Assembly (NCBI RefSeq): GCF_963921235.1
Contig: NC_086097.1
Coordinates: 83,950,001 to 84,014,000 of the forward strand
DNA length: 64,000 nucleotides
From: Mobula hypostoma
Taxonomy: Eukaryota
Direction of reading: 5' to 3'
Below the pieces are notes generated by a model. That model did no database searches, had not been told where the DNA came from, and saw only the letters and a program-made list of their open reading frames with translations. The position numbers were made by a program, and so were the translations under genes. Shown here in pieces: positions 1 to 64,000 of this stretch; within the stretch, counting starts at the first letter, position 1, and every line of letters begins with the position of its first letter.

Positions 1-767
1 AGTCCCTCACCCAGAGTACATTCTGTGCCTTTGCCACACTCAGTTGCTGCTCTACATGGAGAAGTACTGATTCATCAGTTCAGGGAGGATGGTATGTGGT
101 AATCAGCAGAGGTTTCCTTGCCCATGTTTAACCTGGTGCCAGAGTTGATGTTGAGAGTTGCCAGGGCAACTCCCTCTCTACTGTAGACCACTGTGCCGCC
201 ACCTCTGCTAGGTCTGTCCTGCGGGTGAGACAGTACATACTCAGGAATGGCGATCGTGGAGTCTGGAACGTTAACTGTAATGTATGATTCTGTCAGTACA
301 ATTATGTCGGGCTGTTGCTTGACTAGTCTGTGAGACAGCTCTCCCAACTTTGGCACAAGTCCCCAGATGTTAGTTAGGAGGACTTTGCAGGGGTTACAGG
401 GCTGGTTTTGCCGTTGTCATTTCCAGTGCCTAGGTCGATGCCGGGTTATCCGTCTGGGTTCATTCCCTATTATTTTCTTTTCAGAATTGGATACAACTGA
501 ATGGCTTGCTAGGCCATTTCAGAGGGCGTGTAAGAATCAACCATATTGCTGTGGGTCTGGAGTCACATATAGGCCAGACCAGATTCCTCCTCTAAAGAAC
601 ATTAGTGAACCAGATGGGTTTTTATGACAATCGACATGGTTTCACAGTCATCAGATATTTTTATTGAATTCAAATTCACCATCTACCATGGTGGGATTTG
701 AACTTATGTCCCCAGTGTATAATTGGGTCTCCGGATTACTGATCCAGTGGTAATTACCACGATGCCA
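1..767 (-). mobile_element. Degenerate non-LTR retrotransposon 5' part: APE endonuclease N-terminus preceded by a tRNA-like head
   Basis: Minus strand reads CKVLLTNIWGLVPKLGEL...PDIIVLTES...DRPSRGGGTVVY (APE motifs I-III; ORF 75..356). A-box-like TGGCATCGTGG (767-757) and B-box-like AGTTCAAATCC (704-694) lie upstream on the same strand. Confidence 0.7.
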
Positions 768-1584
768 AATCTCCCTTTGATTAAAATAATACTAAGAAAA
801 TCATATGCAGGAAACTGTTGGCGCATCATGTATGACTAGAGTGTCTTTCTTTTGATTTTAACTTTGTTCCTTTGAAGCTAAATAAAATATATCATACTAA
901 ATTACTACCAATTTGTATTTAAGAGAGTAATTTTATTTCTAGACTAATTATTCCCCGGCCAAAACCTACATGTAGATTCAAAAGAGCTTTTGTTAATAAG
1001 ATTGAAACAGAACAAATTCAAGATTTGTGTCACATGAATGATTTGTCTAATAAAAAATAGAAAAGTGCAGCTTTAACATCTATAGGCTTCCGGTAAAAGT
1101 CTAAAAAGTGTCCAGTAACTCTTTAATAATCTTATCCTGGACAAATACATAAAGCTAAAATATGAGGAACAGACAATGAAAAGTAACAAGTAAATACTAA
1201 ATTCAATTCAGATAACAATTTATTAATCCCCACTAAATTACAGAGTTGAGTGTGGGTAGGATGTTTCCATCGGTGAATGACCTTTGAAACATTTGAAAGG
1301 GATTGAAAGCAACAGCCTAATATAACATGTTTTTAAAAAGCTATTATGCCTTTCTACATCTCTAAATTACAGAACTGTGGGATATGACATAAACTTCTTT
1401 AGAAGTAAGAATCGAAAACCACAGTATTACTTAAATTGTGATGTTCCAAACAATCTGGATGTCTTCATACAAGAAGCAAAGTTATTTATGTAGTACAAGT
1501 AATTAAGGAGAAGCAAGGAAAATAAAATACCAGAATAAGAAAATTTGTCATAGATAATACAGGGCTTTGAAGTTTTGATCTCCA

Positions 1585-1719
1585 GCTACAAGGGTTCAAT
1601 TCTAACTGCCACTGCTATTAGTGTGGAATTTTTTAACAATTCTTGTGCAGTTTTGGGTTTTCTCTGGGTGGTCAGTTTCCTCCTATGCCCCAAGAACATA
1701 TTGGCTATTACACTAACAG
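1585..1719 (+). mobile_element. Degenerate tRNA-derived SINE fragment (V-SINE-like), interrupted by the Gypsy insertion
   Basis: B-box-like GGGTTCAATTC followed by GGGTTTTCTCTGGGTGGTCAGTTTCCTCCTATGCCCCAAG, resembling the fish V-SINE core. Confidence 0.45.
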
Positions 1720-1724
1720 GCTAC

Positions 1725-1908
1725 TGTTGTGATGCGCAACTACATATCAATTAAATAAAAGCACACACACCAGAGATGGTTTTAATTGGTGTTTTCACAT
1801 TGCAGTGAGCGAGAGAGAGAGAGCGATTCATGTGCCTGCATAGAAAACAGTCCATGCAAAGTGCTAAGGGGAGTCGCTGCTCTAAAAGAAATAGATCCAC
1901 ACATTACA
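1725..1908 (-). repeat. 3' LTR of Gypsy element 1
   Basis: TGTTGTG...ATTACA, alignable to 13929-14128 and adjacent to the polypurine tract. Confidence 0.88.
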
Positions 1909-2748
1909 CTTCCTCCCCCTTTAGATCAATGTTACATAAAACTGTATACTGAATGTACAAAATATTCAACTTCCCTTTTACAAACCATATTCAAAGAAAC
2001 ATGCATTCACCATAATGATCCATAACTAACTTCACTATACTAAAGATTCAGTCTTTTGGGTGGCCCTCTGTTCCTTTCAGGATAGCACCTCTGGATCTGT
2101 CGAGTGGCCATGGGTTTGGTAGGTGTCCTGTCTAAGACAACGTTCTCAGTTGCAGGTGTCATGTTGCTATTAGTGACATGAACATCATGGAGAGGTAGGT
2201 CTGGTGACTGTCACATGTCTGTCTTGTTGGGTGCAGTCAACTCAGGTGTGTTCTTCAGTTGCGCATCCAGTAGTCCACATGACGTCTTCATGTCTGATCT
2301 CCAACATCCACTGTGTACATTAGTGGACCAGTTCTTGTAGCTATCCTACTGAGGGCCACTTGTCTTCTCCGTAATCACGTGCTATGACTTCCTGTCCAAC
2401 CTCAAAGCTCCTCACTGCTTCACTTGGGAACTGGCTGAACTGTTTATTCCGCACTTCCCTCGGGAGGTCTGGTTTCAGGGGTTTATGCGAGATCTCAGAT
2501 TCCCGCTCAAGAACAGCATTGCAGGTGTTTTTTTGTCATCACATGAACAAAGTTGCAATACATAAAAAGGAAGTTGCTCACCTTATGCTGCAGAGAAATG
2601 TCCTCCTTGTTCATCACTTTAATGGACTGCTTGAAGGTTTGGATAAACCTTTCAGTTAACCCATTGGTTGCTGGGTGGTGAGGAGCTGACATGAAATGTT
2701 CGATGCTATTTTTCCTCATGAATAGTCTGAACGCTTCTGATGTGTATT

Positions 2749-5647
2749 AGAAACATAGAAACATAGAAAATAGGTGCAGGAGTAGGCCATTCGGCCCTTC
2801 GAGCCTGCACCGCCATTTATTATGATCATGGCTGATCATCCAACTCAGAACCCAGCCTTCCCTCCATACCCCCTGACCCCTGTAGCCACAAGGGCCATAT
2901 CTAACTTCCTTTTAAACATAGCTAATGAACTGGCCTCAACAGTTTGCTGTGGCAGAGAATTCCACAGATTCACCACTCTCTGTGTGAAGAAGTTTTTCCT
3001 AACCTCGGTCCTAAAAGGCTTCCCCTCTATCCTCAAACTGTGACCCCTCGTTCTAGACCTCCCCAACATCGGGAACAATCTTCCCACATCTAGCCTGTCC
3101 AATCCCTTTAGGATCTTATACGTTTCAATCAGATCCCCCCTCAATCTTCTAAATTCCAACGAGTACAAGCCCAGTTCATCCAGTCTTTCTTCATATGAAA
3201 GACCTGCCATCCCAGGAATCAATCTGGTGAACCTTCTTTGTACTCCCTCTATGGCAAAGATGTCTTTCCTCAGATTAGGGGACCAAAACTGCACACAATA
3301 CTCCAGGTGTGGTCTCACCAAGGCCTTGTACAACTGCAGTAGTACCTCCCTGCTCCTGTACTCGAATCCTCTCGCTATAAATGCCAGCATACCATCCGCC
3401 TTTTTCACCGCCTGCTGTACCTGCATGCCCACTTTCAATGACTGGTGTATAATGACACCTGGGTCTCGTTGCACCTCCCCTTTTCCTAATCGGCCACCAT
3501 TCAGATAATAATCTGTTTTCCTATTTTTGCCACCAAAGTGGATAACTTCACATTTATCCACATTAAATTGCATCTGCCATGAGTTTGCCCACTCACCCAA
3601 CCTATCCAAGTCACCCTGCATCCTCTTAGCATCCTCCTCACTGCTAACACTGCCACCCAGCTTTGTGTCATCTGCAAACTTGGAGATGCTGCATTTAATT
3701 CCCTCATCCAAGTCATTAATATATATTGTAAACAACTGGGGTCCCAGCACTGAGCCTTGCGGTACCCCACTAGTCACCGCCTGCCATTCTGAAAAGGTCC
3801 CGTTTATTCCCACTCTTTGCTTCCTGTCTGCTAACCAATTCTCCACCCACACCAATACCTTACCCCCAATACCGTGTGCTTTAAGTTTGCACACTAATCT
3901 CCTGTGTGGGACCTTGTCAAAAGCCTTTTGAAAATCCAAATATACCACATCCACTGGTTCTCCCCTATCCACTCTACTAGTTACATCCTCAAAAAATTCT
4001 GTGAGATTCGACAGACATGATTTTCCTTTCACAAATCCATGCTGACTTTGTCCGATCATTTCACCGCTTTCCAAATGTGCTGTTATCACATCCTTGATAA
4101 CTGACTCCAGCAGTTTCCCCACCACCGACGTTAGGCTAACCGGCCTATAATTCCCCGGTTTCTCTCTCCCTCCTTTTTTAAAAAGTGGGGTTACATTAGC
4201 CACCCTCCAATCCTCAGGAACTAGTCCAGAATCTAACGAGTTTTGAAAAATTATCACTAATGCATCCACTATTTCTTGGGCCACTTCCTTAAGCACTCTG
4301 GGATGCAGACCATCTGGCCCTGGGGATTTATCTGCCTTCAATCCCTTCAATTTACCTAACACCACTTCCCTACTAACATGTATTTCGCTCAGTTCCTCCA
4401 TCTCACTGGACCCTCTGTCCCTTACTATTTCTGGAAGATTATTTATGTCCTCCTTAGTGAAGACAGAACCAAAGTAATTATTCAATTGGTCTGCCATGTC
4501 CTTGCTCCCCATAATCAATTCACCTGTTTCTGTTTGCAGGGGACCTACATTTGTCTTTATCAGTCTTTTCCTTTTTACATATCTATAAAAGCTTTTACAG
4601 TCTGTTTTTATGTTCTCTGCCAGTTTTCTCTCATAATCTTTTTTCCCCTTCCTAATTAAGCCCTTTGTCCTCCTCTGCTGAACTCTGAATTTCTCCCAGT
4701 CCTCAGGTGAGCCACTTTCTCTGGCTAATTTGTATGCTACTTCTTTGGAATTGATACTATCCCTAATTTCTCTTGTCAGCCACGGGTGCACTACCTTCCT
4801 TGATTTATTCTTTTGCCAAACTGGGATGAACAATTGTTGTAGTTCATCCATGCAACCTTTAAATGCCTGCCATTGCATATCCACCGTCAATCCTTGAAGT
4901 GTCATTTGCCAGTCTATCTTAGCTAATTCACGTCTCATACCTTCAAAGTTACCCCTCTTTAAGTTCAGAACCTTTGTTTCTGAATTAACTACGTCACTCT
5001 CCATGTTAATGAAGAATTCCACCATATTATGGTCACTCTTACCCAAGGGGCCTCTCACGACAAGATCGCTAATTAACCCTTCCTCATTGCTCAAAACCCA
5101 GTCCAGAATAGCCTGCTCTCTAGTCGGTTCCTCGACATGTTGGTTCAAAAAACCATCCCGCATACATTCCAAGAAATCCTCTTCCTCAGCACCTTTACCA
5201 ATTTGGTTCACCCAGTCTACATGTAGATTGAAGTCACCCATTATAACTGCTGTTCCTTTATTGCACACATTTCTAATTTCCTGTTTAATACCATCTCCGA
5301 CCTCACTACTACTGTTAGGCGGCCTGTACACAACTCCCACCAGCGTCTTCTGCCCCTTAGTGTTACGCAGCTCTACCCATATCGATTCCACATCTTCCCG
5401 GCTTATGTCCTTCCTTTCTATTGCGTTAATCTCTTTTTTAACCAGCAACGCCACCCCACCTCCCCTTCCTTCGTGTCTATCCCTCCTGAATATTGAATAT
5501 CCCTGAACGTTGAGCTCCCATCCCTGGTCACCCTGGAGCCATGTCTCTGTGATCCCAACTATATCATAATCATTAATAACAATCTGCACTTTCAATTCAT
5601 CCACCTTATTACGAATGCTCCTTGCATTGACACATAAAGCCTTCAGG
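2749..5647 (-). mobile_element. Young 5'-truncated CR1 LINE, copy A
   Basis: (TTCTATGT)n-type 3' tail at 2749-2768 and TSD GTATT (2744-2748, 5651-5655). It splits the Gypsy integrase motif SDNGPQY|TSEAF. Confidence 0.95.
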
Positions 5648-5670
5648 TCCGTATTGTGGTCCGTTGTCAC
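2845..5670 (-). CDS. CR1 ORF2 (APE endonuclease + reverse transcriptase), open frame, native start missing
   Basis: 941-aa stop-free frame with NARS, ITETW, GDFN, SDH (EN) and YRPVSL, LDFQKAFD, GVPQGSVLGP, FADD (RT). The first codons (GTG start) come from flanking Gypsy DNA. Confidence 0.9.
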   Translation of the reverse strand: MTTDHNTDLKALCVNARSIRNKVDELKVQIVINDYDIVGITETWLQGDQGWELNVQGYSIFRRDRHEGRGGGVALLVKKEINAIERKDISREDVESIWVELRNTKGQKTLVGVVYRPPNSSSEVGDGIKQEIRNVCNKGTAVIMGDFNLHVDWVNQIGKGAEEEDFLECMRDGFLNQHVEEPTREQAILDWVLSNEEGLISDLVVRGPLGKSDHNMVEFFINMESDVVNSETKVLNLKRGNFEGMRRELAKIDWQMTLQGLTVDMQWQAFKGCMDELQQLFIPVWQKNKSRKVVHPWLTREIRDSINSKEVAYKLARESGSPEDWEKFRVQQRRTKGLIRKGKKDYERKLAENIKTDCKSFYRYVKRKRLIKTNVGPLQTETGELIMGSKDMADQLNNYFGSVFTKEDINNLPEIVRDRGSSEMEELSEIHVSREVVLGKLKGLKADKSPGPDGLHPRVLKEVAQEIVDALVIIFQNSLDSGLVPEDWRVANVTPLFKKGGREKPGNYRPVSLTSVVGKLLESVIKDVITAHLESGEMIGQSQHGFVKGKSCLSNLTEFFEDVTSRVDRGEPVDVVYLDFQKAFDKVPHRRLVCKLKAHGIGGKVLVWVENWLADRKQRVGINGTFSEWQAVTSGVPQGSVLGPQLFTIYINDLDEGIKCSISKFADDTKLGGSVSSEEDAKRMQGDLDRLGEWANSWQMQFNVDKCEVIHFGGKNRKTDYYLNGGRLGKGEVQRDPGVIIHQSLKVGMQVQQAVKKADGMLAFIARGFEYRSREVLLQLYKALVRPHLEYCVQFWSPNLRKDIFAIEGVQRRFTRLIPGMAGLSYEERLDELGLYSLEFRRLRGDLIETYKILKGLDRLDVGRLFPMLGRSRTRGHSLRIEGKPFRTEVRKNFFTQRVVNLWNSLPQQTVEASSLAMFKRKLDMALVATGVRGYGGKAGF

Positions 5671-6410
5671 TCACAATTTATTCAGGTAAACTATTTCTGC
5701 TCAAGATAGTCTTCAGAGCAGAAACAGTCTTTTCTGAGGTGGTTGACTACATTAGTATGACCTCAGGCCACTTCAAATGAGCATCCACAATAATCAGAAA
5801 CATGGAGTCCATGAATGGCCCAGCTAAGTCAATATGTACTCTTTGTCATATCGGTGTTGGCCATTCCCACAGGTATAAGGGTCCCTATGGGGATGCATTT
5901 TGAACTTCTTGACAACACAAACAGCTTTTTGCCAAGTCTTCTATCTGTTTATCTAGTCACATGTTGCTCTGGGCAAGGCTCTTCATTTTGACTGTACCCA
6001 GGTGTCCTTCATGCAGTTTCCCTAACACTATGATACACAGTTTAGATGGAACAACAACAGGAGATCCAGCACATCACCATTCCTTGACATGCCGAACATT
6101 GGTTGCATCTCACTGAGAACTCTGGGAACATAGGATGACCATGAGCTGGCCATCCTTGCATGGTAATGTGATAGACTTTTGACAGTGTCAGGTCATTCCT
6201 TGTTTCTCTTTGTATTTCCAGATTTGTTACCAGCAATTGGTCCATCAATGTGTATGGAACACCTCTGCTGGGTCACAGAATGAAGACTTGCAGCAGTGGA
6301 AGATGTGACAAGCTGTCGACGTTGTTGTGTTGTTTGGTACCCTTGAGCTTTACGTCATGAGGGTGGTTCCTAGAAACAGTGCCCAATGTTGTAACTAGGT
6401 AGCAGACATC

Positions 6411-8117
6411 ATGGATAGAGAAATGGCTAACAGGCAGGAGGCAGCGAGTGGGAATAAAAGGGGCCTTTTCTGATTGACCATCAGTGACCAGTGGTGTTCC
6501 TCAGGGGTCAGTATTGGGACCGCTGCTTTTCACATCGTTTGTCAATGATTTCGATGATGGAATTGATAGCTTCGTTGGCAAAGTTTGTAGATTATACAAA
6601 GACAGGTGGAGGGATAGGTCGTGTTGAGGAAGCAACGCAATTGCCGCCGGATCTAGACAAATTGGAAAAATGGGCAAAGAAGTGATGGATGGAAAACAAG
6701 TGTTGGGAAATGTATGATAATGAATTTTGGTAAAAGGAACAATAGTGTGGACTATTATCTAAATGGAGAGCAGGTTCAAACATCAGAGGTGCAGATGGAT
6801 TTAGGAGTCCTTGTGCAAGGCTCCCAGAAGATTAATTTATAGGTTGAGCCTGTGGTAAAGAAGGCAAATGCAAAGTTATGATTACGATTATGAGGACATG
6901 CAGTCCCCTTTTATTGTCATTTAGTAATGCATTCATTAAGAAATGATAAAATGTTTTTCCAAAATGTTATCACGAAAACACATGACAAACCGACTTAAAA
7001 ACTAACAAAAACCACATAATTATAACATTTAGTTACAACAGTGCAAAGCAATACCGTAACTTGATAAGAACAGACCATGGCACAGAAAAAATCTCAAAGT
7101 CTCTCCAAAGTCCCATCATCTGACGCAGACGGTAAACCTTCAGCGCCGCCAACTTGCCTGTGCAGCATACTGGAAGCATTCGAACACAGTCCGACTCCGA
7201 GTCCGTCTGAAAAACTCTGAGCCTCTGACCCACCTCTTCAACACCGAGCAACCGAGCACCATCTCTGCCGAGCACTTCGACCCCAGCCCCGGCAACAGGC
7301 GATACACAAAGCCGAGGATTTGGGGCCTTCATCTCCGGAGATTCTCGATCGCACAGTAGCAGTGGCAGCGAAGCAAGCATTTCAGAAGTTACTCCAGATG
7401 TTCCTCTGCGCTTCTCACGGCTGTCTCTATCAAATCTGGATTGTGCACGGCCCCCTAGTTAACACATATCGATATCATTTGTTGGCATTTATTTCAAGGG
7501 GAATTGAATATAAAAGCAAGGAGATAATGCTGAGGCTTTATAAGACACTAGTCAGACTGCACTTGGAGTATTGTTAACAGTTTTGGGCCCCATATCTCTG
7601 AAAGAATGTGTTGCCATTGGAGAGAGTCCAGAGGAGGTTCACAAGGATGATTCCAGGAATGAAAGGGTTGACATACGAGGAGCGTTTGGCAGCTTTGGGC
7701 CTGTACTCACTGGAATTTAGAAGATTGCGTGGGGATTTCATTTAAACCTACTGACTGTTGAGAGGACTACATAAGGTGGACGTGGGAGAGGATGTTTTCT
7801 ATGGTGGGGGTACCCAGAAGTAAAGGGAACAGCCTCAAAATTGAAGGGGGGACCTTTTAGAAAAGAGATAAGGAGGAATTTTTTTAGCCAGAGAGTAGAA
7901 TCTGTGGAATGCTCTGCCACAGACTGCGGTGGATGTCAAGTCCGTGGGTATATTTAAGGTGAGAGTTGTTCGTTTACTGATCAGTCAGGGCATCAAAGGA
8001 TATGATGAGAAGACAGGTGTATAGGGTTGGGTGGGATCCAGGATCAGCCAAAATGGGATGGCAGAGCAGACTTAATGGGCTGAATGGCCTAATTCTGCTC
8101 CTCGGTCTTATGATTGT
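6411..8117 (+). mobile_element. Older degenerate CR1 3' fragment inside Gypsy 1
   Basis: Frameshifted RT/C-terminal motifs (GVPQGSVLG-like, AFISRGIEYKSKEIMLRLYKTLVRLHLEYC) and a CR1 3' UTR; Gypsy sequence resumes on both sides. Confidence 0.85.
6875..7478 (-). mobile_element. Non-autonomous retroelement with poly(A) signal and microsatellite tail, nested in the older CR1
   Basis: Interrupts the CR1 frame at KKANA|MLAFI; minus strand ends AATAAAAGGGGACTGCATGTCCTCATAATCGTAATC. Family not identified. Confidence 0.6.
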
Positions 8118-8574
8118 ATCACTGGAATTTCCTTCCTGGGATTGAAAATGGGCACAAGGGGCTGCTGTTATGTCACTAGCATAAACTTTTGCCCGTGGAA
8201 CTTCTTTATTCCCCATACTAGACTAAGGCCCTCTTGGTCGATCTGTGCATAGTTGCATTTTGCACTCATCAGTGATTTTGAAGCAAATGCAATCGGATGT
8301 TCAGATCCATCTTTCAAAGTGGGTGACAAAACAGCGCCAATGCCATAAGGGGACGTATCACACACCAGTCTGATGGGCAGGGATGTGTCATAATGGGTGA
8401 GCAGTTCATCTGATGTTATTATTATCTGTGTTTCTTTTAATGTTGTTTCACATCTTTCTGACCATTCCTACTTTGCTCCTGTTTGCAACAGTGTGTTCAA
8501 TGGGTGCAGCACTGTAGCAATGTTGGGGAGAAACCAATGGTAGTAGTTTACAAGGCCCAAGTATGATCTGAGTT

Positions 8575-11557
8575 ACATAGAAACATAGAAAATAGGTGCA
8601 GGAGTAGGCCATTCGGCCCTTCGAGCCTGCACCGCCATTTATTATGATCATGGCTGATCATCCAACTCAGAACCCAGCCTTCCCTCCATACCCCCTGACC
8701 CCTGTAGCCACAAGGGCCATATCTAACTTCCTTTTAAACATAGCTAATGAACTGGCCTCAACAGTTTGCTGTGGCAGAGAATTCCACAGATTCACCACTC
8801 TCTGTGTGAAGAAGTTTTTCCTAACCTCGGTCCTAAAAGGCTTCCCCTCTATCCTCAAACTGTGACCCCTCGTTCTAGACCTCCCCAACATCGGGAACAA
8901 TCTTCCTGCATCTAGCCTGTCCAATCCCTTTAGGATCTTATACGTTTCAATCAGATCCCCCCTCAATCTTCTAAATTCCAACGAGTACAAGCCCAGTTCA
9001 TCCAGTCTTTCTTCATATGAAAGACCTGCCATCCCAGGAATCAATCTGGTGAACCTTCTTTGTACTCCCTCTATGGCAAAGATGTCTTTCCTCAGATTAG
9101 GGGACCAAAACTGCACACAATACTCCAGGTGTGGTCTCACCAAGGCCTTGTACAACTGCAGTAGTACCTCCCTGCTCCTGTACTTGAATCCTCTCGCTAT
9201 AAATGCCAGCATACCGTTCGCCTTTTTCACCGCCTGCTGTACCTGCATGCCCACTTTCAATGACTGGTGTATAATGACACCCAGGTCTCGTTGCACCTCC
9301 CCTTTTCCTAATCGGCCACCATTCAGATAATAATCTGTTTTCCTATTTTTGCCACCAAAGTGGATAACTTCACATTTATCCACATTAAATTGCATCTGCC
9401 ATGAGTTTGCCCACTCACCCAACCTATCCAAGTCACCCTGCATCCTCTTAGCATCCTCCTCACTGCTAACACTGCCACCCAGCTTCGTGTCATCCGCAAA
9501 CTTGGAGATGCTGCATTTAATTCCCTCATCCAAGTCATTAATATATATTGTAAACAACTGGGGTCCCAGCACTGAGCCTTGCGGTACCCCACTAGTCACC
9601 GCCTGCCATTCTGAAAAGGTCCCGTTTATTCCCACTCTTTGCTTCCTGTCTGCTAACCAATTCTCCACCCACACCAATACCTTACCCCCAATACCGTGTG
9701 CTTTAAGTTTGCACACTAATCTCCTATGTGGGACCTTGTCAAAAGCCTTTTGAAAATCCAAATATACCACATCCACTGGTTCTCCCCTATCCACTCTACT
9801 AGTTACATCCTCAAAAAATTCTATGAGATTCGTCAGACATGATTTTCCTTTCACAAATCCATGCTGACTTTGTCCGATCATTTCACCGCTTTCCAAATGT
9901 GCTGTTATCACATCCTTGATAACTGACTCCAGCAGTTTCCCCACCACCGACGTTAGGCTAACCGGCCTATAATTCCCCGGTTTCTCTCTCCCTCCTTTTT
10001 TAAAAAGTGGGGTTACATTAGCCACCCTCCAATCCTCAGGAACTAGTCCAGAATCTAACGAGTTTTGAAAAATTATCACTAATGCATCCACTATTTCTTG
10101 GGCCACTTCCTTAAGCACTCTGGGATGCAGACCATCTGGCCCTGGGGATTTATCTGCCTTCAATCCCTTCAATTTACCTAACACCACTTCCCTACTAACA
10201 TGTATTTCGCTCAGTTCCTCCATCTCACTGGACCCTCTGTCCCTTACTATTTCTGGAAGATTATTTATGTCCTCCTTAGTGAAGACAGAACCAAAGTAAT
10301 TATTCAATTGGTCTGCCATGTCCTTGCTCCCCATAATCAATTCACCTGTTTCTGTTTGCAGGGGACCTACATTTGTCTTTATCAGTCTTTTCCTTTTTAC
10401 ATATCTATAAAAGCTTTTACAGTCCGTTTTTATGTTCTCTGCCAGTTTTCTCTCATAATCTTTTTTCCCCTTCCTAATTAAGCCCTTTGTCCTCCTCTGC
10501 TGAACTCTGAATTTCTCCCAGTCCTCAGGTGAGCCACTTTCTCTGGCTAATTTGTATGCTACTTCTTTGGAATTGATACTATCCCTAATTTCTCTTGTCA
10601 GCCACGGGTGCACTACCTTCCTTGATTTATTCTTTTGCCAAACTGGGATGAACAATTGTTGTAGTTCATCCATGCAACCTTTAAATGCCTGCCATTGCAT
10701 ATCCACCGTCAATCCTTGAAGTGTCATTTGCCAGTCTATCTTAGCTAATTCATGTCTCATACCTTCAAAGTTACCCCTCTTTAAGTTCAGAACCTTTGTT
10801 TCTGAATTAACTACGTCACTCTCCATGTTAATGAAGAATTCCACCATATTATGGTCACTCTTACCCAAGGGGCCTCTCACGACAAGATCGCTAATTAACC
10901 CTTCCTCATTGCTCAAAACCCAGTCCAGAATAGCCTGCTCTCTAGTCGGTTCCTCGACATGTTGGTTCAAAAAACCATCCCGCATACATTCCAAGAAATC
11001 CTCTTCCTCAGCACCTTTACCAATTTGGTTCACCCAGTCTACATGTAGATTGAAGTCACCCATTATAACTGCTGTTCCTTTATTGCACACATTTCTAATT
11101 TCCTGTTTAATACCATCTCCGACCTCACTACTACTGTTAGGTGGCCTGTACACAACTCCCACCAGCGTCTTCTGCCCCTTAGTGTTACGCAGCTCTACCC
11201 ATATCGATTCCACATCTTCCCGGCTTATGTCCTTCCTTTCTATTGCGTTAATCTCTTTTTTAACCAGCAACGCCACCCCACCTCCCCTTCCTTCGTGTCT
11301 ATCCCTCCTGAATATTGAATATCCCTGAACGTTGAGCTCCCATCCCTGGTCACCCTGGAGCCATGTCTCTGTGATCCCAACTATATCATAATCATTAATA
11401 ACAATCTGCACTTTCAATTCATCCACCTTATTACGAATGCTCCTTGCATTGACACATAAAGCCTTCAGGCACTCTTTTACAACTCTCTTAGCCCTTTTTA
11501 ATGCTTGCCCTGGATTTGTCGGCCTGCCACTTTTACTTTTCCCCTTTGTACTTTTTG
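8575..11557 (-). mobile_element. Young 5'-truncated CR1 LINE, copy B
   Basis: Near-identical to copy A but 88 nt longer at the 5' end. TSD CTGAGTT (8568-8574, 11558-11564) splits the Gypsy NVSQL|RSYLGLVNY region. Confidence 0.95.
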
Positions 11558-11573
11558 CTGAGTTGTGACACAT
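8667..11573 (-). CDS. CR1 ORF2 (APE endonuclease + reverse transcriptase), open frame
   Basis: 968-aa stop-free frame with the same EN and RT motifs as copy A, including FADD. The ATG at 11573-11571 lies in Gypsy flank. Confidence 0.9.
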   Translation of the reverse strand: MCHNSAKSTKGKSKSGRPTNPGQALKRAKRVVKECLKALCVNARSIRNKVDELKVQIVINDYDIVGITETWLQGDQGWELNVQGYSIFRRDRHEGRGGGVALLVKKEINAIERKDISREDVESIWVELRNTKGQKTLVGVVYRPPNSSSEVGDGIKQEIRNVCNKGTAVIMGDFNLHVDWVNQIGKGAEEEDFLECMRDGFLNQHVEEPTREQAILDWVLSNEEGLISDLVVRGPLGKSDHNMVEFFINMESDVVNSETKVLNLKRGNFEGMRHELAKIDWQMTLQGLTVDMQWQAFKGCMDELQQLFIPVWQKNKSRKVVHPWLTREIRDSINSKEVAYKLARESGSPEDWEKFRVQQRRTKGLIRKGKKDYERKLAENIKTDCKSFYRYVKRKRLIKTNVGPLQTETGELIMGSKDMADQLNNYFGSVFTKEDINNLPEIVRDRGSSEMEELSEIHVSREVVLGKLKGLKADKSPGPDGLHPRVLKEVAQEIVDALVIIFQNSLDSGLVPEDWRVANVTPLFKKGGREKPGNYRPVSLTSVVGKLLESVIKDVITAHLESGEMIGQSQHGFVKGKSCLTNLIEFFEDVTSRVDRGEPVDVVYLDFQKAFDKVPHRRLVCKLKAHGIGGKVLVWVENWLADRKQRVGINGTFSEWQAVTSGVPQGSVLGPQLFTIYINDLDEGIKCSISKFADDTKLGGSVSSEEDAKRMQGDLDRLGEWANSWQMQFNVDKCEVIHFGGKNRKTDYYLNGGRLGKGEVQRDLGVIIHQSLKVGMQVQQAVKKANGMLAFIARGFKYRSREVLLQLYKALVRPHLEYCVQFWSPNLRKDIFAIEGVQRRFTRLIPGMAGLSYEERLDELGLYSLEFRRLRGDLIETYKILKGLDRLDAGRLFPMLGRSRTRGHSLRIEGKPFRTEVRKNFFTQRVVNLWNSLPQQTVEASSLAMFKRKLDMALVATGVRGYGGKAGF

Positions 11574-11655
11574 TCTCTAGTTTGGTTGCCTGTAGCACTG
11601 CACCAGTCTTCTCTTGTGACTTATGGAAGCCATGCTTGTCAATGACATGTTCACA

Positions 11656-11897
11656 CTTGGCGGCACGGGAGGCGTTCCTGCCTGTGGCCATCGAACGTGC
11701 AGCTCCTCCCATGGAGGGTCAGACACCCTGAGCCAATAGATTGGTCCTGGACTTATTTTCCATCTGGCATAGTTTGCATTTTGGTGTTTGATTGTTGGGG
11801 TTTTTTTGTATTGCTATATTTACGCTCTATTCTTGGTTGGTGCAGCTATAACGAAACCAAATTTCCCTCGGGATTAATAAAGTATCTCTATCTATCT
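11656..11897 (+). mobile_element. Rex1/Babar-type LINE 3' end inside Gypsy RT
   Basis: Related to the 3' end of the element at 30048-30770 (FLPVAI...GGSDTLSQ*); AATAAA plus (TCTA)n tail. Confidence 0.75.
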
Positions 11898-13928
11898 AAT
11901 ATGAGACTTCATTCTTGAAAAACTCACGTTTGTCTCTCTTTGTGTGCAGACCATACTCACTCAGCCTGGTAAGCACTTTACCAAAGTTCTGGAGGTGCTT
12001 TTCATCATTCTTGCCAGTCACAATGATGTCATCAAGGTAACATTGTGTTCCTGGGATATCTTGGAGCACTTGGTCCATTGTCGTTTGCCATTTTCTGGAG
12101 ATGATGCGACACCAAAGACGAGACAATTATACTGGAACAGTCCCTTCTGAGTGTTGATTGTCAGGAACTTCCTGTTTGACTCCTCAATCTCCATTGGCAG
12201 ATAGGCTTGTGACAAGCCAATCTTTGAAGACCTCTCCCCACCTGCCAAAGATGCAAAAATGTCTTTTATTCATGGCTTGGGATACTGCACAGTATCCTCA
12301 CATATATGAACGACTCCAGCCTTCCTTTTCTTGATCACTGGGACAATGGGCATGGCCCAATCGCTCCCCTCAACCTTGGTGAGAATTCCAGATGTCTCCA
12401 GGTGCTAAGTTCAGCATCCAGTTTAGGGTGTAGTGCATAAGGCACTGGACACACTTTATGGAATCCTTGTGTTGCTGCTTCATCCAGTTCAATTCTGGCC
12501 TTCATGCCTTTGAGTTTACCAATCCTCTTCTCAAACATCTTCTCATTAACATTAAGCAGTTGTGACAGTCTCGGGATAGTGTGCCAGTCCAGTTGGATTT
12601 TTCTCAACCATTCATGTCTGGAAAGTGCTGACCCTCCACTTTTCTACACATTAAGCGCTAACTAGTGTTTTGCCTCCGTACATCACACTCACTTTCAGTT
12701 TGCCTTTGGGGGACACTTTTTCACCTGTGTAGTTCTTTAGCATCAGTGAAGTATTCTCTAAAGGTAGCTGAGAAAACAGTCTGTTGTGGTCAGCCTCTGA
12801 AATTATAGACAAAGCTGACCCTGCTTGCAGCTCCATTTTCAGTTTTACCCTAGACACATCTTTTGTGATCCATATGGTTTTGTCATCTACTTCAATAATT
12901 CTATGCAGTTCTAGGCATGACAGCTCCCCTTTGTCAGACACTGTGTTATCTGATTCTATTTCATCTTTGGTCACTTTATGCATTGCTTACTTTTGGGTTT
13001 GAAACTTTTCACTCGGTGTAGTTCTTCTCTTTGTTTGTACTTTTTGTCTGCCTTGTACACTCTCTCTATTTGACCTTGACTGTGACACTTTCTGCAAACT
13101 TTTTCTCTGAACCAATAATAATTTGCACAATGGGAGGATTTGCCATATCCATAACATTTTTGGCTTTTTGCACCTTTCAGGGATATTTTCACATTCTAAG
13201 CTCCTTTTCTGTAGTTCTGCTGCATCCTTTGCTGCAGTCTCTAACAATATTGCAATGGTCAATGCCCATTCTAAGGTTAGGTCTCTTTCTGACAGTAGTT
13301 TCTTCTGAGTACTTTGACTATGCATGGCACAAACAAACCTGTCCCTTAATGCAACAGAAAGTCCATATCTAAAGTCACAGTACTGGAAAAGCTTGTTCAG
13401 TCCTGCAATGTATTCAGAAAATCTATTATCCTTTGACTGGTTCCTTTTGTATAATCTAAATCTCGCAGCTATTACCAGCGGTTTAGGGCTCAAGTGACTT
13501 TGTAAAATTGTAACAATTTCATCGAACGTCTTGCTTGCTGGCTTTTTAGGGGTTACCAGGTTGTGTAAGAGTCTGCACATTTTAGCAGCCATTAAGCTAA
13601 GAAGTGTGGAAATTTTCTTTTCCTCACCCGCATTGTTTCGCGTTTCAATACAGTTTAACCCTCTCAATATAAGACTCCCAGCCTTCATTAGCCCTATCAA
13701 ATACATCAACATCCCCGGCTAAACCCATCGTTATGTTACTTTCACTTTAACTTTGCTAGTTGTGCGCCTTTCACTGTGTACTCTGCAGTTACTCACATGT
13801 CCCTTTGTTAGTGTCTGTAATGGCTTTCTCTGTACTGTTTAACTCTTTCCTCTCACTGTCTCATCTCATCTCATGTGGGTGCAGTTGGTAATATTTTCTG
13901 ACATTCAGTTTCATACTCATCACCAATG

Positions 13929-14128
13929 TGTTCTGTCTGTGCAACTACAGATTAATTAAATAAAAGCATGCATGCAGGAGATGGCTTTAACTGGTGAATT
14001 CACATTGCAGTGAGAGAGACAGAGATCAATGCACATGCGTAAACAACATCAATGCGCAGACATAGACAACACTCCATACAGTGCTAAGGTGAGTCATTGC
14101 TTTAAAAGAAATAGATCAATAAATTACA
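13929..14128 (-). repeat. 5' LTR of Gypsy element 1
   Basis: TGTTCTG...ATTACA, alignable to 1725-1908 with many substitutions and indels; PBS adjacent. Confidence 0.88.
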
Positions 14129-14147
14129 GCTACTATATCCATAGTTT

Positions 14148-14675
14148 AGAACATAGAACTGTACAGCATAGTATAGGCCCTTCAGCCCACGATATTGTGC
14201 CGACCCTTTAACCTAATCCAAGATCAATTTAACCATTTCCTCCCACATAGGCCTTTATTTTTTCTCAAACACATGTCTATTTAAGAATCCCTTAAAAGTT
14301 CGTAATGTACCTGCCTCTACCACCACCCCTGGCAGCATGTTCTATGTGCCTAACACTGTGAGTAAAAAAAAATACCTTTGACGTCCCCACTATATTTTCC
14401 TCCCTACACCTTAAAGTTATGCCCCATTGTATTCTGGCCTGAGAAGTCTTCTTTGCCTGTCCACTCAATCTATGCCTCTCATCTTCTTGTATACCTCTAT
14501 CAAGCAACCTCTCAACAAACTTCTCTCCAAAGAGAAAAATCCTAGTTTACTCAACCTAACCTTATAAATCATGCTTTCTAATTCCAGGCACCATCCTAGG
14601 TAGATCTCTTCTGCACCCACTCTAAATCTTCCACATCCCTTTTGCAATGAAGTGACCAGAAATGAACATAATAGT
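14148..14675 (-). mobile_element. Degenerate CR1 3' fragment
   Basis: AGAACATAGAAC tail; RLSKLGFFSLERSLLRGCLIEVYKKMRGID on the minus strand. Confidence 0.8.
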
Positions 14676-14904
14676 TTAGCTGGATGGTAAGAAAATCAGG
14701 TGGGTTAACAAATGGGATTGCTTAGCACAGATTTTGTCAAATTCTTTCCTGAATTATGGGAAAAAAGTGAAATATGAGAAATAAATTAAAAGTCCGCTAA
14801 AAATAAAACAGATGTCCACAAAATAAAACAAAAAGCTATATGGTTTCCCGATATAAAAGGAATTTTCAGTGAAATTTGAGCAGAACTACATTAGAAGTAT
14901 GAAA

Positions 14905-16200
14905 GCTATTGGAAGTTATTCTGGAGGATATATATGGACAGACAGCAATTCATTAGGGATAGTCAGCATGGCTTTGTGCGTGGTAGGTTATGTCTAACCA
15001 ATCTTACAGCGTTTTTTGAACATGCTACCAGGAAAGCTGATAAAGTCAAGGTAATGGATGTTGTCTACATGGACTTCAGCAAGGCACTTGACAAGGTCCT
15101 GCATGGGAGGTTGGTCAAGATGGTTCAGTTGCTTGGCATTCAAGATGAGGTGCTAAATTGTATTAGACATTGGCTTCGTGGGAGATGCCAGAGAGTGGTA
15201 GTAGATGGTTGCCTCTCTGACTGGAGGCCTGTGACTAGTGGAGTGCCGCAGGGATCAGTGCTGGGTCGGTTATTATTTGTCATCTACATACATGATTTGG
15301 GTGATAATGTGATTCACTGGACCAGCAAATTTGAAGATGTAGTGGACCAAGATTGGGGCTGTAGTGAACAGTGAGGAAGATTATCGAAGCTTGCGGCAGG
15401 ATCTAGACCAGCTGAAAAAATGGGCTGAAAATGGCATATGGAATTTAAAGCAGACAAGTGTGAAGTGGTGCTCTTTGGGAGGACAAACCAGGGCAGGTCC
15501 TACACAGTAAGCGGTAGGGCACTGACGGGTTCAGTAGAACAAAGGGATCTGAGAATGCAGTTCCATAATTCATTAAAAGTGGTGTCACAGATTGATGGAG
15601 TCATAAAGAAAGCTTTGGCCTTTGTAGATCAAAGTACTGAGTAAAAGAGTTGGGATGTTATCTTGAATTTGTATAAGACATTGATGAGGCCTAATTTGGA
15701 GTATTGTGTGCAGTATAGGAAAGATGTAAATAAGATTGGAAGGGGACAGAGAAAATTTATAGGATGTTGCTGGAACTGGAGGACTTCAGTTATCAGGAAA
15801 AATTGAATAGGTTACAACTTTATTTTCTAGAACGTTGAAGATTGAGGGAAGATTTGATAGAGGTATACAAAATTATGAGGGGTATAGATAGGGTAAATGT
15901 AAGCATGCTTTTTCTGCTGAGGTTGGGTGAGACTACAATAGAGATGATTGGTTAAGGATGAAAGGTGAAATGTTCAAAGAGAACATGAGGGGAACTTCTT
16001 CACTCAGAGGGTGGAGAGTGTGTGGAACGAGCTGCCAGCGCAAGTGGTGGATGTGATTTCAATTTCAACGTTTAAGAGACATTCGGATAGGTACATGGAG
16101 AGCTATGTTTGATGGGACTAGCTAGACAGTTTAAATGGTTCAGCATGGACTAGATGGGCTGAAGGGCCTGTTTCTGCACTGTAGTTTTCTATAACTATGA
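14905..16200 (+). mobile_element. Degenerate CR1 RT-to-3' fragment
   Basis: SQHGFVRGRLCLTNL, YMDFSKALDKV and GVPQGSVLG motifs with frameshifts; TTCTATAACTATG tail. Confidence 0.88.
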
Positions 16201-17322
16201 GAAGTCAAAGTTTAAGACAATTATAATACATGATTTAGAGGAAATTGACATGTTAGATATATGAGGTTATTTCTCTCAAAACGGAGTCTTAAACAAGCAA
16301 CATATTCTCAGAATTTGGGCTGAACACCTGCACCAAGTTTGAGTAATTTCTTCTCTGAGTTAAGAACTATTAACTTTTTCCATCAAATTCTAATGAAGGG
16401 ACTTGGACCCAAAATGTTGACTATTTTGCTTTTCACAAGCGTTACCAGATCTGTTGATTGTTTCTGGCATTCTCTTCTTTTATTTCTGATTTTCATTATA
16501 TTCAAGTCTTAGATAATGTTTAGAATGCAGAAAGTTGAGGGTGATGGAAATTGGCCAGAAAGGTGGTTAAAGCTCAAATCAGAAATAACCCAATGGATGG
16601 CAAAATAGGTTCAAGGGATCATGTGATTACCCCTCTCCTATTACACTGTTGACTCATTTTATTTGGTTTTAAATGATGTTTGCTCAATCAAATGTTTTGG
16701 TATAATAATTCACATTAATTGAAACAAAGGATTTGGACAGGTGGATGTGGAAAATGTTTCCTCTTGTGGGATAACCTAAAACTAGGCATGACCACTTAGG
16801 ACAGATGAGGTGATATATTTTCTCTCATAGGGTTGCAAGTCTTCCTGAACTCTTTCAAAGGCCAGTTGAAGCAATGTATTTGAAGATTTTTAAGGCAGTA
16901 ATGGATAAGTATTTGATAAGCAAGGGGAGTGAAAAATTACTTTGGTAACTGGAGCTGAGCAGCGAATTGAATCAGAGAAGATCTTAGCATATGGTGAAAT
17001 AGGGCCATGGGTCACTCGTTCCTAACTCACGTGTACATTTGTATGAACCTGCCTTTCTTAGCTTCGCAATGTCTTGACTGGCCTTGAAAAATAATGTTAA
17101 TTTTTAATAATAAAAATTATAAAGGAAAATAATAGCTGGCTAACAATAATAACACCCCAGTTTATGAGTGGAAATAATGCTAATTTATACATGAAAGAAA
17201 TTTTGGACGTAGTAACAAAGACTGCTTGGAACTTCTATGAGTTTTGTGATGATTTTTCAAGTTAAGAGGAACAGCAGTAGGTAAAAATATATTTCATCAC
17301 TATAACTACCATTCTTAAACTA

Positions 17323-17951
17323 ACAACACACATCAAATTTGCTGGTGAACGCAGCAGGCCAGGCAGCATCTCTAGGAAGAGGTACAGTCGACGTTTCAGG
17401 CCCAGACCCTTCGTCAGGACTAACTGAAGGAAAAGTTAGTAAAAGATTTGAAAGTGGGAGGGGGAGGGGAGATCCAAAATGATAGGAGAAGGTAGGAGGG
17501 GGAGGGATGGAGCCAAGAGCTGGACAGGTGATTGGCAAAGGGGATATGAGAGGATCATGGGACAGGAGGTCCGGGGAGTAAGACAAGGAGGGGGGGAAAC
17601 CAGAGGATGGGCAAGGGGTATAGTCAGAGGGACAGAGGGAGAAAAAGGAGAGTGAGAGAAAGAATGTGTGTATAAAAATAAATAACGGATGGGGTACGAG
17701 GGGGAGGTGGGGCATTAGCGGAAGTTAGAGAAGTCGATGTTCATGCCACCAGGTTGGAGGCTACCCAGACGGAGTATAAAGTGTTGTTCCTCCAACCTGA
17801 GTGTGGCTTCATCTTTACAGTAGAGGAGGCCATGGATAGACATGTCAGAATGGGAACGGGATGTGTAAGTTGCTGGTGAACGCAGCAGGCCAGGCAGCAT
17901 CTCTAGGAAGAGGTACAGTCGACGTTTCAGGCCGAGACCCTTCGTCAGGAC
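17323..17951 (-). mobile_element. Penelope-like element 3' part with a partial tandem pseudo-LTR
   Basis: GIY-YIG C-terminal peptide HGLLYCKDEATLRLEEQHFILRLGSLQPGGMNIDF. 17868-17952 repeats 17337-17421. 11-bp TSD TTCTTAAACTA (17312-17322, 17952-17962). Confidence 0.88.
17386..17421 (-). ncRNA. Minimal type-I hammerhead ribozyme motif
   Basis: Minus strand AGUC-CUGACGA-AGG(GUCUGGG)CCU-GAAA-CG-UC/GACU: complete catalytic core, stems I and II, palindromic ACGU stem III. Confidence 0.75.
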
Positions 17952-17952
17952 T
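17917..17952 (-). ncRNA. Minimal type-I hammerhead ribozyme motif
   Basis: AGUC-CUGACGA-AGG(GUCUCGG)CCU-GAAA-CG-UC/GACU on the minus strand. Confidence 0.75.
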
Positions 17953-18480
17953 TCTTAAACTATATTGATTCATCAACCTTTATCAATTCAATACTTTCAA
18001 TCCTTCCATTCAAACTCTTTTATTCTATAATTCCCGTTTTCATTTGCATCAGCTAAATGTGGGAGCCAGTAACCATGCCACTTAGCAAAAATTATGTACG
18101 ATCAAGGAAATTTATGGTCTACATCAGCTATATACAAACCAATCTAGAAAAGGTAATCTACGATCATCTAAACGACATCATGATCAGTATAGGAAACACA
18201 TTATCTTTCAGTATCTGGACTGATAGTTGCTACAGTATCATTTGTTAACAGGGAATGTCTAGACTAGATATTGCACAATTCAGGAGTCAGGATAGATTGA
18301 GTTGAATTTCGTAGCTTTATGCCCTGTGTTCACTAAATTGATCTGCTCCAATCAGCAATATTGAGAAAATAATATTCTTGTCACACAACAGGAATTCTGC
18401 AGATGCTGGAAATTCATGCAACACACATCAAAGTTGCTGGTGAACGCAGCAGGCCAGGCAGCATCTGTAGGAAGAGGTGC

Positions 18481-18516
18481 AGTCGACGTTTCAGGCCGAG
18501 ACCCTTCGTCAGGACT
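18481..18516 (-). ncRNA. Minimal type-I hammerhead ribozyme motif
   Basis: Exact reverse complement of the 36-nt motif at 18695-18730. Confidence 0.75.
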
Positions 18517-18694
18517 AACTGAAGGAAGAGTGAGTAAGGGATTTGAAAGTTGGAGGGGCAGAGGGAGATCCAAAATGATAGGAGAAGACAGGAGGGGGAG
18601 GGATAGAGCCAAGAGCTGGACAGGTGATAGGCAAAAGGGGATACGAGAGGATCATGGGACAGGAGGTCCAGGAAGAAACTCACTTCCTTCAGTT

Positions 18695-18730
18695 AGTCCT
18701 GACGAAGGGTCTCGGCCTGAAACGTCGACT
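18695..18730 (+). ncRNA. Minimal type-I hammerhead ribozyme motif
   Basis: AGTC CTGACGA AGGGTCTCGGCCT GAAA CG TC GACT; predicted cleavage after C18726. Confidence 0.78.
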
Positions 18731-19081
18731 GCTCCTCTTCCTACAGATGCTGCCTGGCCTGCTGTGTTCACCAACAACTTTGATGTGTGTTGCTTGGATT
18801 TCCAGCATCTGCAGAATTCCTGTTGTTTGCATTTAAATTCACTACTGCGAAGCCTCTTCCGGTGATGCATACACTGAAGAAGTTTAGATCCTCTCTTTGA
18901 AACCCCCCCCCCACTTGTCTTTCTTCCCGGACCTCCTGTCTCATGATCCCCTCGTATCCCCTTTTGCCTATCACCTGTCCAGCTCTTGGCTCTATCCCTC
19001 CCCCTCCTGTCTTCTCCTATCATTTTGGATCTCCCCCTCTCCCTCCAACTTTCAAATCCCTTACTCACTCTTCCTTCAGTT

Positions 19082-19117
19082 AGTCCTGACGAAGGGTCTC
19101 GGCCTGAAACGTCGACT
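19082..19117 (+). ncRNA. Minimal type-I hammerhead ribozyme motif
   Basis: Identical 36-nt motif; predicted cleavage after C19113. Confidence 0.78.
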
Positions 19118-20089
19118 GCACCTCTTCCTACAGATGCTTTGGTAGGGTTTTGGTTACGTAGGTCTGTTGTACACATTGAAGAGCTAGAGGAAATAGTGTT
19201 GTATGGGTGAATCCACTCTTTTTTTGTAACACACATACACTGCTCTTTATGGAAACTTATTTAAACCACTCAACTCTGATATTGCTACCCTCCTACTCCC
19301 TCAATCTCATCCATGCTCTTAGTTGGCCTTGTTCTCTCAGTGTTCTCACACTAAAGGTTATGATTGCTGGTCAGATCACAGACTTTCGTCCACATATTCA
19401 TACCCTCCTCCAGAGCTACCACCTTGATAATCTGCAGAAAAGACATGTCCTTCCTTAGTAGCTTCACAATTTAACACTTATTTCCAATTTCATCTCCTCT
19501 GGCTCTTAACTTCTGTTACTGTCAGTACTCAACTTTACCAATAGGTCTTCTCTGACAAAGGCAGCAAATGGCTGTTAGATTTGCTCCCTTGCAGCTCCAG
19601 CTGATCCAACACCAGCTACTCTGGTTTCATCCCACATCCTAAAGGGATTATACAGATTGGTAGATTTGTTGGCCACAGCACAAAGGCAGTAATGTAGCAG
19701 AATCTGGAAAAGCTGACGAGGAAATAAAATAGGTTTAGAGTAGTGTATTTAGTGTATGATTAACACAAGTTAGTGCTTGATAGTTTGTGCAAAGCAATGG
19801 TCCAAGGGACCTGTTTCCATGTTGTGTGACTATAATTAAATTCACTCACTTTCATTGTTTTCCTGGTTTCTATTTTAACTTACTTATCGCAGAACTTGAC
19901 CCTACAATAACAACTAGTAACCATGCCTTTGAAAACAAAAATGCCTATAATTCAAAGGACTTAATAGAGAACAAGATTTGCTCATGCTTGCTCAATTAAA
20001 CTTAACCTCGACTGATTATTCCTGCTCAGTTCCAACAGCATTTTGTATGTACTACTCCAGATTTCCAACATCTGCAGAATCTCACCTGT

Positions 20090-20750
20090 TTAATCAGAAT
20101 AGGCTTATTATTATCACATGTACCAAAATACAATGAGTCTTGTCTTGCATACTGTTCCTACAGCGCTAAAGCTATAAATTGCAGTGCACATAAACAATGA
20201 AATGCAATATCATAAAGAGGCAGATTGTGAGGTTGAGTCTATCTTATACAAGAGGTTCATTCAAGAGTCTGATAACAGCAGGACAGAAGTGTAGTTGAGG
20301 CAAACAACAGGAATTCTGCAGATGCTGGAAATTCAAGCAACATACATCAAAGTTGCTGGTGAACGCAGCAGGCCAAGCAGCATCTATAGGAAGAGGTGCA
20401 GTCGACGTTTCAGGCCGAGACCCTGCGAGGCCTGAAACGTCGACTGCACCTCTTCCTATAGATGCTGCTTGGCCTGCTGCGTTCACCAGCAACTTTGAGG
20501 TAGTTGAGGCATGTACCTTCTGCCCAATGGGAGAGTGAGAAGGTAGAACGTCTCGGAGGGTGAGATCATTGATTATGCTGGCTACTATATTGAGGCAGCA
20601 AGTGCAGGCAGAATCCATGGAGGGAAAGCAGGTTTCCATGATATGCTGCGTTGTGTGCATAACTTTATGTTTTCTTGAAGTTACAGGCAGAGCAGTTGCC
20701 ATACTATGGCATGATGCATTAATAAAAATTGCTAAGGGTCAATGGGGCCA
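20090..20750 (-). mobile_element. Degenerate Rex1/Babar-like LINE 3' fragment hosting the Penelope hairpin
   Basis: ASIINDLT..., FCPAVIRLLNEPL C-terminal-like peptide and an AATAATAAGCCTATTCTGATT tail on the minus strand. Confidence 0.6.
20303..20499. mobile_element. Penelope-derived fold-back insertion (70-bp perfect inverted repeat)
   Basis: Arms 20347-20416 and 20429-20498; 12-bp TSD GTAGTTGAGGCA (20291-20302, 20500-20511). Confidence 0.88.
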
Positions 20751-21089
20751 TTCCAAATTTCTTCAACTCAACAAAATCCTCCAAGTTCTGAGAAAGAACA
20801 ATCAAACTCTTTCAAGCCAACATCCCCTGCACTGAGGCTGGTGTTGGAAAGGACACGTTGTTCAGATGCCCAAACTAACTTTTCAAAATCAACGTTCAAT
20901 TCCAAGCTCGACATCGGAGAAGACTACTGGGCAAACAGAAAAAGGCCCAAGAAATTGCTCAAAACCCTTGATAAAATGAAGCGGCAACCCCCACTGACTC
21001 CTGGGAACCTCTGGCTGGCTCACAGCCTGCTGTTGTTTCCTAACCGGCTCTATCATTGTGTGTTACGTAAGGTGCAAGGCATAAGACCA

Positions 21090-21305
21090 CAGTCACCCTA
21101 CAGAAGATAGTAAAAGCCGCCAAGAGGATCACCAGCAGGGTCTCCCTCCATATTTACCGGGAGCGACTGTGTACAAAGAGCCCGAAAAGGATCCCCACCA
21201 CCCATCCCACAATCTCTTTGACCCACTACCGTCAGGAAGGAGGTACAGGAGCATCAGGAATAGGGCTGCGGGACTGGGTAAAAGTTTCTTCCCTCAGGCT
21301 GCTAC
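21090..21305 (+). mobile_element. Rex1/Babar-like LINE 3' fragment
   Basis: KDPHHPSHNLFDPLPSGRRYRSIR...SFFPQA, the typical C-terminus of this clade. Confidence 0.8.
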
Positions 21306-21569
21306 AACCGAGATGTTGTCACTAGGACAGTCAGATGACAATAGAGAACTTGAACATGAACCATATAAAATGGAGGAGGAAGACTCGGGGTGCCACTAGG
21401 AACGCCGATCCATGCATACAGAAGCCACAGGAAAGGGACTTACCGGCCCACAAACTCATCCCTAACCCCATCGTCCAACTACTACATAGCCTAGGGTATC
21501 GACATTTGTTTCAACATTCCTCACAAAACCCGAGGTGTAATCCAGTACCCTCCACCACCCCCTTCCACC

Positions 21570-21660
21570 AGCAGCCCGCCCGCGAAAGCAAGAGCCGCCC
21601 GCCCGTGACGTCATCGCGCTCCGTGATTGGCCGCCGCTTGGGCATCGGCCTCCATTTTGT
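21570..21660 (+). promoter_or_regulatory. CpG-rich TATA-less promoter of SRSF5 copy 1
   Basis: GC boxes 21574-21604, CRE TGACGTCA 21606-21613, inverted CCAAT 21626-21630, YY1/Inr-like CCATTTT 21652-21658. Confidence 0.75.
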
Positions 21661-21709
21661 GCACTGGTTTTTATTTCGCCTGCGTCACAGGAACGGAGCG
21701 TGTGTGTAG
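21645..21709 (+). other. srsf5: Probable non-coding exon 1 of SRSF5 copy 1 (TSS approximate)
   Basis: Donor TAG|GTAATG at 21709/21710; same layout as copy 2. Confidence 0.6.
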
Positions 21710-23346
21710 GTAATGTCGGGAGGTCTGGCCGTTATCGGGGGGCAGAGGGAGCGAGGGTGGGCTCACCGGTGGTTGGATGTTTTGTCGATGCGAACAGAGA
21801 AACAGATCTTCGGTGAGGGCCTTCCTCTCCACCTTCTCGGGAACGCAGGCGGGAGGGTCGGCCTCCGGGACTTCGGGCGCTCAGCGACTGCGTTCAGATG
21901 TTGTCCCATCACCAAATGGCCCAATGAATGGTGGTGGTGGGGCATCTAACTGGGAATGGGAAATGCTGTTTTTATGTCCAGTTTTTTCGGTGGGGGAGGT
22001 GGTTGGAGGTGGCGGTTTTAACCGTTTCTCATGTTGTGGCTTACTTACTGCTGATGAACCACAATAAGGCGCAGTACCTTGTGGAGGCTCGGGCTGGCCA
22101 GGTGCAACCCTCCCCCCCCCCCCCCGCCAACCGCCACTAAAAGTCAGAAGAAGAATCCCCTCTCCCAAGTTTGCTCGATTCCTTTCCGAGAGAGTCAGGC
22201 AGCATAGAAACGAGCCTTCGGCCCACAATAAATACAATAATTCTGCATGATTTTTACCGAGAACGATTTCATTCTGGGCACATTCCTTTTTGCTCCCGGA
22301 ATCAACGCTTGCCTACGCGCTGAGGGCAATGGATAGTGTCCATTTGAACCTCTTAACTCGCACCTCTGCGATGTGTAAAGGAACTCGTGGTCGCAGACAA
22401 TGTGAAGGCAAGGCATAAGCTCTGGAGACTTGGATTGCTGGAGCTGTAGGCAGTAGTTCGTACTACTTTGCCTTTGAGTTGAGTGCGGACGTTCATGCAT
22501 TTCAGCAGTTTGATATAATTGAGTTTGGATTTGAGACCTTATGACACAGCAGCTAATGTCCAATGATTGCTCCTCAGGCTAGTGGATATGTAATTTGATC
22601 GTGGGTTTTCGTTCCAACAGCATGCTATTGTTTTTTTTTCAAGCCAGATTGTTACACGTAAAGGTATTGGAACTTTGTCATGGTCGTCTTTGTCTGGTTG
22701 CTCACGTCATAAAAAAGTACTCGAGGACCCATCTGACCCAAGCAGCTAAATCCTTCTGATTCCTCTGTTAATTAGGAACCAAGCATCTTTGTACTTGGTT
22801 TGTAAAAGCATTGCTTTCTAATGCCTACTGGCCGTAATTTCACACATTCCTCCATTGATACTCAATTTGACACTGCTGTCAACTGTACTAAGTTCTATTG
22901 TCTTCTTCCAGTCCTTCCTGAGGTGTATGGAGGAATTTAAGGTTGGGGGGGGGTTATATGGGAGGCAGCGTTTAAGGGTCGGCACCACACTGTGCTGTAC
23001 TATTCTATGTTCCTGGCCCAGTTTCCTTTTTAGGAGTATGCTGCTGCATGACAGCCTGAGCTCCTTTCCCATACTACTGGTTTCAATAACACGTACCCTC
23101 TGTGTTATTGTATTTACTAACTGCTCTCTATCTACATTTTAAGCACTGGCTAACTGGAATAAGAATAACCCTCAAGCTTTTTTTGTTGTTCATTTGATTA
23201 CAACTGTCTAGTCATTTTGTCTTTGATATAGTTCTTTGGGTCTTAATGCCAAAGCTGTGTTATTTTTCATTCCTTTAAGCCATAACAACCTATTAGGAAT
23301 GGTCACAACTAATCTGTAAAGAAGACCTACCTAATTGATCATGCAA

Positions 23347-23567
23347 CATACATCAAAGTTGCTGGTGAACGCAGCAGGCCAAGCAGCATCTATAGGAAGA
23401 GGCGCAGTCGACGTTTCAGGCCGAGACCCTTCGTCCTGAAGGGTCTCGGCCTGAAACGTCGACTGCGCCTCTTCCTATAGATGCTGCTTGGCCTGCTGCG
23501 TTCACCAGCAACTTTGATGTATGTTGCTTGAATTTCCAGCATCTGCAGAATTCCTGTTGTTTACATT
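23347..23567. mobile_element. Penelope-derived fold-back insertion (90-bp perfect inverted repeat) in SRSF5 copy 1 intron 1
   Basis: Arms 23343-23432 and 23438-23527 with loop GTCCT; 15-bp TSD TAATTGATCATGCAA (23332-23346, 23568-23582). Confidence 0.9.
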
Positions 23568-23884
23568 TAATTGATCATGCAAGTTTTTTTTTGTAACATC
23601 ACTTTATATTGGATTTTCTCACTGGAGATAGTTTCCATCTACCAATCAGCTACTTCTGGATCATTTTAATCTCAATTTCTACTCGATTTTTGATTGTCAT
23701 GGTAATTAAGGTGTACTTTATGTAACTTTTTTTGTTATGAATGATATGACTCCGTTTTGATTATAAAGCAGCTTGTTTTTTGCTCCACTGAAAGTAATGT
23801 CACAGTAGATCTGATTTGGTCTGCATTCAACTTTCAAACTACTTTGTAGTGATTATTTTTTTCTTTGGAATATTATCAGATACA

Positions 23885-26800
23885 ATGAGCTGCCGTGTAT
23901 TCATTGGTCGATTAAGCCCTCATGCCAGAGAGAGAGATGTGGAGAAATTCTTCAAAGGATATGGGCGAATAAAAGAAATTGATCTGAAAAATGGGTTTGG
24001 GTTCGTGGTAAGATTGCTTTTCAGTTGATTTTTTTTTAAAAAACAACTTAAGTATATTAATTTGTGCTTCAATCATTGCAAAATATGAAAACTAATACTG
24101 ATACTGTTCCTAGGAATTTGAGGATCACAGGGATGCAGATGATGCTGTTTATGAACTGGATGGTAAAGAACTGTGTAGTGAAAGGTAAAAGAAAACTGCC
24201 CTGAATATTATTTTCTTTTTTATTTAACATTACAATGAGTTGAGTTTGACGAAAAATTTTTCTGCAGAGTTACGGTTGAACATGCAAGAGCACGACCTAG
24301 AGGAGGGCGTGGAGGAGGGCGATACCAGGGTCGCTTTAGCCCACGGCGCCCACGTAGCGAGGCAAGGTAAGACTGTCTTAGATGAACAGCATATTTTCTA
24401 TTTATACACATTGATGGTTTATAAAGACAATCCAATGAGAAATTGAGTGTCCTCATTCTCAACTTGGGAAGAGTAGCAACTGATATGCTTTAAATAAAGT
24501 TACAGAGGCATGGTTGAGGGAATAAGAATGATGCCAAGAATATGATGACCTATGTATGAGGAAAGTCTGGGCCTCCAAAAAAGGCATACAAACAACCTCA
24601 ATTCACACTCCAAGTATGAAAAAATATTGATTGGAGAACAAAACTAGTGGTCATTATTATAAAATAGAAATCCAATACTTGTTATTTTTATCTACCCAAT
24701 GATTGAGAATATGGAGCTCATTGCCTCAGTGTTGAAACAAATAGATGCACTTATGTGGCAGACATGAGGAAACTAATCAAGGTTCCAGTGCTAGGAGGAG
24801 GTTTTAGTACAGCATGTGCTGGTTTAGCTGAATGGCCAAGATTGAATATTCTACTAATTTGCTGTTTTCATTTTAAAAGAGGGGGGAAAATGCACTGTTC
24901 CTAATCTTAGATTTTAGCAAGTCTTATTGGAATGGCTGTTATGACCAGGCTGTGGTGTAACATATTTCTTAAGGAGTTGTGCAAAAGCCAGCCAATTAAC
25001 TAACATGGTAACTCGGAGTATTTGATCTAGTTGGAGCTGTGCGTGGCAACACAGTTGTGTTGAGGGATAGGGGGTGCCCGTCCTTACCACCTGCCACTGA
25101 TCTGACAAGTCCAGGATCCAGCTGCACTGGTGTGGGGTGCAGGCCAGGGTCTCTTGAGCTTCTTGCCGAGCCTGGGGGGGATTTATGGTGTTGAATGCTG
25201 AACTGTAGAAATAGTACATCTGTATCTTGTAATTAGGCCTTTAAATTTTAAACCTGGAAATCTTCACAGATCTGGATTTCATTTAATGTAATTTGTTTCA
25301 GGAATGGACCTCCAGTTCGCACAGACAACAGACTGATAGTTGAGAATTTGTCTTCAAGAGTTAGTTGGCAGGTATGTTGCATATAACTATACTTCCTTAA
25401 TTCTGTTAATTCATTTGTCATAATTAAAATTTGTTCTGAGATGAAAAATAATGAATCTGACAAATGATCTAATGGTTAGCTGCAAGCAGGAAGTAAAGCA
25501 AGTAGGTATGATATTATAAATTGCTGGCGAAGATCTGCATACAGGGTAGCCAAAATCTGCAAAAGCATGCACTGCAAAAATGTAACAAATTTGCCTTGCC
25601 TTTGAAATGAGTGGAATTAGTTAATGGTATTACAAAGTTTAATGCAAAATGGGTTTGTGTGTGCATGTGTGTGTTTATGGGGACTTGGAGGAGGAAGGAG
25701 GAAGTGGGGTGGTATTAATGTGTATAATGAAAATTCAATTTAATTTTAAGCAAATTGATTGGCACACAAAGGTGCAATTTTTTTAGATGGTGCTGTTATT
25801 TATGTTTTCTTCCTAGTGGTATCTTGGATCTTTAGGAAACTGCAAAAACCTCGGCCTGCCTTTTATGTAAAATCTTGTCAGGTGTGCTTGTTTAATACAA
25901 TTACTCATTCCCACATTTGCCTTTTAACTGTATGTGAAAGTATTCGTAAACATTTATTGTAGTGAAACGAGCCTTTATTGTAGACGTCCTTCAGTTTCCA
26001 TTTTTCTGAAGCTGATGACTTAATACTTGATTTGATTCCACGGTGAGCACCTGCTCCACAATCCTATGAATCTTAAATAAAGCTGGGTATTTAAAGGACA
26101 TTTCTGCTTTGGAAATTATTGCACCCAATGCCAATCTTGATGTCGTTTCGGCCATATGCATGTGCCAACTAGAAATTGTTGAATAGTGTCAGGGTTCAAC
26201 TCTAATGTAGATTAGCATTTTCTTTCTTTATTAATGCGACGAAGGTTGGCTGAAGCCAACCTATTTGAAATCCTCTAATATAGTACTGTTAAGAGCCCAT
26301 GACTTCCTTTTTGGAAATAGTGGTTGGTCGTTTTTAAATATTAAGGTCAGTGAGGTTCATTTGTGCAGACAATTAGCCAAAGCTAAGCCTGAATTCTTGA
26401 CTCCTGGAAGGAATGGTAGCAAGGAAAATTGATACAAATATGTACAATATTGAACTTATTAAATAGTCCATTTTCAAGATTTTCATAAGTACTCTAGCTT
26501 CAAGAATATTTAACAATGACTCTGTGATTTAAGTAATTTGTCTTTGAAAGCCATTAGTGTGACATTTTTGCTTGGTTCTGTGTTGAATTGTGTACAAACC
26601 TTTTAACCAAATATTAAAACCTTTATTTACCAGCCTCTCGTATCGTTGGCCTTGTGACGAGTGACGTTTTCCTAATCGCTCTGGCTTGGTCTCTTGGTGG
26701 GCCTAGTTGAATTGCCAGTCCTACGTTTCATTCAGTTGGTGATCTGTATTATGCTGGTCTGACCAACATTGGTGGGCACTAGCTTAAGTGCTCGGGTTCG

Positions 26801-28455
26801 TTCCTGCGCCTCTGAAAATGCTGGTAACGAATTGTCCTAAAGTCAAAGTGTGAGAGCTGTCTAAACTAAGGTCCTTGATTGAAAGAAATTCGCTAGTAGG
26901 TTTGTTTGGAAGCTCGATTTGGAGTGAGTGAGGCGTTCTTGATAACAACACAAGATTTAGCAATTCCTGTTCCCATGGCGCCGCCAAAATCCACCTTTAG
27001 GATGGGTGATGTCCGGGAGGGCTCACGTGGAGCAGGTGCTGAAGAGCACTATCGTGTCGTCAGTCGTGATGATACCTCTGCAAGTTCTCTTGCATTTGGC
27101 TGGTTGAATAGCCTAGGGAATTGTGCGGGAAGGTAATAAATTTTAATGAATTAGCTTTGGTTTCATTTGTAGTGATTTTATAAAAGACAATGGGTAATGC
27201 ATGTGATTTTCTAACCTAATTTATTTTATTTTATATAGGATCTGAAGGATTACATGAGACAGGCTGGAGAAGTTACCTTTGCAGATGCACACCGGCACAA
27301 AATGAATGAAGGGTGAGTGAAATAAAGGAACTTAGTTTCTGTGTTAGCCAAATTACTGGGTAGCATGAAGAATTTGTAAAATTATATGTGTGAACATAGT
27401 TGAACAACATTTTACCAAATGGATCTCAAAAGTAGGAACAAAGTTGCATTTGGTGATGACCACCTGTCAACTATCAGTGAATTTAGATTACACTTTGGCA
27501 TTAAAGGTACCAACATTTATGCTGCTTGCTTAAAAGATCTTTAAAAGTATTATATTCAAATAGTATTGTAGTTTTTAGCCATAACTTGAGCAGTTTAACA
27601 TAAGCTGTTTGTTCTGTTTACCTGTTACATTTCGAGTAGAATTTTGTTGAACAATTTTATATTCTTTACGTAGGGTGGTTGAGTTTGCCTCATACAGTGA
27701 TATGAAGAATGCAATTGATAAACTGTCTGGCACAGAAATAAATGGAAGAAAGATTAGATTGATTGAAGAACCTAAACATCACAGGTAAGTGCTGAACAAG
27801 TTTTCACTTATATCAATACCATGTTGACTAGATTTGAACTTACAGAGTGACTTAAAGCAGTTCAATCATAAAATGCTACTGAAGGATGGCATACTTCAAT
27901 TGATTTTATATTAGTACTGCTGGAGAAATAGGGTGCATGCAAAACTTGTGAAGCTGTTAGTGCAGAGGTAACATCATATTGAAAGCCAGGAAGGAATTGT
28001 TCGGTGTTCAGTTGATATTTCAAATAGAGAATCAAATTCAGAATTTTTTTCAATAGTGACTTTCAGGATGTGACATATTTTGAAAACTAGTTCTGCAAGG
28101 AATAATCTGGTTGTCAATTGAAATGCCCATTTTTTTTTAGTGACTTTCGCAAAATAGCACTAATTGTTACCGTTTTTCCCTTAGATCTCGCAGCAGGTCA
28201 CGTTCACGTAGCCGCACGTACTCCAGGTCTCGTAGTCGTTCTCGCTCCAGGAGCCGAAAATCGTACAGTAGGTCAAAGAGTAGAAGCCGCAGTAAATCCC
28301 GTTCTCGCAGTAGATCCCGTACCTCGGTCAGAGAACAAAAAGTTCGTTCGCCTTCACCAACCAAATCGCCTGCGTCGTTGGAGCGGCCACGTTCTCAATC
28401 TCGCTCGCGTTCTCGGTCGTTGTCAAGGTCACCTTCTGGTGCAAGTGCAGATTAA
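23885..28455 (+). CDS. srsf5: Serine/arginine-rich splicing factor 5 (SRp40), copy 1, 272 aa
   Basis: join(23885..24007,24114..24184,24268..24366,25302..25371,27239..27312,27674..27784,28185..28455) = 819 nt, all GT-AG and in frame. RRM1 ([16 protein letters not shown]), pseudo-RRM SWQDLKD, RS domain, TAA stop. Confidence 0.96.
25015..25215 (-). mobile_element. Degenerate Rex1-like RT fragment in intron
   Basis: [10 protein letters not shown]...CSWILDL motif. Confidence 0.6.
26634..27132 (+). other. srsf5: Poison (PTC-containing) cassette exon of SRSF5 copy 1
   Basis: Acceptor TTTATTTACCAG|, donor AAG|GTAATA, in-frame TGA at 26655-26657. It lies between the SWQ and DLKD exons, where the vertebrate SRSF5 unproductive exon is known to lie, and aligns with 42191-42707. 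Confidence 0.85.
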
Positions 28456-28761
28456 GCAATGGTGATGGGTATGTTATAACTAATGTGAACGTATACCCAA
28501 GTAAATGAAAGTTATAGAAAGTAGTTCATGTTAAAAAAAATATGAAACTTAATTTGTTTGCTTGGGACCAGAGTGCTTGCAATTCTTGAAAGTATGTTTG
28601 AATTGTATTGTTTACATATGCAGTCCTTCAAAAAAATTGTGTATGCCCATTTATTCCACCAAAATGTGCAATTAATGAATTTAAAGATGTATCTTGATTT
28701 GTATTAAACCACACTTTTCCTTGGATAAATAGTGTATTTCATTACATTATGTTTTTCTTTG

Positions 28762-28767
28762 AATAAA
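28762..28767 (+). terminator. Candidate polyadenylation signal, SRSF5 copy 1
   Basis: AATAAA about 300 nt after the stop; ATTAAA also at 28703-28708. Confidence 0.5.
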
Positions 28768-30047
28768 AGTTGCAAACCTAGTTCATTGAAACTACTCATT
28801 TTTCCACTATGTGGATATTTTATTGATATGTCATGGTCTAAGATCTTGAATCTGAAATTTGTTCAGTTCTTCATTTACGAAAAAACTGAAGTCAGTAGTG
28901 ACTTACCTTCCAAATAGTACTCTATTTTAGGAATGGAGTAGCTAAGAATAATGATTTATAGTCCTCTTGATTTGTTCACAAGTTTAAATGTGTCTTTTTA
29001 CTATTTTAAACGTTTGAGTGAATTCTTGCCTGTTTGAAGTTGGGGCAGAGTATGTAGTAGATTGGGGTCTGAATTAGTGATCTAAAATGAAGATGGATAA
29101 GTGAATATTGACTTTGCCCTATCAGATTGCTGTGTGTTGCGGAAACCTATTTTGGATCATTTAGGCTACTTATAAACAATATTTAGCATGAAACTAAACT
29201 CAGGCTGGTTTAAGCTGAAATTTATTCTACATATTTGGGTTGTAAAAAGATTACAAACACAAAAGTAAATCTTTTTTCTTCACTCCAGCTTTGTCACTAA
29301 AACTGTGCTCCAGAAGCAGAACTTTAAGATGTCTACAGTCATGGAGAATGTGGCTTCGTTGCAAGAATCTTGTGTGCATGTTACTTTGTTTTATTTTTTA
29401 ATTCAGCATTAGACCAATCATGTTTGTTATGCCTTTAATGGCAGTTATGGATGCCGGAGCACAGCCACAAATTTGGGCATTGGGCAGGTCTTCCAATGGA
29501 GCATATCCTGGAGCAGGAATCAAGTGTCTGATGGAATACTGGGGGGAATGGGACTAGTGCTGTATTCAGCATGTCTGGTAGTGTTGCACACACTGGCCCA
29601 ATGTGAAAGGTTCAGTGGATGGGTGGATTTGGGGGGGGGAAGAAAGGGATAGGAACTACATATGGAAGGGTTGAAGGGGTAGGTGTTGAGGGGGGAAGGT
29701 ATGTGCCAATAAGGAGACTGAAGACCCATAATGTTTTAGGAATAGTTTCTCTGCTGTCAGATTTTTGAACTGTCCATGAACACTACCTCATTATTTTGTG
29801 TAGTGCTTACTTTTATCTTGCACTGCACTGCTGGCATAAAACATCAGATTTCATGACATGTCCGTGACAATAAGTCTGATCCTGAAGATTTTCGCCCAAA
29901 GTTGCTTGATTTGAAAAGGAAGATGTAAATTACTAAACATGGTATTTTTCATAATGCCAGATTTTCAGGAGTGAAGTATTGAACTAGATTTTTATTTAAA
30001 TCAAATGAACAAAGATTGTAGAAATCAGCTCTCCTATGGGCTTTTTA

Positions 30048-30770
30048 GTCATAGTCATACTTTATTGATCCCGGGGGAAATTGGTTTTTGTTACAGTTGC
30101 ACCATAAATAATTAAATAGTAATAAAACCATAAATAGTTAAATAGTAATATGTAAATTATGCCAGGAAATAAGTCCAGGACCAGCCTATTGGCTCAGGGT
30201 GTCTGACCCTCCAAGGGAGGAGTTGTAAAGTTTGATGGCCACAGGCAGGAATGACCTCCTATGACGCTCTGTGTGGCATCTTGGTGTAATGAGTCTCTGG
30301 CTGAATGTACTCCTGTGCCCAACCAGTACATTATGTAGTGGATGGGAGACATTGTCCAAGATGGCATGCAACTTAGACAGCATCCTCTTTTCAGACACCA
30401 CCATCAGAGAGTCCAGTTCCATCCCCACAACATCACTGGCCTTACGAATGAGTTTGTTGATTCTGTTGGTGTCTGCTACCCTCAGCCTGCTGCCCCAGCA
30501 TACAACAGCAAACACGATCGCACTGGCCACCACAGACTCGTAGAACATCCTCAGCATCGTCCGGCAGATGTTAAAGGACCTCAGTCTCCTCAGGAAATAG
30601 AGATGGCTCTGACCCTTCTTGTAGACAGCCTCAGTGTTCTTTGACTAGTCCAGTTTATTGTCAATTTGTATCCCCAGGTATTTAATCCTCCATCATGTCC
30701 ACGTTGACCCCCTGGATGGAAACGGGTCGCCGGTACCTTGGCTCTCCTTGGGTATACCACCAGCTCCTTA
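30048..30770 (-). mobile_element. Rex1/Babar LINE 3' fragment (fairly young)
   Basis: MLRMFYESVVASAI...NVSHPLH...RRSFLPVAIKLYN; AATAAA plus (ATGACT)n tail. Confidence 0.88.
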
Positions 30771-32159
30771 GACTTTACTATTTAGAATGTGTTTATAGAG
30801 ATGTTATTGCAATTTTCTTTGTCTCCAGTAACTACTGTAGCCCAGAAACAGTTCAAATTGAAAAGTAAAGATTAGCTTGGCAGACGAGTAGTGAAGTAAC
30901 ATTGAAGTGGGTAGAGTGGTGAGCTGAAGGGAAATGGTAGACTTTTTTTGATGGCCAAGGTGTGTCAGTGCTGGGGCCTCTTTATAACTAAATGTTTGAT
31001 GGGAGGCATGGTTATGGTTGCTAAATTTCTGATGGCACATAGGCAATGGTATAGAGAAGTAAGTTGTGTAGTGGATATGAGAAAGAAATTGAACAAGGAT
31101 TTGATCAATGGGGAATTTCTCTTTGATCTTATAAAATTGATTCTTTGTTTTTTTTTTCCTGACTGTACATGTAGCAATATCACTTCAGTATTTATGAAAG
31201 TGAGACTGTCGTGCAATTCAAAAATGTGTCAAAAATATTAGTAATTCAGCTAAAAAAATGCCAATTATGTTTTACTAAGAAACAGAAACAGTGCTCTGCT
31301 TTAGAGGGCTGTGAGGTGGTTTCATAACAGCTTCAGCATCTGGATGTGATTATCTCAAGATTTTCTAAGAATGACCAAAGCTAACAGTTTTTATTTGTAT
31401 ATGATCTTTGCATAGAAGATATTCCATGACAATTCATAACAAACTAATTTTACTGAGGGGAAGTTAGACATTTTTGTAAGTGTTTAGTCCTGAGTCGACG
31501 GTAAACACTGGTATCATTGTTTATTCCTCACCATCGGCGTTCCCTGACTGCTGAGTTTGTCCAGCATTTTATGCTGTTAGCAATATGCACAAAATGCTGG
31601 ACGAACTCAGCAAGCCAGGCAGCATCTGAAAAAGAGGAAACAGTTGAAGTTTCGGGCTGCGATTGTGTGGTACTAAAGGCAACTGAAAATATCATTCCTA
31701 ACATTCCCTGTTATATCTTTGTTAGGTCTCTATGTAATTTGCTGAATCACAGCATGGAAGTGGACAGCTGAGAAGTTCAAAGCAGTATTTGCTGATTTCT
31801 TGGGTTGATTATGGCCCAGTAAAGTTATTGCTGATGCCTGCTGGTAACATTGCATTTGTGTTGCCACACCATATTGAGAGTGTGGAGGAATGACAGTTTC
31901 GAAAGAAATCTTGACGCTAAACACAAAAACAATATTCTCAATGAGATAGTTTTAGCTCCAGTTTACAGACTGACAAAGTTTCACCAATACCACTCACAGG
32001 AGAACACAAACATCAGGCAAGGATGGGAAGATAAAGATAGTGCGTTTTTACTATAAGGAAATGGTACAAATTTAACTCCAAGAATGGTGTAGTTCTCTGT
32101 GGTTTACAGTAACAGAATTCAGCTGCTTGTATGGAACACCATGGTTGTATGGCACACAC

Positions 32160-32608
32160 CTAGGTATACTTTGATTTTCAGAAGGCCTTTGACAAGGTGC
32201 AGCACATAAGGCTGTTTAAAAAGATTTTTAAAAACCCATGGTATTACAGGAAAGACAACATGGATGCAGAATTGGCAGCAGGCAAAGAGTTGGAATAAAG
32301 GAAGCCTTTTCTGGTTGGCTGCTAGTGACCAGTGGTGTTCGTGTTGGGACTGCTTTTAATGTTATACATCAGTGATGTGGATGATGAAATTGTTGGCTTT
32401 GTGGCCAAGTCTATAGATGATACAAAGATTAGTGGAGTGGCAGGTAGTGCTGAGGAAGCAGGGAGTCTGCAGAAGGACTTCAATGAAGAGAACGGGCAAA
32501 GAAGTGGTAGATGAAACATCAGGAAGTGTATGATCATACACTGGTAGAAGGAACAAGAGCATACTCTATTTTCTAAATGGGTAGAAAATTCAAAAATCTG
32601 AGGTGCAA
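32160..32608 (+). mobile_element. Degenerate CR1 RT fragment
   Basis: DFQKAFDKV and YISDVDDEIVGFVAKSIDDTKI motifs. Confidence 0.8.
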
Positions 32609-33165
32609 AGAGTAAATTTATTACCAAAGTACATTTGTCACCATATACAACCCTGAGATTCATTTTCTTGCAGCATATTCAATAAATCCATAGTAGAATA
32701 TTAACTAGAATAGAGCAAATGAAACACCATTTGTCTTGTTCAACCACTGTGCAAACACAATACAAGAAAGAATAAATAAATAAATAAGCAATAAATATTG
32801 ATGAGATGAAGAGTCCTTGTAAGTGAGTCATAGGTTGTGGGGACATTTCAATGATGGGGTGAGTGAAGTTTACGCCCCCCCCCCCCCCCAGTTCAAGATC
32901 CAATAATCAGCTCCTTGGTCTCGCTGACATTGAGTAACAGGTTGTTGTGACACCAAGTGCCAGATTTTCAATCTCTCATATGCTGATTCATCACTACCTT
33001 TGATTCGGCCTCCAACATCATCAGCAAATCTGAAAAAGTAATTAGAGCTGTACTTAGCCACACAGTCATAAGTATAAAGCGAGTAGAATAGGGGTCTAAG
33101 CATACTGCCTTGTGGTGCACCTGTGCTGATGGAGATTATGGAGAAGATGTTGCCGATCTGAACCA
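32608..33165 (-). mobile_element. Degenerate, internally deleted Rex1-like LINE
   Basis: STGAPQGSMLRPLFYSLYTYDC...RFADD motif plus AATAAA tail. Confidence 0.75.
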
Positions 33166-33729
33166 ATTTTCAAAACAGGCAATCTACTTTGAGCTTCATC
33201 AGAGTAATAGATTACCAGGTAGACAGCAAAAAAACTATTCAAGAACATTTTCAAAGATGTCCTCAACTTGAGACAGTTCAAAATGGAAAAGGTGCATTCA
33301 AGATTGCACTGAGCGCCACAGTCTATTTGTTAAGAGCTTACAGAGGCTGTGAAATTACAAGGTGTGCACCATTTCCCAGACTGCCCACCTATCCATCCAC
33401 AATAAACTCATCAGTCACCACAGCACCCACAAAATGCATGTAAAACCAAGTAACCTTTGACCCAGATGAATTGTAGAAGAATCTTCACAAATACCTAAGA
33501 AAGTAGAGATGCCACCATGCTTTCTTAAAAGAGTCTGGGTACCTCAGACAGCAGAAACAAGAAGTTAATAATCTCAGTGAACTCCCAAGAGATTAGGGGA
33601 AACGGATGAAAGGGTGTGAGGTATTAAAGGTGGAGTGTTGGGAAGTGAAGAGGACACAGAGGATAACAATGTCTCTGCCCTGGGATGTATTTTTGCACTT
33701 TAATGGAAGCAAACAAGCTCCAAAGTGGC

Positions 33730-34050
33730 ATGACAGGATAGATGTTGAGATTATTTCATCAATGGGAGAGTCGCCAACAAAGGGGTATAATTACAGGGTA
33801 TGGGGACAGCCGTTTAAAACTGAGGTTCATAGGAATTTCTTCTTGCAGAAGGTGGTCAATCTCTGGGCTTCTCTACCTCGGAGTGTTGTGGTGGCCAGAT
33901 CATCTGATGTTATTTAAAGAAATAGAGAGCTTTTTAAAAAGCTTGCTGTATTGAGGACTGATTGAGTAGCACAGGAGTTAAAGCCACTCCCAAGTTTGTC
34001 ACAATAATACTGAATGGTGGCGTATGTTTAAGAGGATGTTGCTATTTTCT
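33730..34050 (+). mobile_element. Degenerate CR1 3' end
   Basis: TKGYNYRVWGQPFKTEVHRNFFLQKVVNLW peptide. Confidence 0.7.
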
Positions 34051-34399
34051 TGTGTCCATTCGGCAGGATGTACAGAAACCTATAGACCCACACCACCTGA
34101 TTGAAGAACAAACATCAGGATTCTTGAAATGACTTGCACAATCACTATAGACCAAATCTTGCAGTGTCATGAAGTGACTTACCTTTTTTAATTGCACTCT
34201 TTTGTTTTTGCACTTTATCTTGTTACTGCCTTGTATCATTGAGTGCTGTCTGTACCTGTGTACCTATAAGGTTTCTGCAAGCGAAGTTTTGGAATGTGTT
34301 TATAACTCATCTTACACCATGGCAATGAATTTGAGTTTACTCCAAGTGTCCATCACTCAGCTGAAGTTAAAGGAACCACACTAACATCTTCAATTCAAG

Positions 34400-36172
34400 A
34401 AATTTTCAGATGCTGAAAATCCGAAGCAATACACACAAAATGCTTAAGGAACTCAGGTCAGGCAGCATCTATGGAATGGAATTAACAGTCGATGCTTCGG
34501 GCTGGAACACCTCTTCAGGACTGGAAAGGACCAGGGAAAATGCCAGAAGGTGGGGGGAGAAGGAGGATAGCTAGAAGGTGATAGGTGAAGCCAGGTAGGT
34601 AGGAAAGATAAACAGCTAGAGAAGAATGAATTTTATAGGAAAGGACAGTGGACTACAGGAGAAAGGGAATGAGTAGAGCACCCAGAGGGAGTCGATAGGC
34701 AGCTGAAAAGAGGTACAAAGTTTGAGTGGGGAATAGGAGGAGAGGGGAGGAGGGAGTCAATTTTTTTTTACTGGAAGGAGAAATCAATATTCATGCCATC
34801 AGGTTGGAGGCTATCCTAGATAGAATATAAGGTGTTACTCCTCCACCCATCGTGGCACAAGAGAAGGCTGTGGACTGGAACAGGAATTAAAATGTTTGGC
34901 CACCAGGAGTTTCCGCTTTTGGCGAATGGAGCAGAGGTGCTCCACAAAGCAGTCCACCAATTTACAATAGGGCTCACCAATGCAGAGGAAGCCGCAATGG
35001 GAAGACCAGATACAATAGACAGCCCCAGCAAATTCACAGCTGAAGTGTTGCCTCACCTGGAAGGACTGTTGAGAGCCCTGAATAGAAGTAAGGATGTAAA
35101 AGGGCAGGTGTAGCAACTCGGCTGCTTTGGAGATTAGTGGGGAGGGATGAATGGACAAGGGGACCATGGAGGGAGCAATCCCTGTGGAAAGCAGGAGGTG
35201 GGGGGGGAAGTAAAGATGTATTTGGTGGCAAGATCCCTTTGGAGATAGCAGAAATTGGATGCAGAAGTTCATGGGGTGGTATGTAAGGATAAGAAGAATT
35301 CTATCACAGTTAAGGCAGCAGGAATACAGAGTGAGCATGGATGTTTGGTAAATAAATGGAGGAGACACGGGTGAGGGCAGTTTCAATGGTGGAGGAAGAG
35401 AAACCCTGTTCTTCGAAGGAGGAGGACACCTCAGATGTTCTGGAAATGAAAGCCACATCCTGAGAACAGATGCGGTGGAGATGAAGCAACTGAGAAAAGG
35501 ATATAGCACTTTTTTTTACAGGAGATAGGGTGGAAAGAGATATAGTCAAGATAACCATAGGGATATAAAAGATGTTGGTAAACAATTCGTCTCCAGAGAT
35601 GAAGATAGAAAGATTGAGAAAGGGAAGGAAGATGTCAGAGATTGGCTATGAATTTAAGGGTGAGCATTGGAGGGTGGGGTAAAGTTGGAGGCAAAGCTGA
35701 TGAAATTGATGAGCTCAGCATGGGAGCATATAGCAGCACCAGTGTAGTGGTGTAGCGGAGGAAGAATTGGGGAGCATTACCGGGGATGGCTTGGAACATG
35801 GACTGTTCTACGTAGCCTACGAAAAGACATAGATGGGGCCCATGGCTATCCCTCGAGTCTGGAGAAAAAGTGAGGAGCCTAAGGAAAAATTGTTGAGGGT
35901 GTGGGCCAGTTCTACCAAACGGAGGAAGCTGGTAGTGGAGAAAGAAGCAGAGAACCTTAAAGCCTTATTGATGGGGATAGAAGAGTATAGGGACTGGACA
36001 TCCGTGGTGAGAATGAGACGGTCAGGGCCAGGGAATTGAAAGTTAATGAGGAGATGAGAAGTGTCGCGGATGTAGAAGGGAAAAGACTGAACCAAGGGAG
36101 ATAGAATGAAGTCAAGGTATGAGGACACAAGCTCAATGGGGCAGGAACAGGCAGAGGCAATGGGTCTACCTA
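34400..36172 (-). mobile_element. Degenerate Penelope-like element (RT + GIY-YIG + pseudo-LTR)
   Basis: GRPIASACSCPIELVSSYLD..., TDVQSLYSSIP, QTRGIAMG (PLE RT); AVYCIWSSHCGFLCIGE (GIY-YIG); decayed hammerhead region near 34486-34522. Confidence 0.88.
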
Positions 36173-36224
36173 CACTTGCACTGTGACTTATAACACCTTT
36201 CTGCTTCTGTTCCGCTGCATCCCC

Positions 36225-36330
36225 ACCCCTCACCAATTAAGGATGATGCAAGTCGTCACTTGAGCAATCCTGCCCTGCCCCGCCCCGGAAATGACTCAAC
36301 GGAGGATTAGTTTGCGATCTCCATTTTGTC
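36225..36330 (+). promoter_or_regulatory. CpG-rich promoter of SRSF5 copy 2
   Basis: CCAAT 36233-36237, GC box and CCGGAA (ETS) 36277-36290, AP-1-like TGACTCA 36292-36298, CTCCATTTTGT 36319-36329; CpG-rich to about 37110. Confidence 0.72.
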
Positions 36331-36378
36331 GTCGACTTTTATTTAAGCTGCATCATTTCCCGCAGCGGCTCTGAGCAG
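36315..36378 (+). other. srsf5: Probable non-coding exon 1 of SRSF5 copy 2 (TSS approximate)
   Basis: Donor CAG|GTAACA at 36378/36379; shares CTCCATTTTGT...TTTTATTT with copy 1 exon 1. Confidence 0.6.
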
Positions 36379-38163
36379 GTAACAGTGGGCCTAATAGGTG
36401 TTTAGATCTGAAATTAATTTAATCGGTTTCTTTCTACTTTGATTGAGACGGGGGTGGGGTGAAGGAAGGTAAGGTAAGGTAAGGTATTACCTCCCGTAGC
36501 CTCAGTCGTGTGGCTCATTAGAGGCTTAGGCCGAGGCTACTGCGCGGGTGGAGTTCAGCCCTTGTGTACGATGCGAATGTGGGGCTGTGTTCAGTTGTGG
36601 TTACCACTTGCTCCAGTGAGGTGAAGGTTGAGAAGCCTTCACTCCCCTCCGCTGCTGCCCGTGTCCGGGAGCGGGACTTCCTCTTTCCAATGCGCTCGGT
36701 GATTAAGGCCCAGGTTTGTTGAAGCGGCGCGGCCTTCCGCCGCCATTTTGAGCGCGGCGGCGGCTCCGAGGTGGAGCCTGCAATAAGAGCCCAGTGAAAA
36801 CCACCTTCCCCACCCTGCCTACACCTGACTCCCTCAACTCTACTAGTGAGAGTCCGGGCCGTTGTTGTTCTCTTTATCTCTTCCCCATCCACCCCCTCAC
36901 CCGAGTCCCACGTCGACTTTAAAATAAGGCGCAGATTGAGCTGAGCGGATATTCTGTAACAGAAGGCAGCAGCTTGGCTGATTTGTTGTAGTTTTTATTT
37001 CCGTTCTCTGTGTTAATATGATCCGTGCGGGTAACTGCGCTTTCCGCCCGTTGTGACCGCGCCCGCTCGTGCCAGAGCAGCTCCGTACTTTTGCCCTTCG
37101 CTCCTTCTTCGTGCTCTTGTCCATTTTCTTAAAGACTCGAATAGAATCTGCTCCACCACATAAAATGCAGACTACAGATGCTGCGTCTAAAAATAGACCT
37201 AGTCACTTTTATTTTTCCCGTTCATAAGTTGCAGATGTGAAGCGATTTTCCTCTTAAGCAGCTTTTCCCCTTCTTGTTTTCTAGCTATTTTTAAAAAATA
37301 GTGTTGGCATGCGAGGTACTGGCTGTTATCTGATGCAGCAGTAGATGTTATCTACTCCAGTTCTCGTGTTTTGCGGAACTAGTGACTGATTTGGGCAACG
37401 GGCTAGTCTGTTTTCAGTGGTGGGATGATTGTCAGGTGACATAAGTAAATCACGTCACCTCTGATTAACAGAACCATTGGTAGCTCTCATGTTGAGGGCA
37501 ATCAAAACGAAAACTAAATAATGGAAGTCAAACTGTTGGGATGTCAATCTCGTGTCAACTCCTGCCCCTTTTGTAGCATGTGACTAAGCTGGACATGTAT
37601 CAAACAATAAAAGCGAAGTACTTGAATGCATAGCCACTGGAGTAAAGTTTGCAGTGACTGTTAGGCAATTTTGAGTCCTAGGACCTTCGATGAGCTTCAG
37701 AAACAAAATCTTTGCACAAGTAACTTGCTCAACTTCCTCAGATTTTCCACGATTTCTCAGTAATGTCAGAAATCAAGTGGACATATCTTCCTGGTTGAGT
37801 ATGTGTGCAAAAGCACCGAAGAAGCACATCATCCAGACTACACTTAAATATCCCATTTTGCATTAGTAATTCGTTTCACTAGTAGTAAATTGCATTGCTA
37901 GTACCATGTTTTAAAACTGTATTTTCCTAATCCAGGCTTTGTACTCCCTTGATGAAAAGCAGAGTCATGTGTTAATGTATTTGAAATCAGATATTGCTCT
38001 TTCATTGATATTACCTATTGTGGCAATTTCTGTGTAAGGAAGGTGAAGTTTCAGTAATTGCCATTTTTAAATGGCTTGAAAAATAAAACTGCTGTATAAA
38101 TATTTTAATTCGTAACAAATTTGTGTTTCTCCCATGTTTTTTCCTAGGTGTTCATTATTCAGG

Positions 38164-41100
38164 ATGAGTTGCCGTGTGTTCATCGGGAGACTGAGCCCTC
38201 ATGCTACTGAGAGAAATGTGGAGAAGTTTTTCAAAGGATATGGGCGAATTAAGGAAATTGATTTGAAGAATGGTTTTGGATTTGTGGTATGTTTCTCATT
38301 CTTGCAAGTAACATTTATCTTGCTGTCTAACCCAGAGTAGTCTTTTTAATAACAGTATATGAAATGGAAATCACATTTTCAGCTCAAAAAAACCCCATCT
38401 GACTCAACACATTCATGCTTTCTTTAACTCCCATGTAATTCTCACTCATCTATGTATAATCTCATCCATTTTCTACTCTGACAACCTTCTAGAGCAGAGG
38501 TTCCCAACCTGGGGTCCACGGACCCCTCAGTTAATGGAAAGGGTTCATGGCATTAAAAAAAAATGGTTTGGAACCCATGTTCTAGGGCATGGTGGGGTAC
38601 AATAACATTTTGACTTTGGAGTTAATTTCCTATTGCGCAAATCCACTTGGTATAACTTTGTGAAAACTGAAACCACATTTCTCTTGTGCAGTAGTTTAAT
38701 CTCTGGGGGCTGTATCAGCAGTTTGATACTAGATTAAAAAGCTCAGTGAATACCATATTTTGTTGAATTATAATTGGCTCATCCTCTATGATCTGTGCTC
38801 ATGTCCAATCTTGTCACTCTGGCTACATTGCTTCACTGCACATTCAGATGCTCAACTTCTCACAGTACTCCCAAGCTGCATTCTTATTTATGTTTTGTTT
38901 TATGCCTGCTGTCCAACATCACAGGTCTTTTGTTTAAACCTGTAAATATCTGTTAACGTTGTGGTTTTGGATAGCCAGGCGATCTCATCTTTAAATATTT
39001 TACTCCATAACTTAAACAACCTGGAAAGCTGGTATATGATCCTATTGAAACAAGGTATTGCTAGAAATACTCAGCAGGTTAGCTAGAGAGATAGTTAAAG
39101 CAATAATGAACTGCTTTGCATAAGATCTTTAATGAAAAAAGATTTTATCTCTTTTAGGAGTTTGAAGATTACAGAGATGCAGAAGATGCTGTTTATGAGC
39201 TGGATGGAAAAGAACTGTGCAATGAAAGGTATAAAAATATTTGTCATTGTCTGTGTGTATTTTCAATTATATTTATAAATACTAATAGTTTAATATCTTC
39301 AGAGTTACAGTTGAACATGCCAGAGCGCGCCCTAGAGGAGGACGTGGAGGTGGACGATTTCAAGGTCGCTTTAGTCCACGGTGGTCCCGTAGTAGTGGAG
39401 GGGGAAGGTGAGTCCAATGTGTTGTGCTCTGCGTAGTTTAAATAAGAGCAAGAAGGGATTGGGGGTGGGGGGGGAGGCTCCTTATAGGAACTTCAATAAA
39501 TCAATGTTCTTGCATTCAGGTTGGAGGCTACCCAGACAGAATACAGATTGGTTGTACATGAGTTTTCTAATGACTTCTGGAGCTGGCTGTGCTGGCAGAT
39601 TGTTTCCCATAGTTAGAAATTTTAAATCTTAAGCTTGATCGTGAAACCTTTCCACTGTTTGTGGTTTAGTATGAGAAGTTATAAACAGTTAAGCGATAAT
39701 TTTTAAACCACTGATGGTCCTCCTGAAGCTGACGCGGAACCCTATGCGAGAGCCTGCATTGCTGCGACGCGCACCTCTCCCAAAATGTAACTGCGCGATT
39801 GGTCTACTTGGTAGCATCGCATTTCCTCCTACGCTGCAGTAGCTTCCCATTGGGCGACTGAAGGGCAGGGAAGGAACTCTGGCTGCAATACTTTCCATAA
39901 AGCTTTACAGACCCCTGAAAATATGGAAGACACATTTCGCTTTTATGAAAAAAGACGTTCACTTGTTTACCCTGAGAAAGACTACCATGACCATGAAGCC
40001 TTGCGGGGGCAGGTGTGTGCGCGTGCGCGAATTGCAGAGCAACGCAGACACCCCAACACACAAGTATAAATGCTCACAATGCGCATAAGTCACTTGCGTA
40101 GGTTGCGGCGTCCAGTTAATGCAGAAGTATAAATCAGGCTTAAGCCTGTGCTATTGTACAATGAGTTGATTGTTTTCAGAATTTTGTTTGCTTTAAATTA
40201 ACTCCAAGACACAAGCAGTCAGTTTCAATAAGTGGCGTCCTCTTATCAATTCTCTTTTAGAAATGGGCCTCCAATTCGTACAGAAAACCGAGTGATTGTT
40301 GAAAATCTATCTTCACGAGTCAGCTGGCAGGTATGTTACATAAAACAGTTGTCTTTTGTGTTGTAAACTGCTCACAAATTGTAAAATGAAACTGCTAATT
40401 CCTTTTGAATTAAGTATGAATAGGGCTTTCAAGGTTGGTCAAGACTCTTTACAGTGAAGGGTACGCCTTAGATTGGAGGCCCACTCATTTAACAAATCAC
40501 TCATTCACTCTAATTAATCCACAGGTAAAGATAACAAGCAAGCAATTGTTATATAGTCATAGATAATTCGGGGCGGAACTTCAATTTACTACTGCTAAAA
40601 TGCTACTGCTCTATTGGCTTTGGAGATGGAAAAAATTGATGTTGCTATACCCTTCCTGCATCTAATTACTTAGCTAGTTGAAGTTGGCCACAGAGTTGTA
40701 AACAAGGCTGTGGGTAGTGATACAGGTTGAGCACCCCTTATTTGAAATGCTTGGGGCTGAAAGTGTTTCAGATTTCAGATATTGGAAATAACTTCAGATA
40801 TTAGATATGTATTCTATATAATAAGACACCTTGGGGATGGGGCTCCAAGTCTAAATACGAAATCCATTGCTTTAATAGCTATATCTTGACGTAGTTTCAT
40901 ATAATATTTTTAATAGGTGCAGGTAGCTTGGCCGCTCAGGTGGGTAGTCAGTGGCTGTTTGGCATCAGCATCATTCCCGACTCTATGTGCTACCAGTAAG
41001 TTGTCTTTGTCTTGCGCTTGTTCATCACATACGTGTACTGATGGCAGACATTGTTAGATCTTCAGAAGCGATCTTGGCAAACACGTCAATGAATTTCTCT

Positions 41101-44100
41101 GCTGCCTTGTGATCAACAGATGCTTTATCATCACAAATTTAAAAAATTTTTAATGTGAAGCCTTCTCTTTCTGCCAATTTTGCAACCTGCCTGTTGAATG
41201 TTCACAATTATCTTCAATTTTTAGTTGGTAGTGATAGTTGCTTGTTTCATGGTCAGCATACTGTATGTTCACTCTGACGCTGACAAATCCACTAACAAAT
41301 ACACGATTGAGATAATCTTTATTTAACTTCTGTTCATTACATATATGAGGTCGTTTCTCAAAACTATCTGGTACCGAGGTCTGACCATTGCCTGGGAATC
41401 TTCCCAGCATCTTGTCGAATTTTCCATTTGTGATGTCAAGTCAGTACACAAAATTTAGGATTTCAGAGGTTTTCTGGCTTTGGAATTTCAGATAAGGGGT
41501 GCTCAATCTATATTTGTTTCATTGGTCTATATATTATTTCAAACTCAATGCTTAGTGATTGCAGATCTGCATTCCTTTACTGTAAATTGACTTGGTCAAA
41601 TACAGCATATCTCTCTGTCATAGCTGTTGCAATTCCTTGTATTAACTTTTGAAAGCTCTTCTGTTGCAATTCCATATTCCATTGTGCAAATTTTAATCTT
41701 CTGTTTAGTTTTGCTGACTTTTTTTGGAAGGCCTGAACCTGAATTATTCTCAGAGCTCCAGCACCATTAAATTTGAGTATTTGCTGAGTGTCTGAGGTGA
41801 TGTCAATCCTGTTAGCCCCATTGTGAGAAGAGGTGGAACAGGAGTATTTGTAGTGAGGTGTGGGTTAATGCCCATGACTTCTCACAAGACTTCCTTTCAG
41901 GTGACTGGGGAGGGGAAATAGATTCTTGCCCACAAAGAAGGCAAGTACTGGGCATGTTGTTATCTGCATTAGTGGGGAAGCTAATTAAATGCTTGCCTTT
42001 TGTGCAAGTAAATAGGGGTATCGAGGAGTTTATGAACTGTTTACTTTGCAGTACTATTTAGATAGATTTCTGGAAGTTCAGTCAATTTAACCTGTTTGTT
42101 AACCTTGAAAGCCTTAAGTATGACATTTGTTTGGTTTTTATGCTTAATGTTTACAAAGTTTAACCAAATATTAAAACCTTTATTTACCAGCCTCTCGTTA
42201 TGTCGTGGGCCTTGTGACGAGGAGTGCCGTTGGTTTTCCTAATCGCTTTGGCTTGGTCTCTTGGGCCTAGTTGAAATGCCAGTCCGCTCCTTCGTTTGTC
42301 ATTTGGTGATCTAGATCTGTGTATGGTGAGCACTTGGTTAATGCCAGTGCTCCGTGCTGCACCCCGAAAATGGTGTCTTCCTAAAGTCAAGCGTTCTGGG
42401 CACCCTCTCTAAGATGAGGTCCTTGGTTGAAAGAAGTGGGAGAAATTCGCTAGTAGGGTTGGTTGGAAGCTCGATTGGAGTGAGGTGAGGAGTCCTTGGT
42501 ACGGCGCAAGAGTAGCAATGTTTGTTCCCATGGCTATGTCAGCGTCTGCCTTTAAAGGTGGGGTGATGTCCGGGAAGGCTCGCATCGAATGATAGCATCG
42601 GTCAAGTGGGTGGTGAAGAGCACCATCTTGTCTGCGGTCGTGGTGGTACCTCTCCAAGTGATTGTTGCATTTGGCTGGGTGAATAGCCTAGGGAATGGTA
42701 CAGGAAGGTAATACAAATTTTGTATTTAGAATTGTTTTTAAACAATTTTTCCAATAATCTTGTATATTGGAAAATAACAGAACAAGTATTTCAATATGCT
42801 GCTTTTTACATAATTGATCTGATCTTGTTTAGGATCTGAAGGACTTTATGAGACAGGCCGGTGAAGTGACTTTTGCAGATGCACACAGACATAAACTCAA
42901 TGAAGGGTAAGTTACAAGATGAATTGGTATCGTAACAGCATGAAACTGTTGATCAGAAGGAAAAGTTTTTGTTGATAAAATCAGTGAATGCGATCATACA
43001 CATTAAACATTGAATTGGAATTTTCATAGTCTGATTTAAGAGCTAAAATAATGCAAACAATGTTTTCCGCTGACCGTCGACAAGCTGGCTAAACCAGTCT
43101 CAAACCCTCAGTGAGATGGGGCGTTGTCTATCCCAGCATGTGAAGACAGACTCTGGCGGATTGAGCGGAGGAGACCAATGGAAGGTCCAACGGTCAAGGC
43201 GGTCTCTGCAAGTTTCGTGGAACGTGTAGAGCACAACAAGACACAGAAGATGTCCTGGTCATCCACTGCGCCTAGTCCCATCTCCAGCCATCTCAACTCT
43301 TGTCTTGCCACTGAATCCAGATGGGAATTGGGAAGAGAGAGTGCGCAACTCTCACTCACTTAAATACAAATCTCGACACCATCAAGCCAGCTGGTGGCGC
43401 AGTGACATCAGCTCCAGACTCTGGGAGCAAAGGTGGAGCCGCTCCCGGGCACGCTTTCCATCCGTGCTGGGTTGAGTGTCGAGCTAGCAACTCGACCTCG
43501 TAAAAAAAAGTACTAATGGTGTTGAGGTCTTCATCGATGATGACAGATGAACCTTATACACCTAGAATTTGAACTGTAGTTATATGTATATAAATTACTT
43601 CAGAATTACTATCTTATAGTTTTTGTATGGTTTTGAACATTTTTTCTGCTTCCTGCAGATGTCAGTGATCGCTTGACTGGTTTTAAAGTTCTGTTTTCAA
43701 AACTAGATTAATTTGATCAGAATTTTGTTACTGGTTGGGTCCTTTCCTATTTATAATATGAAATATTGAAATTTAAGTCTTACGATGACACTTCGGATCT
43801 AGCTTCTCTTGGAAGCTATGTATTCACTTTTTTTTTGGCCTGGTGTCTATGCATGTTGCCATTTAGCTCTCCTCCCACCTCAATTACTCACTTCCTCCCA
43901 GCTTAGCTATTTTTTGAAGCAATTTTGTGCACATACTAAAATTTTCACTTGATTTAAGTTACATTCTCTGATACGTTAAGCAGTTTTTTGCTCACTTATT
44001 TCATTTTTCATTCAGAGTTGTAGAATTTGCCTCCTATAGTGACTTGAAGAATGCACTTGATAAGTTGTCTGGGACAGAACTTAACGGAAGGAGGATCCGA

Positions 44101-45736
44101 CTGATTGAAGAACGTAAACAATACAGGTAAATGCTGGTGACTGCTGTCTGGTATTGGAAAGAAAGCCCTGTTTGGTTACACCATATTGCATTCTTTTGGA
44201 GTGTGCTGTGAAATTTTGGTTGGAAACTAGCATTTTGAGATGCTGATTTTGTAATAAGCACTAGTTTTCAAGAGGATATTTGATAACGAGTTGAATATTT
44301 TGGTATTAGAGAATGTCTTGAATTGCAGGTAGGTGGTTTGGTAATACCATTCTTGGCATCGGGGGGATTTAAAATTTCAGGTTGGTGATTGTGCGTCAGA
44401 ATAAGACAGATTTGGGAAGCATGTACATTTTAACATGTGGCAGAGGGGAAGTTGGGGAACAAAGATGTCGGTAGGATGGAAACTTGTGATAGGCTTTGAA
44501 CTTGGCAGCTGAGAAAAGGTGGTGAAGGCTTGTTGATAGGTACTTCTGTAAGAGAGGAATAGAGGATAAATAACAGGATAGAGATTATCATACATCTGTA
44601 ACATAGATACTGCAGATGATGGAATTCTGAAATAGGGAAAACTTGTCAGTGGCATTTGTTGAGATGGGGAAAGAGATAATGTTACAGATGGACCTGTTAT
44701 CAAAATTGTCCAGTTCTGCAACATACTGGAAAGGCTGTTAGGAAAATTAATTTGCTAAGGAAATTTGATTAAAGTTGATCACAAGTAAATTAGACACGGA
44801 CTTCAAAGTAAAGAGCTTTATTTATGGTATTGTGGGGAATGGAACCTCGAACAGTGGGTTTAGAGAGCACTGCTTTTATGCGTGTACAAATTGCTAATGC
44901 TAACGTTCATTTAGCCTTGTGAATTAGAAAAGATAAGCTAGGTTCACATGCGGTTCTCTTGTGATAAACTATACCTAAAGCAACAGCCAAAAATTAAAAA
45001 TTCGGTCCTGTGTACAATTTTTTATTAACAAACAGTTTATCTCATATCCTTGAATCTAATTCTTACAAGACAAGCAACTGCAAGTGTTCTAAGAATCTTC
45101 TCTGCTGCAAGCCAAAGCCATATCTATAACAGACTGAGCTACAAACTGGTTTCCATTCTCAAAAAGGCAGTGTTAACCCTTTGTCTATCAAAATCTTTAA
45201 CTCTCAATATCTTTCTCCACTGAATTGAATGTTGAATCCTGAAGGCAGTTATGTGCCAAGTCATATGATCGGATGTTTCTCTGTGCTTCATTTGAATGGT
45301 GTTATGTCAAATTCAGAGGTAGGATAAAGAATTAATGTAACTGGAAATTCAAGATTTCCCTTGATTTGTGAGTTGATGTGTTTAAGAATTGAATTCCTTC
45401 TGTCTTGGTGCATACAATTCTAATTTTCTTTTTTTTTTAAGGTCTCGGAGCAGGTCCAGATCCCGCAGCCGCAGTTCATCACGATCTCGTAGCCGAACAC
45501 GTAGCCGATCTCGGTCCAGAGGCCGCAAGTCCTATAGTAGATCAAAGAGCAGGAGTCGCAGTAAAACGCGTTCTCGTAGCCGATCACCTGTGCCTGCTAA
45601 GGAGCAGAAAGGCCGATCTCCTTCACCAGCTAAATCCCCAGAGTCAGCAGAGCGCCCAAGATCTCATTCTCGATCCCGATCTTGTTCACGGTCAAAATCC
45701 CGATCCAGATCACCTTCTGCTGAGAGTGCTGAATGA
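38164..45736 (+). CDS. srsf5: Serine/arginine-rich splicing factor 5 (SRp40), copy 2, 282 aa
   Basis: join(38164..38286,39158..39228,39303..39407,40261..40330,42833..42906,44016..44126,45442..45736) = 849 nt, all GT-AG, same exon phases as copy 1. Two RRMs, SWQDLKD, RS domain, TGA stop. Confidence 0.96.
38495..38579. mobile_element. hAT (Charlie-like) MITE in intron
   Basis: TIRs CAGAGGTTCCCAACC / GGTTTGGAACCCATG; 8-bp TSD TTCTAGAG / TTCTAGGG. Confidence 0.75.
39465..39545 (-). mobile_element. Small Penelope GIY-YIG-end fragment in intron
   Basis: Alignable to 17700-17780 (CAGGTTGGAGGCTACCCAGAC). Confidence 0.6.
39720..40140. mobile_element. One-ended non-autonomous DNA transposon, PIF/Harbinger-like
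   Basis: CpG-rich intronic block ending GCAGAAGTATAAATCAGGCT followed by TAA; other terminus not found. Confidence 0.45.
40723..41510 (-). mobile_element. Internally deleted Tigger/pogo (Tc1-mariner) transposon in the poison-exon intron of copy 2
   Basis: TIRs CAGGTTGAGCACCCCTTATTTGAAA / TTTCAGATAAGGGGTGCTCAATCTA flanked by TA; transposase remnants ([32 protein letters not shown]) on the minus strand. Confidence 0.82.
42191..42707 (+). other. srsf5: Poison (PTC-containing) cassette exon of SRSF5 copy 2
   Basis: Same acceptor and donor contexts as copy 1; in-frame TGA at 42215-42217. Confidence 0.85.
43065..43545. mobile_element. GC-rich retroposon-derived block including a tRNA-headed SINE-like piece (43391-43510, +)
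   Basis: A-box-like GGTGGCGCAGTGA and GAGCTAGCAACTCGACCTCGTAAAAAAAA, resembling RTE-related SINE bodies; family uncertain. Confidence 0.45.
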
Positions 45737-46359
45737 ATATCGTTTGTTACTTCATAAATTGGACTCTTACCCCAAGTGAAAATTGGTGTACTATAACTAT
45801 AAACCAAGTAGGAATCGGTGAATTTCTGTCAAAGGATTGCAAATTTCATTTTAAAAAGGCACAATATGTTTAACATACAGTACTTTTGACTTGCAATTCA
45901 GTTTTATTTAGAGAAAGTAATTTACATGCTATCATTAGCTAATTTTTTTTTGCCTTTCTATAATAGTGAATACAATTCCATCATTTTTTTTCTTACACAT
46001 TGCTTCAAATAGCCCACAGAATTGTACATTTACATTGATTGTGTGAACATGTTTCTGTAGTTTTTTGCCTTGGTTCATATGTCTGAGATAATTTTCCAAT
46101 TGCTGGATGTTTTAGAAATTCTGTTGGCAGCAAATCTTCAATGTATCACTTAGTGTTTGAAGTATACAGGGAAAGAATGTGTTGTGTACACCCATTTTGT
46201 ACATTAAATATCTACCTTGGTTTGCTGTAATTTTTGCATTTGTGCAATGGGCAAATTTACATGCTATGAATAACCTGGCCCTAATGCCTTTAGCATTGAT
46301 ATATTTACAGTAGAATTGTAAATTGTACTATTTTATGTCCATGAAAAACATGGAATAAG

Positions 46360-46365
46360 AATAAA
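46360..46365 (+). terminator. Candidate polyadenylation signal, SRSF5 copy 2
   Basis: AATAAA; alternatives ATTAAA 46203-46208 and AATAAA 46935-46940. Confidence 0.4.
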
Positions 46366-47737
46366 GGTAGATGGTATTCCAGAGCGGAGTTGCAGGATGT
46401 GTCCTTAATGTTTTGTATGATACAATGCAGCATTTCTGCTCTATTTACTAATGCCAAACATTGACATCTCATGGAGGCAATTTCAGAACTCAGGTTTGAA
46501 GTAAATTTGCTGCTTTAACATCAGCAATAATTCCCAAGATTTGATTCTACTGTTGGGTAACTACTTTTTCTTCCAGGAAGCTGATATATGGTGTAGTATG
46601 ACTCCAGGGTCAAGATACTTTTCACAGCTGTGAACCTAGACATAGTTTTGATCTTTCAAAAGGGGTCTTGGGGTGAGTCTGACCATCATTGTGTTCAACT
46701 GATGTCTAATATTTTGAGCTGCTTTGGCCAATCATGATAATCATTTGCAAGTGTACAAACATTTTCGATTTCTCTCTGATGAACCATCACTTTTGGTTGT
46801 GTTATGGCTTAGTAAATTCTATGATACATGTATGTAGATGGAAAGGAATTAAAATTGAGGTCCAGAATTTGTGTTTGAGGTTAACTTAAAAATTATTTCA
46901 GTGTTGCCTTTGTAGCAGGTATTCTGGCAAAGTCAATAAAAGAATTTAGTAGCTGGAAATACATGGCAGCTTTTATATAGAGAGAAACAAAACTGGTCAT
47001 CTGCAGAACAGTGGGGGGGAAAGTAGTCATGGTAGTGTGGAGATTTTGATGAAGCTGTAGAGAAGAAAGCTGTTGCTTTTAAATCTGAAATGAAGGAGAA
47101 TGCTGGAAATACTCAGCAGTAACGGCAGTATCAATGAAAAGACAGTAGAACAACATTAACTGAATGAGAAAATGTCAAAAGGATCCAGTTCTGACCAATG
47201 AAAAAGCCTGGTTACCTGAAACTGAATTCAATTCTGAGTGCTGAGGGCTTGGACTTATGAAAAGTAGGAAGCCAAAGAAATTCCATAGTTGGGAGGTCAA
47301 AATACAGATTGGGTGACTACTTTTACAGGATTTCTTCATTTGAATATTTTGTACCAATTGAAGTAAAATTCACATGGCACTTGCTATTGCACCTTTCTGG
47401 GATAGTTTCTTACAGTCAATTTATTATCAAAAGTATGTGTATGTCACCATATACTACCTTGAGATTTATTTTCTTGTGGACATTCACAGCAGAAGAGAAA
47501 TGCAATGGAATTTTTAAAAAGTAGGATTAATGAAAAAATGCAGAATCAGTGGATTTTCGTTAGTGGGACCACTACATTTTGGCCCAATTAGCCAAAGCTT
47601 CATGGGAGTAATTAAAAGCATTAAAGACAAATTATTGAGTAAAAGATTATTTAAATAAAATACAGTATACTATAGTACTAAAAAGCTAAACTAATAATTA
47701 CCAACTGAGGAATTTATCCAATACGTGCTACCATGTT

Positions 47738-50435
47738 AAACATAGAACAGTACCAGCACAAAAGCAACCTCTTTGGCCCAGTGTTGTGCTGAATCAGCTA
47801 AAAAGCAAATCAATACCCAAACACTAACTCATCTTAGCTACATGATGTCCATATCCCTCCATCTTCCTTACATTCTTGTGCCTATCCAATTGTCTCTACC
47901 ACAATACCGTACAGTGCATTCCAGCCATTCATGACTCAACCCTCACATCTCCCTCTTCAATGCACCTCCTCTGGTATTAGACGTTTCAAACCTGGGAAAC
48001 ATAATCTCTGTCCACTCTGTCTATACCTCTCAACACTGGACAACAAATTTTTTCGGAAGAGTTGCTTCCTCAGAATTTTTTTTTGCTTATGAGAGACTGC
48101 TTGAAGATGAACACAAATTTAATTACAAATTTAATTTCAAGCTACTTGTATCATGTAGGAATTTGGAGAAACAAATTAACTTTTATTGACTATAATGTGT
48201 TTAATTGCATAATGGCGCTGATGCTTTGCAATAGTTCAACTAAGTTAAAAATACTTTGTTAATGATTTTCATTTGTACTCAGTGTCTTGAGTCTTTTCGC
48301 TTAAGTGTCCAACAATAATTCACCAGCATTGATAGATTCCAGTTTCCCTGGTATCTTTTCTCCATGATTGCAATTTCCTGGTGAAACCTTTCACTATGCT
48401 TGTCACTAACAGCACCAAGATTTGCAGGGAAGAAGTCTAAATGGGAATGAAGAAAATGAATCTTTAGTGACATGTTGCATTTCATGGTTTTATGTGCTTG
48501 AAGCATGCTTTCAACCAGCTGCATGTAGTTTGGTGCTCTGTAGATGCCAAGAAAAATTTCAACAACTTCCTTGAATGTCTTCCATGTGATTTTCTCCAGT
48601 CCCACTAGAAATTCTTCAAATTGCCAGTCATCAATGACCTGTTTGATTTGTGGACCAAGAAAAATGCTTTCCTTAATCTTGGCATCAGTTATTCTGGGAA
48701 GCATCTATCTCAAATATCAAAATCTTTCATAGAAATTTTTGTGCCTGGTGATAGCAAATTCCATCCTTATAGTCCTAAACCTAATAATTATTACTAAAAC
48801 CCGTCCTGCCATGCAGCAGCCACGCCGCCTAAGCATGCCCAAGCTGCCTGGACAAGATAGGAAACTTTCCAGCTTACATTGTATGCAACATTTTAATTGA
48901 CTTGAATTATGAATTGAAATAATAAACTTGTTTATTTAAAAAATGGCGTGTGATAGGAAATTTCATGGTGATTTTCATGATCAGTAGCCTAAAATTCATG
49001 AGATACACCTAAAGGTATCGAGGAAGCAAAATCTTTGTTGTCCAAGTGAAAAGTAAACCTCTATCAGATCTTCCCTCAGCCTCTGAAGCTCCAGAGAAAA
49101 CAACCCAAGTTCATCTGGCTTCTTATGGTAGCACATGTACTCTAAACCAGACAGCATCCTGGTAAATCTCTTATGCACTGTCTCCAAAGCCTCAACATGC
49201 TTCCTATATAATGGGACAACCAGAAATGTATGCAATAATCCAGTTATGGCCTAGCCAGTTTTATGGAGTTGAATCATAACCTGACTTGAACTCAATGTCT
49301 TGACTAATAAAACAAGGATTCTTTAAGCCTTCTTAACCTAACCACCTTATTGACCTGTGCAGCCACTGTCAAGGAGCTATGAGCTTGGATCCCAAGATCT
49401 CTGATCAGCAACACTGTTAAGGATCTTGCCCTTAACAGTGTGCTGTCTCCTTGCATTTTCCCTACCACGATGCAACATTTCACATTTATCTAGGTTAAAT
49501 TCTATCTGCCATTTCTCAGCCCATATCTGCAACTGGTCTAGATTGTGCTGTATTCTTTGCCAGTTTTCTACACCATCCACAACTTCTCCAATCTTGGTAT
49601 CACCTGCAAAATTACTAACACACCCATCCACATTTTCATCCAGGTCATTTATATACGTTACAAAGAGCAGAGGTCCTAGCACAGATCCCCACAGAACTTC
49701 ACTAATTACAGACCTCCAGCTCAAATAAGTCCCTTTGACCACTACCCTGACTTTTCTGTGCAAGCCAGTTTTGAATCCAAACAGCCAATTCGCTGCAGAA
49801 CCCATGCACCTTAATCTTCTGGATTAGCTTCCCAAAGGAACTTTGTCAAAAGCCTTACTGAAGTCCATGTACACAACATCCACCGCCCTACCCCTACTAA
49901 TCTCTCAAATCACCTTGTCAATCAGTCTGGTAAGGCATGACCTACCACACTGGTTCTCCCTAATTAGGCCAGGGGTTTACAAATGCTCATATATCCTATC
50001 CCTAAGAATTTTCTCTTGCAATTCCCCTACAACTGACATGAGACTCACTGGTCTATAGTTCTCAGGATTTCCCCTCATTCCCTTCTTAAATAGAGGTGCA
50101 ATACTAGCCACTTGCCAGTCCTCCGGGACCTTACCTGTGGCAAGGGAGGATGTAAAGATACCGGTCAAGGGCCCAGCAATCTTGTCTCAGCCTCCTTCAA
50201 TAATCTGGGCAAAATCCAATCAGGCCTTGGGGATTTACCCATGATAATACTCATTAGGAGGCCCAACACTTCATCATACTTGAGCTCTAAGTACCCTAAC
50301 CTATTAATACACTCAGCACTGATCTCTTGGTCCTCCATACCCTTTTCCTTGGTAAATACTGAAGGAAAGTACTCATTAAGTACCTCACTCATATTCTTAG
50401 CATCTAAGCAAATGTCAACCAATGACCCCAATCCT
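47738..50435 (-). mobile_element. Degenerate CR1 LINE split by a Chapaev-like element
   Basis: AAACATAGAAC tail; LNEYFPSVFTKE, VPEDWQVASIAPLFKKG, GSVLGPLLFVTYINDLD, FAGDTKIG peptides. Confidence 0.88.
48034..49048 (-). mobile_element. Internally deleted Chapaev (CMC, Chapaev3-like) DNA transposon
   Basis: TIRs CACTGGACAACAAA / TTTGTTGTCCAAGTG; ORF 48279..48704 has MSLKIHFLHSHLDFFPANLGAVSDKHSERFHQEI...RYQG, matching the Chapaev transposase C-terminus. Confidence 0.82.
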
Positions 50436-50808
50436 TGAGTGTTCTTTTGAAAGTAAACGAACAAAATCAGCACAGACACCTAATGTAGCATGGAGTGCTT
50501 TCATACAATGCTTTTGATCACTCTATCTTCCAAATCTTCATTGTAACATTCATGATGATTGTCAAAACCTTCAAATTCTAAGTAGTTCCTAATTTGTTGA
50601 AGTATGATATTTAATTTCACTTACAGCCATTTCTGGCGTGAATACTCGAAACCGTACTGAGCAATACAGTTCTGAATTGTCTTACTGCTTATTTTCCGCC
50701 AACTATCAGTGACACATTCACTGGTTTTTGAACACAAACACTTGCAGCTGACACTACGTTAAAACTTACAAGCATGGCGTAGCGTCTAATGGCCAAGCAA
50801 GTGCACAT

Positions 50809-53045
50809 TAGATTTAGATAGGTAGCTTATTGATCACAAAAGAAATTACAGTGTCAAGTAGCATTACAAGTGTACAGATATACACATATTAGAAGAGAAG
50901 TAAGAAAGAATAAAAAAGTTATCTTAAAAATATGTACAAGTCAAAAATTATATGATTTACAATATTTCCAAGTTCACACTGATAAGAATTATGCAAGAAT
51001 TACTGTAATATTATACAGTAAAGGATGCACATTCACATTGTCCAGGTAAGAAGTGATGGTCGTGTTGCCCAGGGTTTCCGCAATAGCAGGGTGTGATAAA
51101 CAGAGCTTCAACAGAGGTTAGTAACAGTCTAACAGGAGGGAGTCATCACTTCCCCGGCTATAGGTTGGCTCATTATAGAGCCTAATTGCCAAGGGTAAGA
51201 ATGATCTCATATATCACTCGTTGGAGCAGCCCAGTTGTTTTAGTCTATTACTGAAAGTGCTCTGTTCAGCCAAGGTGGCATGCAGAGCATGAGAAACATT
51301 GTCCAGAATTGCCAGAGGATCCTTTGTTCTACCACAGCCTCCAGTGTGTCCAGTTTGACTCCTATAACAGAGCCAGTCTTTCTAATCAGTTTATTGAGCC
51401 TTTTGGCATCACCCGTGTTGATGTCATTGCCCCACCACATCATCATATAGAGGATTGCACTGGCAACAACAGACTGGTGAACATGTGAAGGAGAGGCCTC
51501 CATACTCCAAAGGATCTCAGTTTCCTCAGGAAGTAGAGGCAACTCTGGCCCTTCTTGTACATAGCCTTTGAGTTGGTGCTCCGCTCAAGTCTGTCATCTG
51601 GGTGTACCCCTGGGTACTTGAAATTCCTCATCACATCCACATCCTCACCATCAATAGTAACAGGGAGCAGTGAAGGCTTAGACTTCCTGAAGTCTATCAC
51701 CATCTCTTTTGTGCTACTGATGTTGCTCTGCAGATGATTCAGCTTGCACCATTTGACAAAGTCCTCCACCAGGGCCCTGTATTCATCCTCCGGTCCTCCC
51801 TTTATACACCCAACAATTGCTGAGTCATGAAAGAATTTCTGCAGATGACATTACTCAGTGTTGTATCTTAAGTCCGAGATATACAGGGTAAAGAAGAAGG
51901 GATCCACTAGAGTCCCCTATGGGGCCCAGTGCTGCTTATAGCCATGTCCGACACACAGCTCTGAAGCCACACAAACTGTGGCCTGCCAGTCAGGTAGTCC
52001 ATTATCCAGGATACAATGGAATGCATTGAATGGAGCTTTAACCCCACAATGAGGGCTTATGGTATTGAAGACACTTCAGAAATCAAAAATACATGATCCT
52101 CACAGTGCTGCCCTGCTTATCCAAATGGGAGTAGGCTCTGTTCAGCAGGTAGATGACAGCATCGTCGACTCCAATGTGCTCCTTGTAGGCAAACTGTAGG
52201 GGATAGAGGTCTGATCTGACCAGGGGTTGGAGGTGAGCCAGGACCACCGTCTCTTCATGACGTGTGACGTCAGGGCCACTGGACGGTAGTCATTCAAGAC
52301 TTTCAGTTGGCCCTTCTTGTGTACTGGGACTACACATGATGTTTTCCACACAGTTGGGACCCTTTCCAGGCTGAGACTCAGATTGAAACTGCGTTGGAGA
52401 ACTCCACACAGCTGCTCAGCACACTCCTTCAGGACTCAGGGGTTCACACCATCTGGCATTGCCATGTTTGAGTTTCCCCAGAGCCCACTTCACCTGCTTA
52501 GCAGTGACGGTGAGTCCGTGATGACTGGGGAGTTGGTGGAAGGCGGGGACTAGGGGAGGTGAAGATTGGGACATTAGCAGTTGGCATGTGGAGGTGTGGA
52601 TGGTAGGTGCAGGGCAAGGAGGTGATGTAGACAGTGGTAGCCTGTGTTGTTCTGGAGGGAGGGGCTATTGGTTCTGAGGGAGCCTGGGCTGGTGTGCTGA
52701 GGGGGGGGGGGTGTGAAGAGGAGGGCAATTGTCAAACCTATTGAAGAATTGGTTTAACTCATTCACCCATTCACGGCTGCATTCCCACGCTCTATAGCTA
52801 GGCTGATTTGAAGGCAGTGATGTTCTTCATGCCTCTCCACATCTCCTGTGTGTTACTCTGCCCAAGGTCTCCCCTGTATTCCCCTCTAACCACCTTGATC
52901 TTTTCCTTTAGCTCCCTCTGCACATGTTTCAATTCCTCCCTGTCTCCTGATTTAACGGCTGTCTTTCCGTGGTTGAGAAGAGCCTTCAGATCACTGGTAA
53001 TCTGTTGCTAGGGAAGCAGCAAACAGTACTTGATAGTATTGCAGC
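50809..53045 (-). mobile_element. Degenerate Rex1/Babar LINE (RT region to 3' tail)
   Basis: WKTSCVVPVHKK...NDYRPVALTSHVMK, FVKWCKLNHL...TKEMVIDFRK, KKGQSCLYFLRKLRSF peptides. Confidence 0.85.
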
Positions 53046-56000
53046 ACTGTTGATGCTAGTTAGAAAAAGTCTCCTGTCCCAAATGGTGGAAATCACAGCT
53101 ATTTTCTCAATTAGTCTTTGTTCTTGAAGAGTTGTTCCCAATAAGTGGCTGCCCCAATTACCCGATGGCCCAATAGAGTCCACTGTATATTAAACATAAA
53201 GTAATTAAATAATACTGAGAACATGAGCTGTAGTCCTTGAAAATGAGTCGCTTGGTTGTGAAATCATTTCAGAGTTGAGGTGAGTAAAATTATCCATGCT
53301 GGTTCAGGAGTCTAGTGGTTGAAGGATAATAACCATTCCTGAACGTGATGGTGTGGGTCCTTCAGATAGCAGCAAGGAGAAGAGAGCATAGCCTGGATGA
53401 TCAATGCTGCTTCCTTATGGCAGTGCTCCTGTAGATGTGATCTATAGTGGGAAGGGTTTTGCCTCTGATGGACTGGGCTGTGTCCATTACTTTCTGTTGG
53501 CTTTTCCATTCCTGGGCATTAGTGTTTCCATACCAGGTCATGATGCAACCAGTCAGGATACTCTCCACTGTGCATCTATAGAATTTTGTCAAAGTTGTAG
53601 ATGACATGCCAAATCTGTGCAAACTTCTGAAAAAGTGGAGGTGCTGTTGTGCTTTCATTGTTATGGCACTTACGTGCTGGTCTCAGGACAGATCCTCAGA
53701 TACAATAATACCAAGAAATTGAGAGTTACTGACCCTCTTCCTCCTCTGATCCCCTAATGAGGACCGGCTTATCGACCTTCGGTTTCTTTCTCCGGTCAGT
53801 AATCCAGACTGCTTTTGCTGACATTGAGTGAGAAGCTATTGTGGCACCATTCGACTAGATTTTCAATCTCCCTCCCATATGCCAATTCATTACCACCTTT
53901 GATTCAGCCAACAACAGTGGTGGTGTCAGCAAACTTATATATGTGACATTGGAGCTATACTTAACCACACAGTCGTAAGTATAAAGTAAGTAGAGTGACA
54001 GGCTAAGCACACAGCCTAATGGTGCACCTGTGCTAAGGGTGATTGTGGAGGAGGTGAAGTTGCCAATCTGCACTGACTGGGGTCTGCAAGTGAGAAAATT
54101 GAGGATCCAGTTGCACAAGGAAGTATCAAGGCCTAGGTCTCGGAGCGTAGTGATTACACTTGAAGATGATAATGTTGAATGTTATCATACTTGTAATTTC
54201 GTCCTTTATAGTGCATTCCAAAGGGCATAATAATAGGATTCTCCCACTTATTGATCTCACTGAGGTTTTTGCGTCCAGCAGTTGTGAAAAAGGTTGTTGT
54301 ATTACAGTTCTGACTAAAAGTAGCTTGCTTCACTAAGAATGGATCAAATACAGCTCAGTGGATGAACTTTGCAGTGGAAACCACTCACTTTCATAGGGTG
54401 AAGCATTGGGCATGTAACTACCACATGTAACTTCATGGAGCTACCATACCCGTGACTGATGATGAAGTTCCTACTGGTAGCTAAGTATAGTTACATCTTG
54501 GATCTATCATTTACCAGAAAGACTGCCACATTTCAAGAAGTACCTTTTACAGAAGAAGAAAAAGTAAGTCTTTGAAATGTCGGTTCACAATTGGATTTTA
54601 CAACACTTCAGAGAAACTTTGTAGAACTAAAATTGTAATGGTGCTCTGCAATTTGGTTTATTGACTGTTGAAATGTGAAGCAAAGTCAGTTATCCACTGG
54701 GAGGGTAACATATTGTGGAGTTTCACAATATAAAATAAAAAATATATATCGGGAAAATGAAGACCAAACATAAGTAAACTTGCCATTTGCACTTTTGTTA
54801 AGGTGAAAAGTGTGCTTCGCATTGCTCTGATGTGAATCAAGTGGAAAATTATTTAAAACATTTTCACATACTTTTACAAGTGATCTCAAAATCACTAGCG
54901 GTATAAAGAAAGTATTTGCAGTCTCCAGCTTTTGATTGTGTCTTAAAAGCCTCCTATGATAAGCTATGAGATATACCCTATGAACATGATTCAAAACTGA
55001 TAGTTGAGGGTACTGTACATGAAAATCCTTTAAAAGATTAATCTCACAGCTTTCTATTATGTTAAAAAGAAACCTTCACTCATCAGATGATTTTGTTATT
55101 GTTAGGAAAGTTATTTTTCATCTTCATTAATAATATACATTATATTTTTACATTTTACATATTTTTATATTTTTACATACAATATGTCTGACTACTTTGC
55201 TATTTTTTTAAATCTGGTAGTTACATCTTTTAGATGTGGTTTTATCAATACAGTCCTAAAATAAACTTCTGTAGCAGAAACTGTATGATACTGTGGATTC
55301 AATACTAGTTTTCAGCATTATGCGCTAGACAGTGAAAGACAAAATACCCACTTGTATTTATGACATTTTTTGGCAACTTCGGTTTGTTATTCAGTCTTTT
55401 AAGCCTTCCCATTCACCTTTCAATTAAATCATGAGTATTCTGTGATATACCACCATAAAGTGTAATACCTTTGGTTAACAGAAATGTCTCAGATTTTAAA
55501 TTTGTAATGGGTTTAGATCATTTGCAGTTTGGGGAACAGTTTTACATGCCTTGCAATTGAAGTGTTCATTAGCAATTCCTGAAAACTGAATATAAGTTAA
55601 CAAATTTTTCCTATGTCTTTAATACTTAAATTCAAGAAACCTCCCTAACTACATTTCAAGGAATATAACTCCATTTTGTTCTTCTAATACATTATATCTT
55701 CTAAATATCTTCATAAGATAGCTCATAATCCAGGCAATGAATCTACAGTGCATTTTCTTAGTGAAAATCTTCCTACAATGCTATGCATGGAAATGCTCTC
55801 AAAGTTCCAGGGTGACCCAACCAGCCTTTCGTTTGGTTCTAACATCAACACCATTTTCTCTTAAGTTATTGAATGTGGGGAAGTGTTCCAAAATCTCTGG
55901 TGTGCTCTTCATGTGTATGTTGAACTTTCCCTCAGTATAAACATCATATACATCGAGGTTGTGCACATATGCACAATAAGTCCCTGTTTAAAGTGAATCT

Positions 56001-56427
56001 TCCAATGTGGACCAATTTAAATTCCTGAATGCAACTCTTCAAATAAACAGACTTCACTAAAGGATTTGATAGTCATAGGTGCCCGCCTCACAGCAATCAA
56101 AGTCAAGATACAATAAAATGATTACACTTCTACGTGAGCTGAGCACATTAAATAGTTTCCTCACCGTGAGTGAAGTTTTCCATAGTTAAACAGATAAGTT
56201 GAGGGATGGAATTTATTCCAAGTATAATAAACCAAGAAGACAAGAAGGTGTGAGGGTTCAGTCACCCTTCACTTCCCATTGCAATGTTGAGACATAGTTT
56301 TATTTATTTACTGGTCTATTCGAGCATATGTAGAGAACCCACTCACATACAGAGATCCTGGATGATTCAAGAATCGCAACGTGAACAATGATTATTATAC
56401 CCTAGGCAAAGTTATCTGTGAGATAGG

Positions 56428-56506
56428 TCAAGCAACATACACAAAATACTGGTGGAACGCAGCAGGCCAGACAGCATCCATAGGAAGAAGCACAGTCGAC
56501 GTTTCA
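56428..56506 (-). mobile_element. Short Penelope pseudo-LTR fragment truncated inside the hammerhead
   Basis: Alignable to 18415-18493; stops after GTCGACGTTTCA. Confidence 0.7.
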
Positions 56507-57380
56507 TAGTCATGTGACAGAAGTCATCCAGTTATAAGGTTACACGTGACTGATGAACATTCTTTTGACCAAACTACAATAATTTAGTTATCACTTCTTG
56601 ACCAGCTTGAGTCAGTATCCAATGGTAATAAACATCTTTAATTTCCTGCATCCCCTCCCCCCACCTCCTTTCATCCATTGCTATTCCATAGCCTTCTTGT
56701 AAGGTTCATTTAGGATTTAGGCATTGTCCTGCTTTTCATGTTATGTTAACCCAAGCCTTAAATGCCATGGGTGTAGTAACTACAAAGACTTCTGCAATCC
56801 TATGACGTTAGTGATGGGAACCTTATTCCCTGGACCTGTCATTATTGTTTGTACTACTAAGCCTGCCAGCTCAATTATACAAGTTAGCACTGACTTGCTT
56901 AATAAGTTAGGGATCTTTGTTCTGCTACAACATGCTTTATTCTGGCTGTGTCAATGTACAGAGTGTCACCCTTTCAAAAGGAGATTTACAGTTAGATGAT
57001 TTCATTCCTTAAATGCTTTATCAATTACTCAGTTAAGAGAGCCTAACTTTATGTATCTTTCCTTAGGGCAATCAGTACAGAAAATAACTCCTTGTATAAC
57101 TTTTGTACAATTTACATTTAATTTATGTATTTCTTTTGAATGATTTGTCTTTAATGTAATGTACCCGTGATGTTGCTGCAAATATGTTTTACATTGCACC
57201 TGTGCATACTTATACTTGTGCATATGATAATAAACCCGACGATTTTACTTGAGTGAAGGAGAGAGAGAGAGCCTGTGGTATGTCAAATTACCGGGTGAAC
57301 GAGTTGCCTTTGGGGTATTGCAAGTCTGTGTCTGTATTGATGCTTTGTTGCCTGCTTGAGTACTTGGTGAAGAGTGCTGA

Positions 57381-57480
57381 TGGGGGAGGGGGGTCGTTGC
57401 CTTGCTGGTGGGGGGGGGGTGTCATTGCCTTGCTGGTGGGGGAGGGGAGGGTCATTGCCTTGCTGGTGGGGGAGGGGGGA
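57381..57480. repeat. G-rich ~30-bp minisatellite (3 units) within an unclassified repeat
   Basis: GTC(A/G)TTGCCTTGCTGGTGGGGG repeated three times. Confidence 0.8.
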
Positions 57481-57712
57481 TTGCTGCCTGAACATAGAAG
57501 GGACTGTGGGATTCTAGCATTTAACTGTCATTCATTATTTAGGGCACTCCTCTGTTTTCGTGGATGCTTGCAAAGAAGAAGAATTTCAGGAAGTATATTG
57601 TATACATTTCTCTGACATTAAATGTACCCATTGAACCTATTGATATGGTCATTATTAATAATCGAACCTGAGTGAATCTAACAGTATTATAAAAGAGTTG
57701 AAGCAGGTACTG

Positions 57713-58649
57713 CAAACAGCAGGAATTCTGCAGATGCTGGAAATTCAAGCAACACACATCAAAGTTGCTGGTGAACACAGCAGGCCAGGCAGAATCTCTA
57801 GGAAGAGGTACAGTCGACGTTTCAGGCCGAGACCGTTCGTCAGGACTAACTGAAGGAAGAGTTAGTAAGAGATTTGAAAGTGGGAGGGGGAGGGGGAGAT
57901 CCAAAATGATAGGAGAAGACAGGAGGGGGAGGGATGGAGCCAAGAGCTGGACAGGTGATTGGCAAAAGGGATACGAGAGGATCATGGGACAGGAGGTCCG
58001 GGAAGAAAGACAAGGAGGGGGGAACCCAGAGGATGGGCAAGGGGTATAGTCAGAGGGACAGAGGGAGAAAAAGGAGAGTGAGAGAAAGAATGTGTGTATA
58101 AAAATAAATAACAGATGGGGTACGAGGGGGAGGTGGGGCATTAGCAGAAGTTAGAGAAGTCGATGTTCATGCCATCAGGTTGGAGACTACCCAGACGCAA
58201 TATAAGGTGTTGTTCCTCCAACCTGAGTGTGGCTTCATCTTTACAGTAGAGGAGGCCGTGGATAGACATGTCAGAATGGAATGGGATGTGGAATTAAAAT
58301 GTGTGGCCACTGGGAGATCCTGCTTTCTCTGGCGGACAGAGCGTAGGTGTTCAGCAAAGCGGTCTGCCGTCTGCGTCGGGTCTCGCCAATATATAGAAGG
58401 CCGCATTGGGAGTATTGGACGCAGTATATTACCCCAGTCGACTCACAGGTGAAGTGTCGCCTCACCTGGAAGGACTGTTTGGGGCCCTGAATGGTGGTAA
58501 GGGAGGAAGTGTAAGGGCATGTGTAGCACTTGTTCCGCTTACAAGGATAAGTGCCAGGAGGGAGATCAGTGGGGGGGACGAATGGACAAGGGAATCGCGT
58601 AGGGAGTGATCCCTGCGGAAAGCAAAGGGGGGGGAGGGTAAGAGGGAAA
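57713..58649 (-). mobile_element. 5'-truncated Penelope-like element (GIY-YIG + pseudo-LTR)
   Basis: GVIYCVQYSQCGLLYIGETRR and DRFAEHLRSVR peptides; 13-bp TSD GAAGC(A/G)GGTACTG (57700-57712, 58650-58662). Confidence 0.9.
57812..57847 (-). ncRNA. Minimal hammerhead motif with one stem II substitution
   Basis: AGUC-CUGACGA-ACGGUCUCGGCCU-GAAA-CG-UC/GACU. Confidence 0.6.
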
Positions 58650-58660
58650 GAAGCGGGTAC

Positions 58661-61600
58661 TGTTATGTTTTGTAACTCCAGAAACTAATTGAAAGAAAAA
58701 TATGGAAACCTTAGTGAGGTGCACATTTATGACGTGGTATGCCATTCATGTACTTTTAAATATAACCCATAATGACTTATGTAAACAACGAAGAATGCTT
58801 AATCAAACAATATATTTACAATATTGCTGAAATACTAAATATACAACATTCCTCCCTATTTAACTATAAACCCCAGCCCAGTATATAGAATGCACCTCAA
58901 CTATATATGAACATACAATATATATACTGTACACAGTGTATTATATAATACGACTACTACATACACATTCACAGCATAGTAAATGTAAATTGTCCCATTC
59001 TGACTTAAAGATCAAATCACTGTGGGGGATTTCTTACTCTTGTGCGACAATGTCTTTCCTGACAGGGGTGGTGGGATGTGGTCACTCTGGTTGGCAGGTG
59101 AGACTTGTGGCTGTGAAACAATCTCAGGTTCTGGGGCCTCCTTCGTGGTGGTTGTAGGAGTTGACTCTGGGATTCTTACACATCTCCTCTGTGCAGGAGA
59201 CCAGTCCAATTCTGTCCTTGACCTTCCCAAGTACACACTTTTGATCACCTATAGTCCCTCACCAGGACCGCTTGTCCAGGAGTGAAATATTAAAACTCCT
59301 TGCTTTTGGAGCCTTCAATTTGTCTCAGCTATTTGTCCTGCATACTCCTTCTGAGATTGGGTTTGAGCAGATCCAAACGTGAGCTCAAGGGGTGACCCAG
59401 GAGCAGCATAGCTGGTGAGTTGTTGGTTGTGGAGTGTGCTGCATTGTGATATGCAAGGAGGAAATTGGCGAGTTTCTGATTCAATGTTAGTGCAGTATGT
59501 TCTGCTGACAATGCTTGCAGCGTGTTCTTTAGATTCTGGACATATCTTTCTGCCAAACCATTTGTATTTGGGTGATATGGTGCTGAGGTAATATTCATTT
59601 TCAGGAATGACTGAAACTGTTCCACCACAAACTGTGGTCCATTGTCACTGACTAAGTGTTCTGGAACACCAGTCAATACAAAGAGGCTTCTCAACACATC
59701 AGCAGTGTCCAAGGCGGTAGTGGAGGCTACTGGGAACATTTCTGGCCTCTTTGTAGCTGCATCCACCACTATGACCAAATTAGTTTCCATGAATGGTCCC
59801 ACAAAATCCATATGAATTCTTTGCCAGAGAAATGCAGGTCATTCCCAGGGATGGAGAGACACTGCTCTTGGCATCTTCCGGACATGTTGGCATCCCAAAC
59901 AGTGTGTGGCAAGGTACTTAATCTGCAGATCTATTCCAGGGTACCAGACAAAGCTTCAAGCCACTTTCACTTTGATCACTCCTAGATGACCAGCATCTAG
60001 CTCGTCCAACACTTTAGCTGTTAGCTTAGATGGTGCAACACCTCTCAATCTCCACACAGACCATTCCCCTTCAAGGGTGTTCATCCTGGCACTAGTAAAA
60101 ATGGGGAACTGGAATTTCTGCTGCACATTCCAGCCATTGTGGGTGGCCATGTAGACCGGAGACAGTGTGGGGTCTTTTCTGGTTTCCCTCTGGGTCATCT
60201 CTGCCATAACAGGGAAACTTTTGATTTGCATTAGAGAAAACGTGTCAAGAGAAGTGTCTTCTTTTGTAAATTTTTCAGGTATTTCCTTTTCCAAGGGTAA
60301 CCAGGACAATCACCAGCATTCCCATGATTAGTGGTCTTCTTGAATTCGATTTTGTAATTGTGTCCTCCAAGAAATGGAGCCCATCTCTGCATTTGGCAGT
60401 TGCTGCTAGTGGGGCATCCCTCAGTGGATTGAAAATGAACACTAGTGGTTGATGATCAGTAATGAGGGTAAACGCTCTCCCATACAGATACTGATTGAAA
60501 AGTTTTACACCCCAAACCAGAAAAGGCCTCTCTGTCAATCTATGTGTAATTTTTCTCTGCAGCAGTAAGGGAATGTGATGCAAAGACTATGGAGTGTTCA
60601 CTTCCATCACTCATAACATGTGACATCACTGCACCGATACCATAAGGAGAGGCATCACAGGCAAGCTTCCCTGGTCAGTGTGGATCATAATGTGTGAGTA
60701 TAGTCTCTGATGTCACCATTTCCTATGCTTTTTGGAAAGCCACTTCACACTGCTTTGTCCATTGACATTTCCTCCCAATCTGTAGTAATGAGTTCAAGGT
60801 GTGGAACACAGTAGCCAGGTTTGGCAGGAACCTTTTATAGTAACTGACAAATCCTGAAAAGGACCGCAACTGTGACACGTCCTTTGGCCTTGAAGTATCC
60901 ATCACTGCTTGAATTTTCTCAAAGTTCAAAAGTTTAGTTACATTTATTATCGAAGTATTTATATATTATATAACATTGACATTTGTCTTCTTACAGGCAG
61001 CCACAAAACAAAGAAACCCAAAAGACCCCATTAAAAAAAAGAAGAGAGTTAGATACCCAACGTGCAAAGAAAAAAATATCACACCAACAACAAAAGAAAG
61101 CAAGCAGCTCCCAGAATGAAAGTGAGTCTGCAGACATGAAGCCAGGCATCACTGCAGCTGGAGCAGGCCACAGGCTCAGTTCAGTGCAGAGCCAAGTAAA
61201 CATTGTGGAGCAGCAAGCAGAACCGGTCTGACCCTTGGCTCTGGTCCCGACATCCTGCCTTTTTGATCTGGTTGTACAAACATTGGTTTGTTCCTCACTC
61301 TAGGACCCAGGCTCCGTAGATTCGATACACTCTGGTCCTGGATCTCGCTTCTATGTTTCGGCCTGTGCCTGACCTTTACAAATTGGCCTGGCGCTTATAT
61401 CGACCAAACCTCGGGTCTTTTCTCGCTCTCAGTTTCAGTGGATGGGCCTCACCTCTGCTCACCTCAACTCTACCTTGACCTTGCACTCACTCACTTGTCT
61501 CTGCCTCAACTCCACCTCTCCTTTGTTCACCTCATCTCTACCTTGCCTCCATTTTTGAGGTGATTGTTTACTAGAAATTTTGCCAGAAGAAGTGTTATTA

Positions 61601-64000
61601 ATAAAGTGTTTACTTGTAGCCTTTGTTTTGTTTTCTCCTGATAAGTAGTCAGTAGGCTTCACCAGTGCCATCATAAGCCAGAAAAACACTTGTGTAATCC
61701 TTGTTTGTCAATGACCTGACCATAATAAATGATGCTTAGTTTAAAGAATTCACACTTGTCGTGTTGTGCACAGAACCCATAATCTTTTTTAACACTGTCT
61801 TGGGATTTTGGAGATGTTCCTTGTCATCCGTACTGGTAATAATGATGTCATTCCAGGAACACGGAATGCCTGGTTCATAGCTTTCTGCCAGACTGCAGTG
61901 TAGATGATACTCCGAAAAGAAACCTGTTATAGTGATAAAGCCCAATGTGAATGTTTATGGTGAGAAAAACTTTGGATTCTTCTTCCGCTTCCACCACAGG
62001 CAGGCTTCAACTACATCCACTTTGCTGAAGTGTTTCCCTCCAGAAAGGATAGCAAAGATATCCTCTCTCCTGGGCAAAGGGTATCGATCCACTTTCACAA
62101 CTGGGTTGATGGTGACCTTAAAATCACCACAAATCCTGACAGACCTATCCTTCTTGGTTACTGAGATCACTGACATTACTCTTGGGTTCCACTCAACCAT
62201 GGAAAGAATTCTTACAGCCTCCATGTGACTTAGCTCACCGGCTACTTTATCACAGATGGTGTAAGGAACCGGCCGGGCTTTGTAAAACTTACATATGGCA
62301 TTTTCATTTAACACTATGTTACCCTTTATATGTTTGAGTTTCCCAGTGCCATCCTTGAACACTGCTGTGGCATCATCCAGTACCTTTCTTGGTTTGCTTT
62401 CAATTTACTCTATTGAAAGTGGTGGATGGATCACCAATTAAGTTGTCTCAGCCAATCACCTCCTCAGAATACCGACCCTCCTGGTTTTACCAGATACAAG
62501 CCCAGTTGTCTTGATGGTTGTTGTATTTCACTGTTACCAATAACATTCCCACAGGAGTTATCTTTTCTCCAGTATAAGTTCCTAGTTGGATATTTTCAGT
62601 TCAGATTCTTTGAAATGCCGTTCAAACGGAATGAGCAAATCAGCTAAGCCAGTGTCCAATTCAATTTTAATCAACTTGCTGTTCACTTTTGGTGTAAACC
62701 ATATTGCTTATCTCTTGTTAGTTTTCATGTTGTAAATCTCAAGGCTACTTAGTCCTTTGTTACTCTCATCACTGTCAGTTTTTTTTATCAACAGCATGCA
62801 GATTAGTGCTCTTTTTGAAACTGCAACTTCTTACCTTCTTTTCCCTGTGCATTCCATTAGTTTTGTCTGCCCGACATGCTTTGAATGCATCCTATTTTGT
62901 GGCATTTTCTATAAGATTCACCTTTAAACCTCCATTGGTCTGGTGTATGTGAATCCTTAATACAATGGTAACACAACTTATTCAGCTGGGTAGGTTTATG
63001 TGTAGACTTTGCAATTCTGTTCATGCTCACTTTCATTCCTGACTGCAACTCAATTGCATCTCTAGCTGCTGTTTCCATTGATACAGTGATTTCAGCTGCT
63101 GTTTTAAATGTGAGTTGTGCGTCAGTTAGGAGCCGTATTTGAATGCTTTCTTGTAAGATATGCAAACTACTTGATCTCTCAGTGCATCATTAAGCCCATT
63201 ACTGAACTGACAGTCCTCAGACAATTTCTTCAATTCAGCCAATAAGCGGTAATGGACTTCCCTTGCTTTTGATCCACTTATGAAACCTAAAGCATTCTGA
63301 AATCAACATGGTTCTAAATGTTCCCGCATTGCTTTCACGATATCAACAAAGCTTATTCTGGCTGGTTTGGTTGGCACAGTTAAATTTCTAAGCAAACTGT
63401 ATGCTTTTCCATCTATTACACTCAGTAATACTGGCATTCACTTTTCATTGGCTATTTAATTTGCTTCAAAATACTGCCCAATTCATTCAGTATAAATTAG
63501 CCATTTATCTGTTGTGTAATCGAATGCATCTACCTTTCCAATGAAGCTAGCCACTTCTGCGTTTTTTATTATTATGATTATTATCACCTGGTACTCACTG
63601 TTTATGACCCAGTGAATTTTATCCATTGTCTACACTTTTTTTAAACTTGACCATTTCTCTCCCATTTCTGAAGAAAAAAAATGTGCTGCACTATTTTTTA
63701 AAACTCGAGCTTCTCGCTGTGCTTCAACAGACAGGTAATTGTCTTGGGATAGCTTTAAAGTTTCTTCGATGCCACTGTTATGATTTGTAACTCCAGAAAC
63801 TAATTGAAAGAAAAACATGGGAACCTGGGAATAATGTGGCTACTTCATTTTACTTTTGTGAAGTATGCACGTATGACATGGTGGTCTAATGACGTATGCC
63901 ATTCACATACCTTTACATAAAACTTGTAATGGATTATGAAATAGCAAACAATGCTTAATCAAACGATATATTTAGAATATTACTCAAATATTACTGAAAT
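58661..64000 (-). mobile_element. Degenerate Gypsy/Ty3 LTR retrotransposon 2 (5' LTR runs off the window)
   Basis: 3' LTR 58661-58848 with adjacent PPT; 5' LTR starts at 63776 (TGTTATG...) with PBS-like TGGCATCGAAG. Broken gag (62857-63165), RT (61955-62362), RNase H and integrase (59329-59811; VSDNGPQF, PYHPNTNGLAER). Confidence 0.92.
60921..61686 (-). mobile_element. Non-autonomous retroelement inserted in Gypsy 2 pol
   Basis: Interrupts GLHKC|EKIQAV; minus strand ends AATAAA...(TTTGAAC)n-like tail; family unidentified. Confidence 0.6.

What the first reader, a model, noticed from the sequence alone, without database searches (positions are those of the whole stretch)
18695..19117. Tandem minimal hammerhead ribozymes defining a 387-nt non-coding, retrozyme-like unit
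Seen: two identical motifs AGUC-CUGACGA-AGG(loop)CCU-GAAA-CG-UC/GACU with the full conserved core. Stem III has no loop, only the palindrome ACGU, so a monomer cannot fold, but two copies can pair as a double hammerhead. Cleavage after 18726 and 19113 would release 387 nt. Known: Penelope-like elements carry minimal type-I hammerheads, and metazoan retrozymes are short hammerhead-bounded repeats that yield circular RNAs. Inference: this could be a retrozyme arising from a Penelope end, 2.5 kb upstream of and sense to SRSF5.
Basis: partly seen in the sequence, partly recalled or inferred. Interest (0 to 1): 0.75.

Follow-up and report, generated by a model that had tools for sequence, protein, structure and literature searches.

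The report
One-off gutted Penelope copy, two hammerheads
The two hammerhead-ribozyme motifs 387 bases apart are real, but they are the two ends of one copy of a very common Penelope-type jumping gene with its middle missing, joined at a point found nowhere else in the genome; it is likely a dead copying accident, predicted to be misfolded and likely read from the wrong strand, rather than a spreading ribozyme circle.

Summary
Observation confirmed: two identical minimal type-I hammerheads (18695-18730, 19082-19117), loopless ACGU stem III, cut sites 387 nt apart. The retrozyme reading is not supported. The 36-nt motif has 32,886 exact copies in this genome. It is the pLTR ribozyme of a 3.5-kb RT+GIY-YIG Penelope-like element. 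The 387 nt are the parent's first 174 nt joined to its last ~209 nt. That junction occurs once in 3.48 Gb, against 554 copies of the unbroken sequence. 17 of 86 sibling loci hold similar short hammerhead pairs, each with a different junction. An inverted pLTR adjoins it, as is usual for these elements. The cleaving fold is predicted ~21 kcal/mol above an inactive rod, far more with the inverted arm. Stems show only one-sided changes. One contig from another organism shows the lost tail, a 13-bp target duplication, and a GT-AG splice implying antisense transcription from the SR-gene promoter. No cleavage or circle was tested. The scan reported this same kind of unit at other places in this genome before. 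Ordinary; interest 0.17.

The parts
18375..18387 (.). Left copy of a likely 13-bp target-site duplication; the right copy is missing in this allele
   Evidence: Occurs once in the window; the same 13 nt follow an element tail end just before the right flank in one contig of run X4 (table 7)
18382..18678 (-). Inverted, 5'-truncated pLTR copy with full tail (parent positions 3318-3511 plus 1-103); its outer few bases overlap the target duplication
   Evidence: 97.3% to natural full-length copy L031; 97% and 96% complementary to 18920-19138 and 18683-18829
18481..18516 (-). Third minimal hammerhead motif, in the inverted arm
18679..18900 (+). End of upstream pLTR, tail region and start of the element body (parent -50 to +174); includes the parent's first ATG at 18865, closed by a stop after 11 codons
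   Evidence: 95% to L031; sequence; translation of parent
18695..18730 (+). Minimal type-I hammerhead 1; predicted cut after 18726
18900..18905 (+). Locus-private junction: parent +174 joined to about 3303, about 3.1 kb (the RT-endonuclease gene) absent; no GT-AG signals
   Evidence: one match in the genome
18905..19138 (+). 3' UTR / downstream pLTR (parent 3303-3511 plus 1-25); ends early, at +25
   Evidence: 97% to L031; 29 of 29 closest copies end at +58 to +113
19082..19117 (+). Minimal type-I hammerhead 2; predicted cut after 19113
19147..19184 (-). Unique right flank; likely start of exon 2 of a spliced transcript running away from the SR gene into the insertion (acceptor AG ends at 19184)
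   Evidence: one 106-nt contig of run X4, depth 192.8; polypyrimidine tract plus AG on the minus strand
21444..21472 (-). Likely end of exon 1 of that divergent transcript (donor GTAAGT from 21443), at the edge of the SR-gene CpG island
   Evidence: loose end of the same contig matches here; donor and CpG o/e

Best explanation
This is a single insertion of an abundant protein-coding Penelope-like retrotransposon in which the first 174 and the last ~209 bases of the element are joined with the 3.1-kb middle absent, likely because the element's reverse transcriptase stopped early and restarted near the front of its own RNA, and it is predicted to be inert. Shown: the parent (3,511 nt from ribozyme to ribozyme, one ~1,040-codon RT + GIY-YIG frame), the mapping of every piece, the inverted pLTR, and the uniqueness of the junction. 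Inferred sequence of events: (1) the endonuclease nicked both target strands 13 bp apart; (2) from one nick, copying began in the tail (~+63), passed the uncleaved ribozyme, stopped ~210 nt into the pLTR, resumed at about +174 to +191 on an element RNA and ran through the upstream ribozyme to -50; (3) from the other nick a second copy began at ~+103 and became the inverted arm; (4) the two were joined head to head; (5) later ~51 nt (tail end plus right target duplication) were lost in this allele. The two hammerheads are passengers of the pLTR. On a + strand RNA they are predicted to pair into an inactive rod or with the inverted arm. The one transcript-like record reads the minus strand, where only one hammerhead is in sense.
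For: 32,886 exact motif copies. 14 of 16 longer loci show a ribozyme ~3.4-3.7 kb downstream of the 5' body, and four have an unbroken 1,041-1,055-codon frame. RVT_1 and GIY-YIG hits in order. Piece-by-piece map at 95-97%. Junction 1 vs 554 unbroken; only this locus spans 1-387 among 40 scored candidates. In 87 mapped loci, 26 (this one included) jump from the body to the 3' region; all 26 junctions differ, 16 of the other 25 donors fall at +211 to +301, and several carry extra bases or 1-5 nt microhomology. 29 of 29 closest copies end at +58-77 (20) or +100-113 (9) and none at the cut site, matching the two internal start sites and uncleaved template reported for an anole element (PMC11167929). 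Partial tandems with an inverted truncated copy and a one-sided tail are the textbook layout (PMC8557442; PMC3846280). Folding: +20.7 to +20.9 kcal/mol for the double hammerhead without the arm, about +351 with it. Target duplication and antisense splice.
Against: This junction's donor (+174, or +191 on an alternative parse) lies just outside the +211 to +301 cluster, so a restart is not proven for this copy. The energy model has no term for the catalytic core and I ran no active-ribozyme control; protein help switched on the anole ribozyme. The target duplication and the antisense splice rest on one 106-nt contig from another organism, in a run only guessed to be RNA. Both Pfam hits are below the curated cut-offs (23.9 vs 29.6; 21.4 vs 22.6). 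One sibling junction (310 nt) does recur at two places, so short units of this family can be re-made or re-copied. The assembly may lack other copies.
Confidence: 0.8

Rival explanations
1. Same inert element, but it inserted full length (inverted pLTR + pLTR-ORF-pLTR) and lost the 3.1-kb middle later by a DNA deletion.
For: This allele has probably suffered one later deletion already (right end at +25, while the X4 contig keeps the +63 end and the target duplication). The donor lies outside the sibling cluster. A microhomology-mediated internal deletion is described in a rotifer copy (PMC3846280).
Against: Sibling junctions are strongly non-random (16 of 25 donors within 91 nt, most acceptors in the last 200 nt), which random deletion would not give. 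Sibling dimers such as L015 and L019 sit whole inside target duplications (read). The junction has no long homology.
Confidence: 0.12
2. A retrozyme at birth: a + strand transcript from the pLTR promoter or by read-through folds, with help from the element's protein, into the double hammerhead, releases 387 nt, and this is ligated into a circle that the element's enzyme could copy elsewhere.
For: Both cores are intact and identical, and the nested double-hammerhead pairing is possible. Minimal hammerheads cleave weakly as dimers (PMC4209133). Vertebrate non-LTR retrozymes derive from pLTRs and average 363 bp in the one cartilaginous fish sampled (bioRxiv 10.64898/2026.07.22.740005). Single-site multimers (222 nt x3 junctions) and a 310-nt junction at two sites exist in this family.
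Against: No second copy of the junction. Only 50 nt of pLTR lie upstream of ribozyme 1, and any longer + transcript includes the inverted arm, which pairs over both ribozymes. The circle is not self-paired beyond chance (z +0.16, 45% paired). Only 1 of 9 frog dimers cleaved in vitro. The one transcript-like record is antisense.
Confidence: 0.05
3. The unit was copied from an existing circular or spliced RNA that already had this junction, whose source locus is lost or unassembled.
For: A sibling 310-nt junction has a GT donor and the AG acceptor before the ribozyme and recurs at two sites. The insertion is slightly longer than one unit, as copying round a circle would give.
Against: This junction has neither GT nor AG, and no source locus was found. 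More-than-unit length is also what a restart gives.
Confidence: 0.03

Closest known systems
EN+ Penelope-like elements, Neptune/Nematis type, with minimal hammerheads in the pLTR (Cervera and de la Pena 2014, PMC4209133; Craig et al. 2021, PMC8557442)
   Same: One RT + C-terminal GIY-YIG frame with a C-X4-C-X2-C linker in the parent; direct and inverted pLTRs; 35-40-nt tail; heavy 5' truncation; loopless palindromic stem III; extra base before G10.1.
   Different: This copy lacks the gene. The young subfamily has U at 11.1 (G-U closing pair) where the older one has C. Copy number is higher than the 4,000-9,000 motifs reported there for coelacanth and frog.
Poseidon element of Anolis (Frangieh et al. 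2024, PMC11167929)
   Same: Two 3'-end classes downstream of the ribozyme; none of 29 close copies ends at the cut site; both-strand priming fits the inverted arm.
   Different: Different clade. Here the main end classes lie before the first ATG (+139) and a further restart zone is inferred 70-160 nt inside the frame.
Metazoan non-LTR retrozymes (Cervera and de la Pena 2020, PMC7229834; Li et al. 2026, bioRxiv 10.64898/2026.07.22.740005)
   Same: Size in the 150-450 range, non-coding, bounded by type-I hammerheads, derived from a pLTR. It might pass the loose computational definition in the preprint if called as a tandem repeat.
   Different: Single locus, two ribozymes but only about 1.2 units, minimal rather than canonical ribozyme, no strong self-pairing, no RNA shown.

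Membership tests
Penelope-like element (EN+) derived insertion | Parent with one frame encoding RT and C-terminal GIY-YIG endonuclease | tested here: met
   1,041-1,043-codon frames; RVT_1 in 3 of 3 and GIY-YIG in 2 of 3 at E<0.001, all below curated cut-offs
Penelope-like element (EN+) derived insertion | pLTRs in partial tandem, with an adjacent inverted truncated copy | tested here: met
Penelope-like element (EN+) derived insertion | 30-40-bp tail at one end; short target duplication | tested here: met
   End classes +58-77 and +100-113; left end at ~+103; the 13-bp duplication is seen only through one contig of another organism
Neptune/Nematis clade | CX2-5CxxC linker before GIY-YIG; placement by RT phylogeny | tested here: inconclusive
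   C-X4-C-X2-C motif present in P0001 (motif); no tree was built
Minimal type-I hammerhead (PLE type) | Conserved core, stems I and II, palindromic 15.2-16.2 | tested here: met
Minimal type-I hammerhead (PLE type) | Covariation in stems across families | tested here: inconclusive
   Versus 29 older-subfamily copies only pair-preserving one-sided changes (U-G to C-G in 26 of 29; G-U to G-C in 22 of 29); no two-sided change; one older family only
Minimal type-I hammerhead (PLE type) | Dimer-dependent self-cleavage | not testable with these tools
   Folding predicts an inactive rod; needs a bench assay
Non-LTR retrozyme | Same unit dispersed at several loci | tested here: not met
   Junction once in the genome
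Non-LTR retrozyme | Tandem repeats of a 150-450-nt hammerhead-bearing unit | tested here: not met
   One unit plus 48 nt before and 25 nt after; two ribozymes but not two full units
Non-LTR retrozyme | Highly self-paired circular RNA | tested here: not met
   Circular MFE -60.8 vs -61.5 +/- 4.6 for 60 shuffles; prediction only
Non-LTR retrozyme | Accumulates as linear and circular RNA | not testable with these tools
   Only assembled contigs were on offer
Non-LTR retrozyme | Non-coding | tested here: met
   The parent's ATG at 18865 is closed after 11 codons (sequence)

The most novel reading that the evidence does not exclude
Restart accidents of the Penelope enzyme continually mint hammerhead-bounded short units (about a fifth of body-bearing copies sampled), and this one is a retrozyme at the moment of birth: with the element's protein it cleaves twice and circularises, and only units that escape an inverted arm or have splice-made junctions, like the 310-nt sibling found at two sites, go on to spread. 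The genome would then hold every stage from accident to family.
Probability: 0.06. Interest if true: 0.55.

Novelty: new member of a known kind. Interest (0 to 1): 0.17.

Why it matters
As a single locus it matters little: it is one of likely a hundred or more private rearrangements of a common retrotransposon (extrapolated from 17 of 86 sampled loci and at least 554 body-bearing copies). As a set, such junctions map where the enzyme restarts (+211 to +301) and offer natural dimer constructs for the open question whether Penelope minimal hammerheads cleave in cells and seed retrozymes. The antisense SR-gene transcript running into a ~220-bp near-perfect hairpin could be a source of double-stranded RNA, which is a separate and untested point.

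Tried and rejected
Rfam at gathering thresholds: 0 hits in the window; uninformative for minimal hammerheads. A genome-wide count of ribozyme pairs about 387 nt apart could not be had; a DNA search with the whole unit and sampled loci stand in for it, so the number of such pairs is an extrapolation. Sequencing runs: no RNA holder on record was listed and none held half the words. Laying four runs on the insertion gave only the family's repeat signal and no piece spanning it; this says nothing on expression of this copy. Run X23 laid nothing on the right flank, and X19 and X24 did not cover 19125-19384. Splicing as the origin of this junction was rejected (no GT or AG). A target duplication was not visible in the window alone. 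One comparison (left arm vs middle copy) was out of register and is ignored; one search gives that identity. The exon join was out of phase and the third exon too; only the first two exons are used. The long frames overlapping the locus are by-products of the repeat and were not pursued. The earlier-findings look-up near this place returned nothing.

Full report
1. Observation. The sequence and a motif scan confirm two identical minimal type-I hammerheads on + at 18695-18730 and 19082-19117. Each has the full core, 5-bp stem I potential and only ACGT in place of stem III; the predicted cuts are 387 nt apart. Four more complete motifs lie on the minus strand of the window, one of them in a 297-nt inverted copy that abuts the finding on the left. 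Rfam gives no hit at gathering thresholds. The exact 36-mer occurs 16,386 + 16,500 = 32,886 times in the 3.48-Gb genome, the control pattern 0 times. A variant with C instead of U at 11.1 occurs 6,207 times (31-mer).

2. The parent. A search with the middle of the unit returned 40 scored places of 1,294 candidates; 39 matched only up to window 18900. I fetched 16 of them as 9-kb stretches. 14 show a ribozyme 3.4-3.7 kb downstream of the 5' body, and four hold an unbroken frame of 1,041-1,055 codons. Three of these frames were scanned: RVT_1 in 3 of 3 and GIY-YIG in 2 of 3 at E<0.001, all under the curated cut-offs. The translation shows the RT motifs and a C-X4-C-X2-C linker before the GIY-YIG motif, which PMC8557442 (passages) gives as the mark of Neptune and Nematis elements; I built no tree. 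In the natural copy L031 the cut-to-cut length is 3,511 nt with the first ATG at +139.

3. Anatomy of this locus. Against L031: 18382-18678 (-) = 3318-3511 + 1-103; 18679-18900 (+) = -50 to +174; 18905-19138 (+) = 3303-3511 + 1-25; identities 95-97%. So the 387-nt unit is the front and the back of the parent with 3.1 kb missing. The junction has no GT or AG and carries a few extra bases. It can also be read as +174, a 14-nt skip between two TGA triplets, +188-191, then a CC overlap into the C-run (my parse, inferred). Direct plus inverted pLTRs with a one-sided tail are the standard layout of these insertions (PMC8557442 passages; PMC3846280 passages).

4. Is the unit a family? No. The junction pattern matches once exactly and once with up to two mismatches, both this locus; the unbroken sequence at the same point matches 554 times. 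A search with all 387 nt scored 40 of 4,347 candidates, and only this locus covered 1-387. I then mapped 89 body-bearing loci: 29 (this locus included, one duplicate dropped) and 60 of the first 100 places listed, taken in order on C1 and C2 except L140, which I picked for its tandem matches. Two gave no anchor. Of 87, 50 run on to the edge of the stretch, 26 jump from the body to the 3' region, 5 carry a shared ~210-nt internal duplication, and 6 do something else. All 26 junctions differ. 18 of them (17 of the other 86) leave two or more intact ribozymes 222-1,462 nt apart. Of the other 25 donors, 16 lie at +211 to +301; the sample cannot hold donors much below +170. Two multimers were followed up. 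The 222-nt junction occurs three times, all in one array.

5. How it likely arose. The 29 closest other copies end 58-77 (20) or 100-113 (9) nt after the cut site and none at it. This matches PMC11167929 (main text): reverse transcription of an anole element starts at two internal sites that define the tail, both target strands are cut and extended, uncleaved RNA is the main template, and the ribozyme cuts only with protein present. I infer one insertion event with priming from both nicks, an early stop and a restart near the front of the RNA. In run X4 one 106-nt contig covers 19147-19184 (2 other letters). Before it stand the element's +63 tail end and 13 nt identical to window 18375-18387. 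So the orthologous allele keeps the tail and a 13-bp target duplication, and this allele likely lost about 51 nt later. A later DNA deletion of a full-length copy remains a rival for the middle junction.

6. Would it cleave? The nested double hammerhead can be drawn. For 18679-19138 its ensemble lies 20.7-20.9 kcal/mol above the free ensemble, whose best fold is a rod in which core GACG pairs with the CGUC cut site. With the inverted arm included the gap is about 351 kcal/mol. A monomer forms the same inactive hairpin. These are secondary-structure energies with no active-ribozyme control. The 387-nt circle folds no better than 60 shuffles (-60.8 vs -61.5 +/- 4.6), unlike the highly self-paired retrozyme circles in PMC7229834 (part 2 of 6 read). 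Against 29 of 30 older-subfamily loci (one gave no motif), the stems change on one side only: U-G to C-G in 26, G-U to G-C in 22. Position 7 varies, as expected. The conserved register, an extra base then G10.1-C11.1, is that of PMC4209133 (parts 1-2 of 4), which also reports low activity even as dimers. In the preprint 10.64898/2026.07.22.740005 (parts 1-3 of 5) 1 of 9 frog dimers cleaved. Its supplements were not available and may list this family. PMC6765202 was seen as passages; the Lunse et al. paper only as a title in its reference list.

7. The neighbouring gene. An SR-protein gene starts in the CpG island about 2.5 kb downstream on + ('SRSF5' is recalled, the best PDB hit is an SRSF6 variant). 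Its promoter points away from the unit. The same X4 contig continues beyond 19184 into window 21445 onward, and the skipped 2,260 nt begin GTAAGT and end with a pyrimidine tract and AG on the minus strand. This implies a spliced divergent transcript that enters the insertion antisense to both ribozymes. On that strand only the 18481-18516 motif is in sense, and it is predicted fully paired. This rests on one contig from another organism in a run guessed to be RNA; contigs do not show strand, the splice signals do. Nothing here shows expression of the + strand, for or against.

8. Known kinds and novelty. It is a derivative of an EN+ Penelope-like element with the published minimal hammerhead: membership met. 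It is laid out like a non-LTR retrozyme unit but fails dispersal, tandem units and self-pairing, so it is not filed as one. That retrozymes derive from pLTRs is already argued in the preprint. I ran three paper searches; none was aimed at this family by name, so I make no claim that the family is undescribed. The scan has reported similar units elsewhere in this genome with the same general verdict; these notes are unchecked and are not counted as support.

9. Verdict. Real motifs, ordinary cause: a private, likely inert, gutted Penelope insertion. Interest 0.17; the chance that it yields a circle is about 0.05.

Noticed in passing
L140 / G000:C2:157816561-157817514 and L175 / G000:C50:58412484-58412817: A 310-nt hammerhead-to-hammerhead unit whose junction fits GT-AG splicing occurs four times at one site and twice at another with different flanks; units differ by 0-1 nt within L140 and 4-5 nt between sites. 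A better retrozyme candidate than this locus.
   Followed up: partly
L005 / G000:C18:47363020-47363486: Single-site array of three 222-nt units with four hammerheads plus an inverted arm; the junction is found nowhere else; GTCCAACAAATGA stands on both sides like a target duplication.
   Followed up: partly
window 19147-19184 and 21444-21472, minus strand: Likely spliced divergent non-coding transcript from the SR-gene CpG island (intron 21443-19184, GT-AG), running into the inverted-repeat insertion; could form a ~220-bp hairpin.
   Followed up: partly
L022, L105, L123, L136, L139: Five of 26 junctions resume at parent position ~3480, the first base of stem I of the ribozyme, often with extra A/T bases; a preferred stop point.
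   Followed up: no
L007, L024, L029, L087, L129: A subfamily of the parent carries the same ~210-nt tandem duplication inside the frame (989 back to 778).
   Followed up: no
window 20300-20501 and 23339-23570: Two short head-to-head palindromic insertions of the same pLTR tip, one upstream of and one in the first intron of the SR gene.
   Followed up: no
window 17324-17952 and 57711-58643 (minus): Further 5'-truncated copies of the same element, 92-97% identical to L031.
   Followed up: partly
window 34396-36166 (minus): Decayed copy of an older Penelope subfamily (64% to L031 over 1.5 kb) with A at position 7 and C at 11.1 of the ribozyme.
   Followed up: partly
window 2845-5670 and 8667-11576 (minus): Two nearly identical intact ~950-codon endonuclease/RT frames of a LINE (CR1-like by recall) about 5.9 kb apart: a very young family or a local duplication.
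   Followed up: no
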